Source of the DNA: Escherichia phage vB_EcoM-UFV11
DNA length: 64,000 bases
Sequence record: OP555982.1
Strand: one strand, 5' to 3'
Shown: one piece after another, positions 1 to 64,000 of the stretch
How positions within the stretch are numbered: position 1 is the first letter of the stretch
Layout of the letters: the number at the start of each line of letters is the position of its first letter
The notes under the pieces: generated by a model
Database searches by the model: none
What the model was told of the DNA's origin: nothing
Seen by the model: only the letters and a program-made list of their open reading frames with translations
Translations under genes and position numbers: made by a program

Positions 1-10
1 ATTTTCCTTA

Positions 11-2188
11 TTAGGCCGCAAGGGCCTTCATAGTTTTAGCGATTTGGGAAACTTCATCATCACTTAAAGAGTTGCGATAACCGATGAAGTCGGAAACAAT
101 ACGGAATTTCTTGGTAAACTCAGCAACCATTTTATCACTATTTTTTGAAGCATTACGTGATAATTCATCAAAGAGATTAGTTACTGTCCAGATATCATGA
201 CCGATGGTATCTTTTCCACCGTTGAAGTATACACCCTGTAATGAACTAACCATATTAGCGAGTCGTGTATATTCTTCAGAAACTTCATCTACACTGAAGT
301 ACTTCATCATAAAATCTAATTCAGGATACTTGATAATTTTATCAATATATCGTTTAGCTGAACTTGAATAACCTACATACTTATCATAATCTACATCATC
401 AAAAGCATCTACATATAAATCACGCAAAGCTTCAAAAATACATTGGCACTGACCGAGTTCTTTTACCTTTTTCTGTAAAAGCGGACGAATAACATAAAAT
501 TCATTAATGCCAATAAGATTAGCCATACGAATCAAAATATTCATAGATGGATGACAAAGCGATGTAGTACCATCCATAGAGAAAATATCAGAACGATGCA
601 TATACGCTACATAACCAGTAATTTCATCTGCTTCTGATGTGAGCGTAAATAGTTCCTCTTTTTCCCAGCGCCCGTCTTTAATTTCAAACTTAAATGCTGT
701 AGCAGCTTTAGGACGAGGAGCTTTACTTTTAACTACCTTTGGAATATAGCTTTTAACTAAAGCTTCAATTTCTGACAAATAATGAATGTTAACTTCATCA
801 CTTTCAAACATTGCCATAATATCAGGTAGTAAATCAATCTGCGATTCTACTTCCGGATTAATAAACAGAAGGCGTTCGTTATGATGAATATTCAAAGTGT
901 TATTAAATTCACTATCATCTAACGCTCGTGCTAATCCACGAACAATATTAACACGATTTTTAATATTATCAATAACGATATTAATTTTTGTTGTATTAAT
1001 ACCAAACAGACGATAACTTGATGCAACGGCTGAAGTTTCATGACTTTGCTTAATGCGCTTCAGTCGAGGGTCAAGATTTACTTCATACACAACTCCTGCA
1101 TTGCATAACTTACTGTCAGGTTCAAACATGCTCTGCATCTTCTTATATGACAGATTTTTAGTCGTGAATTTGACTGAATTACTAATCATATAATCTCGAG
1201 CAGAATACCCCATCTTCATCAATTCACGGTATGTGTGACGAGGAGATGTAGATTCTTTAAATCGTTTTACATCTTCATTAAATGCTTTCTCACTAAGCTC
1301 TTTAACTCGTTCAATAATATTTTTACGAGTGCGATCATCTAATGAAAGAGCTTCGCGTGATGGAGCAATATCCAGTGAACCCATTGGAAATTTAATGTAA
1401 TTCACTTCATTGCGAATGCTTAACCAGTTACGGTCTCTAATAACACCATCGATAGGATAAACAATACCGCCATAGATAGCGTACAATCCACCACGATCAG
1501 GCCAGTATCTTTCTGGATTTACACCGTAATAGTCATCAAAATCCGGAAAATAATCAATTTCGCGGTCAAGACCATTAATGATAGCCAAATCTTTGAATGG
1601 TCGCATGATATAAGAAACTTCATAAGCAAAGTTTCTAAAGTCTTTTTCTTCAACTGGAACTACGATTTCAATACCAGTTTTATCATTTGGACCCATTTCT
1701 TTTACGAATGTAGGTTTAATTTGTGGACCATCGCCATCCATGTAAGCTACATAACCACGAATTTCACCTTTATGATATGAAGTAATACTAAATGTATCAG
1801 TATAACTAAACGGAGATTTAGAACCTAAACCAAATCCACCAATGAAATCATTAGATTCAGCCTTAGATGAACTAAAGTATGAATTATACAACCCAGGAGA
1901 ATTATCATCACCCTGAATATCAAAATCACTCATACCCGGACCAAAATCTCGACAAACAAATCGTGGATCTAAACGTCCAGGAACTTGAATGATAAATTTT
2001 TCAGGATTTCCATTGAGAGCATGGGCATCAATCATGTTAGTAATCAATTCACGGACTACTGCGCGAATCTTGTTTGTATACAAATCAGATGACAGAATTT
2101 TAAATACTTTAGGAGATGCTGTGATGCTAAATGCTTTTGATTTAGAACCATTACCAAGAATTGTTTCTTTTTCAGTGGTGATAATCAT
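11..2188 (-). CDS. rIIA: rIIA protein (725 aa)
   Basis: 725-aa ORF, ATG at 2186-2188; N-terminus [16 protein letters not shown] and length match T-even rIIA as recalled. Confidence 0.93.
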
Positions 2189-2198
2189 AATTTCCTCA

Positions 2199-2402
2199 TT
2201 AATTCATATTACGCTTAATAACTTCGGCAACTTCTAGTAGTTCATCTTTAGTTGCGGTGTCGGATTGAATTTTATCTCTAATATCCTTAAAGCGGTTTTT
2301 AAATTCTTCGGCTTCTCCCATATCGAAAAAGCGTTGAATGATTCTATATTCTCGATGAACTGCTTTATCAAAAAGTTCTAAATTTACTTTATATGATTTC
2401 AT
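2199..2402 (-). CDS. hypothetical small protein (rIIA.1 position)
   Basis: 67-aa ORF after early promoter, SD GAGGA upstream of ATG. Confidence 0.6.
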
Positions 2403-2427
2403 TTCAATATCCTCATTTGCCCAATTA

Positions 2428-2458
2428 ATTATACCACATCCTTGTGGTAAAGTAAACT
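2428..2458 (-). promoter_or_regulatory. T4-type early promoter (GTTTAC-N17-TATAAT)
   Basis: minus strand GTTTACTTTACCACAAGGATGTGGTATAAT upstream of 2402 start. Confidence 0.6.
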
Positions 2459-4274
2459 ACTGGCTCATCCATTCTTTACGAAGGTCAGCATTATCTCCCA
2501 TGAGCATTTCAAAAAGCTCTTTCCAATTCTCAGGAAGTTTAACAACATCATATACTGGGTTTTGAATCATCTCACGATATTCAGATTTTTCCAAAGAGCC
2601 AAGTCCTTTAATATAACGGATGCTATGTTTAGGTAGAGCATCTTTGGCACTCTCATATTCAGCGACTGTATAAAACCATTCTTGTTTTTTACCGACCTGA
2701 GCGATGATTACAGGAGTTTTGACAAAGCGAATTCGTCCTTGCTCAAACAATTCTGGCCAATTACTAAAAAATCCGAGCAGAGAAGGATAAATGCTTCCTA
2801 AACCATCATGGTCAGCATCGGTCATAATAGCAATATTATGATAATTCAAGTTTTCAGCTTTTTCACCAAGAACTAATCCAGTGATTGCGCAAATATCAAA
2901 CAGTTCTTTGTTTTTAAGCATATCAGCATATGACATACCCCAGCTATTAAGAACTTTACCACGCAATGGATAACCACCGTGAAGTTCTTTATCACGAACA
3001 TCAATAAGATATCCGATAGCAGAATCACCCTCAGTCAAGAAAAGAGTAGTGTCAGCATCTTTACCACAAAGATTCGCTTTGATATGTTTATGAACCTTAG
3101 CTTTAGAAGCCTTTTTAGCTGCTTTAGTTTCTGCTGCTTTTTCTGCCGCCAATTTACGAGCAAGGGCAGCTTCAATGATTGGCATTAAAATTGCTTCATT
3201 ATTTAGAATAGCGCGTGAAATCTTTTTAGCATCAAGTTGAATATGACTACGAATTTCGCCAAATGGAGAAGTCAAACGCTCTTTAGTTTGAGAATCAAAT
3301 CGCATGTTTTTCATATCACGGACAAACATAACGATAGTCAAACATTCTTTGACACGTGCTTTAGTCACATCAATTTTGAACTTACGTTTGATTTGTGGAA
3401 TAAGGTCTTCACAAATATCATCCATAACACAGTCAATGTGATGGCCACCATTCTTAGTGTGAATGTTATTCACATAAGTTAATTGACGAAATCCATCCGG
3501 TGAACGACCAACAGCAATAGAACAATTTTCTTGTTCTTGAACAATAGCATGTTCATCATACTGTCGTGCATATTTCTTAAAATTGCCCTGAACCTTTTTA
3601 CCATTAAAGGTAAATTGAATATCAGGATAAACAACAGCAAGTGTCTGGAGACGATCTAGTGTAATGTCAAGATAAACTTGGGACAGCTCATTAGTTTCAA
3701 ATGACATAAAATCTGGAATGAAAGTAACACGAGTTCCTTTCCATTTTCCAGGAATAGTTTCCCAGGATTTATTTTCCATGCCATTTGAACAACGAACTAC
3801 AATATTATTTTGACCATCGCCAGTTTCACCGACAAACATCACAGAAAAAATGTTAGTTAAACTAGAACCAACACCATTCATACCACCGGTGACGCGTTCT
3901 TTATCATCACCAAAGTTACCACCCGCTTTTGGAATAGTCCATGCAGCAACAGGACCAGGAATTTCTTCACCGGTAGGTGTTTTAACCATCGCTTGCGGAA
4001 TACCGCGACCGTTATCTTCAACTGTCACCTGATTATTTTTAATGGTAACATTAATTTTATTCGCGAATTTAAACTTAGTACGAATACCTTCATCGACTGA
4101 GTTATCGATAATTTCATCAATAAGCTTAACAAGACCAGGTACATACTGAACACTTTCCCATTTACCAAACAGAAAGCGCTCATGCATTTCATTAGCAGAA
4201 GAGCCAATGTACATGCCACTACGCTTTTTGATATGTTCAATATCGCTCAGAATTTTAATTTCATTCTTAATCAT
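2457..4274 (-). CDS. 39: DNA topoisomerase II large subunit, uninterrupted gene 39 form (605 aa)
   Basis: 606-codon ORF; first in-frame codon is GTG, ATG at 4272-4274 with SD GAGGA 6 nt upstream; N-term MIKNEIKILSDIEHIKKRSGMYIGS; GyrB-like motifs. Confidence 0.9.
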   Translation of the reverse strand: MIKNEIKILSDIEHIKKRSGMYIGSSANEMHERFLFGKWESVQYVPGLVKLIDEIIDNSVDEGIRTKFKFANKINVTIKNNQVTVEDNGRGIPQAMVKTPTGEEIPGPVAAWTIPKAGGNFGDDKERVTGGMNGVGSSLTNIFSVMFVGETGDGQNNIVVRCSNGMENKSWETIPGKWKGTRVTFIPDFMSFETNELSQVYLDITLDRLQTLAVVYPDIQFTFNGKKVQGNFKKYARQYDEHAIVQEQENCSIAVGRSPDGFRQLTYVNNIHTKNGGHHIDCVMDDICEDLIPQIKRKFKIDVTKARVKECLTIVMFVRDMKNMRFDSQTKERLTSPFGEIRSHIQLDAKKISRAILNNEAILMPIIEAALARKLAAEKAAETKAAKKASKAKVHKHIKANLCGKDADTTLFLTEGDSAIGYLIDVRDKELHGGYPLRGKVLNSWGMSYADMLKNKELFDICAITGLVLGEKAENLNYHNIAIMTDADHDGLGSIYPSLLGFFSNWPELFEQGRIRFVKTPVIIAQVGKKQEWFYTVAEYESAKDALPKHSIRYIKGLGSLEKSEYREMIQNPVYDVVKLPENWKELFEMLMGDNADLRKEWMSQ

Positions 4275-4326
4275 CACTTATCCTCGTTTGGTTTCGGGAA
4301 TATTATACTCCGGCAATCATAAAGCT

Positions 4327-4344
4327 AAAGGCCCGAAGGCCTTT
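4327..4344 (-). terminator. hairpin terminator AAAGGCC-UUCG-GGCCUUU
   Basis: perfect stem with UUCG tetraloop on minus strand just downstream of 4344 gene. Confidence 0.5.
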
Positions 4345-4613
4345 TATTTAAAACGAATAGTTGAATCCTTAAAGAACAGCCCAGAACATACTGTTCCTTC
4401 TACTTTCTGCCCGGTAGGTCCAATAGCACGAAATCCAGTATGCTGGAAATCATTTTCAGAGCAACCGAACCAATTGTATCCAGTGATTTCAATATTCGTA
4501 AAACCACTTGATGATAAAATTTTAGTTGCATTATCAGCATCAGTACATCCTACTAAAGATACTGCTAATACTAATGCTGCGATAGAACGATTAACATATT
4601 TCATAATTTTCAC
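4344..4613 (-). CDS. putative lipoprotein
   Basis: 89-aa ORF; signal peptide with lipobox LVGC. Confidence 0.6.
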   Translation of the reverse strand: MKIMKYVNRSIAALVLAVSLVGCTDADNATKILSSSGFTNIEITGYNWFGCSENDFQHTGFRAIGPTGQKVEGTVCSGLFFKDSTIRFK

Positions 4614-4984
4614 TTAAATTTAATGGCTTGAAGGAGACTAATAATTCTCAAACGGCTTCTTTCATCTTTAACTGTAAAAGAAAGAGGGTCGCCAGATTTC
4701 ATGGTAATAGTGCATTCAAAATCAAAATCTTCAGTGACTTCTTCGAAGAAGTCAAATTCTTCATCATAAATTAGAACACTACTTTGCAGACTGTGAAGAG
4801 TTTTTCCAGCATTTCTGCTAACTGCTGTACTAATCATTGTAACATTATGACCTTTCATATCTTCAACGATAAATTCACTAGTCAATATTACAGCATTAAT
4901 AGAACTATTCCTATTACTAACAGAAAGTAGAAATTTCTGTTCTTCACCTTCACGAATACGATATTTCTTACCAATTTTAAACAT
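4610..4984 (-). CDS. hypothetical protein
   Basis: 124-aa ORF, start overlaps stop of downstream gene. Confidence 0.55.
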   Translation of the reverse strand: MFKIGKKYRIREGEEQKFLLSVSNRNSSINAVILTSEFIVEDMKGHNVTMISTAVSRNAGKTLHSLQSSVLIYDEEFDFFEEVTEDFDFECTITMKSGDPLSFTVKDERSRLRIISLLQAIKFK

Positions 4985-4986
4985 AA

Positions 4987-5163
4987 TTACCCTTTAAGTA
5001 AATCGTAAAATCCACCATTCACATGCTTAGGAGCAGAAGGCCGACGAGTAGACAAACGATGACATTTAGGACAAACATCATTTTCTCGTTCAGAAATCTT
5101 TTTAATTTTTTCATATTCATGCCCGCAATCTTCGGATTGGCATTTATAATCATACATTGGCAT
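4987..5163 (-). CDS. small zinc-ribbon protein (FmdB-like CxxC...CPxC)
   Basis: 58-aa ORF MPMYDYKCQSEDCGHEYEK...CPKCH; ATG 3 nt after upstream stop. Confidence 0.45.
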   Translation of the reverse strand: MPMYDYKCQSEDCGHEYEKIKKISERENDVCPKCHRLSTRRPSAPKHVNGGFYDLLKG

Positions 5164-5165
5164 AA

Positions 5166-5591
5166 TTATTCCTTAAAATGGGCTTTCAGCATCTGATACA
5201 AAGACCACGCCTGTTCATTATTTTCAATAGTAACTTTCATGACCGGGAATTCTGTGAAATCTTCTATCTGTTCTTGCTCTTTCTCTTCCTGCTCTTGCTC
5301 TTCGGCTGCCTGGTATGGATTTTCCACTTCATCAAAGAACACAGCTTCGCTCGTTGAAAGCCAGATAAAATCTTCATCCAAAATATCTTTACCAGAAGAT
5401 AACGCCAATTTTCCACTAGATGTCACAAGTTTAGTAGGACGACCAAGATAGTCAATATCTGTAACTCTAAAAGGTTCCATACCAAGACGACGTGCATAAA
5501 TTCCGTTTTCAGTATGGTCCTTGATAAAATCTTCTTGAGCTTGTTTATTTTTAAATTGATACCATTTATTAACTTCAAATTTAATAGCCAT
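5166..5591 (-). CDS. hypothetical acidic protein
   Basis: 141-aa ORF with [12 protein letters not shown] acidic stretch. Confidence 0.55.
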
Positions 5592-5806
5592 TAATAAGTT
5601 TCCTTCCAGTAAGTTGTGCCATCTTCAGTAATTTCACGAAACACACCATAAATTGGTTGTTTATCACCAACTTTTTCGTACACATAAACCGAAGTCAAGT
5701 GAGTAAACTTAACGGTATGTTCCTTTTGAACCACTACCAAATCTGGATCAAATAATACATCTTCAAATTCGTCATTAGTGCAATTCTGAACAATTTTACG
5801 TTTCAT
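5591..5806 (-). CDS. hypothetical protein
   Basis: 71-aa ORF, translationally coupled. Confidence 0.5.
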
Positions 5807-5819
5807 TACAATTTCCTCA

Positions 5820-6089
5820 TTAATTGAACAGTGGAGCGATGCGTTTCAGAAGAGTAGCAGCACCTTTAGCGAATTTTACATCATGAAAAACAGTTTCTTC
5901 TTCCGTTACAACACGAGCTTTAATGTTTTCACAATCCCAATTTTTGCGAACAATCTTCAAAAGCTGCAGTAAATCTTTACATTCAACAATATCGATAACA
6001 CATCCACGAGAATCTTCCATTATCGCACGATAACCGTAAGCCATACCATAATCGTTGAAAGATTGCTCGATGATAATTAAGTTTTCCAT
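5820..6089 (-). CDS. hypothetical protein
   Basis: ORF track starts at TTG; ATG at 6089 preceded by conserved leader TTGGAGAATAAAATG. Confidence 0.5.
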   Translation of the reverse strand: MENLIIIEQSFNDYGMAYGYRAIMEDSRGCVIDIVECKDLLQLLKIVRKNWDCENIKARVVTEEETVFHDVKFAKGAATLLKRIAPLFN

Positions 6090-6186
6090 TTTATTCTCCA
6101 AGTTATTTTCTGTATCAGTAGTTGATATTGATATAGTACCATAATCAACTACTGATGTATATAGTTTTATGAAAAAATTTTAAACT

Positions 6187-6678
6187 TTATGCATAGCGAG
6201 CTTTGCTATAGTGTTTAATCCAACTTTCAGGAATGACTTTGTATGTTCCTAAATATACCGCGTTGTACAGCTTAACACCGTCTTCTACCCACTGATCAGT
6301 AATGTATGCACACATAGCGCGAGTACGGTTAACAACACCTTCCTCACCTTCAGTAAATTCGAATTCATAAGGAGCAACGAACTTGATAGCTTGACCGAGT
6401 TTCCACTTAAAGTCTACACCTACATGTGAAGTATCAATCGTTTCAATTCCTTTAGCAGGAACAGCTTTCAAAAACGCAGACTCAAGAAATTTCGCACGAA
6501 CATAGCCAAACTGAGGTTTAGACTTTCCATCTTTAGGAATGATACGCACTTTTACTTCAGAATCTTCATCTTTAACACCATGTTTAAGCTGAATGCTTAC
6601 AATTTCGACCAATTTTCCTGCTGCTTTAGAGCGGGATTTATCAGATACACGAGCTAATTCACCAATATTAATAATCAT
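6187..6678 (-). CDS. hypothetical early protein (MotB-like position), paralog of 6752-7186
   Basis: 163-aa ORF; C-terminal motif TDQWVEDGVKLYNAVY shared with next gene. Confidence 0.5.
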   Translation of the reverse strand: MIINIGELARVSDKSRSKAAGKLVEIVSIQLKHGVKDEDSEVKVRIIPKDGKSKPQFGYVRAKFLESAFLKAVPAKGIETIDTSHVGVDFKWKLGQAIKFVAPYEFEFTEGEEGVVNRTRAMCAYITDQWVEDGVKLYNAVYLGTYKVIPESWIKHYSKARYA

Positions 6679-6722
6679 AGTTATCTCTCACTTGTTAAAA
6701 AGATTTTATACTCCACGGGACC

Positions 6723-6752
6723 ATTATACTCTGGTCCCAAGAGTTTGTAAAC
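6723..6752 (-). promoter_or_regulatory. T4-type early promoter
   Basis: minus strand GTTTACAAACTCTTGGGACCAGAGTATAAT. Confidence 0.55.
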
Positions 6753-7186
6753 TAGCTTACACGAACATTAATCACTGCGCTACGAGGAACTACAGAGTAT
6801 TCTCCAGCATGAACTACGTTCAGAAGTTCAACGCCATCTTCAATCCACTGGTCAGTTACCCAACCGCCGACCGGATTCGCGAATGGACGACGAATGTAAA
6901 CCGCCTTACACAACAAATCAGTCGGATCTTCAGGTTTTTCAATTTCTGTCAATAGATTAAAATCTTCTTCATAGATGATGAATGATGATACCCTTCCATA
7001 ATAGTTTCTAATTTCCATGTACACTGTACCAATGAGAATTCCGCTATTAACCCTAATAACAGTAAAAGGATATCCGCCAGTTGTACCAAGAAGTTCCCAA
7101 AACTTGCTATCAGTCGTATTCGACATTGTCTGGAAATCAATTTCAGATGGTTTTTTCATTTGATACGCAGTATTAATTTTAATCAT
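6752..7186 (-). CDS. hypothetical protein, paralog of 6187-6678
   Basis: 144-aa ORF; shares TDQWIEDGVELLNVVH motif. Confidence 0.5.
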   Translation of the reverse strand: MIKINTAYQMKKPSEIDFQTMSNTTDSKFWELLGTTGGYPFTVIRVNSGILIGTVYMEIRNYYGRVSSFIIYEEDFNLLTEIEKPEDPTDLLCKAVYIRRPFANPVGGWVTDQWIEDGVELLNVVHAGEYSVVPRSAVINVRVS

Positions 7187-7195
7187 AATTTTCCT

Positions 7196-7708
7196 TTAAT
7201 CTAAGGTAATAAAGCCTTTTAATTCGGCATGCGATTTGCGGAACATTACTTGGTGACCGCCAATGATAACTTGGTCATCAGGAACTTCATAAATCGCAAT
7301 GTACATTCCACGATCTTTTAAGTCTTCACGCTCTTCTCGAGTAAACCATCTCATTATATCATATTCACTAGCGAAAGCAAAATGATATAATGCAATAAAC
7401 CACAATGGAATATAATTTTCAATTCGTGAATAATCTTTATTCCATTTAGTTTTAATAGCATCATTAGCATTTTCAACTAATAACTTATCATCGTGTGGAA
7501 TAGGAATACTTTCATGACTTTCATAATCATTGCTATGATGATGAAATGACGATGAATTAATACCGCAAAATTTTAGCCAAGTTCGAGTTTTCATAGAATC
7601 AAATCCACGATAAGGAGTTGATTGAACGCATAACTCTTGCCTAATTTTCACTATACCACTATCATCATTTAATGCGCTAAACGATGATTCAACACGATAA
7701 ATTTTCAT
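7196..7708 (-). CDS. hypothetical protein
   Basis: 170-aa ORF downstream of early promoter at 7736-7765. Confidence 0.55.
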   Translation of the reverse strand: MKIYRVESSFSALNDDSGIVKIRQELCVQSTPYRGFDSMKTRTWLKFCGINSSSFHHHSNDYESHESIPIPHDDKLLVENANDAIKTKWNKDYSRIENYIPLWFIALYHFAFASEYDIMRWFTREEREDLKDRGMYIAIYEVPDDQVIIGGHQVMFRKSHAELKGFITLD

Positions 7709-7735
7709 TTTATTATCCTCAGTAGCTATGGTGTT

Positions 7736-7765
7736 ATAATACCATAACTAACCGAGGAAGTAAAC
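7736..7765 (-). promoter_or_regulatory. T4-type early promoter
   Basis: minus strand GTTTAC-N18-TATTAT upstream of 7708. Confidence 0.45.
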
Positions 7766-7771
7766 AACTTT

Positions 7772-8455
7772 TTATCGTTTTGTTGGAAGAGATAGAGGAT
7801 CACACTCTTCCTCTGATGGAGCGTCTTCAAGACCCATAGCATAGCGCAAAGCATACTTCATCATCAGGATGTCTTTCGCACAGTCATGAATAGAATCATG
7901 CGCAACGAATCCATCTAAAGTTCCTTTTGGAAGAGGACACGTGGTCATATCACGAACAAGGAGAAGTGCTTCAATTCTGGTACGAATATCACGCTGATTC
8001 CAAAATTTACAAGGTTCTAACTTAAATGTATCAAGCTCATTCTCGGAAACGCCGTTAAAACGTTGAATATCGCGAATGAGATCGACTAAAATTGGAAAAT
8101 CAAACGACATTCCACGGCACCAGCCTTGAGATTTCCAAGGATCGATATTATGCGCATTGATGTAATCATTAAATTTTGCAATACCATCGATAGTGCTTAC
8201 ATCTTCATCTGATGGCGCAATATTTTTTCGAGCTTCAGGAGATTGATTCTTCCACCATTCAATAGTGCTTTTAGTAAAAAGACGGTGTCCTTTTTGACTT
8301 TTTAAGTCAAATTTAATTTTAATGCCACGTGAAACTAGTTCATCGAATGTTTCAACAACTTCTGGGTTAGGGTCAAAAGCAATTACAGCCAAATCAATAA
8401 CAGCTGCTTTTTCACCACTTCCCATCGTTTCAAAATCTATAATAAAATCAAACAT
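7772..8455 (-). CDS. dexA: exonuclease A (DexA, 227 aa)
   Basis: 227-aa ORF MFDFIIDFETMGSGEK; DEDD-type exonuclease motifs; T4 order. Confidence 0.88.
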   Translation of the reverse strand: MFDFIIDFETMGSGEKAAVIDLAVIAFDPNPEVVETFDELVSRGIKIKFDLKSQKGHRLFTKSTIEWWKNQSPEARKNIAPSDEDVSTIDGIAKFNDYINAHNIDPWKSQGWCRGMSFDFPILVDLIRDIQRFNGVSENELDTFKLEPCKFWNQRDIRTRIEALLLVRDMTTCPLPKGTLDGFVAHDSIHDCAKDILMMKYALRYAMGLEDAPSEEECDPLSLPTKR

Positions 8456-8745
8456 TAAACTTTCCTCGCTAAATCGCGAATTTGACCTACAGTATAATCT
8501 TGGATATAAACTTTATTAATAGGCTCATCAATAAATTTTGCCATAGATTCAATATCTTTTTGCATCTCTTCAAGACTGTATACTATCTTTGAAGCTTTTT
8601 CACGAATAGTTGCATTTTCAGGTCCTGGATTTTCTTCAATGACAGCTTTAACATTTGCCATAAGAGATTTAAACTGATACCAACTTAATTCAATCATTAA
8701 TAACCGCCTTATAAAGATGGTTAATTTCACCCAAAACATAATCAC
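8455..8745 (-). CDS. hypothetical protein
   Basis: 96-aa ORF. Confidence 0.5.
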   Translation of the reverse strand: MIMFWVKLTIFIRRLLMIELSWYQFKSLMANVKAVIEENPGPENATIREKASKIVYSLEEMQKDIESMAKFIDEPINKVYIQDYTVGQIRDLARKV

Positions 8746-8950
8746 TGATTGTGACAGTTTTCACTTCGCCGCAAAAGAATTCTAACGCAATTAAATCTCG
8801 TTCAATTTCTTCTAATTGAAGCATTAACTTGCCAGATTCAATTTTTACATTTCTACGATTTTTACTATAAGCTATTTCATAAATTTCGCTCACTTTATCT
8901 TGAAGCAGATAAAACTGGTCTTTAGTTATTTCCACGAATAGCTTCCTCAA
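8690..8950 (-). CDS. hypothetical protein
   Basis: 86-aa ORF; true start may be internal. Confidence 0.4.
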   Translation of the reverse strand: MRKLFVEITKDQFYLLQDKVSEIYEIAYSKNRRNVKIESGKLMLQLEEIERDLIALEFFCGEVKTVTISDYVLGEINHLYKAVIND

Positions 8951-9182
8951 ATTTAATTAGTAATTTACAGACACTTTCATCTAGTGTAATTACCGTATCT
9001 GTATTACTGTGATATGATTGTTTTTCAATTCGTTTAATTGCTAATATAGTATCACTTATAAGATAAAGCTTATGAAGGAGCTCAGCTCCTGTTACCATAA
9101 CATCGAGATTATCTTGCTTATTAGTATGCTTCCTTATACCATCTATTAGACGATTTAAATATTTTGAATTGATGTTAATCAT
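8922..9182 (-). CDS. hypothetical protein
   Basis: 86-aa ORF. Confidence 0.45.
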   Translation of the reverse strand: MININSKYLNRLIDGIRKHTNKQDNLDVMVTGAELLHKLYLISDTILAIKRIEKQSYHSNTDTVITLDESVCKLLIKFEEAIRGNN

Positions 9183-9188
9183 ATATCC

Positions 9189-10508
9189 TCACACATAAAA
9201 TACGTCATAACGACCACGGGTAACACCAACATAAAGAAGTTGTTGAGCCAATTCAGCATCTGCATAATGAATACAAGGCGTATAAATGAAAGCACGGTCT
9301 ACAGACATACCCTGAGCTTTATGGAATGTTGATGCAGGAAGTGCTTTCACTTTACTAAACTGTGATTTAGCATCCCAAAAATCACTCCATGGAGCTTTTC
9401 CGCCTTTGTTCCAATTTTTATAAGTTTCTGCCGTTTTACCTAAAAATAAGTTAAACTTATACAGCTCTTCATCAGATGAAATTATTTTAATCTTTTCACG
9501 ATAATATTCATCATCGCCGTAAGTTTCTACTGTTAAATCCCAATGACGAATTAGATATTCTCCAGGAACACCACGAGCTTTAACAAATGTTGATGTATAT
9601 TCTGCTTCTATAATACGAACTAATTGTCCGTTATTAAAAATAATTTCTGACACAGGCTTTCCATCAATTTTATATGTTTTAATTAATGGTTCCTGCATTA
9701 CAATAATTTCACCGACAATAAAATCTTTATCAGTTTCAAAAATCTTTTTACGAATAATGCTATTTAACTTGTCAACAGATTTATTCGTAAATGCCATTAC
9801 GCGATTTTCAAACAAATCATCTAGTGATTTGACGATTGAAAAATAATTTACCATAAAATCGCGTAAAGCGGTATCACCAGTAAATCCACGTACTCCATGC
9901 CCGTCAACAACTTTATCATAAATCCACTTACCGTTGCGAACATCAGTAGCTACATCAATAATAGGAGCATTACTGCGTTTAACTTCAGTGAGTTCACACT
10001 GATAAAAATCTTTGTGTGTAAAAAATGGACTGATATAAGCAGTGTTTTCTCCTGGGTCAACAGGTCTAATTTGCTTATTATCACCTATTCCAATTATAGT
10101 ACACCACGGCGGGATAGTTGAAAGCAGAATTTTAAATAGCTTTCTATCATACATTGACACTTCGTCGCAGATTAATACCCTGCATTTAGCTAAATCTGGT
10201 ACTTCCTTCTGTTCAAAAAGAACGTTTTCTTCATATGTTACGGGGTTAATTTTAAGAATACTGTGAATAGTACTCGCTTCTTTCCCCGACAGTTTTGAAA
10301 GAATCTTTTTAGCTGCATGTGTAGGAGCTGCCAAAATGATACCAGTTTCGCCCGTAGATATTAAAGCTTCAATGATGAACTTAGTAAGAGTAGTCTTACC
10401 AGTACCAGCAGGTCCATTAATAGTTACATGATGTTTCTTTTCTTTAATAGCCCTCATAACGATGTTAAAGGCATTTTTCTGACCTTCGGTCAAATCATCA
10501 AATGTCAT
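9189..10508 (-). CDS. dda: Dda DNA helicase (439 aa, SF1)
   Basis: 439-aa ORF; Walker A GPAGTGKTT; matches recalled T4 Dda sequence. Confidence 0.95.
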   Translation of the reverse strand: MTFDDLTEGQKNAFNIVMRAIKEKKHHVTINGPAGTGKTTLTKFIIEALISTGETGIILAAPTHAAKKILSKLSGKEASTIHSILKINPVTYEENVLFEQKEVPDLAKCRVLICDEVSMYDRKLFKILLSTIPPWCTIIGIGDNKQIRPVDPGENTAYISPFFTHKDFYQCELTEVKRSNAPIIDVATDVRNGKWIYDKVVDGHGVRGFTGDTALRDFMVNYFSIVKSLDDLFENRVMAFTNKSVDKLNSIIRKKIFETDKDFIVGEIIVMQEPLIKTYKIDGKPVSEIIFNNGQLVRIIEAEYTSTFVKARGVPGEYLIRHWDLTVETYGDDEYYREKIKIISSDEELYKFNLFLGKTAETYKNWNKGGKAPWSDFWDAKSQFSKVKALPASTFHKAQGMSVDRAFIYTPCIHYADAELAQQLLYVGVTRGRYDVFYV

Positions 10509-10816
10509 CGTAAATTCCCTGCAATTGGTATACTAACAATACGCCCAGTATCTAAAATTCGCCGATATAATCTTTGTGTGTCTACATCAGGCTTAACGTG
10601 TTTAACTTCTATTTTATTAAACCAAAACTTGCGTGGAGTCTCAACTAGTCTTGGAATTCCCATACCTAAAGCTAGTTTATATTGGTCTTTGAGAGTAGTA
10701 AAAACTCTATCAGCAATCTCTCTTTCAAAAAACACAGCAGGACGATGTTCATCAAGAGGAACTGGCGCAGTAAATCCATCTTTGTCTCGGTAAACTATCG
10801 CATATACATAAACCAT
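10505..10816 (-). CDS. hypothetical protein (dda.1 position)
   Basis: 103-aa ORF. Confidence 0.55.
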   Translation of the reverse strand: MVYVYAIVYRDKDGFTAPVPLDEHRPAVFFEREIADRVFTTLKDQYKLALGMGIPRLVETPRKFWFNKIEVKHVKPDVDTQRLYRRILDTGRIVSIPIAGNLR

Positions 10817-10817
10817 A

Positions 10818-11573
10818 TTATCCTCGGATAAGTTTAAAAATTGAACAATTTAGCGGGTATCCTCTTTTCAGTTTAAGTTTATCAATAAAAGACAAGTTTT
10901 GATACCGCTCTACACCTTGAATAATTTTATCACACATATCATATTGCATTTCTGCTTCTGACAACTTTTTCACAATTTTCCAATCCGAGCCTTTAAGAAG
11001 AACGTTCAGTTTAACAACTTCAGCGCCTTCTGCTATGCGAGAACCATCAATACGAGCTTTAAGTGCTATAATCCTTAGCTTAATGTCAGAGGTCTGTTTT
11101 GATTTAGAAAGCTGAGAAATGTGTTCAATTCGATTTTCACGCTTTTTCTGTATAGCTTTAATTTGATTATAAGTCTTTTTGATTTTAGCCCATTTCTTTT
11201 CATCTAAATTTAGTTTATGAACTTTTTTCGCAGATGAACGACCAATTCGCAAAGCAAATAAATCACGCTTTTCAATCAACTCTTCTAAAGTATAATCAGA
11301 ACGAAATGTATTATACTTTTTCTTTACTGCAATAACGTTCCCTTTAATGTATCCAACGTTATTATCAAAACGTTCTAATGATAATTTCTCTCCTTCAATA
11401 CGATTATCAAAAGGTTCTCCTGAATAGGCACAAACTTTTTGATCTAAAATGTTCTTAATGTAATTGAAGTCTAAGTTAAAATCTTTAGAACGTCTTTTTG
11501 CAGATGCCTGAGTGTGCTCTAAACGACGTTTAATTTTACGAATTTGATTATTAGACATATTATGCAGTTTCAT
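10818..11573 (-). CDS. hypothetical basic protein (Srd-like position)
   Basis: 251-aa ORF between dda.1 and modA. Confidence 0.5.
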   Translation of the reverse strand: MKLHNMSNNQIRKIKRRLEHTQASAKRRSKDFNLDFNYIKNILDQKVCAYSGEPFDNRIEGEKLSLERFDNNVGYIKGNVIAVKKKYNTFRSDYTLEELIEKRDLFALRIGRSSAKKVHKLNLDEKKWAKIKKTYNQIKAIQKKRENRIEHISQLSKSKQTSDIKLRIIALKARIDGSRIAEGAEVVKLNVLLKGSDWKIVKKLSEAEMQYDMCDKIIQGVERYQNLSFIDKLKLKRGYPLNCSIFKLIRG

Positions 11574-11602
11574 ATTTTTCTCACATCTTACGGACGGTTG
11601 AC

Positions 11603-11637
11603 TACTATACTATAACATTTTTACCTTAGCTTGTAAA
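11603..11637 (-). promoter_or_regulatory. T4-type early promoter
   Basis: minus strand GTTTACAAGCTAAGGTAAAAATGTTATAGTAT. Confidence 0.5.
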
Positions 11638-11695
11638 CAACTTTATGCAAAAATGCTTTAAAAATTTCATGGTATAATGAATCTAAGTCCTTCCA

Positions 11696-12298
11696 TTATA
11701 GATTAAATCCTTCAAAATCAAGAGTATAGATAGTGTATGTTGAATACTTTTTATACTCATATCTATCTGCAATTCTAAATACACTTCCAGCTGGTATCAT
11801 TACTTCTTGTTCATCTGAAACTAATTCCATATTACGATAACGATGGCTATCCGGAAACTTAAAGTTTGGATTGTATTCTTTACAGCGTAGAGCTTTTATA
11901 GCATACTCCTGGAAATTGAATACCATAGGAGCTTTGAATTCAAAAATAACCTGTGTGTTATACTCTAAACCAGAAGCAAAATGTAGAGCTATATTTTTAT
12001 CATATGAAGCTGATACGACTTTATCAAATGTAATAATATCAATTCCTTGATTTAACACCTGCTTAGTCTCAGCTGGAACACCTCTCCAAAGAGGTTTATC
12101 GTTTGGAACCAAACGAGATTTGATTATTTCATTTAACCAAGTATGGTCATCTGGTTTGTTGGTAATACAATGAATTAAAAGTTCAATTTCAGATAAATTA
12201 AACCCTTCAGAAAGTAATTCTTCACGAATAGAAGCACGCACCGATGCATCCATTGATTTTATTTTAAAATCTTTTAGTTGCATTACTGAGTATTTCAT
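11696..12298 (-). CDS. modA: ADP-ribosyltransferase ModA (200 aa)
   Basis: 200-aa ORF MKYSVMQLKDFKIKSMDASVRAS; T4 order. Confidence 0.8.
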   Translation of the reverse strand: MKYSVMQLKDFKIKSMDASVRASIREELLSEGFNLSEIELLIHCITNKPDDHTWLNEIIKSRLVPNDKPLWRGVPAETKQVLNQGIDIITFDKVVSASYDKNIALHFASGLEYNTQVIFEFKAPMVFNFQEYAIKALRCKEYNPNFKFPDSHRYRNMELVSDEQEVMIPAGSVFRIADRYEYKKYSTYTIYTLDFEGFNL

Positions 12299-12918
12299 TC
12301 AACTACCTCAATATCATAAACTTTAAATGTTCCAAATGAATCGTGTAATTTTTCTTTTGAAATAGAAGTTATTCTATACTTTCCAATTGGAATCATCCAT
12401 TCTTGTTCACGCACAATCATCATTAAGTTATCAGTACGCTCTGAATCTAACCCATCAGTATCTTCATATGTATACTTAAACTCAGTATTAGGAGAAGAAA
12501 GTATAATATCGCTGATATGGTCAGAGTAATTAAAAGCTTTATCAGTTTTTAAGCGAAGTATTGTTTCAGTGAAATATTCAGCATAAGAAAAAGAACACGC
12601 TGTATGCAAACTAGTAGTAAATGAATCTACCCTGTTCGTTGAAAACACTTCTCCAACTTGTAAATCTTTAATGAGTTCTTTTGTCGATTTTGATATACCA
12701 CGATATAATTGATAAGGCGATTTAGTTAAATGCTTTTTAATGATTTTATTCAACTGTCTGTGAAGAGCTTCATTCTTTTTGGCTTCCATACATTGCCAAA
12801 GAATTGACTGTTCAAAGTCAGTAAATTTTTCACAGACCTTTTTATACATATCATATTGAAAATCAACGCTTTCGGCTTTTATAGATAACTGTTCAACATC
12901 TGCAAGATTAATAATCAT
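12295..12918 (-). CDS. modB: ADP-ribosyltransferase ModB (207 aa)
   Basis: 207-aa ORF adjacent to and similar in architecture to modA; SD GGAGG. Confidence 0.75.
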   Translation of the reverse strand: MIINLADVEQLSIKAESVDFQYDMYKKVCEKFTDFEQSILWQCMEAKKNEALHRQLNKIIKKHLTKSPYQLYRGISKSTKELIKDLQVGEVFSTNRVDSFTTSLHTACSFSYAEYFTETILRLKTDKAFNYSDHISDIILSSPNTEFKYTYEDTDGLDSERTDNLMMIVREQEWMIPIGKYRITSISKEKLHDSFGTFKVYDIEVVE

Positions 12919-12944
12919 GATAGCCTCCGTATACTTCAGAAGCT

Positions 12945-12975
12945 ATCATATCATCGTTAGAAAGGAAAGTAAACA
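12945..12975 (-). promoter_or_regulatory. T4-type early promoter
   Basis: minus strand GTTTAC ... TATGAT upstream of modB. Confidence 0.45.
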
Positions 12976-12985
12976 ACTTTTTGAA

Positions 12986-13168
12986 TTATTTTGCCCAGGG
13001 AGCCCAAGGCGGAGGGTCAAGATGGTATGAAGCTAGTTCTTCTAGAAGAGCATCTGGGGCTTCAATTCCATAATTCTGTAATACTATACGGTACTCTTTC
13101 TTATAATCACTAGAATCATTCTGGATATTCGTAGAATGATTATCTTCTAACATCTCAAATAAATCCAT
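12986..13168 (-). CDS. hypothetical protein
   Basis: 60-aa ORF. Confidence 0.45.
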   Translation of the reverse strand: MDLFEMLEDNHSTNIQNDSSDYKKEYRIVLQNYGIEAPDALLEELASYHLDPPPWAPWAK

Positions 13169-13176
13169 ACTAATTC

Positions 13177-13647
13177 CTAGCGATAAAAACCAAATTGACG
13201 ATTAGCTTCAATAATCTTTCTTTCTTCTTCGGACATTCTCCAGCGTAGTCCAACATCAAAATGAGCCCAGACCATCTTAACAAATGCATTTATATCTTTA
13301 ATATCTTCAATAATGAATGTTTTACTTTTAGAAGGTTGACTCGCTAATTTAACTTTATCGTCTTCAAACAGGTCAAAAAGACTATATTCATGAGCTCTTT
13401 TATAGCCTTTAATAGTTAAAGCTTCGGAAGAAGAAAACGGCGAATCAGTATTCTGCAAAATATCTTCAGTATGCTTTATAATTAGAATAACATTTTCTGG
13501 ATATTTTCTTTCTTTTATATCTTTAATTAAAATATCCGGATTTTCTGCTAAAGGAATAATTAATGAGCACTTTTTATCAAGTGTATTTACTGATTTACCT
13601 TCTTTAGACATAAATTCTATTGAATAATGTTTTGCTACTTCAATCAT
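13177..13647 (-). CDS. hypothetical protein
   Basis: 156-aa ORF. Confidence 0.55.
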
Positions 13648-13800
13648 GTGATTTCCTTTTGCCTACTAATGGACCGTCAGGAATTTTATTTTCCTGAATG
13701 TATTTCTCATTTTCTTCCATCATTTTACTGCCAATTTTAAGAAGCAAATCCATTGCTTCATTTGCTTTAGCCTTGGCCTCTTCCAGCGTCATATCTTTGT

Positions 13801-14004
13801 TCATGATTTATCACCATAGATGTCTCTCATCAATTTAAGCGCTGAGCGTTCTAATTTCTTTTCTTTCTCAGCACTAATCATTGATTTCATCCATTCTTCT
13901 GATTCGTTCTGCATTTCTTTATTTGCTTGTTCAACCCAACCATCATCAATATACATTGAGTTTGGTCTATTAAACCATTCAAGAATCTTCTTGAGAGCTT
14001 TCAT
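13801..14004 (-). CDS. hypothetical protein
   Basis: 67-aa ORF. Confidence 0.45.
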
Positions 14005-14464
14005 TTATTTTACCTAAAACAATAGTATGGACACCGTCAAATTTATGAATTTTTAGCAAATTAGGATTTAAATTATTCCATAAAGAGGTAATAAAATATG
14101 ATAGCGCACTTTCGTCCGTAATTATAAATTTATTTCCCTTATCAATTTTCCAGTCATATATTGAATCATATGAATAGAAGGATAACGGTTTATTGTTATA
14201 GTATGCTTTAGCAACATCAATATAGTTAGATTTAGTAAATGCTTGAATTGCCATAAATGGAGAATTTTGTACAGTTTCAATAATTCCGATCTTTTTAAGT
14301 TTTATTTCAACATCTTCTGGAACTGGCATTGAAATAAAATCTTCTACTAGATACATGTTATTGTCATATCTTTTATCAATCATTACTGCTACGGTAATTG
14401 GAACATCCTTGACAAACGCCATACTAATACTATTGATAGACATTTCAAACAAAATCGCTTCCAT
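13979..14464 (-). CDS. hypothetical protein
   Basis: start moved to ATG at 14464 with SD GAGGA 4 nt upstream. Confidence 0.5.
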
Positions 14465-14472
14465 AATTTTCC

Positions 14473-14814
14473 TCAATCGCAAGATGTAGATGAACAACTA
14501 GAATCACAAGAACTTCCACATGAATCGCCCGTCCATACATGAACAGGAACATTAGTATCATATGAATCAGAACTAGACTGTGTATTCTGTGCATTAGATG
14601 ATGTAGTAGGTGTTGACCAGCGCCAAGGATTTTTATAATATTCTTGGGCTTCTTCATAAGTCATAGTAACTGCTTCTACTGTTCCATCTCCCATATAAAC
14701 ATATTCAACTACAGTTAAAGGAAGATAGTCATTTGAAATAGGAACTACACCTTCTCCGGGAGTTGTAGAGAAAAAATCTGTAAAGAAATTTTTAAACCAA
14801 TTAAAGATAAACAT
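14473..14814 (-). CDS. hypothetical protein with Ser/Cys-rich C-terminal tail
   Basis: 113-aa ORF ending [18 protein letters not shown]. Confidence 0.5.
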
Positions 14815-15020
14815 TACAAAAAGCCTCTTTTGAATTCGACTTGTTTATCGCCATAATCATATCGAATCTCTGCGTTAAATTCAACAGAACCATCTGCGTA
14901 CATCATAAATGAATGCACAACAACTTCTGTAGACCATGGTTGCAATTCATATTTCTTCATTACATGCCGTGAAATGATAATATCTAAATCTTCATTTGGT
15001 TTAATCCAACGATTTAACAT
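14814..15020 (-). CDS. hypothetical protein
   Basis: 68-aa ORF, SD AGAGGAG, downstream of early promoter. Confidence 0.5.
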   Translation of the reverse strand: MLNRWIKPNEDLDIIISRHVMKKYELQPWSTEVVVHSFMMYADGSVEFNAEIRYDYGDKQVEFKRGFL

Positions 15021-15046
15021 AGTGCTCTCCTCTATAAGATAATTCT

Positions 15047-15076
15047 ATTATACCATACTCATTTTGGAAAGTAAAC
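15047..15076 (-). promoter_or_regulatory. T4-type early promoter
   Basis: minus strand GTTTACTTTCCAAAATGAGTATGGTATAAT. Confidence 0.6.
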
Positions 15077-15090
15077 CGGTAAAATGAAAA

Positions 15091-15112
15091 AAGGACTCCC
15101 GAAGGAGTCCTT
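15091..15112 (-). terminator. hairpin terminator GGACUCC-UUCG-GGAGUCC plus U-run
   Basis: perfect 7-bp stem with UUCG loop after soc. Confidence 0.6.
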
Positions 15113-15118
15113 GAATTA

Positions 15119-15355
15119 TTAACCACCTATTTCTGTGGGTGTAAACATTGCAGCATTCTTAGTTTTCCAGTCAGCTGCATCAGAAACTACAGTAGAATAT
15201 GCCGCCTTTTCAGAAGGAAAGGTCTGATAATGAGAATCTGCAATACGATGCTCGTTAGAATAAATTTCAAACGGAACAGAAACTTCCATACCTTTAACTT
15301 CTTTGCCTTCACCTGTTGGATGAGTAAAGGTCTTGATGTTAACGAAACCACCCAT
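15119..15355 (-). CDS. soc: small outer capsid protein Soc
   Basis: 78-aa ORF with HYQTFPSEKAAYSTV motif; late promoter upstream. Confidence 0.8.
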   Translation of the reverse strand: MGGFVNIKTFTHPTGEGKEVKGMEVSVPFEIYSNEHRIADSHYQTFPSEKAAYSTVVSDAADWKTKNAAMFTPTEIGG

Positions 15356-15386
15356 AATAAACTCCTTTATTGTTTAATTACAGGTG

Positions 15387-15394
15387 TATTTATA
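15387..15394 (-). promoter_or_regulatory. T4 late promoter TATAAATA
   Basis: exact TATAAATA on minus strand ~32 nt upstream of soc ATG. Confidence 0.6.
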
Positions 15395-15536
15395 ACTTAC
15401 AATTTAGCGGCTTTCCAGAGTTGTTCAATAATCTCTTGGTCTATTTCTTTAGTTATTTCATTACGTAATAAAGCAGTAAGGGCTTTCGCCCTTTTCTTAT
15501 TCAACTTTTTGAGTTGGCGTTTATTTAAACGGGACA

Positions 15537-16055
15537 TTAATAACCTCGGTCTTGACGTGCGAAATTTTCAGCATTTTTCAGATAATAAAGTTTAAAGATT
15601 TCTTCTGCTGTAAGACCAAGACCCTGGAACATATTCAGAACGAAATGAAGAATATCAATCATTTCAAATTTAATTTCTAACTGGTCTTGTGGAGACAAAT
15701 CAGTAATCAGAGTTTCACGACGTTCACCATGCTGCGACTTCCAAGGTTTCCATACAGCAGATGCGTCTTTTTCACCATTACTCATACCACCAAGAGAAGT
15801 CAGAAGTTCACGGAATTCATCGTCAATATAATCTTTCTGATTACGCAACCAATCAACAACTTCACCGGCAGTAGCTAAGTCATCAGGATGACGATTATAT
15901 TCAGGTTTATCTTTAGCTAAACGAACCTGCAAAGATTTCTGCATATCAAGCATTACCTGCAGCGGGTCTTTTTCATCGCCGAGAATATCCCAATATTCAT
16001 TTTGAGCTTTATCAGCGCCTTCAATCAGTTGTGAACATTCGTTAAAGTAAGCCAT
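15537..16055 (-). CDS. 56: dCTPase/dUTPase gp56 (172 aa)
   Basis: ORF track begins at upstream GTG; ATG at 16053-16055 gives MAYFNECSQLIEGADKAQNEYWDILGD, T4 gp56-like. Confidence 0.85.
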   Translation of the reverse strand: MAYFNECSQLIEGADKAQNEYWDILGDEKDPLQVMLDMQKSLQVRLAKDKPEYNRHPDDLATAGEVVDWLRNQKDYIDDEFRELLTSLGGMSNGEKDASAVWKPWKSQHGERRETLITDLSPQDQLEIKFEMIDILHFVLNMFQGLGLTAEEIFKLYYLKNAENFARQDRGY

Positions 16056-16126
16056 TATTTTTCCTTTCAATTCATGGGTTAGTAGATTAATTATACAATA
16101 AATATATAAAGCAATAAGGAGGACAT

Positions 16127-16327
16127 ATGGTACAAAAATTAATGGCACTTGTTAATGCCATCAAAGGTAATAAGAAACGTATAGCTTTTACTATTTCTGC
16201 TATGGTAGGAATTTTACTCTGGAACTTTATTTTATCACCAATTGCAATTGCGCATGGTGTTAATATTCCAGTAGTTACTCTTGATACATTCGTAGATCTA
16301 GCATTTGCTTTAGTTGGGTTGATTTAA
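16127..16327 (+). CDS. hypothetical small membrane protein (plus strand)
   Basis: 66-aa hydrophobic ORF; strong SD AAGGAGG 5 nt before ATG; between 56 and 61. Confidence 0.5.
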   Translation: MVQKLMALVNAIKGNKKRIAFTISAMVGILLWNFILSPIAIAHGVNIPVVTLDTFVDLAFALVGLI

Positions 16328-17352
16328 ATCTTAGCATATTTAGATAGCCGCATTTTAGCCATCAACCCCTGGGCAATATTATTTTTCATATATTCCATAA
16401 TTTGTTCAGGGGTTGCACCTTCCTTTCTAATCATATCATTAACATCTTTAGATTTCCAGGGAGATTTATCCCAAAACATAACCCTTTCTCCTGCATCAAC
16501 TAATTTAGTCATTCGTTTGATAGTGTCAGGGTGACGAGGTTCATTATCTAAAACCCACACTCGTCTATCTTTAAATGGAACAATTTCTAGGTCTAATTGA
16601 CCACCCGTAATAGCTATACCATTTTCAATAAAAAGTGAATCTATAGGTCCTTCTAGAACATATACATCGCCATCTTTAACTCGTTCGACTCCATAGATTT
16701 TTGTTGCCTCAGGATAAGCTTTAATGGTGATATATTTTTGAGGAGCATTTTTCTTTAATGCACGCCCTTGAAACGACTCGGCTTTTCCGTTAGCATTATA
16801 AATTGGAATAACAAGACGAGGCTCAGGTATTTCCTTTTTATATGTTCCCGGTGCTATGCTATTAACCAATTTAGGCCATTCGGTTGTAAACCAAAGATAT
16901 TTCCATTTATCCTTTGGAATACAACGAGCTTTTACGTATTTTATAATTGGATGGTCTTCCGCCAGTTTATCTAATCTAACACATGACGGAAGAGATTTAA
17001 TTATTTTCTTCTCAGGTTGTTTAGGAAGTTCTTTAGGTTTTTCTACTGGACGACTTTTACCTTTTTCTTTTCTTATTTCAAAGATATACTCACGATATAA
17101 ATCAGGTTCAAACTCCTTTAAATATATTCCGATTGGTGCGTGATAGTTACAGTTATAACAATGAATATTTCCTTCATTATTATCACCATAATACCATCCA
17201 CGAGCTTTATTCTGGTCGGTTTTTGAATCTCCACAAACGGGGCATCTAAACCGCAATTTAAAAGTTGAACTATTATTTACTTGTGTGAATTTAGGTAAAT
17301 GAGCCAATGCACGATACGCAAACTCATTATCAATCCAAGGTATTGATGACAT
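16324..17352 (-). CDS. 61: DNA primase gp61 (342 aa)
   Basis: 342-aa ORF; zinc-ribbon CPVCGDSK...CYNCNYH and TOPRIM-like region. Confidence 0.93.
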   Translation of the reverse strand: MSSIPWIDNEFAYRALAHLPKFTQVNNSSTFKLRFRCPVCGDSKTDQNKARGWYYGDNNEGNIHCYNCNYHAPIGIYLKEFEPDLYREYIFEIRKEKGKSRPVEKPKELPKQPEKKIIKSLPSCVRLDKLAEDHPIIKYVKARCIPKDKWKYLWFTTEWPKLVNSIAPGTYKKEIPEPRLVIPIYNANGKAESFQGRALKKNAPQKYITIKAYPEATKIYGVERVKDGDVYVLEGPIDSLFIENGIAITGGQLDLEIVPFKDRRVWVLDNEPRHPDTIKRMTKLVDAGERVMFWDKSPWKSKDVNDMIRKEGATPEQIMEYMKNNIAQGLMAKMRLSKYAKI

Positions 17353-17354
17353 TT

Positions 17355-17519
17355 TTACTCTTCTTTTTCTTTAGATTCCTCTTTTTTCTTTTTAGGAATC
17401 TGTTCAGGACCTTTATTTACTACAGCACCTGATGTTGTTCCAGTAGAGATATTTTCAGGATTACCACCTGAATCTCCAGCAACCATATCTTCTTTAATAA
17501 ATTCTTTATATGTTTTCAT
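17355..17519 (-). CDS. small protein with internal-protein-like N-terminus MKTYKEFIKE
   Basis: 55-aa ORF, Lys/Glu-rich tail, stop 3 nt before gene 61 ATG. Confidence 0.45.
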   Translation of the reverse strand: MKTYKEFIKEDMVAGDSGGNPENISTGTTSGAVVNKGPEQIPKKKKEESKEKEE

Positions 17520-17520
17520 A

Positions 17521-17877
17521 TTAACCTCTATTCATAAAAGCATTAAAAATTTGGTCATCAATCGATGGAATAGCAACTTTTTCTGCATCATTTAGCAAAT
17601 CATTAATTTCATCAGATAGCATAACACATGTACCTTTATTTCCTGTAATTGTTACTGCACAATTACGAACGTTTTCTTTATTAAATTTTAGGTTAATATT
17701 TTCGTAATGAAAATCCTTTAATGCTGAATATATTTTTAAAATAAAATTGTCTTTTACTACAATAAACCCAACCTCACTATTAAAACGTGGTTCATGGAAA
17801 CTGTAATAAACCTTTTCATCTATAAAATCGTATGAAATTTTTTCCATTTTTAAATATGAAAATTCAGAACTATACAT
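17521..17877 (-). CDS. hypothetical protein, paralog of 17879-18520
   Basis: 118-aa ORF; C-terminus SIDDQIFNAFMNRG shared with neighbour. Confidence 0.55.
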   Translation of the reverse strand: MYSSEFSYLKMEKISYDFIDEKVYYSFHEPRFNSEVGFIVVKDNFILKIYSALKDFHYENINLKFNKENVRNCAVTITGNKGTCVMLSDEINDLLNDAEKVAIPSIDDQIFNAFMNRG

Positions 17878-17878
17878 A

Positions 17879-18520
17879 TTAACCTTTATTCATAAAAGCA
17901 TTAAAAATTTGATCGTCAATAGAAACTTTTACTTTAGGATGTTCTTCAAACGGTAATTCATATCCACATATTACAATTTTGTGATCGATACCAAAATACA
18001 CAGAAGCAATATGATTAATATTATTTTCAGTGAAATCTAAATCAACATCAATATCTTTTTGACTAACGCTCAAAGGATAATTAATACGAATAATTCGATT
18101 ATCTTTAACAAAGATTCCACCGACATACTCTGTGTTGCGTTTAAAGTTTACACGTTTCCTAAATGAAAAATATTCAGGTTCTTTATGAGCCCGACTCATA
18201 GGACACAATGAGTAGCTAGAATAAGAGATGTCAAATCCTACACCTTCAATATGAGCCAACGTGTCATGATTAAACCAATTATAATCATACGCCAAATCCA
18301 TTATATTGTAATATGTGAAAGGCACCGGATTAACATCATATATTGTACCTTTAAAATCTGCCCAGGCAACGATTTCATTATCTTTAACAATTACAAAAAT
18401 TGTGCCAATAAGATATCCACGGTTATTTTCATCAGGCGTTATATTATAACATTGTGCATCAGGAAATTTACCGTATTTAAACGGTGGATTTTTGTGCATA
18501 TAATAAATCATATTATTCAC
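17879..18520 (-). CDS. hypothetical protein
   Basis: 213-aa ORF; C-terminus VSIDDQIFNAFMNKG. Confidence 0.55.
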   Translation of the reverse strand: MNNMIYYMHKNPPFKYGKFPDAQCYNITPDENNRGYLIGTIFVIVKDNEIVAWADFKGTIYDVNPVPFTYYNIMDLAYDYNWFNHDTLAHIEGVGFDISYSSYSLCPMSRAHKEPEYFSFRKRVNFKRNTEYVGGIFVKDNRIIRINYPLSVSQKDIDVDLDFTENNINHIASVYFGIDHKIVICGYELPFEEHPKVKVSIDDQIFNAFMNKG

Positions 18521-18806
18521 CTGTGATTTCGGTTACGATATCTTTGTTATCAAAATTAGGGTCACAATACAAAACATAGTTATACTGCATCACACCACCT
18601 GATTTAAGCTGTTTTTGTACTTCAACTTTCATATTGGGACGATCACGCTCAACGATATTCATAATATCCGCTTCAATTTGAGTTTCAACTTCAGTCTGAT
18701 CTGCAGTCATAGACCATTCACACAAATCTTTATCATAACCTGCCATAGCAGGCTGAGCAGCACAAGAAGCTAAAGCAAAAATTGCAGCAAAGATAAATTT
18801 TTTCAT
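18513..18806 (-). CDS. sp: Spackle periplasmic protein Sp (97 aa)
   Basis: 97-aa ORF with signal peptide MKKFIFAAIFALASCAAQPAMA. Confidence 0.75.
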   Translation of the reverse strand: MKKFIFAAIFALASCAAQPAMAGYDKDLCEWSMTADQTEVETQIEADIMNIVERDRPNMKVEVQKQLKSGGVMQYNYVLYCDPNFDNKDIVTEITGE

Positions 18807-18832
18807 GATAATCTCCTCAGTAGTTTATGTTT

Positions 18833-18864
18833 ATATAGTATCTCAATTTCCAACAAAAGTAAAC
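18833..18864 (-). promoter_or_regulatory. T4-type early promoter
   Basis: minus strand GTTTAC ... TACTATATAA upstream of sp. Confidence 0.45.
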
Positions 18865-18866
18865 AG

Positions 18867-19124
18867 CTATTTTAAAACTTCTGCATAATCACATGTTACA
18901 AACTGTTTCTCTAACTTGACGATTTTACGAAAATACCTTTTACACTGACGAATCTGTCGCTTCGTAGGACGTACAGCAAACTTAATAAATTCCACTCGAC
19001 CAAATGGAGGACTTTCTTCTGCTGGAATATCTAGCACCAATTCCCACGTATCTGCAATAAGTGCTTTGAATTGCGTATTTTTCCTGACGTTATACGGAGT
19101 AGGTTTAAATAAAACAATATGCAT
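18867..19124 (-). CDS. hypothetical protein
   Basis: start moved to ATG at 19124 with SD GAGGA; avoids overlap with dmd. Confidence 0.5.
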   Translation of the reverse strand: MHIVLFKPTPYNVRKNTQFKALIADTWELVLDIPAEESPPFGRVEFIKFAVRPTKRQIRQCKRYFRKIVKLEKQFVTCDYAEVLK

Positions 19125-19125
19125 A

Positions 19126-19308
19126 TTATCCTCGGCAATCCACTTCGCACACTTTCTTGTCATCAATGAAAGCTTCAACTAATGCTTTATTAACTTCAGC
19201 ATATTGAGTAGTAGCCCATTGAACGTCATCTTTCATCATTGTGGTTTCTTTAGTAAACATGCTTTCATTCTTAAACCACCCCATAAAAACTACCTTTACC
19301 AATTCCAT
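19126..19308 (-). CDS. dmd: Dmd, discriminator of mRNA degradation (60 aa)
   Basis: 60-aa ORF MELVKVVFMGWFKNESMFTKE; T4 order. Confidence 0.8.
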   Translation of the reverse strand: MELVKVVFMGWFKNESMFTKETTMMKDDVQWATTQYAEVNKALVEAFIDDKKVCEVDCRG

Positions 19309-19337
19309 AACAATCTCCTCATTTAACCAACAAAACT

Positions 19338-19367
19338 ACTATACCATAGTCTTGTCAGCTTGTAAAC
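19338..19367 (-). promoter_or_regulatory. T4-type early promoter
   Basis: minus strand GTTTACAAGCTGACAAGACTATGGTATAGT. Confidence 0.5.
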
Positions 19368-20794
19368 TAAAATTTTAATTCATTTGCCAAAGCATCTAAC
19401 TGAGCTCGAGCTGATTCGTTTCTTTGATAGCGATTCTGTTCAGCCTGAATCTGCTGTGAACCTGCTACTTCACTCACTTCGGTTGGAGTAGAATCTTGTT
19501 CAATTTCTACCCATTTTTGATTTCCTTTTTGAACACCCATCAAAAACTTATTCCACTTATTCTTATCACCATATCGTGATTTGATTTGCTTAATGAGTTG
19601 TTGTTCAGCAGCTGCTAGCTCCTCGGTTTCAATGACCGCAAGCATAAAATCAGCTGTTGCTGGAAGACCAGCAGATTCTGCAATATCGCTCATGTTAACA
19701 TCGGAAGAGTCCCAAGCTTGTTTACCGACCTGTGCTGCAGTCCAAAGAACAGTTTCTGTTTCAACAGCCAGAGCACGTAATTCCTCTGCAATAGCTTTAA
19801 CAGTGGTGTAACTATTTTCTGAATAAACTCTAATGCGGCAAGATTTACAAATACCTAGATAGTCGACAATAATGATTGTTGGAACAAAATTCTTTTTGAG
19901 CTTCAATTCATTCAAGAGAGACCTGAATGTGTTAGCGTCTGCTCCACCAGTAGGATATTGCTTAACGATTAAACGACCGAGAGTAGATTTCTCACGCCAT
20001 TTTTCCATTTTTCCTTTATACTCGGCATAAGAAATATGTCCATCATCAATATCGTCAAGAGAAACATCGAGCATGTTAGCATCAATACGTTTAGCACAGA
20101 CTTCTTCTGCCATTTCCATGGAGATATAAAGAACGTTATGACCAAGCTGCAAATAATCTGCTGCTAATGAACAAAGTCCTAATGATTTACCAACGTTAAC
20201 GCCAGCCATTAAAACGTTCAGTGTTCCAGTCTCAGCTCCGCCTTTAGTAATTTTGTTTAGAATTCTGAGTTTAAATGGAACCTTACGAGCTTTATTCATA
20301 TAAGATAGCCAACGCGCTTCATAGTCATCCATCCAATCATGACCAACGTAGCTATCAAATGAAATTGATAATGCTTGGCGCATGATGTCAGGAATAGCAC
20401 CTACATCTGGCATTTTCTTATTTCGTTTTTCCGGAGGAAGCTCAGCATTAGTTTGAATTTCAATTATTTTAGATGTGGCGTTAAACATCGCCCTTTGCTG
20501 AACATATTTTTCTGTTTCTTTTACTAACCAGCTATGGTCTTCCGGAGAATCGGCCAGTTTTGAAATAAGTGTTTTTACACCAGAATATTCTGTTTCAGTA
20601 AATGAACTATTTTCTAATGCAACATTTAACGCATTAATAGATGGAACGTTATGGTATTCATTAACATGAGATTTAATTAATTTGAATGTATTTTTAGCTG
20701 GACCACTTTCAAAATATTCTGAATCCATATATGGCCAAACTTTTGAAAAATAAGCTTGATCAAATATGAGATGAGAAAGAATAATTTCTACCAC
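19367..20794 (-). CDS. 41: replicative DNA helicase gp41 (475 aa)
   Basis: DnaB-family motifs; GTG start at 20794 with SD AAGGAG. Confidence 0.93.
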   Translation of the reverse strand: MVEIILSHLIFDQAYFSKVWPYMDSEYFESGPAKNTFKLIKSHVNEYHNVPSINALNVALENSSFTETEYSGVKTLISKLADSPEDHSWLVKETEKYVQQRAMFNATSKIIEIQTNAELPPEKRNKKMPDVGAIPDIMRQALSISFDSYVGHDWMDDYEARWLSYMNKARKVPFKLRILNKITKGGAETGTLNVLMAGVNVGKSLGLCSLAADYLQLGHNVLYISMEMAEEVCAKRIDANMLDVSLDDIDDGHISYAEYKGKMEKWREKSTLGRLIVKQYPTGGADANTFRSLLNELKLKKNFVPTIIIVDYLGICKSCRIRVYSENSYTTVKAIAEELRALAVETETVLWTAAQVGKQAWDSSDVNMSDIAESAGLPATADFMLAVIETEELAAAEQQLIKQIKSRYGDKNKWNKFLMGVQKGNQKWVEIEQDSTPTEVSEVAGSQQIQAEQNRYQRNESARAQLDALANELKF

Positions 20795-20803
20795 ACTTAC
20801 TCC

Positions 20804-21166
20804 TTAAAAGAATTTAAATTTTTTCTTTGACCTTTTATTAAATGCATCTTGTAGTTGCATTGTAATACATTTTTCTACATGAGGAGCTAACTCAGCTTTT
20901 CTTTCTTGGTCAAGAACAGCAAAGTCCATTACGACTTTTCCATCAACCCAATCTAATTTTGTCACATACACAATGTGTGTAGAACCGTCTTCTAGTTTAA
21001 TGACAATCTCCTGGATAACATTTTCCATGGCAGATTTAATTATCTTAAGAGATTCATTAAAAAGACGTTCTTTTCTTTCTTCTTCCCCCTCCGAAGAGGG
21101 GGATTCATCGATAATTTTTAGATCTAAATCTAAATCATCTTTATTCATTAAATTCTTCCATATCAC
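20804..21166 (-). CDS. 40: gp40-like protein
   Basis: 120-aa ORF between uvsX and 41. Confidence 0.55.
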   Translation of the reverse strand: MIWKNLMNKDDLDLDLKIIDESPSSEGEEERKERLFNESLKIIKSAMENVIQEIVIKLEDGSTHIVYVTKLDWVDGKVVMDFAVLDQERKAELAPHVEKCITMQLQDAFNKRSKKKFKFF

Positions 21167-22322
21167 TTAACTGATCTAGGTCAGTTTCTAAATCAGCTGC
21201 TGATTTACTTTTACTTTCTGGAGATTTAAATTTTTCAACCTTTGAGTTAATCAATTCATCAACTTCAGCTTCAACAATTTCATTACTATCAATAGCACCT
21301 AACTGATAAGCACGTTTAATAGCATCTCGGAACGGTTGATGCTTAAATAAAGGACCCCAGAATGTAGTGCAATTGGTATCTTTTGCACGCCAAGATTTTT
21401 CTTCGCGAATCATCTCGCCGGTTTCTTCGTCAAGAAATTCACGAGCATACCAGCCATTTTTAGGTTTTACCACAAATCCTAATTCTAAAGCCATATCTAA
21501 CAATCCAGAATAAGGATCGATGCCACCGTCAAATTTAACATCAATAAAGAATTTACTTTTTTCTTTGACGGTACGAGATTTTTCTACATTTAGAACAAAT
21601 TGATACCCCTGAAGATCAGAACCATCTTTAATCTGGCGCTTACCGATAATGAATACGGTATCAGCCGAATACATTACACCTGTACCACCTGTCATCACGG
21701 TTTTACTAAACATTTCAATTGTTTCAATTGTGTGGTTAACCGCAACACATGGAATATTTTTAATACTAAAATAAGGAGTAACAATACGGAATAATGACTT
21801 CAGTGATTTAGCACGAGTCATATCTGCCACAGATTTTTCATTCAAGGCATCTTCCGTTTCTTTCTTAGAAGCCATATTACCGATTGAGTCGATGAATACA
21901 ATAACTTTTTCACCACGCTCAATAGCTTCAAGCTGATTCACCATATCAATTTTCAGCTGTTCAACTGACTGAATTGGTGTATGAATTACTCGTTCCGGAT
22001 CAACTCCCATGGATCGCAAATAAGCTGGAGTAATACCAAATTCGCTATCATAGAATAGACACACCGCGTCAGGATATTTGTTCAAATACGCCGCAACCAT
22101 AGTCAAAGACATATTTGATTTAAAGTGTTTAGAAGGACCTGCAAAAATGGTTAAACCAGACTGCATACCACCATCAATCGCACCTGAAATAGCGATATTA
22201 AGCATTGGGATTTTTGTACGGATTACATCCTTTTCATTAAAGAATTTAGATGTAGTCAGTTCAGCAGTCATTTTAGAAGTGGAAGCTTTAATCAAACGGG
22301 ATTTTAAATCTGCAATAGACAT
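21141..22322 (-). CDS. uvsX: UvsX recombinase (RecA-like)
   Basis: 393-aa ORF; Walker A GPSKHFKS; matches recalled T4 UvsX. Confidence 0.95.
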   Translation of the reverse strand: MSIADLKSRLIKASTSKMTAELTTSKFFNEKDVIRTKIPMLNIAISGAIDGGMQSGLTIFAGPSKHFKSNMSLTMVAAYLNKYPDAVCLFYDSEFGITPAYLRSMGVDPERVIHTPIQSVEQLKIDMVNQLEAIERGEKVIVFIDSIGNMASKKETEDALNEKSVADMTRAKSLKSLFRIVTPYFSIKNIPCVAVNHTIETIEMFSKTVMTGGTGVMYSADTVFIIGKRQIKDGSDLQGYQFVLNVEKSRTVKEKSKFFIDVKFDGGIDPYSGLLDMALELGFVVKPKNGWYAREFLDEETGEMIREEKSWRAKDTNCTTFWGPLFKHQPFRDAIKRAYQLGAIDSNEIVEAEVDELINSKVEKFKSPESKSKSAADLETDLDQLSDMEEFNE

Positions 22323-22375
22323 TCATTTTTTCCATAGGCATCATTATATTTTCCTCACTGGTTAAAGATAAAGTA

Positions 22376-22402
22376 ATTATAACACAATAAATTTAGGCAT
22401 TA
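22376..22402 (-). promoter_or_regulatory. MotA-dependent middle promoter
   Basis: minus strand TAATGCCTAAA then 12 nt then TATAAT upstream of uvsX. Confidence 0.5.
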
Positions 22403-23248
22403 ATCAACTGCTATTGGATGAATAGCATTAAACTTATGAAACGCTTCTGATTTTTCTTTGCGCGAAACACACATGCGAAGAACCTTTAATGGCTCGTCTT
22501 CTTCACCCAACGATTTTCTCTTTTCAATATTAGAAGTTTTCCAACGAGCTTGCTCTGGAAACTCTCTATTGATTTGCTCAAGAGCTCTATTATGTTTTGA
22601 ATTACTACGAATTGAACTACATCCGCCTGGAGCTTGTGCTTTTCCAGATACAACCAGATATTTGAACAAGGCCAAATGCGGATAACCTTGATTAATTAAA
22701 TTGAGAAATGCATACATATCTTCGCATAAATCAATTTTTCCATACCCAATTTGTTCTGTTGTAAGTTTCCCGAGGTCATACCAAGTATTCGTGAATCCAT
22801 ATGAATTTTCACGATAATTACCCCAAGATGAAGTAATTTTAAAAATTGGTAAACGAGCATGGCCATGATAATACCCGCAATCCATGGCATCTTCAACGTA
22901 TTGAATCAATTCATAGAACTGTTCACGAGTTAACTGATTAATTTTATCTACGCAGCGACGGTCATCTTTCTTTCGCATTGAACTCATACGAATAGTAGTA
23001 TCATCGTCAATCATCCAAATTCGTTGACCTGCATACATATCAGTAATTGCTTTACGAGTACCAGCAATTCCGTTAACATCATCAGGAATAGTTATAATTT
23101 TAGCTCTAGACCCGTAAGCGTCATAATAAGCTTTTTCTTCGTGTTCACGTACTACAATATGTGGTTCATAATCAGTCGGAAACATATCAAGGGCAGAAAC
23201 TGCCCCTACGCGTTGATAGCTTGGAATTACGAATTGAATCATTTCCAC
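22400..23248 (-). CDS. putative GT-A fold glycosyltransferase (candidate hmC-DNA sugar transferase)
   Basis: 282-aa ORF; VIPSYQR and DXD (IWMIDDDTT) motifs; sits where T4 has beta-gt. Confidence 0.5.
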   Translation of the reverse strand: MEMIQFVIPSYQRVGAVSALDMFPTDYEPHIVVREHEEKAYYDAYGSRAKIITIPDDVNGIAGTRKAITDMYAGQRIWMIDDDTTIRMSSMRKKDDRRCVDKINQLTREQFYELIQYVEDAMDCGYYHGHARLPIFKITSSWGNYRENSYGFTNTWYDLGKLTTEQIGYGKIDLCEDMYAFLNLINQGYPHLALFKYLVVSGKAQAPGGCSSIRSNSKHNRALEQINREFPEQARWKTSNIEKRKSLGEEDEPLKVLRMCVSRKEKSEAFHKFNAIHPIAVD

Positions 23249-23979
23249 TCACCGTTATAATCTTTTTTCGCAATATGAGTTTCGCCAGTTTTCCACCAAT
23301 GGTCAACCAAATAAAAATGACGGGAATACACATGAAGGCTCCCGACATTCCATATAATGGAACCTGCTTTATACTGACGGGTTGAATCACCTGCATTCAA
23401 ATCAGATACTAATTTATCTAGTACGTATTTTTGCCATGCATAATCATTACGGAATCCGAAGACCACGTCATTTGAACGCATGCTTACTACTGCATTGACT
23501 TTCTTATCACGAATCAGGTACTGTACTGTATTCGTACACATGAAATCTGACATACCATCTTTATTGTAGTCAAACTGCATGGATGGACGAGTATAAATCA
23601 TGATACCACGCCGAGAATCAGGATTTTGACCAAGTTCAGCTAAACACATATCATACTGAGCATAGTTATCTTCTGACCAAATAGCCCAACCATAATTCGA
23701 GTTAATTTCGCCTTTAGAAGATGCTACCTGTTGCCAAATCTTCGGTGTTTCACCTGGAATATCTTTAACAAACAGGCTTTGAGACTTATACCATTCAAGT
23801 TCACGCTGAATGTATTCATCATTAAGAGCGCCAAAAATAAAAGGTTCATCTGCTACAAATGATGCACCAATAATTTCAATAGTTTTAACACCAGTTTTAT
23901 CAATTACGAAATCTTTTTCCTTTAATGCAAGACCCAAATCAAGACGGATTTCTTCAACTGTCATATAATCGTTAATCAT
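23239..23979 (-). CDS. 42: dCMP hydroxymethylase gp42 (246 aa)
   Basis: 246-aa ORF matching recalled T4 gp42. Confidence 0.95.
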   Translation of the reverse strand: MINDYMTVEEIRLDLGLALKEKDFVIDKTGVKTIEIIGASFVADEPFIFGALNDEYIQRELEWYKSQSLFVKDIPGETPKIWQQVASSKGEINSNYGWAIWSEDNYAQYDMCLAELGQNPDSRRGIMIYTRPSMQFDYNKDGMSDFMCTNTVQYLIRDKKVNAVVSMRSNDVVFGFRNDYAWQKYVLDKLVSDLNAGDSTRQYKAGSIIWNVGSLHVYSRHFYLVDHWWKTGETHIAKKDYNGEWK

Positions 23980-23986
23980 TTAAACC

Positions 23987-24136
23987 TCAATTGATGCATT
24001 CATATTTAATTTGTAACAGTAATAAACCCCAACCTATAATAAGTGTCGGAATCATACAAGGAACCGTTACGCTATAGTATATACTTATTATAATCATCAA
24101 GATTAAAAGCAATACTGCTAAAATTTTGCTTTTCAT
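23987..24136 (-). CDS. small hydrophobic membrane protein
   Basis: 49-aa ORF; ATG overlaps imm stop (ATGA). Confidence 0.35.
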   Translation of the reverse strand: MKSKILAVLLLILMIIISIYYSVTVPCMIPTLIIGWGLLLLQIKYECIN

Positions 24137-24384
24137 TCCTTCTCTCTGATGATAATTACTTGATTTGGTTGTACAGATTTTTTAGTTTCACCTGCAATTG
24201 ACCAAATAAATGTAATAAACCAACCAATGATTGACCAGTTAAACAGTAAAGATGTGAAAAAGATTCCTACTGTCGATTTTGACCCACGCATCAAGGCGAT
24301 GAACCATGGAAGCATGTATATAATAATAGCCAACACGCCTGAAACTAAAACCATAAAAATTGAACCTGCTACTAAAGTTTCCAT
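24133..24384 (-). CDS. imm: immunity to superinfection protein Imm (83 aa)
   Basis: 83-aa two-TM membrane protein. Confidence 0.85.
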   Translation of the reverse strand: METLVAGSIFMVLVSGVLAIIIYMLPWFIALMRGSKSTVGIFFTSLLFNWSIIGWFITFIWSIAGETKKSVQPNQVIIIREKE

Positions 24385-24391
24385 ATTTTCC

Positions 24392-24772
24392 TCACTTAGT
24401 CAAATTTTTTACGCATGAATTATAAGAATTCACTACATACTCCATCGGAGCATTTTTACCTGTACGCCATTGGTAATTATTAGCCCAATTAGCCCAAAGC
24501 TCAGCGCAGTAGTTTTCAATTTTTTCTTCGCGTGTAATTACATCTGAATTACGATATGCTTGAGCAGATTCATCTGGGCGAATAGCTTCGTCAAAATTCG
24601 CCTGCATCTGTTCTACTGTCTGTTTTGGAGCTTCTTTATAACACTTAACATTAGGATTATAAAATTTGCTTGAACAGTTTACAATTTTTCCTACATCAGA
24701 TTGATTTACTACCGGTCCTTGAGCTACACAGCCAGTAAGACCTAATGCAATAACCAAAATAGCGATTTTCAT
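24392..24772 (-). CDS. putative lipoprotein (imm.1 position)
   Basis: 126-aa ORF, signal peptide with lipobox LTGC. Confidence 0.6.
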   Translation of the reverse strand: MKIAILVIALGLTGCVAQGPVVNQSDVGKIVNCSSKFYNPNVKCYKEAPKQTVEQMQANFDEAIRPDESAQAYRNSDVITREEKIENYCAELWANWANNYQWRTGKNAPMEYVVNSYNSCVKNLTK

Positions 24773-24782
24773 AATAATTTCC

Positions 24783-25019
24783 TCAAATACAAGTAGTAAT
24801 TACTCCAGTAGTGCTTACACAGGTATTACCTAATTGAACACCCAACGTTCCATTAGTATTCATATGAAGATTATCATCAATTTTTGTTGATACTTTACCA
24901 TTCATGTGAATAATAGTATTAGATTCAATCACATTCTGAGTGTCATTTTCAATATCAATAAATGGAACAGTTGCTAATGCAACTAAACACACTGCTAAAC
25001 AACCATAAACAATTTTCAT
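24783..25019 (-). CDS. hypothetical secreted/membrane protein
   Basis: ATG at 25019 after conserved leader GGAGAATAAAATG; N-terminal hydrophobic segment. Confidence 0.5.
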   Translation of the reverse strand: MKIVYGCLAVCLVALATVPFIDIENDTQNVIESNTIIHMNGKVSTKIDDNLHMNTNGTLGVQLGNTCVSTTGVITTCI

Positions 25020-25053
25020 TTTATTCTCCAAATCCGTATCAGTTGATAGTTGT

Positions 25054-25083
25054 ATAGTACCATGGAAGAACGGGGATGTAAAT
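25054..25083 (-). promoter_or_regulatory. T4-type early promoter with conserved leader
   Basis: minus strand ATTTACATCCCCGTTCTTCCATGGTACTAT; 42-bp leader identical to 52671-52712. Confidence 0.5.
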
Positions 25084-25170
25084 AGTTTTGTGAAAAAATT
25101 TTTAATGAATTTACAGGACCTAGAATCATCTATTTTTCCTAAGTATAGATTTATATTACTTGTATGAAAA

Positions 25171-25188
25171 AGGGACCCGGAGGTCCCT
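25171..25188 (-). terminator. hairpin GGGACC-UCCG-GGUCCC
   Basis: perfect 6-bp stem downstream of gene 43 stop. Confidence 0.5.
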
Positions 25189-25200
25189 AGATTTATTCTA

Positions 25201-27897
25201 TCAGCCAAACAGGAAGTCTAACGAAGCTTTTTCCTCATAGTCCATACCTGCCGATTCACACATGCCCGCAAGCGGTTTAACAAACGATTTTTGGAACAAA
25301 GTTGAGTAGTCAATCCAAGATAGTACGTCAGAACGAATTTCTTTTGGAAGTTCCGTACCCGATGGCCAAGCAATGCACTTGTCACCAAATGGATTTCCCT
25401 CACGTAACGGAAGAACCATTACCTTATTTCCATCCAAAATTGGAGCTACACCTAAACCGCTAACAGCTCGACGATAAGTTAGCACCCCACGAATATGGAA
25501 CGGGCATTTAAACCCTGGCCAACCTTTATCGTCATATTTCGCTATATCGTTCGCGGTTTTTACTTCAGCAATAACTTTATAGTCAAGTTGACGGTATTCT
25601 TTCTCAAAGTTCTTATAGTATTCTTGGACAGACTCTTCGCCTTCCTGAAGAATACGACGAATACTTTCTTCGAGAGCTTCTTGCACTGCTTTTGGTGTTG
25701 AACTCTGCTGAGTTTCCATACCCATGATTTTTAGATGTGGTTCAGCGAATCGCTTATCTTCCATATCATAAACGTTCAGAGCATAACGCTTTTTCGCTTT
25801 CCAAAATCCACCAACGCCCTTTGAACCAAGTGGAGGGCAAGAAATAGCTTCACGGTCCATATGCATCAGATGCTCGCGGTTATTCATATAATCACATAAC
25901 TCACGATATGCAACATCAATCATAGGTTCCATCTTTTTCTTACCGAACTGATTCATGAATTCAACTAAATCGTTCTGCTCTTTGAATCGGTCAAGACCAA
26001 CTTTTTCAATAACTTTATCTACACAAACATATACCGAATCAGTATCACCTGCTGCAATGAAATCTTCGCCATTAGTTCCGCACACTTTATTCAGATACTC
26101 ATTAATTTTACGAGCAATCCACTGAATACCAACTTGGCCGAAAATTGTGATAGCAGTAGCATTTCGCAAATCATAGTAACGGAAATGAATATTACCAAGA
26201 GCACCATAAAGACTGTTAATAAGAATTTTACGGTTCAGCTGATTTGTGTTAGCAAGTGTAGCTGCTTTTTCACATTCTTCAATCAAACTATTGAGAACAG
26301 ATTCAGTGTAATTCGATAATTCATTTAAGAAATCATCGCTGAACTTAACATATCGTTCAACTTCTGGTTTAGTTGAACAAGACCCTGCACCTTTCATAAT
26401 AATCTTTTTAATAGCTTCGGCATTCATTTCTTCAGCGAACATTTTCTTTTTCCAATCTTTACGCTGGAAAAATACTTTAGCGATTTCCTTTGGAATGATA
26501 CCTTCTTGATGCTTATCATACATCCATCCATTCGGAGAACAAGAATATTCATCACTTGGCTTAGGAGCTGTTCCTGCGATATATTCATGAATTGGATGAA
26601 CTTTAAACTGACCACGAATAGTTTCAGGACTAATGTTAACCTGGCGAATAATGCTCGGATACAGAGACGTCAAGTCAAAACTCATAATATATCGACGAGC
26701 AATTGGTTTAGGTTCAAACACAAATGCACCCGGAAAACTCTGTTTAACGTGTGAACCTTGTTGAGGAATAACCTTATGTTCACCTTTCAATGAGTTAAAA
26801 ATAATAGCATCCCAAGTTTTAATAGGACTCATTACACCAGAAAAAGGCATTTTAGCGTAATAAGACATACTTAAAACTAGATCAATAAACCCACGAATTT
26901 TATCAATTGCTTGAACTGATTCTACGTCAATGATGTTATAACTAATGTATCGTTGATGATTAGTCTCACGAAGTTTATTAATAGGACCGTCGTATGGTAA
27001 TTTACCTTTTTTGGTTTCATGCTGAGCAACTGATTCCAAAGAGAATGACGGCAAATTAGTAAATGCGAATTTCTTATACAAATCTAAATAATCAAGAATA
27101 GATACGCCATCAATAGAATAAATTTCTTTGCTACCGTACATATTTTGGATAAGTTTAGATTTTACTCGACCGATTGGAGAGAAGCGTTTCATACTGCGTT
27201 CACCAAGAACCATTTTAACGCGATTCATGATATACGGAACGTCAAATCCCTCAATATTCCAACCAGTAAAAATAGCAGGTCGTTTCTGTTCCCAGAGATT
27301 GATATATTCCATGAGCATATCACGCTCATTATCGAATGGCATATAAATTACTCGGTCAAGAATTTCTTGAGGAACTTCATCACCACCTTCACAGTCAAGC
27401 TTAGCAGCTAACTTTGCATCCCATTTTGATACTGAACCGTACATTGAATTCAAAAGGTCGAAAACATAAAAACGATCATCAATTGAATCATAATGAGTGA
27501 TAGCATCAATTTCATATTCTGCTTTCATTGGGTCAGGAAATTTATCACCAGTAACCTCAATGTCACAGTTAGCTACACGAACAAATTTTCGGTCATAAAC
27601 AATTTCTGAACCGTATGTATCACTGATATAAGCGAGTTTAAAATCGTTCATACCGAGAGCTTCGAGACCGATGTCTTCCATTCGCTTCATCCAATCTCGA
27701 GCATCTTTCATTGATGGAAATTTTTGAGGAGCGCAATTTTTACCATAGATGTCTTTGTATTTTGACTCTTCCTTACAATGCCTAAACATAGTTGGAAGAT
27801 ATTCTACTTCACGAGTACGTTCCTTTCCGTTTTCATCAATATAACGTTCAACAATGTTATTTCCGACTGTTTCAATAGAGATATAAAATTCTTTCAT
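25201..27897 (-). CDS. 43: DNA polymerase gp43 (898 aa, family B)
   Basis: 898-aa ORF; exonuclease and polymerase motifs (YGDTDS). Confidence 0.97.
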   Translation of the reverse strand: MKEFYISIETVGNNIVERYIDENGKERTREVEYLPTMFRHCKEESKYKDIYGKNCAPQKFPSMKDARDWMKRMEDIGLEALGMNDFKLAYISDTYGSEIVYDRKFVRVANCDIEVTGDKFPDPMKAEYEIDAITHYDSIDDRFYVFDLLNSMYGSVSKWDAKLAAKLDCEGGDEVPQEILDRVIYMPFDNERDMLMEYINLWEQKRPAIFTGWNIEGFDVPYIMNRVKMVLGERSMKRFSPIGRVKSKLIQNMYGSKEIYSIDGVSILDYLDLYKKFAFTNLPSFSLESVAQHETKKGKLPYDGPINKLRETNHQRYISYNIIDVESVQAIDKIRGFIDLVLSMSYYAKMPFSGVMSPIKTWDAIIFNSLKGEHKVIPQQGSHVKQSFPGAFVFEPKPIARRYIMSFDLTSLYPSIIRQVNISPETIRGQFKVHPIHEYIAGTAPKPSDEYSCSPNGWMYDKHQEGIIPKEIAKVFFQRKDWKKKMFAEEMNAEAIKKIIMKGAGSCSTKPEVERYVKFSDDFLNELSNYTESVLNSLIEECEKAATLANTNQLNRKILINSLYGALGNIHFRYYDLRNATAITIFGQVGIQWIARKINEYLNKVCGTNGEDFIAAGDTDSVYVCVDKVIEKVGLDRFKEQNDLVEFMNQFGKKKMEPMIDVAYRELCDYMNNREHLMHMDREAISCPPLGSKGVGGFWKAKKRYALNVYDMEDKRFAEPHLKIMGMETQQSSTPKAVQEALEESIRRILQEGEESVQEYYKNFEKEYRQLDYKVIAEVKTANDIAKYDDKGWPGFKCPFHIRGVLTYRRAVSGLGVAPILDGNKVMVLPLREGNPFGDKCIAWPSGTELPKEIRSDVLSWIDYSTLFQKSFVKPLAGMCESAGMDYEEKASLDFLFG

Positions 27898-27955
27898 AGA
27901 TATTCCTTAGTTTATAGCCCGAGTTATTAGGCTCTTGATATATTATACTCCAAAT

Positions 27956-27974
27956 AAGGGGCCGAAGCCCCTTT
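27956..27974 (-). terminator. hairpin GGGGC-UUCG-GCCCC
   Basis: UUCG tetraloop hairpin between upstream gene and gene 43. Confidence 0.45.
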
Positions 27975-27978
27975 GCTT

Positions 27979-28215
27979 TTAAATTTCTATTGTATGACGC
28001 GATATAACGGACTTGCCATCTTTATTTGTGGTTTTGATAATCGCATGAAATACGCGTTGGCGTGGGTAAACTAATCGTTGGAATTCTTTTTGGAATTCTA
28101 TTTGTTTATCTTCTGGGAGGTCAAAAACCAGTTGGGTAGAAGACAGACCATATGTTTGTTTTAGATTTTCGAATATTAGAAAAGCTTCGGTAAACTGAAT
28201 CTTTGATTGTGTCAT
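27979..28215 (-). CDS. hypothetical protein
   Basis: internal ATG at 28215 with SD AAGG; avoids overlap with regA. Confidence 0.45.
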   Translation of the reverse strand: MTQSKIQFTEAFLIFENLKQTYGLSSTQLVFDLPEDKQIEFQKEFQRLVYPRQRVFHAIIKTTNKDGKSVISRHTIEI

Positions 28216-28225
28216 ATAATTTACC

Positions 28226-28594
28226 TTAATTACCAATCGTATATTTAGGAACGAGTTTCCATTCATGTTTTTGTTTAAAAGAAATAACTCGGAAGTTATT
28301 AGTTAAATCTTTCATAAAAGTTCTTTGACCAGGAACGATTTCAATCAGTCCCCAATCTTCTAACAGCCATGCAATCGAATCACGACGAACTTCATCTTCT
28401 TCTGTCATTTCAACTTGACGGCCATCCATACGAAGCATTTCTTTAAAATGAACGATATAGTATAGTCCTTTTTTCTGGAGAATGTGGCAGGACTGATACA
28501 GAACTTTATCTTTATTATTAGCAATTCCCATACGAGTCAAAGTTTCTTTTACTTTCAGAAAATCTTCAGGTTTTTTAAGAGTAATTTCAATCAT
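28226..28594 (-). CDS. regA: translational repressor RegA (122 aa)
   Basis: 122-aa ORF MIEITLKKPEDFLKVKETLTRMGIANN. Confidence 0.88.
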   Translation of the reverse strand: MIEITLKKPEDFLKVKETLTRMGIANNKDKVLYQSCHILQKKGLYYIVHFKEMLRMDGRQVEMTEEDEVRRDSIAWLLEDWGLIEIVPGQRTFMKDLTNNFRVISFKQKHEWKLVPKYTIGN

Positions 28595-28595
28595 T

Positions 28596-29159
28596 TTACC
28601 ATTCCAATGCTAGTTTTTTGAGTTGTTTCTGTTCTTTTACATTCTTAGTCACTTCTTTTAAAAAATCATCCGTGACTAAACCTTTTAGTTCTTTTAATAC
28701 TAAAGGAAGTTTTCCATTTTTAGTAAGAATTGATTTATAGTTAATTGCATCATTTGTATTAACTTGATACCGCTTAGCAAGTAACTTAATAATCAATACT
28801 TCAGTAGAATCTTCGACCAGTTTTGCCCATTTACCATATCTTTTACCCCGAGGAACAGCAGCCATCAGGTAATTAAAATGGGCTTCATCGCTTAAACCTG
28901 ATCCAATTAAATTCATAGCATATACAGCTGGCATGCATTCAGGAAATTGTGATAATGCATTCTCAACCATGTATTTTGAATAATCTTTTTGAGCAATAGA
29001 GCATTTAGTTTTATTATTAATAGCTCCAATTATTTCAAAAAACTCATTTTCAGCTTTTTCTTTAAAAGAATCAGCAGCAGATTGGACAGCTGTCCAATCT
29101 TTTGAATACCAAGCAACTTGATGCTCGTTTAATTGAATATCATCTTCAAATAAGCTCAT
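28596..29159 (-). CDS. 62: clamp loader small subunit gp62 (187 aa)
   Basis: ATG at 29159 (MSLFEDDIQ) overlaps gp44 stop; T4 order. Confidence 0.85.
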
Positions 29160-29160
29160 A

Positions 29161-30120
29161 TCACTTCCACTGCATTTCACATGCTAACTGAATGAAAAGA
29201 TAAACTAGATGCAATTCAGTATTAGCTGCAATACCATGATACTGATTATTTTCGCCGACAATTTCGTACATACGAATAATACTCTGTGGAGTTACACGTG
29301 AATAGATTTCTTCGGCAAGTTTACCCACGAACCACGAATAATCGGCTGCATATTTTGGCGCTAAAGCTCTGAGTTGTTTAACATCTTTATTTTTGAGAGA
29401 CTCAAGAACATCATCAATAGCACCACGATCGTTAGTAACCAGTGATAAAATACCAGCATCCAAAACACCTTTAGATGAATAACTATCGAGCTCGCCAATA
29501 GTTTTACGAAAATCAGGAAAATTCTTTTTAACCAAAGCTGCTACAACTTTCATATCAGCTATAGCAATTCCTTCATGCTTACAGATTTCAGTCAACCGAC
29601 GAATCATCTGCTTCATCATTTCAATTTTATCTTCATCGGTCGGTTGACCGAATGTGATAACTCGGCAGCGTGACTGAAGCGGTTTAATAATACCATCAAT
29701 ATTGTTAGCAGTAATAATAATACTACAGTTTGAGCTGTAAGCTTCCATAAAGGAACGAAGATGTCGCTGAGACTCTGCTAATCCTGAACGGTCAAATTCA
29801 TCAATAACGATTACTTTTTGACGACCGTCAAATGAAGCTGCGCTAGCAAAATTAGTCAAAGGACCACGAACGAAATCAATTTTACAATCTGATCCATTCA
29901 CAAACATCATATCAGCATTTACATCATGGCACAATGCTTTTGCTACAGTTGTTTTACCTGTTCCTGGAGAAGGAGAATGAAGAATAATATGTGGAATCTT
30001 ACCTTTACTTGTAATAGATTTAAAGGTTTCTTTATCAAAGGCGGGAAGAATACATTCATCGATAGTAGATGGACGATATTTCTGTTCAAGAATGTGTTCT
30101 TTTTCATTTACGGTAATCAT
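29161..30120 (-). CDS. 44: clamp loader large subunit gp44 (319 aa, AAA+)
   Basis: ATG at 30120 ([17 protein letters not shown]); Walker A GTGKTT. Confidence 0.9.
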
Positions 30121-30155
30121 AATTTCCTCATTCAAGTTTTAGTGTAAATTATAAA

Positions 30156-30169
30156 GGGCCGAAGCCCTC
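30156..30169 (-). terminator. hairpin AGGGC-UUCG-GCCCU
   Basis: UUCG hairpin downstream of gene 45. Confidence 0.45.
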
Positions 30170-30171
30170 TA

Positions 30172-30858
30172 TTAAAAATCGTGGGTAGAATCAGCTTCAA
30201 GAGCTACTACATAATTCGCGTGTTCACCTTCAAATTTAGCAGCACCTTGTTTACCTTTTGCCCAGAGCAGAAGTTTATAATTTCCTGGTTGCATTTTCAT
30301 ATTTGCCATATTGATAATGAAATTAAATGTATTTTCACCATCATAATCACCAAGAGTCAAAGAATATTTAACACGGGTCAGAGCAGAATCTTCTACTTTA
30401 TTAAAACCGTTAATTACGATTTTACCTTCTTTTACCGTGATAGCAATTGTATCAATCTGCAGACCACGAGATACACGCAACAGTTGTTGAAGGTCTTCAG
30501 CTTTAATTTCAGTAACAACAGATGCTACCGGGAATGGAATTGGTTTATTAGGAGCAACTACTGTACTCGGATCGGCTGCTGGCCAAAAAATTGTTGAACG
30601 GGCATCAGCAATTTTAATATTTCCATCTTCTGACTGGGAAATTTCTGCATCATCATTAACTAGAGACAGAATACCGAGAAAACCGTTCAAATCGTAAATT
30701 GCTACATCAAAATCAATAACGTCAGAAATATTTGCTTCCGCATAAGTTGTACCATTAACTGCGCGAGTCATAATAAATTGACCGGATTTAAGCATAATAC
30801 CAGAGTTAATAGTAGCGAAATTTTTAAGCAGAGCAGTAGTATCTTTAGACAGTTTCAT
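30172..30858 (-). CDS. 45: sliding clamp gp45 (228 aa)
   Basis: 228-aa ORF MKLSKDTTALLKNFATINSGI. Confidence 0.93.
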   Translation of the reverse strand: MKLSKDTTALLKNFATINSGIMLKSGQFIMTRAVNGTTYAEANISDVIDFDVAIYDLNGFLGILSLVNDDAEISQSEDGNIKIADARSTIFWPAADPSTVVAPNKPIPFPVASVVTEIKAEDLQQLLRVSRGLQIDTIAITVKEGKIVINGFNKVEDSALTRVKYSLTLGDYDGENTFNFIINMANMKMQPGNYKLLLWAKGKQGAAKFEGEHANYVVALEADSTHDF

Positions 30859-30913
30859 GTAATTTCCTTCAATTCAAATGAGATTTAATTTTATAACTAA
30901 TTTAATAAAGCAA

Positions 30914-31303
30914 TTAACGATTAAAATCAGCCGCAATTGTTTCCACAACAATTTGAGCAGCAACAATTAGACGTTCATCTGCATTACCACAATAATCATC
31001 TTCAAGGCGTTCACCGCATGAAGTCATAATAAATTTAGCACCGGCGTTTAGGGATTCTGTAGTATGTTTGCGCATTAGTTCAATCCATTTATTACTTACT
31101 TCACGATCGATAGCTTCATAATACGCATGACGAGCAGGTGCAGATTTAATTTTGTTCTGAATAACTTCCATTGCGTTATCAGAAAGAGACAAAACCCATG
31201 CTCGACGAATTTTATTTTGGTTTTGTGGATTTGATTCAGAACGCACGTGTTTTGGCTGAATATCTTTTACGTCAACAGTATAATTCACAGTAATTTTAGT
31301 CAT
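30914..31303 (-). CDS. rpbA: RNA polymerase binding protein RpbA-like (129 aa)
   Basis: 129-aa ORF directly upstream of 45. Confidence 0.6.
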
Positions 31304-31312
31304 AATACACCT

Positions 31313-31504
31313 TTAGTCATAATAATCAGTAACAGTCCAAGCTTCATTTCTATTGGACATTATTTTTGTATATTCTGCTTTAAATGCATTCCTAAGCATA
31401 GATTCAGTAACTATATGCTCTTCATTAGAAAAATTATTTCTCAGAATATATCGTTTTATTTCAGGAATAGTTAATAGATGCTGTCCAGTTGAATATTCTG
31501 CCAC
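31313..31504 (-). CDS. hypothetical protein
   Basis: 63-aa ORF. Confidence 0.5.
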   Translation of the reverse strand: MAEYSTGQHLLTIPEIKRYILRNNFSNEEHIVTESMLRNAFKAEYTKIMSNRNEAWTVTDYYD

Positions 31505-31514
31505 AGTTCCTCCG

Positions 31515-31522
31515 TATAAATA
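31515..31522 (+). promoter_or_regulatory. T4 late promoter TATAAATA (plus strand)
   Basis: exact TATAAATA ~34 nt upstream of HNH gene ATG. Confidence 0.5.
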
Positions 31523-31555
31523 TGTTTATCACTCGCTGTATCAAAAGGATATGTT

Positions 31556-32272
31556 ATGAATTATAAACTAATTTATGAAAAGTTAATCTCTAATGCTAAA
31601 TCTCGAAAACTTGATTGCTATACTGAATCTCATCACATTATACCGCGCTGTTTAAATGGAAGTGATGATGCTTCAAACTTAGTAGATTTAACACCAGAAG
31701 AGCACTATGTAGCTCATCAACTTTTAGTAAAAATTTATCCTTCTGAACCAAAATTAGTCTATGCTGCTAACATGATGACAGTTTCTACGAAATACGCTAA
31801 ACGCAACAATAAAACTTTCGGTTGGATTCGTCGTAAACTCTGGGAAATAGAAAAGAACAAAGAATTCTCCCAGGAGACACGAAAGAAAATGTCTGATGCA
31901 GTAGCTAATAAAGCAAGATTAACTTGTCCTCATTGCGGTAAGTCTGGATTAAGCGGAAATATGAATCGTTGGCATTTTGATAACTGCCCAAATCACCCTA
32001 ATCCTAAAATTAGACCACCAATGTCTAAAGAACACAGAAATAATATCTCAAACGGGCTTAAAGCAATCGTTCTTGAAGAAACATCCTGCGAATTCTGCGG
32101 AATGATAGGCAAGAAATGCGTTATCGCAGCGCATAGAAATTTCTGCAAGAAAAATCCAAATGGACGCAAGAAAACTGAAAAGACTGGTACTTGCGTCCAT
32201 TGTGGTAAAGTTACCACTTTCGGAAATTTATCAAGATGGCATAATGATAACTGTAAATATAAACTTAGCTAA
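31556..32272 (+). CDS. HNH homing endonuclease with three C-terminal Cys-His zinc-finger repeats
   Basis: 238-aa plus-strand ORF; HNH motif ESHHIIPRCLNGSDDASNLVDLTPEEHYVAH; three CxxCGK...RWHxDNC repeats. Confidence 0.8.
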   Translation: MNYKLIYEKLISNAKSRKLDCYTESHHIIPRCLNGSDDASNLVDLTPEEHYVAHQLLVKIYPSEPKLVYAANMMTVSTKYAKRNNKTFGWIRRKLWEIEKNKEFSQETRKKMSDAVANKARLTCPHCGKSGLSGNMNRWHFDNCPNHPNPKIRPPMSKEHRNNISNGLKAIVLEETSCEFCGMIGKKCVIAAHRNFCKKNPNGRKKTEKTGTCVHCGKVTTFGNLSRWHNDNCKYKLS

Positions 32273-33953
32273 TCTTAGCTAAACTAAATCTACCAACTTT
32301 TTCCATCTGAATATGCTGACCATATTCTTGTGGGTCATGGTCTTTATGTGAAATTATGAAGAAGTTGGTATCCTTCAAACCATCTAAAATTTTAGCTACA
32401 TTTTTAATACCTTCAGCATCAAATGCACCGTCATACACTTCATCAAGAAATAAACAACTTATTTTAACACCTGAAACTTTTTCAGCAATATCACGCCAAG
32501 TAAATAAAAGAGCAATATCAATTCGCGCTTTTTCACCTTGACTGAATGAAGCATAACTAAAATCTTCACGACCACGGGATTTAATTGTCTCATTAAATTC
32601 TTCATCTAATGTAAACACATAATCCGCTTCCATTATTTTAAGATAATGGTTAATCTGCTTATTAAATAATGGAATGTACTTTTTAATAATAGCACCTTTA
32701 ATACCAGAATCTTTGAGCATATCAGTCAAAATTCCTCGGTGGTATTTTTCCATTACTAAATTAGTTTTTGTCTTAACAATTTTATCAAGTTCTTCTTGAA
32801 GCAGTGCTATTTCATCAGCATGGTCAATAAACTCAGAAGATGCTTTTTCTATAGCCGCTTTAACCTTTTTAGCTTTATCTACTGCTGCGATCAGAGATTG
32901 CTTTTTATTGCGAATATCATTTGCCAACGACTGCTGGGTTTTAATATTATCTCGGTATTCATCAACAAGAACTTTTAAATTATCACGATGTGTTGAAAGA
33001 TGTTCAAACGAATGCGTGCATTCAGAAACTTTATCTTTAATTTTAGAAACAACTTTATCACCGGAACTTAATTGTGACAAACAGGTTGGACATAATCCAC
33101 CTTCGTGATACATATTAATGACTTTATTATACGAGTCAATTTTTGATTTAATTAAAACTGCTTCTTGACCGATTTTATTAAATGCATCAGTCGGGTCTTC
33201 ATCTAAAACAATATTAACTAATCTTTCATTAGCTTCTTCTATTTCCGATTTTAGCGTTCTAGCTTCTTTTGCCAAATCATCATACATATTTTGAAGACGA
33301 GTAAGGTTGTCACCCGTTAATTTTTTCTGGCGTTCAACGTTATCATTATATATTTTAATTTGTTGGATAATACTATCTTTTTTAACATCAAGCACTTGGT
33401 TTTGTGAATTTAATTCACGTATTAGTGCTTTATTAAGCTTATCCATTTCAGCTAATGTTCCTACCTCGAGCAGGTCTTCCACAAGCTTTCTTCGCGCAGG
33501 GGTCGACAAACCCATGAAAGGGGTATACCCTGCTGTACCAAGGACAACAATCTGCTTGAAACTGGCATATGACATTCCGATAAGCTGTTCAAATTCTGCT
33601 TGGAAATCTTTACTGCTGGCAGATTCATTAAGACGTGTACCGTTAACGGTGATTTCGAAAACGTTTGGTTTTTGTCCTCTTTTGATATAATACTTTTTCT
33701 CATCATATTCCATCCACAGTTCAACTAAAAGTTCTTTCTTATTTGTGCTGTTTATTAATTGACCTTTCTTTACATCACGAAATGGCTTGCCAAAAAGCCC
33801 AAATGTGATGGCTTCTAACATAGTAGACTTACCACCGCCATTTCGTCCAGTAATAAGAGTTTTTTGAACCTTATCTAATTGAATGTCAATAGGATTTCCA
33901 CCTACTGACATTATATTTTGATACCTAACTCGGTTTAGTTTAAAATTCTTCAC
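32265..33953 (-). CDS. 46: recombination endonuclease subunit gp46 (Rad50/SbcC-like)
   Basis: 562-aa ORF; Walker A GRNGGGKST, coiled coil with CPTC hook, signature SQGEKA. Confidence 0.93.
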   Translation of the reverse strand: MKNFKLNRVRYQNIMSVGGNPIDIQLDKVQKTLITGRNGGGKSTMLEAITFGLFGKPFRDVKKGQLINSTNKKELLVELWMEYDEKKYYIKRGQKPNVFEITVNGTRLNESASSKDFQAEFEQLIGMSYASFKQIVVLGTAGYTPFMGLSTPARRKLVEDLLEVGTLAEMDKLNKALIRELNSQNQVLDVKKDSIIQQIKIYNDNVERQKKLTGDNLTRLQNMYDDLAKEARTLKSEIEEANERLVNIVLDEDPTDAFNKIGQEAVLIKSKIDSYNKVINMYHEGGLCPTCLSQLSSGDKVVSKIKDKVSECTHSFEHLSTHRDNLKVLVDEYRDNIKTQQSLANDIRNKKQSLIAAVDKAKKVKAAIEKASSEFIDHADEIALLQEELDKIVKTKTNLVMEKYHRGILTDMLKDSGIKGAIIKKYIPLFNKQINHYLKIMEADYVFTLDEEFNETIKSRGREDFSYASFSQGEKARIDIALLFTWRDIAEKVSGVKISCLFLDEVYDGAFDAEGIKNVAKILDGLKDTNFFIISHKDHDPQEYGQHIQMEKVGRFSLAKIS

Positions 33954-34213
33954 AAAAGATTCCTTTTAATGTATCTTTTAGACCATTCTATCATATCATC
34001 ATAATCTAAAAAGTATTCATCAAATTCAGCCATGCAAACAACACCTTGTGCTGCTTTTGATGTGATATAAATTATTCCAACATATCTAGAATCTTCTTCG
34101 GTATAATCAATATTTGCTATGAATTCATCATTAATGTCAAATGTCGAAAACTTCACAGTATGCATCCTTAATACAAGATACAGCCATATCTTGTAATGAT
34201 TTAGGTGTATCAT
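33950..34213 (-). CDS. hypothetical protein
   Basis: 87-aa ORF. Confidence 0.45.
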   Translation of the reverse strand: MIHLNHYKIWLYLVLRMHTVKFSTFDINDEFIANIDYTEEDSRYVGIIYITSKAAQGVVCMAEFDEYFLDYDDMIEWSKRYIKRNLL

Positions 34214-34400
34214 TATCTAAAATGTTGAAGTTAAAAGATACAGCCCAATCTGTACAGACCGTAACCTTTTTAATACAATTATCTTCAACCTCTAACGGTT
34301 CAAACCAATATTCAATAATTTCTTTATGCCCAATATCATCTTTTACTTCGCATTCAAAATGCTGACTCATCATAACATTTTTAAATTCATCAAAAGTCAT
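34137..34400 (-). CDS. hypothetical protein
   Basis: 87-aa ORF, overlaps neighbour. Confidence 0.45.
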   Translation of the reverse strand: MTFDEFKNVMMSQHFECEVKDDIGHKEIIEYWFEPLEVEDNCIKKVTVCTDWAVSFNFNILDNDTPKSLQDMAVSCIKDAYCEVFDI

Positions 34401-35416
34401 TGTGTTGCCTCTACATATAGCTGGTTTGCATATTGAATAAGTGCTTCACGATCAGAATCAGTGATGTCTGGAATTGCATTAATGTATTCTTCCATCAACG
34501 TCTGAAGAGATTGAACTTCAACTTCTTCACTGTCATCTGACTCGACAGAGTTATCAATTTTTGACACAACTCGTAATGAATGCACAACTTTTTCTAGTTC
34601 AGATTCGAACTTCGTCAGATTTTTGTCTACTTCAGTTACTATAACACGTACTGATAGATTTGTAAAATCTTTATAGTCAATTTTTCCTTTAAATGGATAA
34701 TGAATTCTACGATGCCAGGTAGTATTGTTTGGAATAAATTCCATTCGTTCTGTTTCTGTATCAAACATCCAGAACCCACGAGGGTCATTCTCGTCACCTG
34801 CAGTTAGTGTCCATGGTGTCCCAATATATCTGACGTTAGCAGCCTCAGAGATAGTATGGAAGTGACCAGACCACACTTCTTTATAAGTCTTAAGGAAATC
34901 AGGTTCAAGACCATGAGATTTCATTCCTTTATAAAAATAAAATCCGTTCAGTTCCCAGTGACCGACGCAAAAAGAAGCAGATGAAGTTTTGATGTGCTCA
35001 AGAATTTCACCAGTATTTTCTTCACACATCCAAGGAATTAAATCAATTAAACATCCGTCAAAATCTACTGTAGTAGGCTTATCATATACTTTAACATTAG
35101 GATATTTAGCCAAAAGCTCAGTAGAAGCATTTGGATGCATTACATTTTTATAGTGGAGATCGTGATTTCCTACAATAGTATGTAGGGTAATACCAGCATC
35201 ATCAAGCATTTGAACTATTTCACGGGCAAACTCCATAGTTTTATGCGTGATCGCTTTTCGCACATCAAAAATATCACCGTATTGAATCCAAGTAGTAATT
35301 CCATTTTTCTTAGAATATTCTATCGCTTGCTTAATTCCATCAATTTGAATACCGCGAATCCACTCATCATCGGCTTTAACGCCTAAATGCCAATCACCTA
35401 AATTTAAAATTTTCAT
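34397..35416 (-). CDS. 47: recombination nuclease subunit gp47 (Mre11/SbcD-like)
   Basis: 339-aa ORF; phosphoesterase motifs GDWHLG, GNHD, GHFH. Confidence 0.93.
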   Translation of the reverse strand: MKILNLGDWHLGVKADDEWIRGIQIDGIKQAIEYSKKNGITTWIQYGDIFDVRKAITHKTMEFAREIVQMLDDAGITLHTIVGNHDLHYKNVMHPNASTELLAKYPNVKVYDKPTTVDFDGCLIDLIPWMCEENTGEILEHIKTSSASFCVGHWELNGFYFYKGMKSHGLEPDFLKTYKEVWSGHFHTISEAANVRYIGTPWTLTAGDENDPRGFWMFDTETERMEFIPNNTTWHRRIHYPFKGKIDYKDFTNLSVRVIVTEVDKNLTKFESELEKVVHSLRVVSKIDNSVESDDSEEVEVQSLQTLMEEYINAIPDITDSDREALIQYANQLYVEATQ

Positions 35417-35568
35417 ATATCAAGAACCGTCATTGAAATGCAAAATAAAATTATTGAAATAAAACCATCTGGAGTACTAAAGAATCCAACCCAACACGCT
35501 CTAGTGAAAAGATAAAACGCGAGAAAAAGTATCACATATCCAAGAAATATCATTATATCAAACTCCAT
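35413..35568 (-). CDS. small hydrophobic membrane protein
   Basis: 51-aa ORF; stop overlaps gene 47 ATG (ATGA). Confidence 0.35.
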   Translation of the reverse strand: MEFDIMIFLGYVILFLAFYLFTRACWVGFFSTPDGFISIILFCISMTVLDI

Positions 35569-35576
35569 ATAAAGCT

Positions 35577-35594
35577 AAAGGGCCGAAGCCCTTT
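35577..35594 (-). terminator. hairpin AAAGGGC-UUCG-GCCCUUU
   Basis: UUCG hairpin immediately after a-gt stop. Confidence 0.5.
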
Positions 35595-36795
35595 ATTTTG
35601 TAATAATGTCAAACTGCTCTTTAAAGCAGAAGCTTGAATCTTGGTGCTGATACAAAAATTCATAAGCTTTTTCGCGTTCACGGTCATAAAGAGTTCGGTC
35701 AGATGACAGTTCTTTAATACGTTCAAATGTTGATTCCATGTCATTTTCATCAAACCAAATGATACCGCTATCATGCGAGGTCAAAGGAGTATTATCAACA
35801 CGGAATTTTAAATTTTCGCCTGTAGATTTCCAAAATACCGGAATTGTTCCACATGCACCAAGCTCGAGATGAGTATATTCTAAAGAACGTTGTAGATATT
35901 TTTTGTCCAACTTACTCAGCTGATAACCAAATCCGGATTTACTCATGCGTTCAAGCATTTCGCTATTTACATAACGGTCAAGAATTTGCGTTGGCAAATT
36001 AGGAGCAATTTTAATTTGGTCTACTTGATGAAGACGATAATACTCGTATGGAATTCCTTTTTCTTTAATAGGAATGAACGCTGGAGAACGTTCCAGACCT
36101 TCCATAATAGTACTTAGTCCTGCAGGTTTAAGATGTTTTTCATGAAAATCAAACATCTGATAAAAACCTTTCCACGTAGTAGTACGACCAATCCAACGAT
36201 TGATATTCATGTTAATTTCAGAAACATCTTTCCAGTAGGTTGATCGAACCTTTGCAATATCCATCGGAGGCTGAAAGTTATATACTGTCGGTGCTTCTTC
36301 AATATCATCAAACAGAGAAACTGTTTCAGGATACCATTCTTTCATCAGAACTTTATTAAAATCGCCATTATCAGAATGGCTAAAAATAACATCAGCTCGA
36401 CGAACAGTTTCTTCTAATCCCAAATTTCGACGCAAAGAAAGAGAAGAATGGTCATGTTGATAAACTACAACACGAACAGAAGGTTTAATGTTATCAATAA
36501 TTTTTTTATAGTTATTAATAGTGTCTTCTTCAACTGAAGTAGCAGGAACTGAATTGATAATTAGAATATCACAATCATTTACCAGCTTAAGTGTTTTATC
36601 GTATTCTTTTGCCAATAAAACCGGAATTGAAAATGATTTATAATCATGCGCGCAATTACGAGTAAATGATTTATCTTTAGCATAAACCAAAGTTACTTCA
36701 TGACCATTTTTAATAAACCAATCACGTTGCTCAAGAGAAAATTTAGTTACACCACAACCTTCAAGACCTCGAGCCATAAAAATACATACTTTCAT
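35593..36795 (-). CDS. a-gt: DNA alpha-glucosyltransferase (400 aa)
   Basis: 400-aa ORF matching recalled T4 alpha-gt. Confidence 0.88.
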   Translation of the reverse strand: MKVCIFMARGLEGCGVTKFSLEQRDWFIKNGHEVTLVYAKDKSFTRNCAHDYKSFSIPVLLAKEYDKTLKLVNDCDILIINSVPATSVEEDTINNYKKIIDNIKPSVRVVVYQHDHSSLSLRRNLGLEETVRRADVIFSHSDNGDFNKVLMKEWYPETVSLFDDIEEAPTVYNFQPPMDIAKVRSTYWKDVSEINMNINRWIGRTTTWKGFYQMFDFHEKHLKPAGLSTIMEGLERSPAFIPIKEKGIPYEYYRLHQVDQIKIAPNLPTQILDRYVNSEMLERMSKSGFGYQLSKLDKKYLQRSLEYTHLELGACGTIPVFWKSTGENLKFRVDNTPLTSHDSGIIWFDENDMESTFERIKELSSDRTLYDREREKAYEFLYQHQDSSFCFKEQFDIITK

Positions 36796-36845
36796 TTAAT
36801 ATCCTCTTTGTTTTGGTTTATTTTACCAAAAATTTATAAAGCAAT

Positions 36846-36865
36846 ATAGGAGCCGAAGCTCCTAT
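36846..36865 (-). terminator. hairpin GGAGC-UUCG-GCUCC
   Basis: UUCG hairpin overlapping stop of small ORF. Confidence 0.4.
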
Positions 36866-37032
36866 CCGCATAATACACCATACAAAGGCTCATTAGAGCT
36901 TCTAAATTTTATGCGCTTATATGTTATAGTTCCTTCTGCTTTAGCTTTATCATGAGACTCTTTAAAGCGTCTCATCATTTCCTTTTTAGAGGAACGAATT
37001 TTATAATCTATTTCAGAAGTCTGGGTGTTCAT
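36862..37032 (-). CDS. hypothetical small protein
   Basis: 56-aa ORF between 37036 gene and a-gt. Confidence 0.35.
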   Translation of the reverse strand: MNTQTSEIDYKIRSSKKEMMRRFKESHDKAKAEGTITYKRIKFRSSNEPLYGVLCG

Positions 37033-37035
37033 CTT

Positions 37036-37242
37036 TCATAACTGCCACCATTTTTTGACTTGATAAGAATCAACCCACACTTTCATATTAGGGTCTGCTC
37101 TTACAATAGGAGGATTAACTTCTTTAATTGAACTATCATGGTATTCTTTTTCAGAAATTTTCACACAAAGATGACCATTCAAAGATTCAGTAAATCCTGC
37201 ATTAATTTTAAGACGCTTGAATTTTACGTGTGTAAGCATCAA
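37036..37242 (-). CDS. hypothetical protein
   Basis: 68-aa ORF. Confidence 0.5.
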   Translation of the reverse strand: MMLTHVKFKRLKINAGFTESLNGHLCVKISEKEYHDSSIKEVNPPIVRADPNMKVWVDSYQVKKWWQL

Positions 37243-37525
37243 TCATATCCTCAATCTGCGATCTAGTAGTCTTCCAAAGAATACTAATGAGTTCATCGTT
37301 ATATGGCTGTTTTAGAATATCCCGACTTTTCTTGATAGCATATTCGTATTGAGCAAAATTATTATTTTCAGCTGCAATCTGAGCGTGCTTATAAAGACGA
37401 TTCAGTTCGCGTTTGTTTTTAGACAATAACTTATTTGCTTTTCTTTCTGCTTCAAGACGGTTCTTTTCTTCAATAGAAGAAATAAGCTTTTCCACTTCAT
37501 CATTAATTTCGGGTTTATCAGTCAT
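37208..37525 (-). CDS. hypothetical protein
   Basis: 105-aa ORF, predicted helical. Confidence 0.5.
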   Translation of the reverse strand: MTDKPEINDEVEKLISSIEEKNRLEAERKANKLLSKNKRELNRLYKHAQIAAENNNFAQYEYAIKKSRDILKQPYNDELISILWKTTRSQIEDMIDAYTRKIQAS

Positions 37526-37526
37526 A

Positions 37527-37745
37527 TTATTTCTCTAATATAAAATAAAAATCATCATCTGTTAAATGATACCGATAGTTTAATTCTACACCATTAGATT
37601 TAAAAGCGGTATCATACGGATTTTCTGGATCAATATCAATGTCAAGAGCTAAAACTTCCCTGAGATACATTTTAAGTAAATAGGGAATAGCTTCAACTTC
37701 AGGTATTTCTTCCAAGAATCCGGAGAGGTTAATCGTTAGCCTCAT
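37527..37745 (-). CDS. hypothetical protein
   Basis: 72-aa ORF. Confidence 0.5.
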
Positions 37746-38286
37746 ATAAAAAATCCAAACTAGGAGAATCGTCTACAACACTTTTCTTTTCAGCCCCCGG
37801 TGTTCTATAGGTTGATTCTTCGTAATGCGTCATTTTATCGTAGATGTCTTGAATAAAAGTTTCATCTACTAACGCAACCATATCGTCGTCACGGCTGTCA
37901 TAGACATTGTGAACGAAGTAACTATATTTCTTTGCAACTTCCTTACGTTCTTTTTTAATACGTTGGACGAATGCATTAAAACAAGCTTGAGTTATATACG
38001 CATGTGGGTTTTTATATTTCGTTTCATCAAAATTATGAAGCCCCTTAATAGAAGCTTCTATACCATCTGCAATCATTTCTTGTTTCCAAGATTGGGTGTA
38101 TCCTGAAAAGTTGAAACGTTTAGATAAGCCTTCTGCAATAAGCATAATGGCTAATCCGATAGTATCATTCTGACGAACTACTTTATTTGGGTCTTTATTA
38201 TTTGCTAATTCTGTTTTCCAATCAATAATAGCTTGTAAAAGCTCTTTATTGTTTACGTAATTATATTTAGGCTTAGTTTCTGACAT
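37729..38286 (-). CDS. 55: late transcription sigma factor gp55 (185 aa)
   Basis: ATG at 38286 gives [24 protein letters not shown]4 gp55-like. Confidence 0.88.
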
Positions 38287-38364
38287 TTTCACCTCTTAGC
38301 TCAATTCATAGATCTATTATATCATAATATTTGAAGATCTATCTTAAAGCATAGAGGATATCAG

Positions 38365-38634
38365 TTATCTAAGTAAACAGTATGCTTGGAACACTTTCTC
38401 CATCATCTTTTTAAATTCATGAATATCTATATAATGACTAGTTAGATCAGCATGATATAAAAAGTCTAAAAACTTTTCATGTGTACTAACATATTCGCTT
38501 TCATTTAATTCAGAAACATGGCTTTCCCAATATCCAACACCAGTCTTATTTGGGAAAAATGAAATTTTCATGTATTGGTCAACATAGAAAATGCCATAAT
38601 TTTCAATAGTAATAGAAATATTAATAAATTTCAT
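38365..38634 (-). CDS. hypothetical protein
   Basis: 89-aa ORF. Confidence 0.5.
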   Translation of the reverse strand: MKFINISITIENYGIFYVDQYMKISFFPNKTGVGYWESHVSELNESEYVSTHEKFLDFLYHADLTSHYIDIHEFKKMMEKVFQAYCLLR

Positions 38635-38846
38635 ACATTCATCAACTTAGCCGCTTCAAGAGCTGCATCTAGTGAATCAAATTGGTCAACATATTCAATC
38701 AATTCGCCGTAATTAGCGTATAACCACCATTGACTGAATTCATATTCAAGGATAAATCCATTTCCCTCAATTTGAGTTAAACCATTGCCGTTTGTATTTA
38801 CTTCATATCCGGCAAGACGCAAATCGTTAATAAGAGCTTCGTTCAT
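38631..38846 (-). CDS. hypothetical protein
   Basis: 71-aa ORF. Confidence 0.5.
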   Translation of the reverse strand: MNEALINDLRLAGYEVNTNGNGLTQIEGNGFILEYEFSQWWLYANYGELIEYVDQFDSLDAALEAAKLMNV

Positions 38847-38848
38847 AA

Positions 38849-39175
38849 TTATACCTTAGTAATTTTCAGGTCTGCAAATTTTTTCTTGCGTTGATTTTTC
38901 ATGCGACGAATAGTTTTATCGGAAATTTCATGCTTTTGATAAGCTTTAGATTCTACACCGAAAGCTTTAACATCAAATTCTGACAAGATATATTGAACCA
39001 ACAATTCGCGGATAGTGTTGCGTCCAATCTTCTGATCATTCTGTTTCATCGTCTGATGAAGCTCTTTTTCCCATTTATCCAAAATTTGAGGAGTTACAAT
39101 ATCGCCTTTTTCTAACAAAGAAACTACTTTATCATATGCGTAAGAATTGATGGCGTTTTTAATTTGAATAGTCAT
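38849..39175 (-). CDS. hypothetical protein
   Basis: 108-aa ORF. Confidence 0.5.
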   Translation of the reverse strand: MTIQIKNAINSYAYDKVVSLLEKGDIVTPQILDKWEKELHQTMKQNDQKIGRNTIRELLVQYILSEFDVKAFGVESKAYQKHEISDKTIRRMKNQRKKKFADLKITKV

Positions 39176-39214
39176 ACATTATCCTCAATTGCATTAAAAT
39201 TTTATTATCCAAAA

Positions 39215-39230
39215 AAGGGCCGAAGCCCTT
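39215..39230 (-). terminator. hairpin AAGGGC-UUCG-GCCCUU plus U-run
   Basis: UUCG hairpin followed by T-run on minus strand. Confidence 0.55.
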
Positions 39231-39429
39231 AGCTAAACTTTTTGGCACCCTTCCAGCCTTCGTACATCATTGCGGCTGATATTAATATTGCTCCTGAGCA
39301 ACTTGAATATTTGTGATTCCAAAACCAGTTTAGAAAAACTTCGTCATCAATACCTTGGGCTATCATATTTTCAAAGAACTGACGACGAGATTCGGCAATT
39401 CGTTGCGATAATTTAGATTCAGGATTCAT
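39229..39429 (-). CDS. hypothetical protein
   Basis: 66-aa ORF. Confidence 0.45.
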   Translation of the reverse strand: MNPESKLSQRIAESRRQFFENMIAQGIDDEVFLNWFWNHKYSSCSGAILISAAMMYEGWKGAKKFS

Positions 39430-39561
39430 TTAAATTTTCCAGTTACCATTTTCATCAATAAATTTAATCCAGTCATTTACTGACCACTTAGTTGTATCAC
39501 CTTTTGGAGTAACATTTAAAGTATATAACCCCTGCTTAAAAAGCATTCGTTTGATATTCAT
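39430..39561 (-). CDS. hypothetical small protein
   Basis: ATG at 39561 with SD GAGGA; longer ORF-track start overlaps upstream gene. Confidence 0.35.
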   Translation of the reverse strand: MNIKRMLFKQGLYTLNVTPKGDTTKWSVNDWIKFIDENGNWKI

Positions 39562-39568
39562 ATTTTCC

Positions 39569-39862
39569 TCAGCTGTAACGATAACACTCGTTTGATTTAC
39601 GTTTAGCAACTCGTTGAGAAGTATTATAATCAAAATCATCGTCAATGTAAACTGATTTTTTCAACTTTCTTACTTCACCACGCAGTTGACGATTTAACTC
39701 ATCTTTAACTTCTGAATCAATACCTTTCATTCTACGCCATTTATCTGAGCGAAAAATGTTTTCAACCATATCTTTATGACTTACACCATCAGGAGCTTTA
39801 CGCTTTCCGAAATAGTCATAATCACGTACTTTTAAATCTCTACGACGATACGTTTTACCCAT
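39569..39862 (-). CDS. hypothetical basic protein
   Basis: ATG at 39862 with SD AAGGA; Arg/Lys-rich. Confidence 0.45.
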   Translation of the reverse strand: MGKTYRRRDLKVRDYDYFGKRKAPDGVSHKDMVENIFRSDKWRRMKGIDSEVKDELNRQLRGEVRKLKKSVYIDDDFDYNTSQRVAKRKSNECYRYS

Positions 39863-40171
39863 GGAGTTTAATTTCCTTAGCAACTGAACTAAATACAGCA
39901 CGGTCACAAATCATACGTTTGTTCCATTTAATCACGGTATAATGAACATCTAAATCATCGACTGCTGTGACAATAACGATATGTCCGTTAACACGATAGT
40001 ACTGGTCAATTTTAATCTCTTTATCAACCATATCAATTCCTCAAAGGTAATTCATATGTTAATAATACCACGGTTTGAACTTGTTGTAAACAACTTTGTG
40101 AAAAATATTTTATGGAATGATAAGAAAGGAACGATAGCTTACAATGGTAATATACAGAATGTGAGAAAGAA

Positions 40172-40186
40172 GGGCCCAGAGGGCCC
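40172..40186 (-). terminator. hairpin GGGCCC-UCU-GGGCCC
   Basis: perfect 6-bp GC stem after NrdH-like gene. Confidence 0.4.
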
Positions 40187-40189
40187 GTC

Positions 40190-40513
40190 TTAGTCTTCTA
40201 TGATATCTCTATCATATCCAAGTGAAATGAGAGTTTCTTTGAAGTGTTTAATGTTCTTTTGTCTAGAATCATTAATGAAAATGACAGGATACCGAATATT
40301 AAGAGATGTGAATCCGGCGCGTTTGGCAAGAGATACAATCAGTGGACGATCATACTCAATCTTACCATTATTAGTAAGAACTTTATAGAAAGTAAAAGGA
40401 GCATTGAGCTCCTTTAGAAGTTTTGTAACTGATTGACATCCAGGACAACGACCTACTTCATCTGGAATTCCATAGACTTCAATCTTATTCTTTAAGTTCG
40501 AGTTTTGTTCCAC
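40190..40513 (-). CDS. glutaredoxin/NrdH-like redoxin (CPGC active site)
   Basis: thioredoxin-fold ORF with RCPGCQ; no in-frame ATG after upstream stop; candidate GTG start at 40513 with SD AAGGA; alternative start at 40642. Confidence 0.45.
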   Translation of the reverse strand: MEQNSNLKNKIEVYGIPDEVGRCPGCQSVTKLLKELNAPFTFYKVLTNNGKIEYDRPLIVSLAKRAGFTSLNIRYPVIFINDSRQKNIKHFKETLISLGYDRDIIED

Positions 40514-40796
40514 GAGAAATAATTCCTTGGTAAGCCCAATAAGGAGGATTAACAGAATCCTCACCAGAGTTTTCTTCAGGAAAATAAACCTGGATAACGA
40601 AGCCGGATTCATCAAAGGTGAAATAAGTAGTAGGCAGTTCACCTAACAAATCGGCACGAGCATTAATTTCTTCGAGGTCTTGTTCACGTCCAACCCAGAA
40701 GCTTGGGTTCAGACTACATTCATAGAAATAATAGTCATTACCGAACATATCAAAACCATTCCAACTCTCTACTACATACCGCTCAAAACTAATCAT
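40485..40796 (-). CDS. hypothetical protein
   Basis: 103-aa ORF. Confidence 0.5.
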   Translation of the reverse strand: MISFERYVVESWNGFDMFGNDYYFYECSLNPSFWVGREQDLEEINARADLLGELPTTYFTFDESGFVIQVYFPEENSGEDSVNPPYWAYQGIISRGTKLELKE

Positions 40797-40798
40797 AA

Positions 40799-41014
40799 TT
40801 AAGCCTTTTTATCAAGAACAGCATTCAGCTTGTTAGTAATTTTATCCAGACGCTCATTGAACTCACTAGAAGATAAGCCCTTTTCTGGAGAAATTAAACT
40901 AATAACGAAAAATACAACAATAAAAGGAATAAGGAAAATAGCTCCAACTGCCATAAACAGAAAGAATGTTACAGTTGTAAGAAAATCAGCTAAACCTTTA
41001 CGAAATTTATACAT
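40799..41014 (-). CDS. hypothetical membrane protein
   Basis: 71-aa ORF with one long hydrophobic segment. Confidence 0.5.
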   Translation of the reverse strand: MYKFRKGLADFLTTVTFFLFMAVGAIFLIPFIVVFFVISLISPEKGLSSSEFNERLDKITNKLNAVLDKKA

Positions 41015-41129
41015 ATTTTACCCTTAATTGATTAACCAAGCATTGATAAACACTAAACTATATTGGGAATAAAATTCTGGACCAAAATGAAAAATCATAT
41101 CATTTATAGTATCCATAATGTAATTCAAT

Positions 41130-41600
41130 TTAATCATGTTTCCACACCCCATCGGTATTTGACCAAAGTCGCTGATTATCTGATCCTCGCCACAGCTTTT
41201 TAGTCGGAAGATTTTTCTCATACTTCCCATCAATAATAACATCAACATATTTAAGCATTTCTAGTTGTTTAATATCTTCAAACTTATATCCTGTCCACAA
41301 CCAAATGCTTTTATTAGGATAAAGATTTTTAATAGTTTGAACCACAGAGTGAATCACGTCTCTGTTATCAGGATAGAGAGGGTCACCTCCAGTTATAGTT
41401 AATCCTTCTATATAATCATTATTCAAACATTCAATTAATTGTTCTAGTGTTTCACCAGTGAATGGAACGCCATTTCTAGCATTCCATGTTGATTTATTAT
41501 AACACCCTTCACATTTATGCAAACAACCTGTAACGAAAAGAACGACCCTGCATCCAGGGCCATTCACAAAATCACAGGGATAAAATCTATCGTAATTCAT
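41130..41600 (-). CDS. nrdG: anaerobic ribonucleotide reductase activase NrdG (radical SAM)
   Basis: 156-aa ORF; CxxxCxxC cluster GCLHKCEGC. Confidence 0.9.
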   Translation of the reverse strand: MNYDRFYPCDFVNGPGCRVVLFVTGCLHKCEGCYNKSTWNARNGVPFTGETLEQLIECLNNDYIEGLTITGGDPLYPDNRDVIHSVVQTIKNLYPNKSIWLWTGYKFEDIKQLEMLKYVDVIIDGKYEKNLPTKKLWRGSDNQRLWSNTDGVWKHD

Positions 41601-43414
41601 TGGTGTTTAACCCTATGCATGATTTCTTTATTTTTGCCGAGATTAAATCCGCGTTCGTTCGGATTTCCCAAATAACCACATGTTCTTCTTATTGTGTTCA
41701 TCTTTTTAGGATCAGTTTCTCCACAAATAGAACAAACAAATCCGTTTTCAGTAGGAGTCATTTCATGGGTACTTCCACATGTAAAACATTTATCTACTGG
41801 CATATTAACACCAAAATAATCTAAATGTTGTGCAGCATAATCCCATACGGCCTCAAGACCCTTTAAGTTATTTTTCATATCAGGAAGTTCAACATAAGAA
41901 ATGTGGCCGCCTGTCGCAATGAAATGATATGGTGCTTCGCGAGAAATCTTTTCAAACGGAGTAATATTTTCTTCTACTGAAACATGGAAACTGTTAGTGT
42001 ACCAACCTTTATCGGTAACATCCTTTACACTTCCATATTTTTCGGTATCAAGTTTACAGAAGCGATAACAAAGGTTTTCAGCAGGAGTAGAATACAAACT
42101 AAAAGCAAACCCAGTTCTTTCAGTCCACTGTTTAAGACGAGCATTCATTTTAGTTAAAATTTCCTGTCCAATATCACGACCGACAAGAATATTCAATTCG
42201 TGAATACCAATGTATCCTAGAGACACTGAACTTCTGCCATTTTTAAATAACTCAATTATATCGTCATCAGGTTTAAGACGAACCCCGAATGCACCTTCTT
42301 GATAAAGAATAGGAGCAACAGTCGCTTTAACTCCTTTTAAGGAACTAATTCTACACATCAAAGCTTCAAAACATAAATCCATTCGTTCATTGAATAATTC
42401 AACAAATTTCTGTTCATTGAACTGTGTTCCAATATAAGAATCTAATGCGATACGAGGAAGATTCAGTGTTACAACACCGAGATTATTACGTCCATCAAGA
42501 ATTTCATTGCCAGTCGAATCTTTCCATACGCTCAAGAAACTACGACAACCCATTGGAGAAACAGGAATAGATGAGCCGGTGATAGCTTTATTGTTCTTAG
42601 CCGAAATAATATCAGGATACATTCTTTTGCTTGCGCACTCTAGAGCAAGCTGTTTAATATCATAGTTCGGATCGTCTTTATAAAGATTAACACCTTCTTC
42701 AACGAACATAACAAGCTTAGGGAAAATAGGAGTTATCCCATCACGACCAAGACCTTTAATACGATTTTTCAGAATTGCTTTCTGAATCATTCGTTCAGTC
42801 CAGTCAGTTCCTGTACCAAATGTAATTGTTACAAAAGGTGTTTGTCCGTTTGAGCTAAAGAGAGTATTTACTTCATATTCATAAGCTTGGAATGCATCGT
42901 ATACATCTTTTTCTGTTTTAGATTGAGCATAATTCAACGCATCAGCGATTTGCCATTTTTCTGCATCCTCAATATGTTTTGCATAGGTGCGTTTAACATA
43001 AGGAGAAAGTACTTTATCTACATTAGCAAAAGTCGTTCCGCCGTATTGATGGGAAGCAACCTGTGCAGTAATTTGTGCCATAATTGCAGTAGCAACACCG
43101 ATTGATTTAGGAGTTTCAATCTGTGCATTACCAAGCTTAAATCCGTTCTCAAGCATTCCTTTTAAATCTACTAAACAACAATTAGTAAATGGAAGAGCAG
43201 GGGAATAATCAATATCGTGGAAATGAATAATTCCGCTTTCATGCGCTTTCATAATAAAAGACGGGACCATATTTTTGGCAATGTGTTTAGACACAATACC
43301 AGCCATAAGGTCCCGTTGAGTTGGAAAAACACGAGAATCTTTATTAGCATTCTCGTTTAAAAGGTCTTTATTAGTTTTATGAATCAATCCTTCAATTTCT
43401 TTTTCAATTGTCAT
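41597..43414 (-). CDS. nrdD: anaerobic ribonucleotide reductase NrdD (605 aa), uninterrupted
   Basis: single 605-aa ORF; C-terminal zinc ribbon and glycyl-radical region RRTCGYLG. Confidence 0.95.
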   Translation of the reverse strand: MTIEKEIEGLIHKTNKDLLNENANKDSRVFPTQRDLMAGIVSKHIAKNMVPSFIMKAHESGIIHFHDIDYSPALPFTNCCLVDLKGMLENGFKLGNAQIETPKSIGVATAIMAQITAQVASHQYGGTTFANVDKVLSPYVKRTYAKHIEDAEKWQIADALNYAQSKTEKDVYDAFQAYEYEVNTLFSSNGQTPFVTITFGTGTDWTERMIQKAILKNRIKGLGRDGITPIFPKLVMFVEEGVNLYKDDPNYDIKQLALECASKRMYPDIISAKNNKAITGSSIPVSPMGCRSFLSVWKDSTGNEILDGRNNLGVVTLNLPRIALDSYIGTQFNEQKFVELFNERMDLCFEALMCRISSLKGVKATVAPILYQEGAFGVRLKPDDDIIELFKNGRSSVSLGYIGIHELNILVGRDIGQEILTKMNARLKQWTERTGFAFSLYSTPAENLCYRFCKLDTEKYGSVKDVTDKGWYTNSFHVSVEENITPFEKISREAPYHFIATGGHISYVELPDMKNNLKGLEAVWDYAAQHLDYFGVNMPVDKCFTCGSTHEMTPTENGFVCSICGETDPKKMNTIRRTCGYLGNPNERGFNLGKNKEIMHRVKHQ

Positions 43415-43884
43415 TTTAAACTCTTTCTAAGCTGCTTCTTAAATGAAGCTATTAATTGTGTTTTAGTGTCAGATTCATTATATTCAAATCCTCTTTGAAG
43501 CATCTCGGCCATCATTTCCTCTTTTCCCAAACGAGAAAATTCCTTTGATTTATCTCCAACAAAGTTAGGGTGAATATTATTTTGGGTGTAATCGGATTTT
43601 AAATAAGTAAGTAAATTTTCTAACCATTCAAGATAATCAACACCTTGTCCCTTTAAGCCAGAACGATTAAATTTATGCTTCATTTGACCTTCTGCGGCAT
43701 TACAGAGATTACAAAGCAATCCACGCACCTTTCCTGCTTTCGGTCCATTTAATTCATGGTCATGGTCGAGGTGATTAGCTTGAACATCAGGATTTAGTTC
43801 TCGTTGGCAAATTAAACATTTACCATTTTGTGCATCATAAAATTTCTGTTTTTCTTCTTTGTATAATTTGCCAGTCAATAACAT
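43411..43884 (-). CDS. 49: endonuclease VII gp49 (157 aa)
   Basis: 157-aa ORF MLLTGKLYKEEKQKFYDAQNGKCLICQRELNP. Confidence 0.93.
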   Translation of the reverse strand: MLLTGKLYKEEKQKFYDAQNGKCLICQRELNPDVQANHLDHDHELNGPKAGKVRGLLCNLCNAAEGQMKHKFNRSGLKGQGVDYLEWLENLLTYLKSDYTQNNIHPNFVGDKSKEFSRLGKEEMMAEMLQRGFEYNESDTKTQLIASFKKQLRKSLK

Positions 43885-43925
43885 AATAAACCCTTACCTT
43901 AAATAGATAAGGGTATTTATTATTT

Positions 43926-44102
43926 TCAAGTATTGTAAAAGGCTCGATGCAATCGCTTATACTGCCGAATCATCTTTTTAGTAGGACGAGAATAAGTTCC
44001 TACACAAGTGGTCATATTAGGGTCGGTAGGACTTCCTTTAATAAAAAGTTTCCAAACCTTACCACCATTTAACTTTTCAGTATAAATCAATTCAGTTTTC
44101 AT
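43926..44102 (-). CDS. hypothetical small protein
   Basis: 58-aa ORF; ATG overlaps upstream stop (TAATG). Confidence 0.35.
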   Translation of the reverse strand: MKTELIYTEKLNGGKVWKLFIKGSPTDPNMTTCVGTYSRPTKKMIRQYKRLHRAFYNT

Positions 44103-44566
44103 TAAAACGCTCGGTCAGAAAAAGATTTTTGGGTTTCAAGCCATTCAATATATTCTGCCGCAGCTTGCATCAAATTTCCTTCATAGCCATCGTTATTTTC
44201 TTGTGCAGCTAATTTAGCCAATGCGTATGAAATACGTTCACCTTGAAAATCAGCTTTAGGCTTCTGGACAACTTGATTAGTTCGCTCTACAACTTCTTCA
44301 ATTTCGCCATTTTCGACTGATTCAGTATTCCACAAGCACCAATACGTAATTGGCTTATCGTAGATGTTAATAATCTTTCCATCAGAAAGTTCAATTTCAA
44401 TAATTCCAGTGTCAGGCTCTATATCATCTTCACATTCTTTTGCAAGTTCACGAACTTTAAAGACAGTACCTGCACTAAGTTCCGGCCAGTAATTACATAG
44501 CCCTGTATCAGCACGATTAATTCTAAACCACTTATCTACTGTAATCATGTCCCATCTCCATATCAA
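44102..44566 (-). CDS. hypothetical protein (Pin-like position)
   Basis: 154-aa ORF between nrdC-side genes and 49. Confidence 0.5.
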   Translation of the reverse strand: MIWRWDMITVDKWFRINRADTGLCNYWPELSAGTVFKVRELAKECEDDIEPDTGIIEIELSDGKIINIYDKPITYWCLWNTESVENGEIEEVVERTNQVVQKPKADFQGERISYALAKLAAQENNDGYEGNLMQAAAEYIEWLETQKSFSDRAF

Positions 44567-44671
44567 TTAAGTCATTTATCGTTGGTTCATTATATACTGT
44601 TTCTTCATCAGTGTAAACCGGTTCTTCCGGCTCTGGCTCTACAGTTTCCCATCTAGCCGCCCACCAAGGTT

Positions 44672-44992
44672 TTATAGCGTAATCCATTCTCGTACTATCT
44701 GAGTTACTACACGTTCACGGGGCTCGACTAGTTCAACAGTCGGAACTGCATAATACCAGTCAGAATGATAGGAACCTGACCGAGATTCATTTACAGCCAC
44801 ATGTACATTATGTTTTGGACTAAAGTAAACACACTGACGATATTGGCATTTACCATCTTGCACCCAGTCTTCTATTTCGATAGGTTTAAGATAATCGGAA
44901 AAATCGAAATCATAGTTTTCCGAAAATGCATCATGGTCTTCAATGATTTCGCTCAGAACTGCATCAACATCTAATTTATTTTCAATAGTCAT
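44672..44992 (-). CDS. hypothetical protein
   Basis: 106-aa ORF. Confidence 0.5.
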   Translation of the reverse strand: MTIENKLDVDAVLSEIIEDHDAFSENYDFDFSDYLKPIEIEDWVQDGKCQYRQCVYFSPKHNVHVAVNESRSGSYHSDWYYAVPTVELVEPRERVVTQIVREWITL

Positions 44993-45175
44993 TTTTCACC
45001 AATTAATTTCGCAATTTATTAAGTTCTTCATCATCAATCCAGGATTCTAATCCTGATGGCAGGGCACATTCAATTTCCCAAAGAAGTTCTTCAATTTTCT
45101 GAAGACGATCTAGTTCTTCGGCTGGAATAGTAACCATTGACGGAGCTCGTGATACATTAATATCGTAAATCATAT

Positions 45176-45391
45176 TTACCCCAATTTAACCATACAATCG
45201 CCGTATTTCCACTTAGAAATAGACTTTTCACCATTAGAATAATAAACTTCGAGTTTAGCACGATTATTTTTAATTTGAATAACCTTTGCTGTCATCAAAG
45301 TTCCATACCCATAATAAACTGCAACTTCATCACCTACATATACCGCGCTTCCGCGGTAATCATGGATATAATCAGTTCCTTCGAGAATCAT
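45176..45391 (-). CDS. hypothetical protein
   Basis: 71-aa ORF. Confidence 0.5.
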   Translation of the reverse strand: MILEGTDYIHDYRGSAVYVGDEVAVYYGYGTLMTAKVIQIKNNRAKLEVYYSNGEKSISKWKYGDCMVKLG

Positions 45392-45651
45392 TTAAAGTAT
45401 TCTCGCAGTTGGTCAAATCCACCAATATGACTTCCATCAGGAGCAAATACCTGAGGCATTGTCAAGCCGATTTGAGTATCACGACTTAGTTTAGTCAGAA
45501 GCTCAGCGATTTTCTCATCATCAAAAACACCTTTTTCCGGCATAATGTTGATAAATTCAAACGGCTGTTTCTTCACGGTCAAAAGACGTTTTGCATTATC
45601 ACAATACACACATTTATGGATGTTGCTATCATAACCATATAATTTAAACAT
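45388..45651 (-). CDS. nrdC: thioredoxin/glutaredoxin NrdC (87 aa)
   Basis: 87-aa ORF with CVYC active site; matches recalled T4 thioredoxin. Confidence 0.9.
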   Translation of the reverse strand: MFKLYGYDSNIHKCVYCDNAKRLLTVKKQPFEFINIMPEKGVFDDEKIAELLTKLSRDTQIGLTMPQVFAPDGSHIGGFDQLREYFK

Positions 45652-45652
45652 A

Positions 45653-45895
45653 TTATTCCTTAATTCCTAGTACTTGTTTAAAAGTCTCGTCGTAATCAAG
45701 ACTTTGGCCCGTTTGTTCTTTATGTTTGTATATAATATCACTTACTTCTGATAGCATATTTTTATATGAACGAGTTAAAGCAGATTTAAGCACGCTGTAT
45801 CTATCAGGAAATTTACCGTGTTCATTATAATAAGCTATTGCTAATTCACGGACTGCCTTTTCAGCAGCCTCCATATATTCTTTACGCTTGGTCAT
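45653..45895 (-). CDS. hypothetical protein
   Basis: ATG at 45895 ([13 protein letters not shown]). Confidence 0.5.
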
Positions 45896-45896
45896 T

Positions 45897-46286
45897 TTAA
45901 TCCAAAATATTATTAGGCATTGGTTGAACACTCACAAGTTCTTTAAAGAACTCAGTAGAGTCAGGCAATTTAACCATTTCCGGAGCATGCTTACTGAATT
46001 TATGTTTACATTGACGGCATTTATATTCAAGCTCTGGTTTACGCCAGTTAATCAATTGAACTTGTTCAGTACCGCATTCAGGGCAATTAGGAACGTTTTT
46101 AGAAGCTCTTTCACGTCGTTCAACCATAGCCATAATAGCATCCCATGCTGGAGGTTTAAAATCTAAATCGTCGCAGCCGTGAATCTTTCCACGCATTTCC
46201 ATATCATCTTCCTCACCAGCCATAATAATTTTAATTAGACTAGAATTACTTGAAGCTGCAATGTCTTCTAATAAACGCTTTTTCAT
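45897..46286 (-). CDS. hypothetical zinc-ribbon protein
   Basis: 129-aa ORF with CPECG...CRQCKHKF. Confidence 0.5.
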
Positions 46287-47209
46287 TTCAATACCTCAAT
46301 AGCATTACGTAAACCATTTGCTTTTGCGTTAAGAGATTTTAACAATTTGGTGTGTTCTGCAATTTGGGCTTCAACTTCAATCAAACGGGCATTGAGATAT
46401 TCGCGTTCTTCTTTCATAGTATCATTCCCATGATTGGGTTTTGGTGCAGATTTAAATTCACTAGGGTCCTTTAACTTAATAACAAATTTAGTTTCAAACA
46501 GTGAAAGACCATAATTCGTATTATCATCAAAGGATTTAACTACATCCATATTAGATAATAACTCATGCAAATTATAAGACAAAGAACTAATAGTTTCATT
46601 GTGTTTATTAGCTTCGCGTGGTTTCATATACGGAAGATTTTTATATATCTCATGCGGAGCACAAATGATAATTGACAATTCAAATTGTCCATTCTGGGAC
46701 GATGGAGTGAATTTAGCCGTAACCCAGTCTTTTACATTCACATTAATAGTACGGTTATCACCATGACAAAACAATCTACGAGAATGCTTAAAAAGCATAT
46801 TCACGTTATTATTGAATTCGTGTGAAAATTCACTGGCAAATTTTTCTTTACTATCTTTAGAAAACCATTCTTCTAAATAAGTTCTTTTCACGTCGTTAAT
46901 AATATTAAATGTAACAACATTAGCATTTGATACATTAGTCTCAATGTAGCTTGGATACATAAATTTTTTAACATTATTAACAGCTATCACAGAAGATAGT
47001 AATCGGGAACGTTTGAACCACTCGAGCAAAGAACCAAGAGAATGTGAATACGCGTTTTGCGTATCTTTACAAATATGGTTTTCCCATCCAATATAGTCTA
47101 AAAAATCACGAAGAATATTATTGATTACTGCTCTGTGTCCTATCTGATAATTACGATGTTTAGTAATAAGACTGTCAAAATAATCAATATAATGTTTACG
47201 AGTTTTCAT
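46283..47209 (-). CDS. hypothetical protein, C-terminal coiled coil (tandem set 1 of 4)
   Basis: 308-aa ORF ending in heptad-rich tail. Confidence 0.55.
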   Translation of the reverse strand: MKTRKHYIDYFDSLITKHRNYQIGHRAVINNILRDFLDYIGWENHICKDTQNAYSHSLGSLLEWFKRSRLLSSVIAVNNVKKFMYPSYIETNVSNANVVTFNIINDVKRTYLEEWFSKDSKEKFASEFSHEFNNNVNMLFKHSRRLFCHGDNRTINVNVKDWVTAKFTPSSQNGQFELSIIICAPHEIYKNLPYMKPREANKHNETISSLSYNLHELLSNMDVVKSFDDNTNYGLSLFETKFVIKLKDPSEFKSAPKPNHGNDTMKEEREYLNARLIEVEAQIAEHTKLLKSLNAKANGLRNAIEVLK

Positions 47210-47263
47210 GTTCTTCTCACTTGGTTAATGATTTATACTCCGAGCCATCCTTGGCTTTAAATT

Positions 47264-48265
47264 TTACTTAATTAACTGTAAAGCTTGTTCAAGACGATCA
47301 AGACGATTAACGGATTCTTCCCAAATCTTTTTAGCCTTCTCATATTCTTTCTGTGCTTTATTAGAAATTTCTAGAGCTCCTTTATAAGCTTTTTCTAATG
47401 CAATAATTTCTGGACGAATTTCTACCGGTTCAGGCGAATCATCAAGATTATCCATTAGTTCCTCAAGGGTAGTTTCTTCTTTAGGGGTATTCACAATTTC
47501 TTCGCATTTTTGTTGGTAAATTTCTTTATCAGTCGGTGAATACGCACATTTCACTTCACGAAGACTAACTACAATTTTGTATCCTTCCCAACCACACATA
47601 TTCTTAAAAGGATATGTATGAATATTTTCTACTGTTTCCATACAAAGTAATGCAGTCTCTAACTGACGAGTTATAGTGCTAGCAATTGAGAAAAATTTAT
47701 TAATATTCTTTTGGTTAGCGTTTGGTGTAAAAAATCCATAATTCACAAAAATAGCTACTTTATTTTCGTCAAGCTCATATTCTTTTACGATAATCATATC
47801 AGAAGCCAAAGGATGAATTTGACGATAATCGCCATAACATAATTTAGAAGCTGATTTTAGAATTTGTCCTTTGAAAAGTCTGAAATTACTAATCCAACGA
47901 CGAGTAAAAATATTCTCAGGGTCTTCTTTATTATTAAGATGATAAGAATTAACATCACCGAACCAATTGTATCCTACTACATTTTTAGTTCGTTTAATTT
48001 CTTTCCCAAATTTACCAAGAATATCTCTGTTAACTAAATATGAAAGAAGACGAGACCCTTTAAAGGTTTCCTTAATATCATCTTTATCTGCACGACTAGA
48101 AATTTTATGAACTTCATGAATAAATTTGCTGGAAGAAACAATGCTTGCATCAGTATTATTGAGCCATTGATTGATAATAGAAATAACACTATTCTGACTA
48201 GACATAGGTTTAACTTTATCATCAATAACGCTATTGAATGATTTGATATATTCGTTGCGAGTCAT
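47264..48265 (-). CDS. hypothetical protein, C-terminal coiled coil (set 2 of 4)
   Basis: ATG at 48265 with SD GAGGAG; the ATG at 48295 lies within the promoter -10 box. Confidence 0.55.
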   Translation of the reverse strand: MTRNEYIKSFNSVIDDKVKPMSSQNSVISIINQWLNNTDASIVSSSKFIHEVHKISSRADKDDIKETFKGSRLLSYLVNRDILGKFGKEIKRTKNVVGYNWFGDVNSYHLNNKEDPENIFTRRWISNFRLFKGQILKSASKLCYGDYRQIHPLASDMIIVKEYELDENKVAIFVNYGFFTPNANQKNINKFFSIASTITRQLETALLCMETVENIHTYPFKNMCGWEGYKIVVSLREVKCAYSPTDKEIYQQKCEEIVNTPKEETTLEELMDNLDDSPEPVEIRPEIIALEKAYKGALEISNKAQKEYEKAKKIWEESVNRLDRLEQALQLIK

Positions 48266-48293
48266 ATTAATCTCCTCAGTAGAAAGTAAGAAC

Positions 48294-48323
48294 ATTATAC
48301 CACATCCTTGTGGCGAAGTAAAC
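48294..48323 (-). promoter_or_regulatory. T4-type early promoter
   Basis: minus strand GTTTACTTCGCCACAAGGATGTGGTATAAT, near-identical to the promoter at 2428-2458. Confidence 0.6.
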
Positions 48324-49342
48324 TAGTTTAGTGCATTTAGTGCATTGTTCAATTTAGAACGTTGCTTTGTCAGATTTTGAACCCTTGACTGAGCTTGTTC
48401 TAACACCTTTTCAGCTTCTAGCACTTCATTGGTCGCTTTAATGAGTTCAGCATCTACTGCCTTAAGAGACTTCTCAATCGCGTCAGCGTGCCATTTTTCT
48501 ACAGGTTTAAAATTTGAATTTTCAGTAGGAAGAAAATTCACTTTATTAAATTTCCATGCATCTTTATTACCTGAGCTATACATCCAAAATTTAGGATCGT
48601 TTGATGAGCAATTAGATAAATTTAAGTTATCTTGTACTTCCTGCTTTTTCTCTTGCGGGACTTCATCCTTTCTCAAAAAATCGTATTTAAATGAAACGAT
48701 CATATCAAGTTCATACGTTGTTGTATGTTCCCAATTTCGCTCAAAATGAGGTAAAATCTTAGACTGAACAGCGGCAACAACATCCATATACTTAAATGCT
48801 TCTGTCAACTGTGATTTAAGGCATTCACAAATTGAAAGAGAATTTTTTGTATTAGGCTTAAAGCTAATTCGTGCAGTTCTATTATTTTCTTTTAACGGTC
48901 TTACTTCCATCTGAAGAGTATAACCATCAAATTTCAGGTTCTTTAAGTTAATGTCAGAACCTTTTAATCGACTAGCAGTAGACAAAATTTGCTTTAATTG
49001 TTTACGGAATAAAGCAATAAATCTCCATTCAAGACGATAATGATTTGGATTAAAAAATCCTGTTGATAAATCAACCTTACTCTGACCAACGCCTTGAACA
49101 AATAGAGGATTTTTATAATCAATAGTTTTACAGAAATCGGTGAGCTGCTCACGAGCAGTCATTTGTGTAATATATCCCGCTTTACTAAAATGACGTAACC
49201 ATTCACTGCTATTCATATACTTAAAGTGAATGGAACTATTAACTCTATCAGGGTCTAAATTATTTTGGCACAAAAATGTCATAACATTACGGGTATAGCT
49301 AGCATTACGAACCATATCTTCAATTTGAGAACGAGTTTTCAT
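48323..49342 (-). CDS. hypothetical protein, C-terminal coiled coil (set 3 of 4)
   Basis: 339-aa ORF. Confidence 0.55.
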   Translation of the reverse strand: MKTRSQIEDMVRNASYTRNVMTFLCQNNLDPDRVNSSIHFKYMNSSEWLRHFSKAGYITQMTAREQLTDFCKTIDYKNPLFVQGVGQSKVDLSTGFFNPNHYRLEWRFIALFRKQLKQILSTASRLKGSDINLKNLKFDGYTLQMEVRPLKENNRTARISFKPNTKNSLSICECLKSQLTEAFKYMDVVAAVQSKILPHFERNWEHTTTYELDMIVSFKYDFLRKDEVPQEKKQEVQDNLNLSNCSSNDPKFWMYSSGNKDAWKFNKVNFLPTENSNFKPVEKWHADAIEKSLKAVDAELIKATNEVLEAEKVLEQAQSRVQNLTKQRSKLNNALNALN

Positions 49343-49350
49343 AGTGTTCC

Positions 49351-50259
49351 TTAAGATTTAAGTAAATCAACAATTTTAATTAATTTTTCACGCTCAGATT
49401 TAGCTTTACTACTCAATCCAGATAGTCTGAAAATTTCATCGTCATACTGTTGAATAGAAATATTTAGCTCTTCAATTTGCTTATTAAAATAATCAATTTG
49501 CTCAGAATGTTTTTCATTACTGCGAACTGGTATAGGGTTTGTAGGCAATTTAGTTGAACTAGATTCATCCGGGCGATAAATTAAAATACAACTTGAACCA
49601 ATTGGACATTTTGCACCAGATGAATATTCTAATGTTCCGGCTTCTTTTAAAACTTCAAAAGCTAAACAGAGATGATGCCCCATATTAACATAATCTGTAG
49701 AGCGAGCTCTGATGTAATAATCATCTCCGCGAATACTAAATTTAAAGCATTTAAGGTCTTCTGTATTATTGGTCTTAAAAATCATTTGTTTATCTAGACC
49801 TTTAGCTAATCGAGCGCCTAATGCTAATAATCGTCGTTGATTTTCCCACAAATCTGCGATCATTTGGTCAAATGATAATTTCGGCATTAGTCGACCATAA
49901 AGGTCATATCCTTTATTATAATTACGAAGGATTTCACTCGCGTTAATACGAGACAATGCTCCAATTTTATTAAGGGCTTTCATAATGCGATTAGATAAAC
50001 CCATTCCAGACCCGTTTGTTCGCTGCAAATGTTTTTCTAATCCAAATCCAATATCAACTTTAAACTTATCTAAAATTTCTGCATGAACATCTCTGTCAAT
50101 AACATTCAAATCCAAAGTTGGGTTAAATCTATGAAAAAATTTATCTGGCTCTCCACGACGAAGTACAGTCCATTCATTCATTTTTTTATTAACTAAAGAT
50201 TTAATTACTGTATTGACATTATTAATTACTACTGACATATTTTCCTCACTCAATTTCAA
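49351..50259 (-). CDS. hypothetical protein, C-terminal coiled coil (set 4 of 4)
   Basis: 302-aa ORF. Confidence 0.55.
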   Translation of the reverse strand: MKLSEENMSVVINNVNTVIKSLVNKKMNEWTVLRRGEPDKFFHRFNPTLDLNVIDRDVHAEILDKFKVDIGFGLEKHLQRTNGSGMGLSNRIMKALNKIGALSRINASEILRNYNKGYDLYGRLMPKLSFDQMIADLWENQRRLLALGARLAKGLDKQMIFKTNNTEDLKCFKFSIRGDDYYIRARSTDYVNMGHHLCLAFEVLKEAGTLEYSSGAKCPIGSSCILIYRPDESSSTKLPTNPIPVRSNEKHSEQIDYFNKQIEELNISIQQYDDEIFRLSGLSSKAKSEREKLIKIVDLLKS

Positions 50260-50653
50260 TTTTACTAAATATACAGAATATGATGGAAAAGACTATATAA
50301 GCACCACAAACAGATTGAACTAATACCATTCCAAAGAACCAAACAATATTATCAAACCATGTCTGTTTTACGTCGAAAGGACGTAAACTTACAGTAATAT
50401 TATCACCTTTTTCTATTGAAGAATACATCTCTGGGGAAATATATTCACTAAATCTATAACCGTCTTTGAGTTCATATACAGCAATAAACGATAAACTAGA
50501 CCCCTTTCCTTGTGTTCCTGTAATAGTATTAACTACAGTAACATCATAATCTTTATAATGCATATAATCATTAATTGCGTAATAACCATATGCAACTACT
50601 ACACATAAACAACATATCAATAAATTCAATCTTTTAATTATCAACTGTTTCAT
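50246..50653 (-). CDS. hypothetical membrane protein
   Basis: 135-aa ORF with N- and C-terminal TM segments. Confidence 0.5.
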   Translation of the reverse strand: MKQLIIKRLNLLICCLCVVVAYGYYAINDYMHYKDYDVTVVNTITGTQGKGSSLSFIAVYELKDGYRFSEYISPEMYSSIEKGDNITVSLRPFDVKQTWFDNIVWFFGMVLVQSVCGAYIVFSIIFCIFSKIEIE

Positions 50654-50708
50654 AATAATCTCAATTAAAAGGGCTTAGAACCATTATACCATCCTTGGTA
50701 TAAAGCGG

Positions 50709-51236
50709 TTATGCGAGTACCGTCTTTAACCGTTCTTCAAACTTCCGAAGAGTATTCTGGCGTTCAGCTCTTTGCTTTTTGTAAGTTTCAATACGCTCTG
50801 AAATGAGAGTGTATCGTTCATTTACTGATTCTTTCATAAAATCAGGAATTTCACGAGAAGCTTTAATCTCGTCAAATTTATCAATAACAGCTTGCTCTTC
50901 AGCAATTAAGTTATCATACATCAAAATATCTTTCTTGATGAACTCAATATCTTCTTGAGTTACACGAGATAATTTAAATGCTTTATCCTTTTTGTACTGT
51001 TCGTTAGTATCACGAGACCAGTGTAATGTACGATTTTTATTCGTATTCTTATAAATTTCTACAATACCAATATCATCAATAATAACGATCCAATTCCAAC
51101 GGGATTTGTAAATTTGTCCTCCATCAACTGTGATTTCACCTCCGATTGAGATGTCATTAAAGAACTTGCTTTGTGCTTCTGATTTAAATTTACCATCGTT
51201 GTAATTTACCAAGTTGAAAATATCTTTAGCGTTCAT
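50709..51236 (-). CDS. hypothetical protein
   Basis: ATG at 51236 downstream of promoter; ORF-track start is inside the promoter leader. Confidence 0.5.
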   Translation of the reverse strand: MNAKDIFNLVNYNDGKFKSEAQSKFFNDISIGGEITVDGGQIYKSRWNWIVIIDDIGIVEIYKNTNKNRTLHWSRDTNEQYKKDKAFKLSRVTQEDIEFIKKDILMYDNLIAEEQAVIDKFDEIKASREIPDFMKESVNERYTLISERIETYKKQRAERQNTLRKFEERLKTVLA

Positions 51237-51265
51237 TTTCTGTTCCTCCGTAGTTGATAGTTGTA

Positions 51266-51295
51266 TAGTACCACAGAGGAACAGTCTTGTAAACA
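51266..51295 (-). promoter_or_regulatory. T4-type early promoter
   Basis: minus strand GTTTACAAGACTGTTCCTCTGTGGTACTAT. Confidence 0.5.
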
Positions 51296-51296
51296 A

Positions 51297-51599
51297 CTAA
51301 AAGAAACTTCTTTCACAATTTTTTCCACTGAACCACGCGCTCACTGCTTTCTTAGTCTCAGGAGCAGTGTTATCCATAAACCATTCAAAGGCAGCCTTTT
51401 TATGATTCTGGAGGGCTTCTCGGGCTTTAATCTGCTCACGGTCTATTAACACTAACATATGAGCCTTTCTTGTCACCATGGGCTTCTTATGATTTTTTGA
51501 ATATTCCCAATCATTTGTCCATCGCATCGTTGTTGCGAATTGAAGTACAGCTTCTTTAATTTTAGTTTCGTAAATTTCACGAGCCTTTGAGTATAACAT
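51297..51599 (-). CDS. hypothetical protein
   Basis: ATG at 51599 with SD GGAGG. Confidence 0.5.
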   Translation of the reverse strand: MLYSKAREIYETKIKEAVLQFATTMRWTNDWEYSKNHKKPMVTRKAHMLVLIDREQIKAREALQNHKKAAFEWFMDNTAPETKKAVSAWFSGKNCERSFF

Positions 51600-51700
51600 T
51601 ACTACCTCCATTTACCAGTTTAATTCTAGTCATCTTTTTGATGGCAGTCCATATAATCTATTTCTGAACTGCCTTTTTATCTTAGAAGGCCTCTTATGAA

Positions 51701-52669
51701 TTATTTCAGAAGAGTAACCTCAGCGATTTCTTCCCAACCGTTTTTGTCGGTCATAATAAAGTCAGCAAGATAAAGAGCAGTACGCAGTGAAACATTGCGT
51801 AAACGATTAACATTGACTTTCATCCATGATAATGCTTTATAAGTTTCTTCATCAGAAAGACCGCGCTTTTGCATCATGTCAGTTGAAAGAATAACATCTT
51901 CAACCCTGACCATAATTTCTTCATTAGTGTGAACACCCAAATCCAAATAAACTGAGCGGGACACTAATGCTTGTAAATGTGGAGCAAGTTTAGTACCACG
52001 GTCTAATTCGCGGTCAATGTCAACGTTTGTGATAAAAACAATCGTTCCTTTAAATTCAAACTCACGCTCAATGCCTTTTTCTTCTAAGTAAGAAGATGCA
52101 GTGCTCCAGCAGACTTTACGGGTCTCTCCAGTGTCCAGAGCAGCTTTCAGAAGATTAAGAATGTCCATATCAGAGAAAACATCCACATCATCAATCAAAA
52201 GGACAGAATTCTCTTCACGATTATTCCAAAGCTGCTCATAAAGACCAATACCAGAGATTTTACCATTAATGCTTTTATATTCAATGTATCCAATATCATT
52301 TGCTTTATTTAAAGCTTTATCTAAAGAATACGTTTTACCAATACCCGCCGCACCAGAGATAATTAATGAACGAATGTTTCCGTTAATAATACCATTCGTC
52401 ATCATTCCCATAACATTAAATCTTTTATTAATGCGGGTTTTCATATCTTCATATGATTCTTTAACTTCTTCAACTTTTACACCATCATATGAAATGTCTG
52501 ATTTGTAAACCCAAACACCGCGACGTTTACCGTCAATTTCAACAAAAACTTTACCATCTCCTTGTGCATCTACTGGGGCATTATCAGGGAACCACTCACC
52601 TAAGAGTTCAAAAGTTCCAGAGATTTCTTTGCCAAAGTAGATACCCTTATTGATAGTTACAGTTTTCAT
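51701..52669 (-). CDS. P-loop NTPase (AAA-like)
   Basis: ATG at 52669 after leader GGAGAATAAAATG; Walker A GAAGIGKT, Walker B VLLIDDVD. Confidence 0.6.
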   Translation of the reverse strand: MKTVTINKGIYFGKEISGTFELLGEWFPDNAPVDAQGDGKVFVEIDGKRRGVWVYKSDISYDGVKVEEVKESYEDMKTRINKRFNVMGMMTNGIINGNIRSLIISGAAGIGKTYSLDKALNKANDIGYIEYKSINGKISGIGLYEQLWNNREENSVLLIDDVDVFSDMDILNLLKAALDTGETRKVCWSTASSYLEEKGIEREFEFKGTIVFITNVDIDRELDRGTKLAPHLQALVSRSVYLDLGVHTNEEIMVRVEDVILSTDMMQKRGLSDEETYKALSWMKVNVNRLRNVSLRTALYLADFIMTDKNGWEEIAEVTLLK

Positions 52670-52703
52670 TTTATTCTCCAAATCCGTATCAGTTGATAGT
52701 TGT

Positions 52704-52733
52704 ATAGTACCATAAAGCTTTATGCTTGTAAAC
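52704..52733 (-). promoter_or_regulatory. T4-type early promoter with conserved leader
   Basis: minus strand GTTTACAAGCATAAAGCTTTATGGTACTAT. Confidence 0.55.
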
Positions 52734-52764
52734 TGTTTTGTGAAAAAATTTTTGAAATAAAAAA

Positions 52765-52782
52765 GGGAGCCCGAAGGCTCCC
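52765..52782 (-). terminator. hairpin GGGAGCC-UUCG-GGCUCCC plus U-run
   Basis: 7-bp stem, UUCG loop, TTTTTT after it on minus strand. Confidence 0.6.
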
Positions 52783-52784
52783 TA

Positions 52785-53798
52785 TCATTTATAATAACTT
52801 CGGTGGTTTTCAAGATAGACCTTCTCAAGGAAGTCATCCCAGAAACCCATGTCTACTTTTTGCTGCATACCGTTCTTAGAAGCTTCAGTAGATGCTGCTT
52901 CTACTTGATCGACCACATCTTCCAAAAACTCTTGAACTGTTTTAAATGGATGTTTACCCAACTTCACGTCGAGAATAAATGGAGCGTCTTGAAGTGGATA
53001 AACTAAGTCACCAGTTTTGTAAATTTCCAATAGTTGAAGTCCACCACGACAGGCATGGCTCAGAGCTTTCCAGTCAATACCTTCATTGGCTTCGGCCTTA
53101 CGAGCACGTTCACCATATTCAGCATCTAATTTGTTCAGTGACTGCTTAAGCTCAATAAGAGAAAGCGTTGTCTGATATTTACGACCCAACACAGTGTAGA
53201 ACGTTTGTGGGCCTGTTTTCTCATGATTATGGAACACCCATTCACAGAATTCGTTTTCTGGAAGACGATGCTTAATATCTTCAATTTTAGTGCGACGTTG
53301 TCCTTGTGTTCCATCTTCTCGGTAGACATTCCGTTGATCAGGAATTTGATTAACTACTTTCAACACATCACGTAATGCAGCCAAACGAGAACCCTTGACA
53401 CCGTATTTAGAAGCTTGCTTGCGAACATATCCTAAATAGGATTTCATGTTAGTCGTATAAAAACGAGAACGATTGTCTTGAATAAACTTCCACACATCAG
53501 GCAAATCAGATTTAACCACTAGTTCAGGTGGAGTGTGAAGCATATCCAATGCTACAGTTTCACCATCTGCTGCTAATTTAAAGAAATACTTAAGACTATA
53601 CAATTCGTGGTCAATATCATCTTTAGTGTTTTTAGATGATGTGTTGTTAGTGTTTTTACTCATGTGCTCTTTGACATTTCCAATAAGAATATCGCGAGCA
53701 GGAGGAACAAAGATTTCTTTAAAATCTACATCAGATTCTGGAGTAGAAGTTCCATAAAGATGACTACCAAAATAGCTTTTCATTACTGTTTTCATCAT
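52785..53798 (-). CDS. putative polymerase-beta-type nucleotidyltransferase
   Basis: 337-aa ORF; N-terminal GS-x11-DVD motif (GSHLYGTSTPESDVDF), later acidic residue near LDMLH, helical C-terminal domain. Confidence 0.5.
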   Translation of the reverse strand: MMKTVMKSYFGSHLYGTSTPESDVDFKEIFVPPARDILIGNVKEHMSKNTNNTSSKNTKDDIDHELYSLKYFFKLAADGETVALDMLHTPPELVVKSDLPDVWKFIQDNRSRFYTTNMKSYLGYVRKQASKYGVKGSRLAALRDVLKVVNQIPDQRNVYREDGTQGQRRTKIEDIKHRLPENEFCEWVFHNHEKTGPQTFYTVLGRKYQTTLSLIELKQSLNKLDAEYGERARKAEANEGIDWKALSHACRGGLQLLEIYKTGDLVYPLQDAPFILDVKLGKHPFKTVQEFLEDVVDQVEAASTEASKNGMQQKVDMGFWDDFLEKVYLENHRSYYK

Positions 53799-54256
53799 TC
53801 AGCCTTATATTCAATAACAGGACATACTTTAGCTTTACGGGCTTTTAAAAATTCGACGATAATAGATTTCTTGGGTTGAATAGGAGGTAAACCTTTATAC
53901 GCCCTATCAATATTTTCTACATGTAAAGCATAATCCTTTTTCCATTTATAATCTTTATATTTTTCATGCAGTTGTGCAGGAATAACAAATGAACCAATAA
54001 TAAGTAAAACAAGCAAAATGGCAAGTATAAATGCCGATGGAATAAGAGTCCATAAACTACCAAAAATAAGCCATTTCTGTATGATTTCTGCGCAGATAAT
54101 AGTTAGACCTGCGAGTATAGTACATCCGAAAAAAGAAACGAAAAATGTAGGGATAACAATAGACCAAAAGTATGCACACAGTGTCTTAGGTCGTTTCCAT
54201 TCGTCGTTAAACAGTTTGAATAATTTATAGTGCCAAGAGTTTTCATTAATAATCAT
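53795..54256 (-). CDS. hypothetical multi-pass membrane protein
   Basis: 153-aa ORF with ~3 TM segments; stop overlaps nucleotidyltransferase ATG (ATGA). Confidence 0.55.
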   Translation of the reverse strand: MIINENSWHYKLFKLFNDEWKRPKTLCAYFWSIVIPTFFVSFFGCTILAGLTIICAEIIQKWLIFGSLWTLIPSAFILAILLVLLIIGSFVIPAQLHEKYKDYKWKKDYALHVENIDRAYKGLPPIQPKKSIIVEFLKARKAKVCPVIEYKAE

Positions 54257-54258
54257 AA

Positions 54259-54780
54259 TTATCCTTTCATTGAAGGTGTAACAGTTGTTAAATACTTAAT
54301 CATAGCTTCAGCTTCTGATTTTGATAATGAAATTTCTCCATTGTTTTGACGAATAGAAATAAAATCCGGATGACGGTCACCACCAGCTTTTAAAACACAC
54401 ATATAAGTATCAGTTTCATCTTCAATATCTGAAATGATTGAAGCAGTTCCGCATGAATGTGGTTTTTGATAAATCAATACAGCTTTTCTTCCACCATTTG
54501 ACTGTTCATAGGCTTTTAATACATCAAACAAATCAGTTCTTTTATCAATAGCTAAAATGTTATTTTCATCTTCAATGTTAAATCCTTCGGATACTTCATA
54601 AAGTGTTACCCATAAATCACCGATGTCAATAACAGCATTTCCTTTTCCACGACTTTCAAGAATATGACAAATTTTCTTTATTTCGTCATAACTCATTTTA
54701 ATAATATCATCTCCTTGAATAAGGAAGATGTCATTTTTAAATTTAACGCGAATTAAACCGCTTTCACTAGAAATAAACAT
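54259..54780 (-). CDS. hypothetical protein, paralog of 54787-55344
   Basis: 173-aa ORF; C-terminal SIRQ...EAEAMIKYLTTVTPSM matches neighbour. Confidence 0.5.
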   Translation of the reverse strand: MFISSESGLIRVKFKNDIFLIQGDDIIKMSYDEIKKICHILESRGKGNAVIDIGDLWVTLYEVSEGFNIEDENNILAIDKRTDLFDVLKAYEQSNGGRKAVLIYQKPHSCGTASIISDIEDETDTYMCVLKAGGDRHPDFISIRQNNGEISLSKSEAEAMIKYLTTVTPSMKG

Positions 54781-54786
54781 ATTTCC

Positions 54787-55344
54787 TCACTTTGAAATCA
54801 TAGTTGGAATAACAGAATCAAGATAAGTTTTTAGTGCAATAGCTTCGTCTTTGTTTAATGTAATGATATGTGATCGAAAATCGTCAATTTGACGAATAGA
54901 TACTACATCTCCCTCTTCATAGCATTTTGAAACATTTAAAATAGTTTCATCATTCTGATTACAGGAGTTAGTAATAATAGCATTACATTTTTTAAACCAT
55001 TTTAAATTATGTTTTCTTTTAGTAGAATCATAAAAATATTTAATGTTAGTTATAAAATTATCCCAATTATTAATTGATAAGCACATTGACTCGCTTTTAA
55101 TATTAAATCCTGGGCATGAAGAATAAAAATGAATTTTATGCTCATCATTAATGCTTACAATTTTATCAGTGTAAGCATATTCAATTTGGGTTAAACGAAC
55201 AATTTCACTAGGCGTAAAATATAACATGTCGTCTTCTTGCGTCAAACGATACATGTTATTTACTTTTTCGATCGCTAATTCACCAAAAAGCACACTATCT
55301 TCTAATACTAATCGTTTCATATTGATTCTCTTCGACTCACTCAC
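54787..55344 (-). CDS. hypothetical protein, paralog of 54259-54780
   Basis: 185-aa ORF; GTG start with SD GAGGAG. Confidence 0.5.
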   Translation of the reverse strand: MSESKRINMKRLVLEDSVLFGELAIEKVNNMYRLTQEDDMLYFTPSEIVRLTQIEYAYTDKIVSINDEHKIHFYSSCPGFNIKSESMCLSINNWDNFITNIKYFYDSTKRKHNLKWFKKCNAIITNSCNQNDETILNVSKCYEEGDVVSIRQIDDFRSHIITLNKDEAIALKTYLDSVIPTMISK

Positions 55345-55478
55345 AATTACATACTCCTCTGAATCATATCAATAATGTTGTTCACCAGATTATAAGTAAA
55401 CATTGGGTAATTATATTGAATCATCACATACACAACAAACAAAACTTTCATTCTCTTCTCCTTGGCAGTTGACAAGAT

Positions 55479-55509
55479 TACTATACCATAACCTTGCCAA
55501 CTTGTAAAC
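55479..55509 (-). promoter_or_regulatory. T4-type early promoter
   Basis: minus strand GTTTACAAGTTGGCAAGGTTATGGTATAGT. Confidence 0.5.
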
Positions 55510-55511
55510 CA

Positions 55512-55784
55512 TTAAATGACGTTTTCAATAAAATTCTGAAGCTTTGTGTGAGCATCAACCATGATTTTCATTTCTTCTTTGGCGAAAGCTGTACCTCTTT
55601 CCCGAGAAGAACACTCATAGTCAGAAACTGCATTAGCATATTCTTCAATTAGTTTCATTAAAAACATCTGCTTTTCAGTTTTCATTATTCCACCTAATCC
55701 CCGAGAAGAACACTCATAGTCAGAAACTGCATTAGCATATTCTTCAATTAGTTTCATTAAAAACATCTGCTTTTCAGTTTTCAT
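55512..55784 (-). CDS. hypothetical protein with internal 33-aa tandem duplication
   Basis: 90-aa ORF; MKTEKQMFLMKLIEEYANAVSDYECSSR occurs twice. Confidence 0.5.
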   Translation of the reverse strand: MKTEKQMFLMKLIEEYANAVSDYECSSRGLGGIMKTEKQMFLMKLIEEYANAVSDYECSSRERGTAFAKEEMKIMVDAHTKLQNFIENVI

Positions 55785-55798
55785 TATTCCACCTAATC
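55601..55798 (-). repeat. perfect 99-bp tandem direct duplication (2 copies)
   Basis: 55601-55699 identical to 55700-55798; each copy carries SD GGTGGA plus ATG. Confidence 0.85.
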
Positions 55799-55968
55799 AT
55801 TTCAAGATATTGAACTAACTTAGCTTTAGATTTATCCAAATCCTTTTTAGCTGCTTCTATACCGTCGTATGAATATCCTTCACAATGCTCAACTGCTAAT
55901 TGATATGAATCTATTTCAACATCACGTGCTAATTTAATGATTTTTTCAAACTGTTCGTGTGTCAGCAT
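55774..55968 (-). CDS. hypothetical protein
   Basis: 64-aa ORF. Confidence 0.45.
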   Translation of the reverse strand: MLTHEQFEKIIKLARDVEIDSYQLAVEHCEGYSYDGIEAAKKDLDKSKAKLVQYLEMIRWNNEN

Positions 55969-55970
55969 AC

Positions 55971-56174
55971 TTAAACTCTCGTATTGTGATCGATAATTTC
56001 ATCAAGAAACATATCTAAAGCTTCCACAGCATTATCAACTTTAGCTTCAAGTTCATCAATACCTTTATTTGCAATGCCTGACGAAAACCAAGCAAAGTCG
56101 CTAAGTTCCTCATCTGCTTTACGAATTAAAGCTACCAATTCCTTAATTTTATCCGCTTGTTCGATACTAATCAT
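55971..56174 (-). CDS. hypothetical protein
   Basis: ATG at 56174 with SD GGTGGA, overlaps upstream stop. Confidence 0.45.
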   Translation of the reverse strand: MISIEQADKIKELVALIRKADEELSDFAWFSSGIANKGIDELEAKVDNAVEALDMFLDEIIDHNTRV

Positions 56175-56362
56175 TATTCCACCACATATGAAAGAGAGAA
56201 TATTGCACATGCCATGTGAGTTGCAACTTCATCACACATATTATAACGTTTCTTAAGAAGTTCTACAAGTTTTTCACTAGTAACTTCATCCATGTTGACG
56301 AAAAAATCACCATTAATGATGACGTAGATATTTCCTTCTTGATTGAGTGCTTCAATTTTCAT
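56174..56362 (-). CDS. hypothetical protein
   Basis: ATG at 56362 with SD GAGGAG; ORF-track start lies within promoter. Confidence 0.45.
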
Positions 56363-56390
56363 GATGTTCTCCTCTTTATCCGATAGTTGT

Positions 56391-56420
56391 ATAGTATAAC
56401 AGCTCAAACGGAAAGTAAAC
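56391..56420 (-). promoter_or_regulatory. T4-type early promoter
   Basis: minus strand GTTTACTTTCCGTTTGAGCTGTTATACTAT. Confidence 0.5.
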
Positions 56421-56435
56421 CGGTAAAATGAAAAA

Positions 56436-56453
56436 AGTCTCCCGAAGGAGACT
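56436..56453 (-). terminator. hairpin AGUCUCC-UUCG-GGAGACU plus U-run
   Basis: 7-bp stem with UUCG loop; same cassette layout as 15047-15112. Confidence 0.6.
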
Positions 56454-56457
56454 AATG

Positions 56458-56844
56458 TTATTCGAGGGAAAGAAGATACTTACTCTGGTAAAACATCCCA
56501 GTAATATCATCTATCGTGCTTTGGATGGCTGGAGGCATTTCTTTATAAATGCTGTTAGATTGGTCTAGTATGCGATCAATCATTTTAATTGTGTCGGTAG
56601 GAAGTTTACTGGCATCTGGAATTGAAGGCGTGTATTTTCTACCAGAATACCCCAAATATTGCTCACCAAATTTATCAATCAAATCTGGCAACTCGGAAAA
56701 AATAAAATCGTATGCTTTGTGTCTAGCATAACTTTTAGTTTCAAAATGTGCAGAATGAAAATAAGCTTGTGCAGCCATTAATAAACCTAAGTATTCATCT
56801 GCCTTTGAAGGTTTTCCACTTTGTGAAAAGTCGCTGAATTTCAT
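56458..56844 (-). CDS. hypothetical protein (rI.-1 position)
   Basis: 128-aa ORF translationally coupled to rI. Confidence 0.55.
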
Positions 56845-57134
56845 TCAGTCTCCAATTTAATGTTCATAATTCTAGCGTATGATTGTGCCATCTCCGCGCC
56901 TCGTTCTATACATTCAAAATCAGAAGAGCACGGGTCATTTTTATAGGTCGTTCTCATAAAACTATAGAATTGTTCAGACGATTCTACGCTTTTATTTTCA
57001 AAAAGTGTATAAACGTGCCTAATACCAGATTCCATAAATTTATCAAAATGAGGATCGACATTCGCTTCAATTGATGGAGATAAAACAAATGACAATCCTA
57101 GCATGGCAAAAAGTGCCGTTGCTTTTAAGGCCAT
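56841..57134 (-). CDS. rI: lysis inhibition regulator RI (97 aa)
   Basis: 97-aa ORF MALKATALFAMLGLSFVLSPSIEA with N-terminal signal-anchor. Confidence 0.9.
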   Translation of the reverse strand: MALKATALFAMLGLSFVLSPSIEANVDPHFDKFMESGIRHVYTLFENKSVESSEQFYSFMRTTYKNDPCSSDFECIERGAEMAQSYARIMNIKLETE

Positions 57135-57146
57135 AAAGGCCTCCTA

Positions 57147-57359
57147 TCATTTTTGTCCTGTATTTACTTTATGCCGATGCACGGCCTTAACTTTATCAAG
57201 GTATTTTTCAAAATTTCGCAATCTAGTATAGTCTGCCGGAGATTGGTTGAGTGATACTTCTCGACGCAAAGCTGAAATGATATTTCCAACTTCCCTACGA
57301 ATTTCATCTAATTGAAGCACAGTAAGATTGCGAAGTTGCTTTTCAGTTAATTGTAGCAT
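57147..57359 (-). CDS. hypothetical protein (rI.1 position)
   Basis: 70-aa ORF. Confidence 0.5.
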
Positions 57360-57401
57360 ATATACCCCTTTAGTTAGATAAACCTATTTATAACTTTTGC
57401 A

Positions 57402-57983
57402 CTAACCGAGCTTTTTAGTTAATTCATTCCAATGTTTTCTACACAAAGAAACATAAATTTCATCACCAATACAGATTTGATTACCTTCTTTAACTGGTGT
57501 TCCATCTTCCATTAATCGAGCTGTCATAATCGCTTTTTTACCGCAATGACAAACTGCCTTTAGTTCAATAAGTTTATCTGCAATCGCTAAAAGTTCTTTA
57601 GAACCTTCAAACAATTTTCCAGCGAAATCAGTCCTTAATCCATAAGCCATAACAGGAACATTATATGTATCAACAATTCGACTTAATTGATGCACCTGTT
57701 CAGTTTTTAAAAACTGAGCTTCATCTACAAATACGCAATGAATATCTTTTTGTGCTTCAGCCCATTTATAGAACTCGAAAATATCCATATCATCTGTAAT
57801 AATATTCGCTTCCTGTTTAATTCCAATGCGAGAAACAACTTCACAGACAGAATCGCGAGTATCAATAGCAGGCTTAAGAACTAATACACTCATTCCACGT
57901 TCTTTATAATTATGTGCAGCAGTCAAAAGAGAAGCAGATTTTCCAGCATTCATTGCTGCATAAGTAAAAATTAAACTCGCCAT
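57402..57983 (-). CDS. tk: thymidine kinase (193 aa)
   Basis: 193-aa ORF; P-loop NAGKSAS and zinc site CHCGKKA. Confidence 0.93.
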   Translation of the reverse strand: MASLIFTYAAMNAGKSASLLTAAHNYKERGMSVLVLKPAIDTRDSVCEVVSRIGIKQEANIITDDMDIFEFYKWAEAQKDIHCVFVDEAQFLKTEQVHQLSRIVDTYNVPVMAYGLRTDFAGKLFEGSKELLAIADKLIELKAVCHCGKKAIMTARLMEDGTPVKEGNQICIGDEIYVSLCRKHWNELTKKLG

Positions 57984-57992
57984 ATCACCTTC

Positions 57993-58178
57993 TTAAAGCG
58001 TATTCACATAAGCTATTAATTCATTTTCTTTCTTATCAAACCGATCAGCAAATTCTTCCTGCTGCTCGGGAGATAGCGGGCCGTATTCATCATAAAAGGT
58101 GTTTGCTTCTATATGCTCATCTAGAAGTTCATGGATAAGCTCAAACAATTTATCTTTTTGTTCTTTGCTTAGACTCAT
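57993..58178 (-). CDS. hypothetical acidic protein
   Basis: 61-aa ORF. Confidence 0.5.
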   Translation of the reverse strand: MSLSKEQKDKLFELIHELLDEHIEANTFYDEYGPLSPEQQEEFADRFDKKENELIAYVNTL

Positions 58179-58348
58179 ATATTAATTTCCAGGAGTTTTA
58201 AAATAATTCGCTTTTGCTTAAATATTTCCATAGTTAAATGACCAGTATCTTTTTGACCGATTCCAATGGCAAAACCTTTATTAACAGCGAGTTCAATTAA
58301 ATTATCAAGCTCACGTAACACTTCGTATTGTAACTCAAAACTATTCAT
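58175..58348 (-). CDS. hypothetical small protein
   Basis: 57-aa ORF coupled at both ends (ATGA overlaps). Confidence 0.35.
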   Translation of the reverse strand: MNSFELQYEVLRELDNLIELAVNKGFAIGIGQKDTGHLTMEIFKQKRIILKLLEINI

Positions 58349-58557
58349 TTTGGTTTACCTTCTTTAACGAAATCAGGATAAGGGTAAAATCCTGAATAAA
58401 ATCCTTCACCTTTATGATTGATGCATCCTTTATTAGAACAATAGCACCAATAATCGAAATCACAAGCCATTTCATCGTTGCATAAAGCAAAAACAACCGG
58501 CCACTTACACTTTTCACAGTGGGCATTTTTAAGAATACTAGTTTGGCTCATAACCAT
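58345..58557 (-). CDS. hypothetical Cys-rich protein
   Basis: ATG at 58557; CEKCKW...CNDEMAC...CYCSNKGC. Confidence 0.45.
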   Translation of the reverse strand: MVMSQTSILKNAHCEKCKWPVVFALCNDEMACDFDYWCYCSNKGCINHKGEGFYSGFYPYPDFVKEGKPK

Positions 58558-58760
58558 GTAACCTTTAAGCAATATTCTTCTACATGTTGTTTACGACCTT
58601 TCTTATCAATAAAGGTATATTCAACGAATGTTCCAATGTAGTCTTTATCTACATCATGTGGACTATTAATTGGACATTTAGTACGGCAAATGCGTTCCCA
58701 TTGACGAATAATTTCCACTTTGTTTTTAGGATCAAACGGATGTGGGTAATGTACTTTCAT
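58548..58760 (-). CDS. hypothetical protein
   Basis: 70-aa ORF. Confidence 0.45.
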   Translation of the reverse strand: MKVHYPHPFDPKNKVEIIRQWERICRTKCPINSPHDVDKDYIGTFVEYTFIDKKGRKQHVEEYCLKVTWL

Positions 58761-59211
58761 AATCCACCACTATTAAATCAATATCAGGAGTAAACATGTC
58801 GATTAATTTAGAAACCTTATCCCAATCGCCGCCAGCAATACCACAACCTATGCGTGGAATGTAAATTACTGGTTTAAACAAAAGGGTTTCTGCCTGTAGA
58901 TTTAATTCTATCATGCAGTTTACTAAAGCACCATAATCAAGATTAGGACCTGGTTCGTATTGCGTATACAAGTTATAACATATGCCAAAACCATTAGGTT
59001 TATGTTTAAAAACAATAGACATATCGCCTAATTTATCACGAGAACCGTACTCGGTAGTGGTTTTATCTATTTCTAAAATTTTGGGATAGGCTCTTGCTAA
59101 TTGACCAGCTACACCACTGCCCATTGTATGAAAACAATTGCACCCGTGCGCAATAATATTACCTTCAAGAAAGAGGGCGACAATATCGCCCTTGATATAT
59201 TTTACAATCAT
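58732..59211 (-). CDS. putative macro-domain protein (ADP-ribose binding/processing)
   Basis: 159-aa ORF; HGCNCFHTMGSGVAGQLA and IGCGIAGGDW motifs resemble macro domains. Confidence 0.5.
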   Translation of the reverse strand: MIVKYIKGDIVALFLEGNIIAHGCNCFHTMGSGVAGQLARAYPKILEIDKTTTEYGSRDKLGDMSIVFKHKPNGFGICYNLYTQYEPGPNLDYGALVNCMIELNLQAETLLFKPVIYIPRIGCGIAGGDWDKVSKLIDMFTPDIDLIVVDYESTLPTSV

Positions 59212-59555
59212 CTAGTACTCAATCCTCGATTATAAGAATCTACCAAACGGTCAACCATTGAATGACAAGCGGCTTTATCTTTCTCCTCCGCAACTGAACA
59301 TTCTAAGGTATTCCACTTTTTAGCATATCGTTTTAATAATGTATCGTTTTTGTATCTGCTTGATTTATCTCTTTCTCCGTCTTTATATGCATATATTAAT
59401 TTCTGCGCAAATTCAGCTTGGCATGCTTTATTTTTCCCACAATAATCTGCCGCAGTGCGGTTCACATACTCCCTAATTTCAGTATATGATGTATCTGCTG
59501 ACGCATAAGCAGAAAATGAAATTAATCCTATACATAAAACCAAAATTTTAGTCAT
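59208..59555 (-). CDS. hypothetical secreted protein
   Basis: 115-aa ORF with signal peptide MTKILVLCIGLISFSAYASA. Confidence 0.5.
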   Translation of the reverse strand: MTKILVLCIGLISFSAYASADTSYTEIREYVNRTAADYCGKNKACQAEFAQKLIYAYKDGERDKSSRYKNDTLLKRYAKKWNTLECSVAEEKDKAACHSMVDRLVDSYNRGLSTR

Positions 59556-60093
59556 TTACTATTTCCAAAAGTTTATTATTTTTAAGGTAGTTAGCCTTTT
59601 CTAGGACTTCAGAAGCATATTTAGAACCTGCTTTAACATTCCATCCCGAATTATAAGAGGATATTGCTTTTCTTATATCGCCCTTATGTATATTTAACCA
59701 ATAAGAAAGTTCAATGTACGCCCAGGAAGCTGAATTGGATCGTTTATTCAACATTCTTTTTATTTCAGCATCGGTCATATTATAACCAAGTTCCTTAACT
59801 CTTGCTCGCATAGTAGGCAAATAATTTTGGAACATTCCATAAGCGTGATGCTTTGGTTTAGATTTTAAATTAACTCCGCCAGAGCTTTCTTGCCATAAAA
59901 TAGCAGCCATTATATGACCTAATCCGCTCTTGTGGATATTTTTATGTGTTTTATATTTTCCATCCTTAGAAAACTGTTCCCCGAATTGATACGCGTAACG
60001 CATGTTATCGAGTTGGACATTACTGAAAGTATGCTCGGAGCTATGTGCCATCATTGAAATGGCCAATAGACCAGCGAGTAGTGCTTTTCTCAT
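59548..60093 (-). CDS. putative secreted lytic transglycosylase-like protein
   Basis: 181-aa ORF; signal peptide; WQESSGG...YGMFQ resembles SLT catalytic motif. Confidence 0.5.
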   Translation of the reverse strand: MRKALLAGLLAISMMAHSSEHTFSNVQLDNMRYAYQFGEQFSKDGKYKTHKNIHKSGLGHIMAAILWQESSGGVNLKSKPKHHAYGMFQNYLPTMRARVKELGYNMTDAEIKRMLNKRSNSASWAYIELSYWLNIHKGDIRKAISSYNSGWNVKAGSKYASEVLEKANYLKNNKLLEIVND

Positions 60094-60100
60094 GCTTACC

Positions 60101-60562
60101 TCATTGAGTTTTAATTACTGCTTTAGAAGCCTTTCCTGGTAAACGACGACTGTTAATAATTGCCATCCTGCATTGAAGCGACGGGTCTTTGAACTTCGCA
60201 TTAGGTTTACAAACTGTAAATCCAAGCCAAAGATTTCCATCTGTGATTTCTAAACGTCCAGGACGATATTCAACCCCATCAATAAAATCCTCGTCAATGT
60301 CAGGACGCGGAGGCATACTCAGGAATTCATTAACTTCTAAAACATGGTCTTTTATTTTATGGAATAATTCAAAAACGTATGTCTCATCAATCTCCCGTTG
60401 AATTGCGCGATCAAGAAGATGTTGAGAATATTTTAGATGAAACGATGAGACCCCTGCTGCTTTTGATGCCTCACGAATCTCATTGTTAATTTGACGAAAC
60501 TCCGACTCAAAGTGACGACGAAGCTTATTTCGACGGATAAAAACTTCTGTGTTGATAGTCAT
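60101..60562 (-). CDS. regB: endoribonuclease RegB (153 aa)
   Basis: 153-aa ORF MTINTEVFIRRNKLRRHFESEFRQINNEIREASK. Confidence 0.9.
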   Translation of the reverse strand: MTINTEVFIRRNKLRRHFESEFRQINNEIREASKAAGVSSFHLKYSQHLLDRAIQREIDETYVFELFHKIKDHVLEVNEFLSMPPRPDIDEDFIDGVEYRPGRLEITDGNLWLGFTVCKPNAKFKDPSLQCRMAIINSRRLPGKASKAVIKTQ

Positions 60563-60589
60563 GTTATTCTCCTCTTAACTGATAGAAAA

Positions 60590-60619
60590 ATTATACCACA
60601 GTCAAGAGGAAAAGTAAAC
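60590..60619 (-). promoter_or_regulatory. T4-type early promoter
   Basis: minus strand GTTTACTTTTCCTCTTGACTGTGGTATAAT upstream of regB. Confidence 0.55.
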
Positions 60620-60621
60620 AG

Positions 60622-60942
60622 TTATTCTTTAAATCTAATCAATTTATTCATAGACTTTGAAACTTCTGTACGAACCTCATGTAGATTTTTGAGTTGTTCA
60701 AGACGCTGCGTATAGTAAGCAATTTCATCTTCTTCGAGACAGTCCTGTGAATCTTCTTTAAGATAGCGTGCATAGTCCTGGAAAGCGTTACGGATTACTT
60801 CCTGGAAATCATCAAGACTTTGAATTTTCTTAGGAGCAGCAGATACACGACGAGGGGCAGTATAATACTCATAACCAAACCCTGCGCTTAATTGAGCCAT
60901 TAGTATTTTTCCTCTGGTTGGAACACAGCACGACAAGCCCAC
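60622..60942 (-). CDS. hypothetical protein
   Basis: 106-aa ORF. Confidence 0.5.
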
Positions 60943-61202
60943 ATACTGGCTTCTTTGAGTTTCGTTTTAGCAATAGTTAACTGATCGAGGCTTTCGGCGT
61001 AATTCTTCGCGAGTTCATCATCTTCACAGCTATCAAATGCTTCCCAAAATTCATCGTATAAAGCATCAAAGATAAGTCCTAAACGAACTTCAGCGTCTTT
61101 AATAGCATTTACTTTACCGATTTTTTCGTCGGTATGTGGCTTATAACCTTTAATATCTTCAATCATATTTGACTTCCTCACCAGTACATAAATCGTATTC
61201 AA
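60900..61202 (-). CDS. hypothetical acidic protein
   Basis: 100-aa ORF. Confidence 0.5.
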
Positions 61203-61380
61203 CTAAACGAATAGGTTCATGAATGCCATATCCCTGAACAGAAATTTCTGTCGTAGGATAAATTCCATCAATATCACCCATATTCCAGGCTTCGTTAAAT
61301 TGCTGTTCGCCTGAATTACTAAACCACTCGGCGAAAGCATTTAGCACATCTTTAGAACCTTCAATAATTATCTTTGCCAT
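61159..61380 (-). CDS. hypothetical protein
   Basis: 73-aa ORF. Confidence 0.45.
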   Translation of the reverse strand: MAKIIIEGSKDVLNAFAEWFSNSGEQQFNEAWNMGDIDGIYPTTEISVQGYGIHEPIRLVEYDLCTGEEVKYD

Positions 61381-61742
61381 TACAAACTCTCGGTAAAGGT
61401 ACGAGCGATAACGTCGCGCTGCTGTTCCGGAGTCAGAGAGTTAAAGCGAACTGCATAACCGGATACACGGATGGTCAGCTGCGGATATTTTTCCGGATGC
61501 TTAACTGCATCTTCCAGAGTTTCACGACGCAGAACGTTAACGTTCAGGTGTTGACCACCTTCAATTTTAACTGTAGGCTGTTGCTCAATTTCAATTTCAC
61601 GGGCATGCAAACCGTAGAAAATTTCTGGGTCTACAAAAGAGTCCTCTTTAAAAGTTTTAGAGACAATAATTCGTGCTTGAATACCATCTTCAAAATAAAT
61701 AGTACCTTTATGCGTGCCTTCAAGAATTTGATATGCTTTCAT
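61380..61742 (-). CDS. autonomous glycyl radical cofactor (GrcA/YfiD-like)
   Basis: 120-aa ORF; glycyl-radical motif [13 protein letters not shown]; GC-rich 3' half. Confidence 0.85.
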
Positions 61743-61749
61743 ATAAACC

Positions 61750-62079
61750 TCAATTAGAAAATAAATTTATCCAAGATTGTTCTTTAATTAAAAATGGCTC
61801 AGAATCATATGCCATTAAACTCTGCGTGATTAGTCCTTTAAAAGGTCCATCAATAAATTCCATGGTAAAATATGGAATTTTATTCATTAGCCGTGCGTTA
61901 GGAGCAGTACATAAAACTCTGCATCCTTTGAATACGCCTTTTTGTAATTTGTATTGCTTAGGATAAAATTCGCTCAAGACGTTGTTATTTGCCAAAATTT
62001 CAAAATGATTCACCAATTTATTTTTAATAGTTTTTGGCGAAAAATAAAGATATTCGAAAAGTTGCGTGTCTGTCATCAT
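61750..62079 (-). CDS. hypothetical protein
   Basis: ATG at 62079 overlaps upstream stop (ATGA). Confidence 0.45.
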
Positions 62080-62615
62080 TGCATTCCGATTATGAAAAAC
62101 TGTGGACGAGTAATACCACCAATGCAACATTTAATATTACAGCAGCAGTGTACAGTTTCAATATGGACACTATAAATCTTATCCATATCAGGAGATTTGA
62201 CAGGTTCATCAATTATATACAAAATTCGCGAAAGCGATAAACCTCTGAACTTGCTTCCTTTATTACCAATAAAACTGCGCACAGAATCAGCAAATAAACG
62301 AAAACGTATATCATCATTAGAATAACGCGAAAATTCCTTTTTAATGTTATTTGAAGAAATTTTAGCGTAAGCTGAAGTATTAGAAAGAACAATAACTGTT
62401 CCGCCATCATACAACCAATTAGCGGCAAAATTAGTTACTGCAGTTGATTTACCGGATTGACGTCCACCATCTAGTCGAAGTGTGCAATACTGCTTAAGTA
62501 AGTCTTCAAATGGTGGGATATAATCGTTTTTACAAATTTCTTCTACTCTAGCGTCAGAATGGTGTGTAAAAGCATTCATCAGGGATAGATAAGGACCAGT
62601 TAAAAATGTTCTCAT
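62076..62615 (-). CDS. small P-loop NTPase
   Basis: Walker A GGRQSGKST, Walker B ILYIIDEP; start set at ATG 62615 with SD AGAGAGAA. Confidence 0.45.
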   Translation of the reverse strand: MRTFLTGPYLSLMNAFTHHSDARVEEICKNDYIPPFEDLLKQYCTLRLDGGRQSGKSTAVTNFAANWLYDGGTVIVLSNTSAYAKISSNNIKKEFSRYSNDDIRFRLFADSVRSFIGNKGSKFRGLSLSRILYIIDEPVKSPDMDKIYSVHIETVHCCCNIKCCIGGITRPQFFIIGMQ

Positions 62616-62768
62616 TTTATTCTCTCTAAATTTGGGCCATTCCATGGCGCATGAATTGTCCATTTCTGTATTTACCCATTACCGCACTTGGGCTCGACCT
62701 TATTACAGGTTGGCGGGAATCCCTCACAGAATCATGAGGTCCAGCTTGTTCCCATATTTCTTATTTGC

Positions 62769-63242
62769 TTATTTGAATGATTTAACGTACTGAATAGAAC
62801 CTTTACTATTCACAAAGGCAATTTTACCATTTTTGTTATACATAGTAGCAGTACGTTGATAGCCATAAGTTTGTTTACCAGATTGATAACCAACTAATGC
62901 GAAATTATCTTCACCCATTTTATTCTGTTTAGCGCGAATGCGTTCATGACCATGTGCCATAAGAACCTTAGCATCACCAGTTGCAATGGACCGACGAGTT
63001 TTTTCATCTTCAACTGTATTAACAAAGTCGTCAAATGAATCAAATTTAGCATGAGATTTATTATACAGTTTTCCATCTACTGCATAATTATATCCTTGTA
63101 CATCCATCTCAACTTCTGTACCATCATCTAATACCGCAGTAATTTTCTGTCCTTTTTTAAATTTCAAAAGATCAGTAAAAGATTCAGCAATAATTTGAGA
63201 ATTAATAGCTGCTTCAGTAATAAATTCTTTATACGTTTTCAT
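62769..63242 (-). CDS. capsid internal protein (IPIII-like)
   Basis: 157-aa ORF; N-terminal MKTYKEFITEA as in T4 internal-protein targeting sequences. Confidence 0.65.
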   Translation of the reverse strand: MKTYKEFITEAAINSQIIAESFTDLLKFKKGQKITAVLDDGTEVEMDVQGYNYAVDGKLYNKSHAKFDSFDDFVNTVEDEKTRRSIATGDAKVLMAHGHERIRAKQNKMGEDNFALVGYQSGKQTYGYQRTATMYNKNGKIAFVNSKGSIQYVKSFK

Positions 63243-63258
63243 GTGTATCCTTTAATTT

Positions 63259-63576
63259 TTATTCTTTAGGGAAGTTTTTAGAATATGCATCATAAAGCTT
63301 ATTTCCAATACGGCGGAAAACTCTAGCCGCAAAACGATTTTCTGGGTTTTTAATCATGATTTGCATCATATAAGTACCCGCGTCAGAAAGAGCTTCTTCA
63401 TAGTACCCGTTAATTTCTTTAAGAGTCCTACGTTTACCACCAGGACCATCAACAGTGATTTTCCATTTACCTGTAGAAGTGCGACTTGGCGGTTCAACTT
63501 GTTCAATCCAGATATAACCGCCTTCTACACGCTGTCCTGCAACAGATTCTGCAATAAATTCTTTATACGTTTTCAT
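63259..63576 (-). CDS. capsid internal protein (IPII-like)
   Basis: 105-aa ORF; N-terminal MKTYKEFIAES; 5' DNA near-identical to neighbour. Confidence 0.65.
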   Translation of the reverse strand: MKTYKEFIAESVAGQRVEGGYIWIEQVEPPSRTSTGKWKITVDGPGGKRRTLKEINGYYEEALSDAGTYMMQIMIKNPENRFAARVFRRIGNKLYDAYSKNFPKE

Positions 63577-63612
63577 GTGTTTCCTTTAAATATTTTAATT
63601 AGTAACTGTGAA

Positions 63613-63643
63613 TATACTATCACAGTTTTAGGAGAAAGTAAAC
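63613..63643 (-). promoter_or_regulatory. T4-type early promoter
   Basis: minus strand GTTTACTTTCTCCTAAAACTGTGATAGTAT. Confidence 0.45.
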
Positions 63644-63647
63644 AACT

Positions 63648-64000
<353 letters not shown>

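Follow-up and report, generated by a model that had tools for sequence, protein, structure and literature searches.

A conserved small gene beside the primase gene of a T4-like phage encodes a capsid-targeting-type leader joined to a homologue of the gp23 cleavage junction

A small gene upstream of the primase

The window analysed here is a 64,000-nucleotide stretch of DNA from Escherichia phage vB_EcoM-UFV11 (sequence record OP555982.1). On its minus strand, directly before the primase gene, lies a short open reading frame that carries the annotation 61.1 in the related genomes AR1 and RB51. The surrounding region (16300-18600) is 100% identical to the Tequatrovirus Escherichia phage vB_EcoM-UFV09, at almost equal coordinates. 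A preliminary description of this DNA had noted a 55-aa gene upstream of primase that starts with MKTYKEFIKE; both the ORF and its leader exist, but the translation is 54 aa long (MKTYKEFIKEDMVAGDSGGNPENISTGTTSGAVVNKGPEQIPKKKKEESKEKEE). The features of the locus are as follows.

16324-17352, minus strand: gene 61 (DNA primase), the downstream neighbour, from the ORF list; this adjacency is conserved
17355-17519, minus strand: gene 61.1 coding sequence, short (Tequatrovirus) form, from the ORF list; 54 codons and a stop
17490-17519, minus strand: leader MKTYKEFIKE, codons 1-10, resembling a capsid-targeting sequence (CTS) and ending in the predicted gp21 site I8-K9-E10
17406-17489, minus strand: N-fist-like module DMVAGDSGGNPENISTGTTSGAVVNKGP, codons 11-38, homologous to gp23* residues 66-93
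17358-17405, minus strand: Lys/Glu-rich tail EQIPKKKKEESKEKEE, codons 39-54, encoded by A-runs
17521-17877, minus strand: truncated 61.2 paralogue, directly upstream of 61.1
17525-17528, minus strand: Shine-Dalgarno sequence GAGG, 5 nt upstream of the 61.1 ATG and inside the end of the 61.2-like gene
17879-18520, minus strand: full AdfA/61.2 gene (Pfam PF23813, E 1.5e-136)
19367-20794, minus strand: helicase gene 41, from the ORF list

Read along the minus strand, the gene order is 41, a set of small ORFs that includes spackle, AdfA/61.2, the truncated 61.2 paralogue, 61.1, primase 61 and dCTPase 56. The stop codon of 61.1 and the primase ATG are separated by 2 nt, and the two genes are probably co-transcribed. 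The start context of 61.1 reads ...aatagaggttaat atg and is identical in T4, whose 61.1 protein differs from that of this phage at 2 residues. The protein matches phrog_1823 over its full length (E 7e-34) and one further PHROG, phrog_2086; searches of Pfam and NCBIfam with gp61.1 gave no match even at E 10.

The leader is shared with two internal-protein genes

With <=3 mismatches allowed, the 64 kb contain the 23-mer ATGAAAACRTATAAAGAATTTAT at 3 sites and no more, against a mean of 0.00 matches in 100 dinucleotide-preserving shuffles. The three sites are the starts of 61.1 and of two internal-protein (IP) genes, and a six-frame scan at the protein level found the leader on the identical three ORFs and on no others. 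The two IP genes adjoin the lysozyme gene e, at the position of ipIII/ipII in T4.

62769-63242, minus strand: internal virion protein gene at the ipII position, 157 aa, beginning MKTYKEFITE; phrog_3155 'internal virion protein', E 1.6e-101; Pfam DUF7412
63259-63576, minus strand: internal-protein-like gene at the ipIII position, 105 aa, beginning MKTYKEFIAE; phrog_3966, whose annotation names no function

The preliminary description was thus right that one motif opens all three genes. From its leader and its locus beside e only, we infer that the 105-aa product is an internal protein. A loose CTS-like scan of the whole UFV09 genome also returned probable chance matches, such as the one at 40485-40796 of the window, and the informative form of the leader is the strict MK[TS]Y pattern only.

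It had further been claimed that the DNA around the three start codons is near-identical, as if a mobile targeting cassette had been inserted. The identity is real within the leader, where 23 of 24 nucleotides agree between 61.1 and the IP genes, but it is limited to the first eight codons and the GAA of codon 10; beyond the leader, in both directions, the DNA of 61.1 is unrelated to that of the IP genes. The two IP genes share a ribosome-binding context, TTAAAGGA[AT]ACACATG, that is absent from 61.1. Both of them encode the Thr of the leader by the rare codon ACG (8% usage), where 61.1 has ACA, and all other shared leader codons are the preferred codons of the phage. From codon frequencies counted over 46 long ORFs of the window, we calculated that two independent genes for the same peptide would differ by 2.9 codons on average, and that at most one codon difference has a probability of ~0.14. 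The peptide identity is therefore highly non-random, yet the DNA identity needs no recently moved cassette, since preferred codons produce it readily enough.

A transfer of the leader as DNA, by recent recombination between an IP gene and 61.1, would bear on the origin of the leader and not on its function, and we regard it as improbable. In its favour are the 23 identical nucleotides and residue 5, which is K in 61.1 and in the IP leaders of this phage and Q in the T4 IPs. The Tequatrovirus leader also replaces a ~110-aa N-domain found in the ancestral long form of the protein (described below), and because it stands in place of that domain, some recombination or deletion event must once have made the short form. 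Against a recent transfer, the identity ends at the leader on both sides, the ribosome-binding contexts differ, the shared codons are all preferred ones and the Thr codons disagree. Moreover, leaders of the MK[TS][FY] type open distant short forms too (Aes012 and metagenomic representatives), which indicates an association that is old or recurrent. On the strength of the unrelated flanks and the codon statistics we rejected the DNA cassette idea, and the fixed position of 61.1 between genes 41 and 61 likewise gives a mobile cassette no support.

The leader matches the T4 capsid-targeting sequence at the positions that matter

We compared the leader with the capsid-targeting sequence defined experimentally in T4. 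There, IPII and IPIII translate to the leader MKTYQEFIAE and gp61.1 to MKTFKEFIKE; the gp61.1 leader of our phage is identical at 9 of 10 residues to the IP leaders of the same phage and at 8 of 10 to those of T4 IPII and IPIII. Ten N-terminal residues of IPIII are enough for incorporation, with residues 4 and 7 mainly driving targeting and residues 8 and 10 driving processing, and the substitution E10D blocks processing while leaving targeting intact (PMC9026906). At these critical positions gp61.1 has Y4 (F4 in T4), F7, I8 and E10, all four of them compatible.

At the level of sequence, then, the leader is a resemblance to a characterised signal: it is of the capsid-targeting type that the preliminary description had proposed, agreeing with the T4 CTS at every position reported to matter. 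A prohead-protease site after the motif, which that description had also considered, is present as a motif, for the leader closes with a gp21-type I-K-E10 that is conserved throughout the family. The same four residues, Y4, F7, I8 and E10, align with F59, F62, L63 and E65 of gp23, so that the IP targeting sequence, gp61.1 and gp23 (FGSFLTE) share a pattern [YF]xxF[IL]xE.

The body of gp61.1 is homologous to the gp23 cleavage junction and N-fist

The earlier characterisation of the product as a small Lys/Glu-rich protein holds for the tail, but the body shares ancestry with the part of gp23 that spans the cleavage junction and the N-fist, a finding that alters the most plausible role of the gene. 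By BLASTP, gp61.1 residues 2-38 align without gaps to residues 57-93 of gp23 from the same phage (43% identity, E 1e-8), and tblastn also matched gene 23 of Acinetobacter phage 133 at residues 56-93 (database-wide E 3e-4). When a profile built from 36 diverse members of the 61.1 family was searched against all PDB sequences, the top match was T4 gp23 59-101 (E 9.9e-12), followed by three mature-gp23 entries at 2e-9; the first unrelated protein had an E of 0.05. Alignment of the long-form family to gp23 N-termini from six genera with hhalign gave 98.5% probability and E 3e-15 over 41 columns. This alignment covers gp23 61-101 only, with no homology reaching further into the gp23 Delta propeptide or into the long-form N-domain.

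The matched segment of gp23 runs from the end of the Delta propeptide across the gp21 site LTE65|A66 into the start of gp23*, which forms the 25-residue N-fist. The register is exact, I8-K9-E10| of gp61.1 falling on L63-T64-E65| of gp23, and the start of the gp61.1 tail aligns with gp23 94-101 (AVMGMVRR). Common to both proteins is the pattern GD-G---NIA-G-[TS]SGA[VI]---GP, with fixed differences at GDSGG and KGP in 61.1 versus GDHGY and IGP in gp23. Taken by itself, the N-fist-like module of gp61.1 is predicted to be disordered. The basic tail is kept in nearly all relatives; in T6-type variants a 1-nt deletion in an A-run yields a different tail that is still Lys-rich.

In the unexpanded head, gp23 residues 66-105 are disordered and point inward, probably touching the scaffolding core; on expansion they are externalised to become the N-arm and the unusual 25-residue N-fist, which contacts four subunits and helps to build the Soc binding site (PMC9546572, PMC9958956). 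UniRef and several sequence records label 61.1 a 'major capsid domain-containing protein', a name that reflects this fragment only. The protein has neither the HK97-fold P and A domains nor a Pfam capsid match, and ~41 residues align, to gp23 59-101. Because the homology is limited to the junction and the N-fist, gp61.1 is not a capsid protein.

We also looked for co-variation or gene conversion between 61.1 and the gp23 of the same phage, using a matrix of seven 61.1 and six gp23 sequences in which T4 61.1 was without its own gp23 partner. There was no diagonal signal, every pairing having 13-17 identities in 30 positions. With no sign of 61.1 tracking gp23 within phages, we take the duplication to be old and both copies to be separately constrained.

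Conservation of the family, its position and its cleavage motif

A tblastn search with gp61.1 over 50,697 phage records found matches in 1,396, from phages of many host genera. Exhaustive searching of 1.8 billion cluster representatives with phmmer gave 31 proteins, 50-251 aa in length, and a word-indexed profile search gave 84 long forms. Most Straboviridae genera have the long form, a protein of 150-165 aa encoded between genes 41 and 61, in which a conserved helical N-domain of ~110 residues is followed by the junction and N-fist-like motif (P-L-[FY]-E|[DE]-MVAGD[SA]GG...NIA[SA]G.T[ST]G..V...GP) and then by a basic tail. No Pfam domain was found in the long-form proteins. Short forms occur in Tequatrovirus and in scattered other lineages; in these the leader, which very often begins MK[TS][FY].[ED][FLV], takes the place of the N-domain.

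The position between 41 and 61 is fixed from Tequatrovirus to phages of Acinetobacter and Aeromonas. Direct adjacency of 61.1 to gene 61 is kept in RB69 (Mosigvirus), RB16 (Pseudotevenvirus), Octan (Lazarusvirus) and phiR1-RT (Tegunavirus), while Aes012 (Tulanevirus) has one ORF between 61.1 and the primase gene. The orthologue of phage 133, too, lies upstream of primase with at most one ORF in between. On a metagenomic T4-like contig the order is uvsX-40-41-61.1-61.

Among 68 distinct relatives, the column of gp23-E65 is Glu in all 68, and the residue two before it (P3) is L or I in 54 and one of L/I/M/V/F in 65; by background frequency, such a tripeptide is expected at 0.033 per position. 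Such conservation indicates strong selection on the junction, a pattern that cleavage by the prohead protease, as in gp23, would produce. The residue after the Glu (P1') is Asp or Glu in most 61.1 members, as against Ala in gp23, IPII and IPIII and Ser in gp24.

Expression

No late promoter TATAAATA was found upstream of 61.1, the minus-strand sites in the window being those at 15387 and 57385 only. A MotA-box-like sequence overlaps the 61.1 start codon and so cannot serve 61.1 itself. A good sigma-70-like early promoter follows immediately after gene 41 (19366-19338).

In T4, the 61.1 transcript is classed as early and the protein went undetected in the time-course proteome, while ipI, ipII and ipIII are classed as 'early RNA, late protein' (PMC9697503 supplement). 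Early synthesis is thus compatible with a role in the head, given that the three ip genes show it. The location in a replication cluster is no argument against such a role either, because gene 40, which encodes a head-assembly chaperone, lies in the same cluster on the metagenomic T4-like contig.

Evidence from particle and head proteomics

Another check on a head role comes from published mass spectrometry. The 61.1 protein of phiR1-RT, Gp036 (160 aa, 98% identical to P0121), was identified by LC-MS/MS of purified particles (PMC6893735 supplement), with 9 unique peptides and 61.9% coverage, and it tops the hypothetical proteins that the authors re-annotated as structural (PMC6893735). Its number of peptides exceeds those of Inh, gp22, gp13, gp14, gp68 and gp67 in the same table, which also contains carry-over in the form of gp32, lysozyme, thymidylate synthase and DNA polymerase (PMC6893735). 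In view of this lysate carry-over, the detection is supportive but falls short of proof. In an in-silico digest of Gp036, fully tryptic peptides of 6-35 residues cover <=54% of the protein; the N-domain must have been present in the particle preparation, since it is needed to reach the reported coverage. The digest is compatible with a cut as well as with an uncut junction.

For T4 itself, a mass-spectrometry study of heads reported 13 gp21 sites, distributed over 9 head proteins, with no mention of gp61.1, which makes an abundant retained gp61.1 peptide in T4 unlikely. In the literature searched we found no discussion of a function for gp61.1, and the publications on fHyAci03 and on DLP1/DLP2 include no proteomics of virions.

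Comparison with known head proteins

The closest parallels to the leader are T4 IPI, IPII and IPIII (Mullaney and Black 1996, reviewed in PMC9026906), which share with gp61.1 a 10-residue leader MKT[YF]xEFIxE with aromatic residues at 4 and 7 and an (I/L)-x-E end. Like them, gp61.1 is a small basic protein whose RNA is classed as early in T4. Unlike them, 61.1 is conserved and fixed between 41 and 61 and does not belong to the polymorphic locus where the IPs exchange cargo; its body is homologous to gp23, whereas IP bodies are unrelated cargo; and it is without the ribosome-binding context that the IP genes share. Because it lies outside the IP locus and initiation context, and because its packaging is only predicted, we do not file gp61.1 as an internal protein.

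To gp23 itself, gp61.1 is similar over ~41 homologous residues in the same register, cleavage site included. It differs in having no HK97-fold body and no Delta domain, in carrying a Lys-rich tail where gp23 has the N-arm, and in being encoded by an early rather than a late gene. The full-length gp23 paralogue gp24 provides a precedent for a second gp23-derived gene, and it too is cut by gp21 near its N-terminus (LRE10|S). In gp24, however, the entire fold was duplicated and the N-fist motif is absent, while the duplication in 61.1 comprises the junction and N-fist only.

The small prohead core proteins gp67 and gp68, from which the internal peptides derive, go into the core, where gp21 cleaves them at (L/I)xE; part of the resulting peptides remain in the head. 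In contrast to gp61.1 they are acidic and are encoded in the late head cluster 20-67-68-21-22-23, which lies at 97-103 kb of the genome versus 17 kb for 61.1; they share no PHROG family with it, and nor does gp22, since phrog_1823 and phrog_2086 are the only PHROGs that gp61.1 matches. The long form of 61.1, in which a ~110-aa domain precedes a protease motif ending in Glu, is possibly analogous to a phage system of another lineage. That system differs in its AxE motif, and the N-domain of the phiR1-RT protein stays in the particle preparation and is not simply discarded.

A possible role in head assembly

Rather than a random small ORF, gp61.1 is probably a small, unrecognised head-assembly peptide. 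A more specific form of this reading, which has the best support and to which we give an even chance, is that the leader and the gp23-like junction target gp61.1 to the prohead, where gp21 cuts after E10 and leaves a 44-residue N-fist-like peptide with a basic tail. Under this model, gp61.1 would be synthesised alongside helicase 41 and primase 61, from early and middle transcripts, and would persist. During prohead assembly its leader and junction would dock it to the scaffolding core, as the gp23 N-terminal region and the internal proteins do, and activated gp21 would then cut after E10 in the register in which gp23 is cut after E65. The released peptide may stay in the head with the DNA or act in maturation; other conceivable fates are ejection into the host, as the preliminary description had suggested, action in trans on the capsid lattice, or simple loss.

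The gp21 product would begin DMVAGDSGGNPENIS(I/T)GTTSGAVVNK, and cleavage would give a predicted non-tryptic N-terminal peptide, DMVAGDSGGNPENISIGTTSGAVVNK in T4 and ...ISTGTT... in UFV09. For phiR1-RT, cutting after VLE109 would produce SMVAGNASALGTSPEHNAENIASGTTTGAVVNK. A simple picture of a propeptide plus cargo transfers poorly to the family as a whole, since the long forms have no N-terminal CTS and their ~110-aa N-domain is found in the particle preparation. Also speaking against the head model are the missing late promoter, the early class of T4 61.1 RNA with its undetected protein, the lack of gp61.1 among the processed T4 head proteins, and the acidic P1' of most members.

A narrower version holds that the free-standing copy of the gp23 junction and N-fist is cut by gp21 and that the resulting peptide acts on the capsid lattice. 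It might do so by filling N-fist sockets that have no donor, near the gp24 vertices or the portal, or by tuning expansion and the formation of Soc sites. We consider this version rather unlikely. Overlapping with the main model, but quite unlikely in our view, is an accessory of the capsid or of its maturation that works through the N-fist module, inserting into donor-less sockets of the gp23 lattice (gp24 vertices, portal) or modulating expansion or the Soc site. The extent of the homology, which spans exactly the N-fist and the first N-arm residues, would suit such a protein, as would the contacts of the N-fist with four subunits and its part in forming Soc sites (PMC9546572, PMC9958956). 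Both modules are strongly conserved with fixed differences of their own, suggesting related but distinct binding, and the orthologue Gp036 is particle-associated. On the other hand, no unassigned density resembling an N-fist is described in the papers that we consulted on near-atomic maps of the T4 capsid, where the sole extra density noted is helical and under gp24, and 61.1 shows no co-variation with its own gp23, at 13-17 of 30 identities in all pairings.

Two further explanations place gp61.1 outside the head. It is unlikely that gp61.1 is a cytoplasmic mimic of the capsid protein, made early and never packaged, which occupies or blunts a host factor recognising new capsid protein or, while proheads are still incomplete, regulates gp21 or competes for it as a substrate. 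The host factor would in that event be a defence sensor, a chaperone or a protease. The early class of 61.1 RNA and the absence of a late promoter fit a mimic, and disorder of the isolated module is what a binding mimic would be expected to show. In Tequatrovirus, moreover, 61.1 sits among anti-defence and host-interaction genes (AdfA (61.2) and, in T4, spackle and dmd), and defences that sense T4 gp23 exist, CmdTAC being an example (PMC11618068). However, the family is near-universal and its position is fixed across Straboviridae genera, unlike the sporadic anti-defence genes. Aes012 and the metagenomic contig have no anti-defence neighbours, 61.1 following directly after gene 41, and one would expect a capsid-like peptide made early to set off a capsid sensor, not to block it. 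A mimic predicts neither strict conservation of the cleavage motif nor detection in particles. A search for homology to anti-defence proteins in PHROGs, Pfam and NCBIfam gave no family match beyond the 61.1 PHROGs, and the neighbours differ in other genera.

Least probable of all, to our mind, is a replication accessory of the helicase-primase whose Lys-rich tail binds DNA or gp41/gp61 and whose likeness to the CTS and gp23 is a leftover. The invariable placement between 41 and 61, translational coupling to the neighbours with a gap of 2 nt to the primase ATG, early expression and the basic tail all agree with it. Yet a leftover would not keep the protease motif (65-68 of 68) or the N-fist pattern (E 1e-11 to 1e-15), the tail tolerates a frameshift, the head gene 40 shares the cluster, and Gp036 has higher coverage in particles than the replication proteins in the same table.

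Significance

T4 head assembly is among the best-studied morphogenetic pathways. The similarity of gp61.1 to the capsid protein is already on record, by an automatic database name only; to our knowledge, a conserved free-standing fragment paralogue of the cleavage junction of the major capsid protein is undescribed within the literature we searched. As a head-assembly peptide, gp61.1 would be a candidate addition to the components of the T4 head and might supply another natural targeting module, beside the known one, with which to load foreign proteins into the heads of T4. A cytoplasmic mimic of the capsid protein would instead represent a small phage effector of a new type.

A corollary of the narrower version, in which the N-fist-like peptide acts on the capsid lattice, is that the capsid-targeting sequence of the internal proteins ([YF]xxF[IL]xE) would imitate gp23 59-65 (FGSFLTE). 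Mimicry of the gp23 propeptide junction would then be what brings internal proteins into the head, and gp61.1 would link the two. How proteins are selected for the T4 scaffolding core is still called mysterious (PMC9958956). With the CTS, gp61.1 and gp23 sharing aromatic-x-x-F-[IL]-x-E, gp61.1 offers a testable handle on what the core or gp21 recognises, and on whether the N-fist acts in trans.

Variation in gene 61.1 and its surroundings

In what follows, L-numbers denote loci retrieved from phage records and P-numbers protein sequences of the gp61.1 family. Immediately upstream of 61.1, the window carries two copies of the gene for anti-DarT factor A:

17879-18520, minus strand: AdfA/61.2, full copy, 213 aa
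17521-17877, minus strand: AdfA/61.2 paralogue, 118 aa, matching only the C-terminal half of the full copy

The copies stand in tandem and share the terminus SIDDQIFNAFMN[RK]G. Both of their junctions contain the sequence AATGCTTTTATGAATA[GA]AGGTTAATATG, which is similar to a MotA box together with a -10 element.

The tail of 61.1 itself is encoded by A-runs (about 17370-17400 in the window), and a 1-nt deletion in an A-run accounts for the T6-type variants (P0002 and P0004), which are 62 aa long and end in ...PKKKKRNLKKKKSKNVINTLD. Because the alternative frame is still Lys-rich and runs on into the primase start, either the exact sequence of the tail seems to be unimportant or the A-run seems to be a slippage hotspot.

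A frameshift is also found in the RB69 reference genome, where it divides the long form of 61.1 into ORF032c, which holds the start of the N-domain, and the annotated 61.1 (L004:899-1090 and 1087-1365). Unlike this reference, other Mosigvirus-like members (P0054, P0060) have the long form intact; the RB69 split may reflect an error in the sequencing, an N-domain that has become a pseudogene, or a programmed shift. Longer still are the fusion forms of 240-250 aa (P0030, P0048, P0125 and P0126; locus L014:5001-5720), in which the N-domain is followed by the N-fist module (homologous to the N-terminal residues of mature gp23), KKRKK, a second stretch resembling a capsid-targeting sequence (MNEVxxFxQF[VK]E...) and, last, an unknown C-domain some 95 aa long. 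These proteins look like a polyprotein with two predicted protease junctions. In a metagenomic T4-like contig, P0126 is flanked by gp41 and gp61.

Two further family members from public metagenome or run assemblies, P0018 and P0027, have all residues with C-containing codons altered as though each C had been taken for a T (T to I, S to L or F, P to F, A to V). Both resemble translations of contigs assembled from bisulfite-converted or deaminated reads.

Possible targeting-type leaders on other genes

The pair of internal-protein genes at 62769-63576 sits at the ipII/ipIII locus (T4 65416-66415, L015). Leader and ribosome-binding context are common to both phages, while the gene products measure 157 and 105 aa in the window versus 100 and 193 aa for T4 IPII and IPIII, which, to judge by the lengths, suggests that cargo may have been swapped behind a constant leader.

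Two ORFs of unknown function start with sequences that match this kind of leader, one strictly and one loosely (slashes mark the predicted cut by the prohead protease, gp21):

UFV09 record 66842-67315 (L018:2842-3315), outside the window, minus strand: 157 aa, phrog_2280, MKSYTQFLNE/AVLNE...
Window 40485-40796, minus strand: 103 aa, phrog_2749, MISFERYVVE/S

The former, with the e region on one side and the tRNA cluster on the other, is a fourth ORF with a strict internal-protein-type leader, which brings the genes with an MK[TS]Y leader in UFV09 to at least four, spread over three loci. The latter fits the pattern aromatic-x-x-aromatic-hydrophobic-x-E loosely, and its resemblance is probably due to chance.

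A CTS-like motif, aromatic-x-x-[FI]-[LIV]-x-E/A, also opens UvsW.1 (76-77 aa) in all four phages compared:

UFV09 record 109636-109869 (L002:11637-11870), outside the window: MLLEFKQFLYE/A
RB16, L010:10956-11186, minus strand: MKSFTEFVNE/A
Aes012, L011:19148-19381: MGMFQQFIAE/A
phiR1-RT (Gp188), L016:153-383: MIKPFKEILQE/A

In the published LC-MS/MS table for purified phiR1-RT particles, which also holds proteins carried over from the lysate, Gp188 is the top-scoring small protein (score 196.7, 71% coverage, 8 peptides). UvsW.1 may be a further packaged protein processed by gp21.

Follow-up and report, generated by a model that had tools for sequence, protein, structure and literature searches.

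A direct repeat at the 3′ ends of two adjacent AdfA-family genes in a Tequatrovirus probably reflects a conserved C-terminal helix with overlapping expression signals

Introduction

AdfA (anti-DarT factor A), the product of gene 61.2, is among the few phage proteins known to neutralize a DNA ADP-ribosylating toxin by binding, and its variation has been used to explain DarTG sensitivity. Its target is the DNA ADP-ribosyltransferase DarT1 (LeRoux et al., 2022; described in PMC11825919 and PMC9391042). Specificity is set by residue 164 (RB69 numbering), where a histidine allows binding to DarT1 and an arginine does not, and phage T2 has been described as naturally without an adfA homolog (PMC11825919). 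The interval between genes 61 and 41, containing dmd, tifA (61.4; the anti-ToxIN factor) and adfA (61.2), was named the 'anti-TA island' by Srikant et al. (2022; PMC9391042). In that work the other genes of the island are proposed as anti-toxin candidates, the amplifications and deletions seen in T4 are traced to recombination at short homologies, and T4 is described to recombine even at microhomologies of 6–10 bp.

Two further systems are relevant here. The T4 middle promoter P61 has its start site at position 19122 (Hinton, 2010; PMC2988021, Table 1, citing Marshall, Sharma & Hinton, 1999). In the PeSLs, an early promoter of the sigma-70 type and a terminator stem-loop are combined in one intergenic element (PMC2839356; Comeau et al., 2014, PMC4122927).

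Here, we describe a locus in a 64,000-nucleotide stretch of DNA (the window) from a Tequatrovirus (T4-like) genome, in which adfA is followed by a half-size relative with a nearly identical 3′ end.

Results

Organization of the AdfA locus

The 1.6 kb that was tested is 100% identical to Escherichia phages vB_EcoM-UFV05/06/09/10. All genes at the locus are on the minus strand, in the following order.

19367–20794, minus strand: gene 41, helicase
19126–19308, minus strand: dmd
18867–19178, minus strand: 61.4/tifA (DUF7279) ORF, listed as 103 amino acids with a TTG start overlapping dmd
18513–18806, minus strand: sp (spackle; Pfam PF25676, E = 2.1e-45), the upstream neighbour of adfA
17879–18511, minus strand: adfA (gene 61.2), anti-DarT factor A, 210 amino acids from the ATG; Pfam PF23813
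17521–17877, minus strand: small AdfA-family paralog, 118 amino acids; RB32ORF033c or ar1_036 in other records
17355–17519, minus strand: gene 61.1 (54 amino acids), downstream of repeat copy 1 (see below) and translationally coupled
16324–17352, minus strand: gene 61, DNA primase, expressible from P61 transcripts

The adfA reading frame extends upstream to a GTG at 18520, which would give a protein of 213 amino acids. The start is more probably the ATG at 18511 (210 amino acids), because all homologs are 208–216 amino acids long and the stop codon of sp is directly followed by a T and this ATG (TAA-T-ATG). The true start of 61.4 probably also sits further downstream than listed; the T4 version has 85 amino acids. 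The whole 61–41 interval is dense in counter-defence genes (dmd, tifA, sp, adfA and the small paralog).

Outside this interval, the dCTPase gene 56 is found at 15537–16148. In T4 a dam methyltransferase gene lies between genes 56 and 61. It is absent in the window, as in RB18, RB3 and Shigella phage A2, and a 66-amino-acid ORF of the dam.1 (RB32ORF030w) type is present at 16127–16327 on the plus strand. Gene 61.1 of the window is 96–100% identical to that of T4, RB18 and RB3, and a Pfam search with its product returned nothing at E ≤ 0.1. The ortholog in the Shigella phage A2 record is labelled 'major capsid protein T4-like' through an InterPro match. The N-terminus of gp61.1 (MKTYKEFIKE) resembles MKTYQEFIAE, the N-terminal signal that directs the internal proteins of T4 to the capsid, and gp61.1 could be a small prohead-targeted peptide.

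The large and the small protein are paralogs

The large protein matches the AdfA family (Pfam PF23813) over its full length with 452.9 bits, compared with a curated cutoff of 27 bits. The small protein also scores above this cutoff (34.4 bits), but covers only positions 113–211 of the 211 in the profile. The two-half architecture of about 210 residues that characterizes AdfA is thus found in the large protein, while the 118-amino-acid protein has the C-terminal half only. The small protein matches phrog_4122 over its full length, and precomputed Pfam labels on the homologs agree with the AdfA-family assignment. In a direct BLASTP comparison the two proteins are 37% identical over 106 residues (E = 5e-11), and aligning a profile of the C-terminal half of AdfA with that of the small family using hhalign gives a probability of 97.7% (E = 1.8e-12). 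Both genes sit between sp and 61.1, the same position in all fetched loci. Judged by these comparisons, the two proteins are true paralogs, as a preliminary description of this DNA had supposed. 'Some similarity to gp61.2' is already mentioned in the annotations of the RB18 and Kha5h records, and we found no published functional data on the small paralog in the literature.

The specificity residue 164 lies in the half that is common to both proteins. By residue mapping it corresponds to His167 in AdfA of the window, i.e. by sequence the DarT1-binding allele. In the small protein the aligned column is occupied by Asn72, or by His72 in variant P0005, and AdfA variant P0010 likewise carries an asparagine at the specificity position. 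Overall this position is polymorphic, with three alternatives in AdfA (His, Arg and Asn) and two in the small protein (Asn and His), a pattern consistent with an arms-race site. Two aberrant family members were also noted. In Shigella phage CT01 (OK018184.1, 222–784) adfA appears to be split into ORFs of about 72 and 101 amino acids, with the tail kept on the downstream piece, probably as a result of an internal deletion or as a pseudogene. Homolog P0028 (102 amino acids) is an apparent chimera of an AdfA fragment and unrelated sequence, probably an assembly artefact.

AlphaFold2 models the small protein as five strands followed by helices (pLDDT 79.5); in the model of AdfA this succession of elements occurs two times (pLDDT 70.4). 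AdfA therefore looks like two β-sheet-plus-helix domains and the small protein like a single one that matches the C-terminal half. The shared tail forms the terminal helix in both models (helix pLDDT of about 60 in the small protein). An internal duplication within AdfA is suggested by the similar order of secondary-structure elements in a model of pLDDT 70; the hhalign profile match between its N-terminal and C-terminal halves is weak (12% probability).

The family is narrow, since an exhaustive profile search recovered only ten clusters among 1.84 billion representative proteins; word-indexed homolog searches yielded few and close sequences. Foldseek against BFVD returned family members only, including the 145-amino-acid VR25 protein at a TM-score of 0.56. 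Searching the solved structures by sequence gave nothing below E = 0.35, no named fold matches the AdfA-family models and no fold match offered a mechanism. PADLOC gave zero matches.

A 49-nucleotide direct repeat encodes an invariant C-terminal peptide

The 3′ ends of the two genes together with the start codons of the genes that follow them form a single direct repeat of 49 nucleotides.

17517–17565, minus strand: repeat copy 1, the last 14 codons of the small gene, its stop codon, a T and the ATG of 61.1
17875–17923, minus strand: repeat copy 2, the last 14 codons of adfA, its stop codon, a T and the ATG of the small gene

A repeat search places the copies 358 nucleotides apart, with 45 of the 49 positions identical. 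Both proteins terminate in SIDDQIFNAFMN(R/K)G, and the bases past the stop codon (T plus the ATG of the next gene; CATATTAACC on the plus strand) are the same in both copies. The preliminary description had noted near-identical C-termini, about 45 nucleotides of near-identical DNA and a likeness of the bases carrying the next start codon, all of which agree with the present data.

The region is AT-rich, and one might ask whether the similarity arose by chance or is that of a short low-complexity stretch, the latter being what the preliminary description had named as its refutation. This is hardly conceivable. When up to three mismatches are allowed, the repeat occurs at exactly two sites in the 64 kb, against 0.00 expected from 100 dinucleotide shuffles, by which chance similarity is ruled out. 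In addition, the sequence is not low-complexity, the two proteins are homologous over about 100 residues and thus well beyond the tail, and the tail motif is conserved across hundreds of phage records.

All family ORFs in the fetched loci end in [SAT][IVT]DDQIFNAFM[NK][RK][GD] followed by the stop codon, whatever the type of body that precedes it. The core DDQIFNAFM is invariant in every member recovered, comprising proteins of 117–219 amino acids, three body types and several genera, and it is retained in divergent members from metagenomes. The members sharing it are 208 (T4 type), 210 (window type), 216–219 (RB69 type), 117–125 (small) and 146–157 (Dhakavirus type) amino acids long. In an alignment of the 12 most divergent members, with a mean identity of 36%, DDQIFNAFM accounts for nine of the 13 invariant columns.

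In a codon alignment of adfA with the small gene, nucleotide identity is 0.31–0.56 in the body, with third positions near-random, and 0.82 in the last 15 codons. The diverged bodies with their near-random third positions indicate that the duplication is old. The onset of DNA similarity coincides exactly with the start of the peptide that is invariant throughout the family. Between genera the tail codons vary synonymously (GAT/GAC, CAA/CAG, ATT/ATA, GCT/GCC/GCA, TTT/TTC and AGA/CGA; the Asn codon varies too) while the peptide stays constant, which argues for selection acting on the peptide.

Four natural states and a recombination joint

Copy number at this locus is variable across T-even genomes, a comparison that had been proposed at the outset. 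Four states are found between sp and 61.1: both genes (the window, RB18, AR1, Lutter and others), adfA only (T4 and CM8), the small gene only (T2 and Shigella phage A2) and neither (RB3). By rough tblastn counts, full-length AdfA is present in about 486 records and the small gene in about 294; in about 113 of the latter it is the only one of the two, which leaves about 181 records with both. The loci examined are related, and the genome counts are therefore not counts of independent events. In T2 (PV648364.1, 1201–1557) the small paralog is 94.9% identical to that of the window and the arrangement is sp–small gene–61.1. As a separate matter, the small paralog was considered as the anti-DarTG2 factor of T4, which is ruled out: T4 is without the gene, and the factor is Tk.4/AdfM.

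In RB18 the two tails are 358 nucleotides apart and share 40 identical nucleotides, one mismatch and eight further identical nucleotides. T4 equals RB18 minus exactly 358 nucleotides, with both breakpoints inside the repeat, in its stretch of 40 identical nucleotides. Its single tail is a hybrid, with a 5′ flank of the 61.2 type and a 3′ end and junction from the copy that adjoins 61.1. On the basis of these alignments, recombination has truly taken place at the tail among phages of this group; in which direction the indels went is our inference.

A locus from another genus (L013; IMG/VR UViG 2706795401, 2760–3594) contains tandem family genes of 157 and 119 amino acids in the same layout. Together with locus L015 it shows the same cassette behaviour with a different pair of genes. 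The tails in L013 are ...FMKRD for the 157-amino-acid protein of the Dhakavirus type and ...FMKRG for the small member of 119 amino acids. In L015 the 157-amino-acid gene stands alone and keeps the RD-type tail.

A simple microhomology origin was also considered for the sp-to-61.1 junction in genomes without adfA. The sequence TGAATA is common to the end of sp and the tail. The junction observed, TAATTAGAGGYTRATATG, differs from the product that such an origin predicts.

Recent copying of the tail

The tails recombine, as the T4/RB18 indel shows, and the step in identity is sharp (about 0.4–0.5 in the body against 0.82–0.92 in the tail). These features could be taken to mean that one gene's 3′ end and the start of its neighbour were copied not long ago, by recombination or segmental duplication, or are still being copied by gene conversion, a reading that builds on the proposal in the preliminary description. 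In the window, 9 of 12 degenerate codons are identical between the two tails, compared with 6.5 expected from the codon usage of the window (P = 0.12), so that the observed codon identity fits a shared peptide combined with codon bias. Pairs of tails from different genera are mostly within the codon-bias expectation as well (P = 0.23–0.62). In RB18 and Kha5h, on the other hand, all 12 degenerate codons are identical (P = 0.0004, uncorrected), which speaks for this reading. Further excesses are seen between the L006 tails (11 of 12; P = 0.006, uncorrected) and between the tail of the small gene in the window and that of Dhakavirus C6 (11 of 13 codons; P = 0.015, uncorrected). Homogenization at the nucleotide level, either by tail-to-tail recombination or through promoter constraint, therefore contributes in some related genomes, but not in this window. 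This test of concerted evolution rests on about ten genomes that carry both genes; IMG/VR contributed only 19 loci anchored on sp.

The four differences between the tails of the window are also present, unchanged, in AR1 and Lutter, and there is accordingly no sign of within-genome homogenization in this lineage. The boundary of the similarity is that of a motif which is invariant in other genera despite different codons, and the TAATATG stop/start junction that extends the repeat into the next gene is common, occurring 23 times on the minus strand of the window. Given the codon test, the invariant peptide and the common junction, the window needs no recent DNA copy, and the codon-bias test together with the family-wide invariance of the tail led us to reject such a copy here. 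What stands of the original proposal is that a duplication did occur, as the paralogs attest, and that the tail serves as a recombination joint; what is not supported is recent copying in this phage, where the bodies have diverged. As the reason for the near-identity in the window, recent copying or conversion is in our view very unlikely.

The tail codons overlap a middle promoter and ribosome-binding sites

We located P61 in the T4 genome (NC_000866) after validating the coordinate system on P56/69 and Pdam. Positions −12 to −7 read TAATAT and positions −34 to −25 read TAATGCTTTT, the latter inside the tail of 61.2, with a spacer of 12 nucleotides. The corresponding elements in the window are the following.

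17511–17545, minus strand: ortholog of T4 P61 (MotA box TAATGCTTTT at 17545–17536, 12-nucleotide spacer, −10 element TAATAT at 17523–17518)
17869–17903, minus strand: predicted second promoter of the P61 type, within the tail of adfA (MotA box at 17903–17894, −10 element at 17881–17876)
17525–17528, minus strand: Shine–Dalgarno sequence GAGG for 61.1, within the Arg-Gly codons (AGA GGT) of the small gene, five nucleotides before the ATG
17883–17886, minus strand: weakened Shine–Dalgarno sequence AAGG for the small gene, within the Lys-Gly codons of the adfA tail

Copy 1 equals T4 P61 base for base across the MotA box, spacer and −10 element. Its MotA box falls in the Asn-Ala-Phe codons of the tail, its −10 element consists of the stop codon, the T and the AT of the 61.1 ATG, and the predicted start at 17511 is in codon 3 of 61.1. 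In copy 2 a single base of the spacer differs (AAAGG for AGAGG) and the predicted start at 17869 is in codon 3 of the small gene. The MotA box TAATGCTTTT agrees in both copies with nine of the ten positions of (a/t)(a/t)(a/t)TGCTT(t/c)A, the motif expected around −30, its last position being T instead of A, and MotA tolerates such deviations (PMC2988021). A −10 element of the form TAnnnT, expected 12 ± 1 bp from the MotA box, is present in both copies as TAATAT after 12 nucleotides. Both tail promoters are among 12 matches to a relaxed MotA pattern on the minus strand, where shuffled sequences give about two per strand, and in the Lutter record each tail bears an annotated promoter. On sequence grounds the window carries two copies of a P61-type promoter, and copy 2 presumably fires. 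Scanning both tails for sigma-70-like promoters and intrinsic terminators yielded neither.

Elsewhere in the window, the T4 middle-promoter pattern in its strict form (wwwTGCTT[tc]A, 11–13 nucleotides, TAnnnT) is matched at 36846, 30915, 16116 and 155 on the minus strand and at 11651 on the plus strand. These sites are likely to be genuine MotA-dependent promoters. The match at 16116 is just upstream of gene 56, like T4 P56/69.

The sequence AGAGG(T/C)TAAT precedes the ATG of 61.1 in every Tequatrovirus-type locus examined, whichever the architecture. The tail before the small gene is AAAGGT or AGAGAT, and never AGAGGT, in ten of the ten genomes carrying both genes. In RB3 (KM606994.1, 1722–1733 and flanks), which has no family gene, TAATAT is kept but there is no MotA box upstream of 61.1, and P61 thus travels with the AdfA-family tail. 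The primase gene of RB3 must be transcribed from other promoters. A further peculiarity of RB3 is an additional ORF, RB3_036, that separates sp from 61.4.

With P61 mapping exactly onto the tail, constraint at the DNA level, exerted by this promoter and the downstream ribosome-binding site, could be considered the main cause of the repeat, with the invariant peptide as a passenger. Across the tails sampled from Tequatrovirus-type loci, the stretch that runs from the Gln codon CAA to the Asn codon AAT does not vary, but the Ser and Asp codons immediately before it do, and the last two codons vary (RG, KG or RD) exactly where the strength of the Shine–Dalgarno sequence changes. However, in other genera the MotA core changes from TGCTT to TGCCT or TGCAT and the −10 element to TAAAAT or TGATAT without any change in the peptide, DDQI is invariant although it lies upstream of the MotA box, and the divergent members from metagenomes still keep the peptide. 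We therefore take the promoter to add a constraint within Tequatrovirus, not to cause the invariance of the peptide, and regard DNA-level constraint as an unlikely main cause.

Discussion

The explanation that we favour, and consider well founded, is that the two genes are old and diverged AdfA paralogs, whose tail is kept by selection on the protein with expression signals overlapping it, and that the repeat is a recombination site that arose as a by-product. Both paralogs lie in the 'anti-toxin island' of a Tequatrovirus, which is bounded by primase gene 61 and helicase gene 41, and the near-identity over about 45 nucleotides would be that of the most conserved element of the family, the codons of the C-terminal helix DDQIFNAFM(N/K)(R/K)G. 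This helix is probably part of a conserved binding surface. Selection on the protein would maintain the bases of the tail, which also hold three overlapping expression signals: the Shine–Dalgarno sequence GAGG in the Arg-Gly codons, the TAA-T-ATG junction, and the MotA box and −10 element of P61. Transcription from P61 would begin just inside the next gene, so that primase gene 61 would be the gene served by this promoter. Where two genes of the family stand in tandem the composite element is present twice, and the resulting direct repeat of 40–49 nucleotides would allow T4-type recombination to delete or add one gene cleanly, giving the four natural states.

We also entertain a broader interpretation, which is possible though on balance doubtful. 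The invariant helix may be a shared module of modular toxin inhibitors, with the single-domain paralog as an independent anti-toxin factor and the genes as stackable cassettes. The helix would then act as a common anchor, which might for example bind a feature conserved among DarT-like toxins or some shared partner. Target specificity would be set by the variable β-sheet body and the helix bearing residue 164/72, and the single-domain paralog would have a target of its own. As the codons of the helix also carry P61 and a ribosome-binding site, each gene would be self-contained and could be stacked, swapped or dropped at the tail. If true, such cassettes would be a counterpart, within coding sequence, of PeSL-mediated shuffling in an anti-defence island.

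Returning to the explanation based on old paralogs with a protein-selected tail, its parts are known (AdfA, P61 and recombination at short repeats), and the feature is explained and fairly ordinary. The overlap of these parts in one element of 45 nucleotides and the neglected half-size paralog seem not to have been described previously. One short stretch of DNA encodes a conserved protein motif and also acts as ribosome-binding site, as a middle promoter (mapped in T4) for the primase gene and as a joint for recombination. Because the promoter lies inside the tail of an accessory gene, gain or loss of an anti-defence gene alters the promoter supply of an essential replication gene, as in RB3 with its missing MotA box. 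Furthermore, many T-even phages carry a half-size AdfA relative that functional studies have overlooked (about 294 records, about 113 of them without AdfA, T2 included), and this affects how 'adfA-negative' phages are to be read. Current understanding is refined at the level of annotation and not overturned.

Comparison with known systems

Three features identify the large gene as AdfA itself: the full-length match to the Pfam family, the location between sp and 61.1, and the histidine that allows DarT1 to be bound. The small protein shares with AdfA the G.I.VKDN.I core and the tail, in addition to its score above the Pfam cutoff. It differs in having one domain (113–211) instead of two and an asparagine (histidine in P0005) at the specificity position.

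Copy 1 of the promoter is identical to T4 P61 through the MotA box, spacer and −10 element, and copy 2 is one spacer base off. T4 has one copy, whereas this phage has two, and the mapped start is that of T4. Unlike in T4, transcription from copy 2 would start inside the small gene and make 61.1 translatable from a middle transcript. In the sources consulted on P61 we found no remark on its place inside the codons of a conserved protein motif.

The locus is that of the T4 'anti-TA island' (PMC9391042). T4, however, is without the small paralog, and the events described there took place at microhomologies of 6–10 bp around dmd–tifA and not at the AdfA tail.

As in the PeSLs (PMC2839356; Comeau et al., 2014, PMC4122927), a promoter-bearing repeat flanks an accessory gene of variable occurrence, which can be gained or lost cleanly when the repeat copies recombine. 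The combination that defines a PeSL, an intergenic sigma-70-like early promoter with a terminator stem-loop, is seen in neither tail. The AdfA-tail element instead lies within coding sequence and carries a MotA-type middle promoter with no stem-loop terminator.

Follow-up and report, generated by a model that had tools for sequence, protein, structure and literature searches.

A predicted T2/T6-type glucosyltransferase at the T4 beta-gt position of Escherichia phage vB_EcoM-UFV11

The beta-glucosyltransferase (beta-gt) of phage T4 is a GT-B enzyme (GT63, PF09198) that uses UDP-glucose to glucosylate the hmC of phage DNA in beta linkage. The T4 reference record gives the gene order as uvsX - segA - b-gt - 42. 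Escherichia phage vB_EcoM-UFV11 (OP555982.1; the window is the whole stretch of 64,000 nucleotides analysed here) has a different reading frame in the slot beside gene 42, and the question is which enzyme is encoded there and what it predicts for the modification of the phage DNA. A first-pass annotation had described a 282-amino-acid (aa) protein bearing the motifs VIPSYQR and IWMIDDDTT, had taken it for a GT-A, DXD-type enzyme in place of the GT-B beta-gt, and had suggested a DNA modification differing from that of T4, either the addition of a second sugar to glucosyl-hmC, as happens in T2 and T6, or another sugar.

Orthologues of this gene, called ba-gt, ggt or TAGT, have been described in several phages. 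The T2/T6 enzyme adds a glucosyl residue to alpha-glucosylated hmC, yielding 5-gentiobiosyl-methylcytosine, and the T6 protein, modelled with AlphaFold3, has been assigned a GT-A fold, beside GT2 (PMC13216743). The same study, in which the T6 RefSeq protein YP_010067197.1 was used for homologue searches, found that an alpha-GT (or beta-GT) together with a TAGT is the common arrangement and that the T4 pair of alpha-GT and beta-GT is rare, and it called the biological role of TAGTs 'yet to be defined' (PMC13216743). Ten Tequatrovirus isolates, EH2 among them, carry an alpha-GT and a TAGT, the latter 'at the position syntenic' with T4 beta-GT; by HPLC/MS, alpha-5-gentiobiosyl-mdC was present and beta-glucosyl-mdC absent in all ten (PMC13390438). 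Gentiobiosyl-hmC replaces ~5% of cytosines in T2 and 72% in T6, and the Durham Tequatrovirus phages fall into one group with hmC, glucosyl and gentiobiosyl forms at ~1:2:2 and another with ~1/3 hmC and ~2/3 gentiobiosyl (PMC13390438). Finally, a T6 ba-gt deletion has been made; its DNA is described as containing only alpha-glucosyl-hmC, and the phage is more sensitive to Brig1, which degrades that DNA (PMC11078745). Thus, the fold of the ba-gt product, its synteny with beta-gt and the nucleoside that it makes are all already published (PMC13216743, PMC13390438, PMC11078745). Alignment with the T2/T6 enzyme, nucleoside mass spectrometry and restriction assays have already been carried out on near-identical orthologues, with the results that the first-pass annotation had guessed.

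The reading frame between uvsX and gene 42

The six-frame list of open reading frames contains an intact minus-strand frame of 282 aa at 22400..23248, which begins with GTG. It sits between uvsX (21141..22322, minus strand), its downstream neighbour, which comes from the same list and is annotated in UFV09, T6 and T4, and a 246-aa frame at 23239..23979, also on the minus strand. The latter is an intact gene 42, encoding dCMP hydroxymethylase (96% identical to T4 gp42; PF00303), and its stop overlaps the start of ba-gt. The 5' end of the ba-gt frame reads GGTGAGTGGAAATGATTCAATTC, in which an ATG at 23242 and the TGA stop of gene 42 overlap as ATGA. The deposited annotations of T2 and of vB_EcoM-UFV09, a Tequatrovirus identical to this phage, both begin ba-gt at the same ATG. 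Because of this overlap and these two annotations, ATG 23242 is preferred over GTG 23248, which is the less likely start, and the frame reported as 282 aa more likely encodes a protein of 280 aa (22400..23242), the length also of the T2 protein. The ATGA arrangement suggests that ba-gt is translationally coupled to gene 42 and would be made together with the hydroxymethylase.

By megablast, 22300-23350 is 100% identical in DNA to vB_EcoM-UFV09 (MZ291552.2, the coordinates of which are offset by one base from those of the window) and to three sibling isolates. DNA matches to this interval occur in 522 phage records, most of which are annotated 'beta-glucosyl-HMC-alpha-glucosyltransferase' or 'glucosyl transferase'. 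The GC content across ba-gt (0.34-0.37) equals that of the neighbouring genes, and there is therefore no sign of a recent foreign insertion. A promoter and terminator scan of 22000-24500 gave counts at or below the shuffled expectation, and no dedicated ba-gt promoter is claimed.

The interval that separates uvsX from ba-gt (22323-22399) contains no homing endonuclease of the segA type, in contrast to T4. The records of some relatives list a homing endonuclease (segD or a 'putative homing endonuclease') as a neighbour of ba-gt, located at its boundary with gene 42 or close by, and this boundary (23239-23260) looks like a recurrent insertion point. Within the first 20 codons of ba-gt, at 23188-23208 on the minus strand, lies a hairpin of 9 bp, rich in GC, TAGGGGCAG-TTT-CTGCCCTTG, with a T-rich stretch after it, and in two Yersinia phage records a 'terminator' feature is listed under the ba-gt match. 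Since terminator-like sites in the region are not more numerous than expected from shuffled sequence, the hairpin may be due to chance.

Family membership and the predicted GT-A fold

A tblastn search of the phage collection with the ba-gt protein matched 689 records, 471 of them at an identity of at least 95%. The protein is 98.2% identical to that of T2 (AP018813) over 100% of the query, 97.5% identical to T6 ggt (MH550421) and 98.9% identical to its counterpart in vB_Eco_EH2; the named matches also include RB3 and RB18. From the T2 and the T6 protein it differs by about five conservative substitutions each. A second tier, at 63-66% identity, comprises T4-like phages of Klebsiella, Enterobacter and Salmonella, and relatives in Serratia phages stand at ~47%. 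Family profiles point the same way: the PHROGs entry phrog_842, 'beta-glucosyl-HMC-alpha-glucosyltransferase', matches residues 2-277 with an E value of 1.9e-89, and the Pfam family PF20691, TAGT (TET-associated glycosyltransferase), matches residues 5-209 at 38.8 bits (gathering cut-off 27.5), covering profile positions 2-205 of 205. PF20691 is also carried by 46 of the 51 database relatives found in two database searches. The gene order at the T6 and T2 loci, 42 - ggt - uvsX, is that seen here. As judged from sequence, the frame at 22400-23242 (minus strand) is the known T2/T6-type beta-glucosyl-HMC-alpha-glucosyltransferase gene (ba-gt, ggt, TAGT, PF20691), the one that T2 and T6 carry, and neither a new member of the family nor a variant of it. 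The novelty implied by the first-pass annotation consequently falls away, the gene being that of T2 and T6, widespread in the collection and published in its properties; enzyme, fold, locus and product are all known, and no new biology is added.

The T6 record itself shows a peculiarity that has no counterpart in the frame examined here. In MH550421.1 (locus 4031-4036) codon 10 is an amber, TAG, where the window has CAA at 23213-23215 (Gln10 from the ATG), and ggt is annotated there from a downstream Met as a protein of 261 aa that does not contain the invariant IPSYxR strand. This amber may be a stock-specific mutation or an error, since wild-type T6 is reported to be ~72% gentiobiosylated.

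Both motifs that first drew attention to the protein occur in it; in the 282-aa version VIPSYQR begins at residue 7 and IWMIDDDTT at residue 77. Numbered from the ATG, as hereafter, VIPSYQR (23210..23230, minus strand) occupies residues 5-11 and corresponds to the N-terminal beta-strand, the 'IPxYN/R' nucleotide-binding start of GT2-like GT-A enzymes; IWMIDDDTT (22994..23020, minus strand) occupies residues 75-83 and holds the DXD-type triplet D79-D80-D81 (23000-23008). In an alignment of 48 family members R11, R63, D79, D80 and D81 are invariant (48/48), and the motifs are therefore not chance matches. Nearly invariant in the same alignment are I6, P7, Y9, R32, Y39, T62 and R212, and D175 is conserved in 42 of the 48. 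All of the family-invariant residues are present in this frame. D79-D81 presumably bind metal and UDP-glucose; that D175 is the catalytic base is a guess.

AlphaFold2 run with the 48-sequence alignment gave a model with a pLDDT of 93 and a pTM of 0.90; the alignment was required for this, the single-sequence model (pLDDT 39.5) being unusable. The model forms one Rossmann-like alpha/beta/alpha domain and can be superposed on solved structures of GT-A enzymes, and the DXD-type acidic motif follows its fourth beta-strand, D79-D81 coming directly after strand E74-78. All top structural matches, with a Foldseek probability of 1.00, are GT-A enzymes, most of them of the GT2 kind; the other entries in the match lists are further GT-A transferases and nucleotidyltransferases, and no GT-B enzyme is among the matches listed. 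Sequence and profile searches of the PDB found no significant relative and no solved structure of any family member; the best hit, the GT2 enzyme 9jma (E 0.11-0.25), is suggestive only, its weak profile alignment pairing IPSYxR with IIPTYNRPE and MLDDD with FLDDDD. The model thus assigns a GT-A fold to the ba-gt product, in agreement with the first-pass reading of a GT-A, DXD-type enzyme in place of beta-gt.

The T4 enzyme, which fills the syntenic slot beside gene 42, differs in sequence and in fold. The ba-gt protein has no sequence similarity to T4 beta-gt (best BLASTP E value 3.4) and no match to PF09198, and T4 beta-gt is not among the structural matches listed, the predicted fold being GT-A and not GT-B. 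The acceptors differ as well, being hmC for T4 beta-gt and, according to the literature, alpha-glucosyl-hmC for the T2/T6-type enzyme (PMC13216743, PMC11078745). We also considered a diverged or displaced beta-gt elsewhere in the 64-kb window, and rejected it (best tblastn E value 1.4).

A predicted route to gentiobiosyl-hmC

An enzyme of the T2/T6 type requires a supply of alpha-glucosyl-hmC, and the genome encodes both proteins that would provide it, gp42 and an alpha-glucosyltransferase. The gene for the latter (a-gt; GT-B; 35593..36795, minus strand) is full-length, with matches to PF11440 (786 bits, E 4.3e-237) and phrog_2888 (E 8.8e-223), and was correctly described as intact by the first-pass annotation. 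Its combination with a TAGT, and with no homologue of T4 beta-gt in the window, supports the earlier view that the DNA modification differs from that of T4. This finding is correct but ordinary: the arrangement is the usual one in the relatives of T4, and T4 is the exception.

In the proposed pathway, hm-dCMP produced by gp42 would first be incorporated into the phage DNA. The alpha-gt would then glucosylate hmC in alpha linkage, with UDP-glucose as the donor, and ba-gt, a predicted GT-A enzyme related to the inverting GT2 enzymes, would add a second glucose from UDP-glucose, beta-1,6, onto the alpha-glucose, giving gentiobiosyl-hmC. Donor, linkage and product are taken from the literature on near-identical orthologues, and this phage would be expected to behave as the phages that bear them; a GT2-related inverting fold would fit a beta-linked product formed from UDP-alpha-glucose. 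The virion DNA is accordingly predicted to be of the T6/T2 type and not of the T4 type, a mixture of hmC, alpha-glucosyl-hmC and gentiobiosyl-hmC lacking beta-monoglucosyl-hmC. We regard this account as a whole, a T2/T6-type ba-gt acting last in a three-step pathway to gentiobiosyl-hmC, as very probable. Of the two modifications first suggested, it is the addition of a second sugar to glucosyl-hmC, the T2/T6 type, that the alignment with those phages bears out.

The other suggestion, a different sugar, belongs to a broader alternative in which this TAGT enzyme has another specificity, using a donor such as arabinose or glycosylating bare hmC directly. Distant TAGT homologues, some of which occur without an alpha-GT or a beta-GT and others of which are paired with a beta-GT (PMC13216743), differ in their glycosyltransferase partners, and for that reason the family probably spans several specificities. 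The RB69/Mosigvirus arabinosyltransferases are likewise phage enzymes that place sugars on a modified cytosine, including a second sugar in arabinobiose (PMC13390438), but they differ in the sugar that they transfer and in the genus to which they belong. The close relatives of the ba-gt protein are all glucosyl-type proteins of Tequatrovirus and Klebsiella/Enterobacter phages, and neither this list nor the published nucleoside data (PMC13390438) support an RB69-type reading. Only about five residues distinguish the protein from that of T2 or of T6, its locus and alpha-gt partner are the same as theirs, and phages whose orthologues are 98-99% identical have gentiobiosyl-hmC in their DNA but no other sugar (PMC13390438); a changed specificity is in our estimation highly improbable. 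Still harder to credit, to the point of being negligible, is a glycosyltransferase acting off the DNA, for example on host envelope glycans or on a phage protein. The structural neighbours of the model are indeed GT2 enzymes of wall teichoic acid, O-antigen and polysaccharide synthesis, yet these are matches at the level of the fold: SpsA, TarP, TarS, RmlT, WrtF and AvpGT share only 8-16% identity with ba-gt and act on lipid-linked or polymer glycans, whereas the acceptor of ba-gt would be a sugar on duplex DNA. By sequence the protein belongs to the DNA-modifying TAGT family; deletion of the gene in T6 has its effect on DNA (PMC11078745), and ba-gt lies within the hmC pathway and is coupled to it.

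More serious, although unlikely, is the possibility that ba-gt is present but contributes little, leaving DNA that is essentially alpha-monoglucosylated with some free hmC. T2 offers a precedent, since its gene is 98.2% identical and yet only ~5% of its cytosines are gentiobiosylated (PMC13390438). Against this, gentiobiosyl-hmC is a major component, at roughly 40-67%, in all ten Tequatrovirus isolates (PMC13390438), and the UFV11 frame is intact, keeps every family-invariant residue and is apparently coupled in translation to gene 42. The proportions of hmC, alpha-glucosyl-hmC and gentiobiosyl-hmC cannot be read from sequence, because enzymes that are nearly identical differ widely in how far they carry the second glucosylation. 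There is a slim chance that the few residues that differ from T2 and T6 (against T6, for example, Y40, D55, K92, I101 and R106) or the phage background set a ratio of gentiobiosyl to monoglucosyl forms unlike that of any characterised T-even phage. Were the ratio to differ, comparison of this enzyme with those of T2 and T6 could help explain why ~5% of cytosines are diglucosylated in T2 and ~72% in T6.

The predicted modification bears on which host defences restrict this phage, and is useful in reasoning about host range for phage therapy. With a second sugar in place, alpha-glucosyl-hmC would be concealed from the glycosylase Brig1 and from other defences directed at it. Published work indicates that Brig1 acts on alpha-glucosyl-hmC and did not degrade T6 DNA, which contains mainly gentiobiosyl-hmC; that gentiobiosylated DNA is still cut by GmrSD and BrxU; and that glucosylation stops McrBC and type I/II systems.

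Small frames beyond gene 42

Two further features were observed upstream of gene 42. Between gene 42 and imm, a frame at 23987-24136 (minus strand) encodes a very hydrophobic protein of 49 aa (phrog_3610, E 1.9e-25) and directly adjoins the gene for the superinfection-immunity membrane protein; the T4 reference NC_000866 has a near-identical frame in the 42-imm gap, where it is left unannotated. The spacer between imm.1 and gene 43 (24783-25200, minus strand) is ~430 bp long here, compared with ~180 bp in T4 and T6. A 37-aa frame without a family match is annotated in this spacer in the UFV09 record, and the extra DNA also contains a 78-aa frame (24783-25019; phrog_4189) with a signal-peptide or lipoprotein-like start, MKIVYGCLAVCLVALA.

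Follow-up and report, generated by a model that had tools for sequence, protein, structure and literature searches.

In the DNA analysed here, 64,000 nt of Escherichia phage vB_EcoM-UFV11 (OP555982.1; this whole stretch is called the window below), one string of about forty nucleotides stands in identical form before two unrelated genes, which raises the question of what the string does and why its copies are the same. The 3 kb around the repeat are 100% identical to Escherichia phage vB_EcoM-UFV09, and also to UFV05, UFV06 and UFV10 (Tequatrovirus, T4-like); the window corresponds to the first 64 kb of the UFV09 genome, with window coordinates equal to those of the record minus 1 up to ~55.7 kb and the window longer by 99 nt from there on. 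Since nearly all genes annotated in this region lie on the minus strand, the repeat has to be read as its reverse complement. Read in this direction, it is very probably the downstream half of a T4-type early promoter cassette of the promoter-early stem-loop (PeSL) kind, joined to a short 5' leader and reused before unrelated early genes. The feature as such is already known: it is the textbook early promoter and leader cassette of T4 and holds no surprise for a T4 specialist.

Extent and anatomy of the repeated cassette

The 43-nt form of the string occurs exactly twice in the window, at 25021-25063 (copy A) and 52671-52713 (copy B), and judged by 100 dinucleotide-preserving shuffles no occurrence is expected by chance. 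The first-pass annotation had described an identical 42-bp repeat at these two sites; the identity stands, its end coordinates were one base short, and the identical stretch is longer, amounting to 51 nt (25013-25063 = 52663-52713) with the start codon and AAAA inside, or to 55 nt when one mismatch is allowed. The block runs from the ATGG immediately 5' of the -10 hexamer to four bases past the ATG, spanning the extended -10 element, the predicted start site, the whole leader, the ribosome-binding site and the start codon. Upstream of it, the -35/UP parts (25075-25105 and 52725-52755) are similar without being identical, a similarity measured only by way of a third copy at 6154-6184 (identity to it 90% and 74%, respectively), and the spacers of the two copies differ. 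Twenty early-type promoters were recognised in the window; in their segments between -10 and ATG, the longest exact substring shared by a pair had a median length of 6 nt, against 43 nt for copies A and B and 19 and 15 nt for the runners-up, so this pair is a clear outlier that shares more than a promoter consensus. Chance as the origin of the repeat is ruled out by the shuffles and by this pairwise comparison.

The earlier description of the repeat as a promoter with its leader is borne out by the elements found in both copies, namely an A/T-rich tract, TTTACA, a 17-nt spacer, TGG and TACTAT, with a terminator-like hairpin further upstream and a start site that is predicted from the sequence (Table 1). 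The hairpins fold at -13.9 kcal/mol (z = -2.7) in copy A and at -17.7 kcal/mol (z = -4.1) in copy B and lie ~90 nt and ~31 nt upstream of the -35 element, respectively. The tract AAAAATTTTTTCACAAAAC is common to copies A (25103-25085) and B (52753-52735) and is present in most members of the family, and directly 5' of TTTACA copy B keeps the full GTTTACA, whereas in copy A an A replaces the G (ATTTACA). With the -10 element at its upstream border, the repeat includes the predicted start (~25047 and ~52697), and ~28 nt of the repeat would be part of the mRNA. It is from these elements that we infer promoter activity and the exact start site. At the equivalent site after gene 43, the GenBank record of phage fPS-65 carries a 'terminator' and a 'predicted early promoter', and the annotation of fPS-65 lists the small ORF that follows, the same as the 78-aa ORF behind copy A, as g048c.

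Table 1. Positions of the cassette features and of regB in the window, with promoter, leader and target sites as predicted
Feature	Position	Strand	Description
Copy A terminator-like hairpin after gene 43	25171..25188	minus	AGGGACC-TCCG-GGTCCCT then TTTTT; 7-bp stem, 5 G-C pairs
Copy A A/T-rich UP-like tract	25084..25103	minus	AAAAATTTTTTCACAAAACT; read from sequence
Copy A sigma-70-type early promoter core	25054..25082	minus	-35 TTTACA 25082-25077; 17-nt spacer between -35 and -10, ending in TGG (25062-25060); -10 TACTAT 25059-25054
Copy A predicted 5' leader	25020..25047	minus	+1 inferred from -10: A at 25047, 7 nt downstream
Copy A Shine-Dalgarno and perfect RegB/S1 11-nt target	25019..25029	minus	GGAGAATAAAA; last A = A of ATG (25019-25017)
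Copy A gene, 78-aa protein of unknown function	24783..25019	minus	phrog_4189, full length from residue 1
Copy B terminator-like hairpin after nrdC.11 homologue	52764..52783	minus	AGGGAGCC-TTCG-GGCTCCCT then TTTTTT
Copy B A/T-rich UP-like tract	52734..52753	minus	AAAAATTTTTTCACAAAACA; read from sequence
Copy B early promoter core	52704..52732	minus	-35 TTTACA 52732-52727; 17-nt spacer; TGG; -10 TACTAT 52709-52704
Copy B predicted 5' leader	52670..52697	minus	+1 ~52697; same sequence as copy A leader
Copy B Shine-Dalgarno and perfect RegB/S1 target	52669..52679	minus	GGAGAATAAAA; ATG = 52669-52667
Copy B gene, nrdC.10 homologue, 322 aa, AAA-ATPase-like	51701..52669	minus	phrog_1250, residues 1-322; weak AAA domain matches
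Variant cassette, 89-aa ORF (5820-6089)	6087..6162	minus	-35-like TATACA; TGG; TACTAT 6138-6133; longer leader; GGAGAATAAAATG 6099-6087
Variant cassette, nrdC.8 homologue	51234..51294	minus	same -10 and first 13 transcribed bases; other Shine-Dalgarno region ACGGAGGAACAGAAAATG
Variant cassette, mobD.5 homologue (phrog_3024)	56360..56420	minus	TACTAT then ACAACTATC, divergence after; without TGn
regB	60101..60562	minus	152/153 residues identical to T4 RegB (99%); Pfam REGB_T4 E = 1.4e-68

T4 early promoters are of the UP/-35/TGn/-10 type (Hinton 2010, PMC2988021), and those of imm.1, nrdC.10, nrdC.8, motA and ndd.6 have the same A/T-rich UP tract, (G)TTTAC(A/T), 17-nt spacer, TGn and TAnnnT -10 as the cassettes of the window, at the same position and in the same orientation before early genes. 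There is no essential difference between the two, apart from the additional 78-aa ORF ahead of imm.1 and the A for G at the -35 element mentioned above. For the PeSLs of PST/T4, Comeau 2014 describes an AT-rich region, a sigma-70-like TTTACW-N17-TAYWAT, a Shine-Dalgarno (SD) sequence with start codon on the 3' side and a stem-loop just 5' (PMC4122927). The cassettes analysed here have the same composite of stem-loop, AT-rich region, promoter, SD and start codon, fit TTTACW-N17-TAYWAT and show the same intergenic repetition beside ORFs that differ between close relatives, for which PeSLs have been proposed as substrates of modular shuffling (Arbiol 2010, PMC2839356; Comeau 2014, PMC4122927).

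In copy B, the nrdC.10 promoter, the spacer holds a 14-bp palindrome without mismatch (CATAAAGCTTTATG, 52724-52711, minus strand). PeSL-type stem-loops between -35 and -10 form a subclass described for RB49 and phi1, and the nrdC.10 palindrome may be one of this kind. Inverted repeats were also observed in the spacer or across the -10 of many other early-type promoters (TATGGT..ACCATA, CCACA..TGTGG and TGATGAGGTA..TACCTCATCA; examples are window 7736-7765, 2428-2457 and 48294-48323, minus strand, and record 70989, 130601 and 127189); these resemble other PeSL stem-loop subclasses.

Three close variants of the repeat had been reported in addition to the two copies. All of them exist, but only the variant at 6.1 kb has the ending GGAGAATAAAATG, the others keeping the -10 and the first 9-13 transcribed bases; the SD regions of the variants before the nrdC.8 and mobD.5 homologues differ from that of copies A and B. 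The UFV09 genome holds nine cassettes, in which TGGTACTAT is followed by starts of the nnnnCTATC type. Outside the window, MZ291552.2 has a third copy with identity over 45 nt (163972-164015), downstream of denB and before a 68-aa ORF, and related cassettes of the same record (~160148, ~143344 and ~66652) precede motA, a frd.3-like ORF and e.8. T4 has the same cassette set: its nrdC.10 is preceded by the same leader, identical to the 43-mer of the window, its imm.1 leader has an extra ACT as well as a G in AATGAAATG, and its leader downstream of denB has an extra ACT. A nearly identical cassette stands before e.8 in RB69 (genus Mosigvirus), and by comparison with T4, ZN18 and RB69 the family precedes at least 10 genes. 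An exact 21-mer scan of IMG/VR returned 21 copies in five T-even genomes before 8 different genes, motA included, and the 51-mer was found at 1467 places in 532 phage records, with a copy at least 99% identical in 256 records.

The leader, its predicted RegB site and the true gene starts

From the predicted start onwards, the leader reads AUCAACUGAUACGGAUUUGGAGAAUAAA and is followed by AUG (25019 and 52669). Folding of the leader RNA yielded nothing beyond a weak 4-bp hairpin (-0.9 kcal/mol), at an energy that shuffles match; the GGAG was unpaired in leader-only folds and partly paired in the 58-nt fold of copy A that includes coding sequence, which was again no better than shuffles. We reject a structured riboregulator on the ground that the leader folds are no more stable than shuffled sequence. 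A search of the whole window against Rfam at gathering thresholds returned no known RNA family, so no known cis-regulatory RNA is involved.

The suggestion that the leader may carry a shared regulatory site is well founded, as it ends in an exact RegB/S1 11-mer, GGAGAAUAAAA, and RegB itself is encoded in the window. According to the text of Durand 2006, in which all intergenic GGAG/U motifs of T4 were tested, efficient cleavage by RegB with ribosomal protein S1 needs an 11-nt single-stranded site, GGAGRAYARAA, the T4 optimum being the same GGAGAAUAAAA; the paper counts 24 efficiently cut sites in T4, and those named in its text comprise nrdC.8, 47.1, 55.2 and motB.2, with moderate cleavage at the nrdC.8 site and a GGAU that is cut at motB.2, equivalent to window ~7718-7706 (PMC1702504). 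In the window, GGAGAATAAAA is found exactly three times (25029-25019, 52679-52669 and 6099-6089, all on the minus strand; 0.13 expected), and all three sites belong to this leader family. As in the T4 targets described there and by Uzan and Miller 2010 (PMC1702504, PMC3014915), the match covers all 11 nt, is predicted to be unpaired in the leader alone and coincides with the SD sequence; the difference is that cleavage is here predicted from sequence, with a phage RegB that is 99% identical to the T4 enzyme. Sensitivity of these leaders to RegB is strongly supported by their sequence, and the cut itself would fall at GG^AG.

The ribosome-binding site of regB, GGAGAATAACATG (60560-60572, minus strand), is one base away from the optimal RegB/S1 11-mer. 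RegB regulates its own gene by cleaving the SD sequence of regB, and the near-optimal site is consistent with this published autoregulation.

Sensitivity of the leader to RegA is compatible with its sequence. RegA operators are A+U-rich and unstructured and have a 5' poly(A) tract that overlaps or abuts the AUG; they have no strict consensus, and SELEX yielded aaAAUUGUUAUGUAA (PMC3014915). AAUAAAAUGAAAA fits this description, which is too loose to discriminate. As a lead only, we note that the first codons of the 78-aa ORF (25003-25019, minus strand) read AUGAAAAUUGUUUAUGG and resemble the SELEX sequence.

These elements suggest a hypothetical course of early expression in which (i) host sigma-70 RNA polymerase would, just after infection, bind the UP-like tract, TTTACA and the extended -10 TGGTACTAT; (ii) transcription would start ~7 nt past the -10, at roughly 25047 and 52697; (iii) the product would carry an unstructured leader of ~28 nt, the last 11 nt of which (GGAGAAUAAAA) would serve as SD sequence and as optimal RegB/S1 target; (iv) strong translation in the first minutes would be ended by RegB, which would cut GG^AG and inactivate the message; and (v) the hairpin 5' of each promoter would terminate or attenuate transcription coming from the preceding gene.

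The genes behind the leader are indeed unrelated, since the five cassette genes (the 78-aa ORF, the nrdC.10, nrdC.8 and mobD.5 homologues and the 89-aa ORF) belong to five different PHROG families. The 78-aa ORF lies between gene 43 and imm.1, has a signal-peptide-like N-terminus and is without a T4 counterpart. In all five genes, the PHROG profile alignment places residue 1 at the post-leader ATG, and the T4 annotation has imm.1 and nrdC.10 begin at the leader's ATG. Because the genes start there, the longer read-through ORFs are artefacts, as the first-pass annotation had held of their N-termini: the mechanical ORFs 24783-25208 and 51701-52837 cross promoter and hairpin and share the pseudo-peptide GTIQLSTDTDLENKMK.

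The GenBank record places a 37-aa 'hypothetical protein', UXR08730.1, at window 25016-25129 (minus strand), across the UP tract, -35, -10 and leader of copy A; this CDS is probably a gene-caller artefact. If the repeat were coding, either as a shared N-terminal extension or as this 37-aa ORF, it would give peptides such as GTIQLSTDTDLENK, and the mechanical ORFs that span both copies as well as the annotated CDS would find their explanation. Such a reading is hardly credible in view of the profiles of the five downstream proteins, which begin after the leader, of the post-leader starts annotated for the two T4 genes, of the complete set of promoter, terminator and SD signals in the region, and of the terminator hairpin that the read-through frames would have to cross; we reject it on the profile starts at the ATG. 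The main value of the cassette, read as promoter and leader, lies in annotation: several small early genes receive their true start codons, the long read-through ORFs and, in all probability, the 37-aa CDS of the public record are exposed as artefacts, and a prediction can be made of which early messages are RegB-sensitive.

Why the copies are identical

The identity is most simply explained if a functional cassette was duplicated and its copies descend from one ancestor, with hardly a base free of a role; the roles assigned are those of extended -10, start region, unstructured leader, RegB/S1 site with SD sequence and start codon. The two copies of the window and the third one downstream of denB are on this account paralogues within the family; only 2-3 positions vary in it, and in this phage they have the same state at all three loci. 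The identity may instead reflect recent gene conversion, a copying of the nrdC.10 cassette to the gene 43-imm.1 and denB loci in this lineage, which we consider possible but doubtful. Such copying would fit the observation that the three corresponding T4 leaders differ while all three are identical in this phage, as well as the spacer downstream of gene 43, which reads tccccg here (as at e.8) and agactg in T4 (as at nrdC.8 and ndd), and recombination is known to be very active in T4-type phages (PMC1524935, PMC2839356). However, ACT/ACTACT is a simple slippage site that varies independently from locus to locus in five other genomes, AGTAAAATG marks the denB-locus copy in three genomes whereas the nrdC.10 copy is invariant, and the identity ends at functional borders (the TGG of the extended -10 and ATGAAAA), with spacers that still differ. 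In the copies compared from five IMG/VR genomes and T4, a small sample, locus-specific states persist across genomes, so orthology dominates over homogenisation within genomes and recent gene conversion is not required. The family as a whole is mosaic: one leader occurs with different spacers, and T4 and this phage have one spacer type at loci that differ between them, a pattern that agrees with occasional exchange among the copies.

Within the conserved early transcribed region, ACAACTATCAACT(ACT)GATAC, lies the inverted repeat TATCA..TGATA, and the region could in principle be an operator for a phage factor, for instance one that shuts off early promoters, or else a determinant of Alt stimulation, roles that even taken together we regard as very unlikely. 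CTATCAACT recurs at the same distance from TACTAT in 10 of the ~32 early-type promoters of the genome, in different surroundings, and is kept in RB69, and the TATCA/TGATA arms are kept with a loop of either AC or ACTAC; moreover, reviews call the shut-off of early promoters not understood and describe T4 early promoters with extra consensus regions (PMC3014915, PMC2988021). Yet the hairpin does not exceed shuffled sequence in stability, its downstream arm is wholly lost in two members (the nrdC.8 and mobD.5 variants), and the conservation is explained equally if the copies of a duplicated cassette share an ancestor and promoter escape exerts selection on the sequence transcribed first. We retain common descent of the functional cassette as the preferred account.

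Gene gain and loss at the leader's ATG

The leader had also been called a likely substrate for homologous recombination, with rearrangement junctions to be looked for at the repeats. This view holds for one side only: when this phage, T4 and ZN18 are compared (small differences ignored), at three loci the proximal junction is no more than a few bases away from the leader's ATG, but the distal partner is a microhomology of 5-10 nt and not a second full copy. At the gene 43 locus, T4 has the leader joined directly to imm.1, whereas in this phage the 78-aa ORF and 10 nt stand between the leader ATG and the ATGAAAAT of imm.1. Downstream of denB, three states share the cassette up to the ATG: leader-ORF68-ORF87 in this phage, leader-ORF87 with the hybrid GGAGAGTAAAATG in ZN18 and others, and, in T4, the leader fused to the final eight codons of ORF87. 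At the motB-cef locus, T4 retains the cassette and ATGGAAAA but has lost ~70 codons of the 89-aa ORF. The distal junctions have only ~5-10 nt in common with the leader (ATGAAAAT, TAAAATG, AAATGAAA and GAAAA).

In T4-like phages, PeSL cassettes have been proposed to border shuffled modules (PMC2839356). The present cases differ from that model in that only one end of each indel lies in the cassette, at the ATG, while the other end shows short microhomology, with no exchange between two flanking PeSLs; they are a better fit to microhomology-mediated deletion or insertion than to the PeSL-to-PeSL exchange, with excision of mini-circles, that was originally envisaged. We hypothesise that the cassette is a portable expression unit and that shuffled gene modules have their borders at such units, the mechanism of recombination being deduced from the junctions. 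The clustering of junctions at the ATG need not mark a mechanistic hotspot; it could also arise if selection favours those recombinants in which the next gene is still expressed. A bolder proposal would make the conserved 3' end of the cassette, formed by the RegB/S1 site, the ATG and the AAA behind it, a preferred, perhaps enzyme-assisted, point of insertion and deletion, that is, an integron-like 'expression socket', and, in a related idea, the palindromic transcript start a shut-off operator; we judge this unlikely. If it applied, ORFs would come and go exactly at the start codon, and newcomers would be expressed early at once and silenced by RegB. The three T-even genomes provide a few clean examples of whole genes gained or lost exactly at the start codon behind a common promoter and leader; these examples support the published module-border idea for T4-like phages and suggest that the usual partner is a short A-rich SD-ATG microhomology and not full cassette-to-cassette homology.

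Repeats of other kinds also occur in the window. A perfect 99-nt tandem duplication occupies 55601-55798 (units 55601-55699 and 55700-55798) and is missing from MZ291552.2 and from the 12 best public relatives, in which a 501-nt query aligned in two pieces that together cover 402 nt. On the minus strand its 33 codons keep the reading frame, and a small mobD.2a-like ORF, whose SD sequence, ATG and first 29 codons are thereby present twice, grows from 57 to 90 aa; a recent duplication, a variant of the assembly and an edited sequence are all conceivable origins. Short direct repeats of 48-49 nt, 90-92% identical, lie at 17490-17537, 17517-17565/17875-17923 and 63213-63260/63547-63594. They span the starts of neighbouring small minus-strand ORFs and probably reflect tandemly duplicated small genes.
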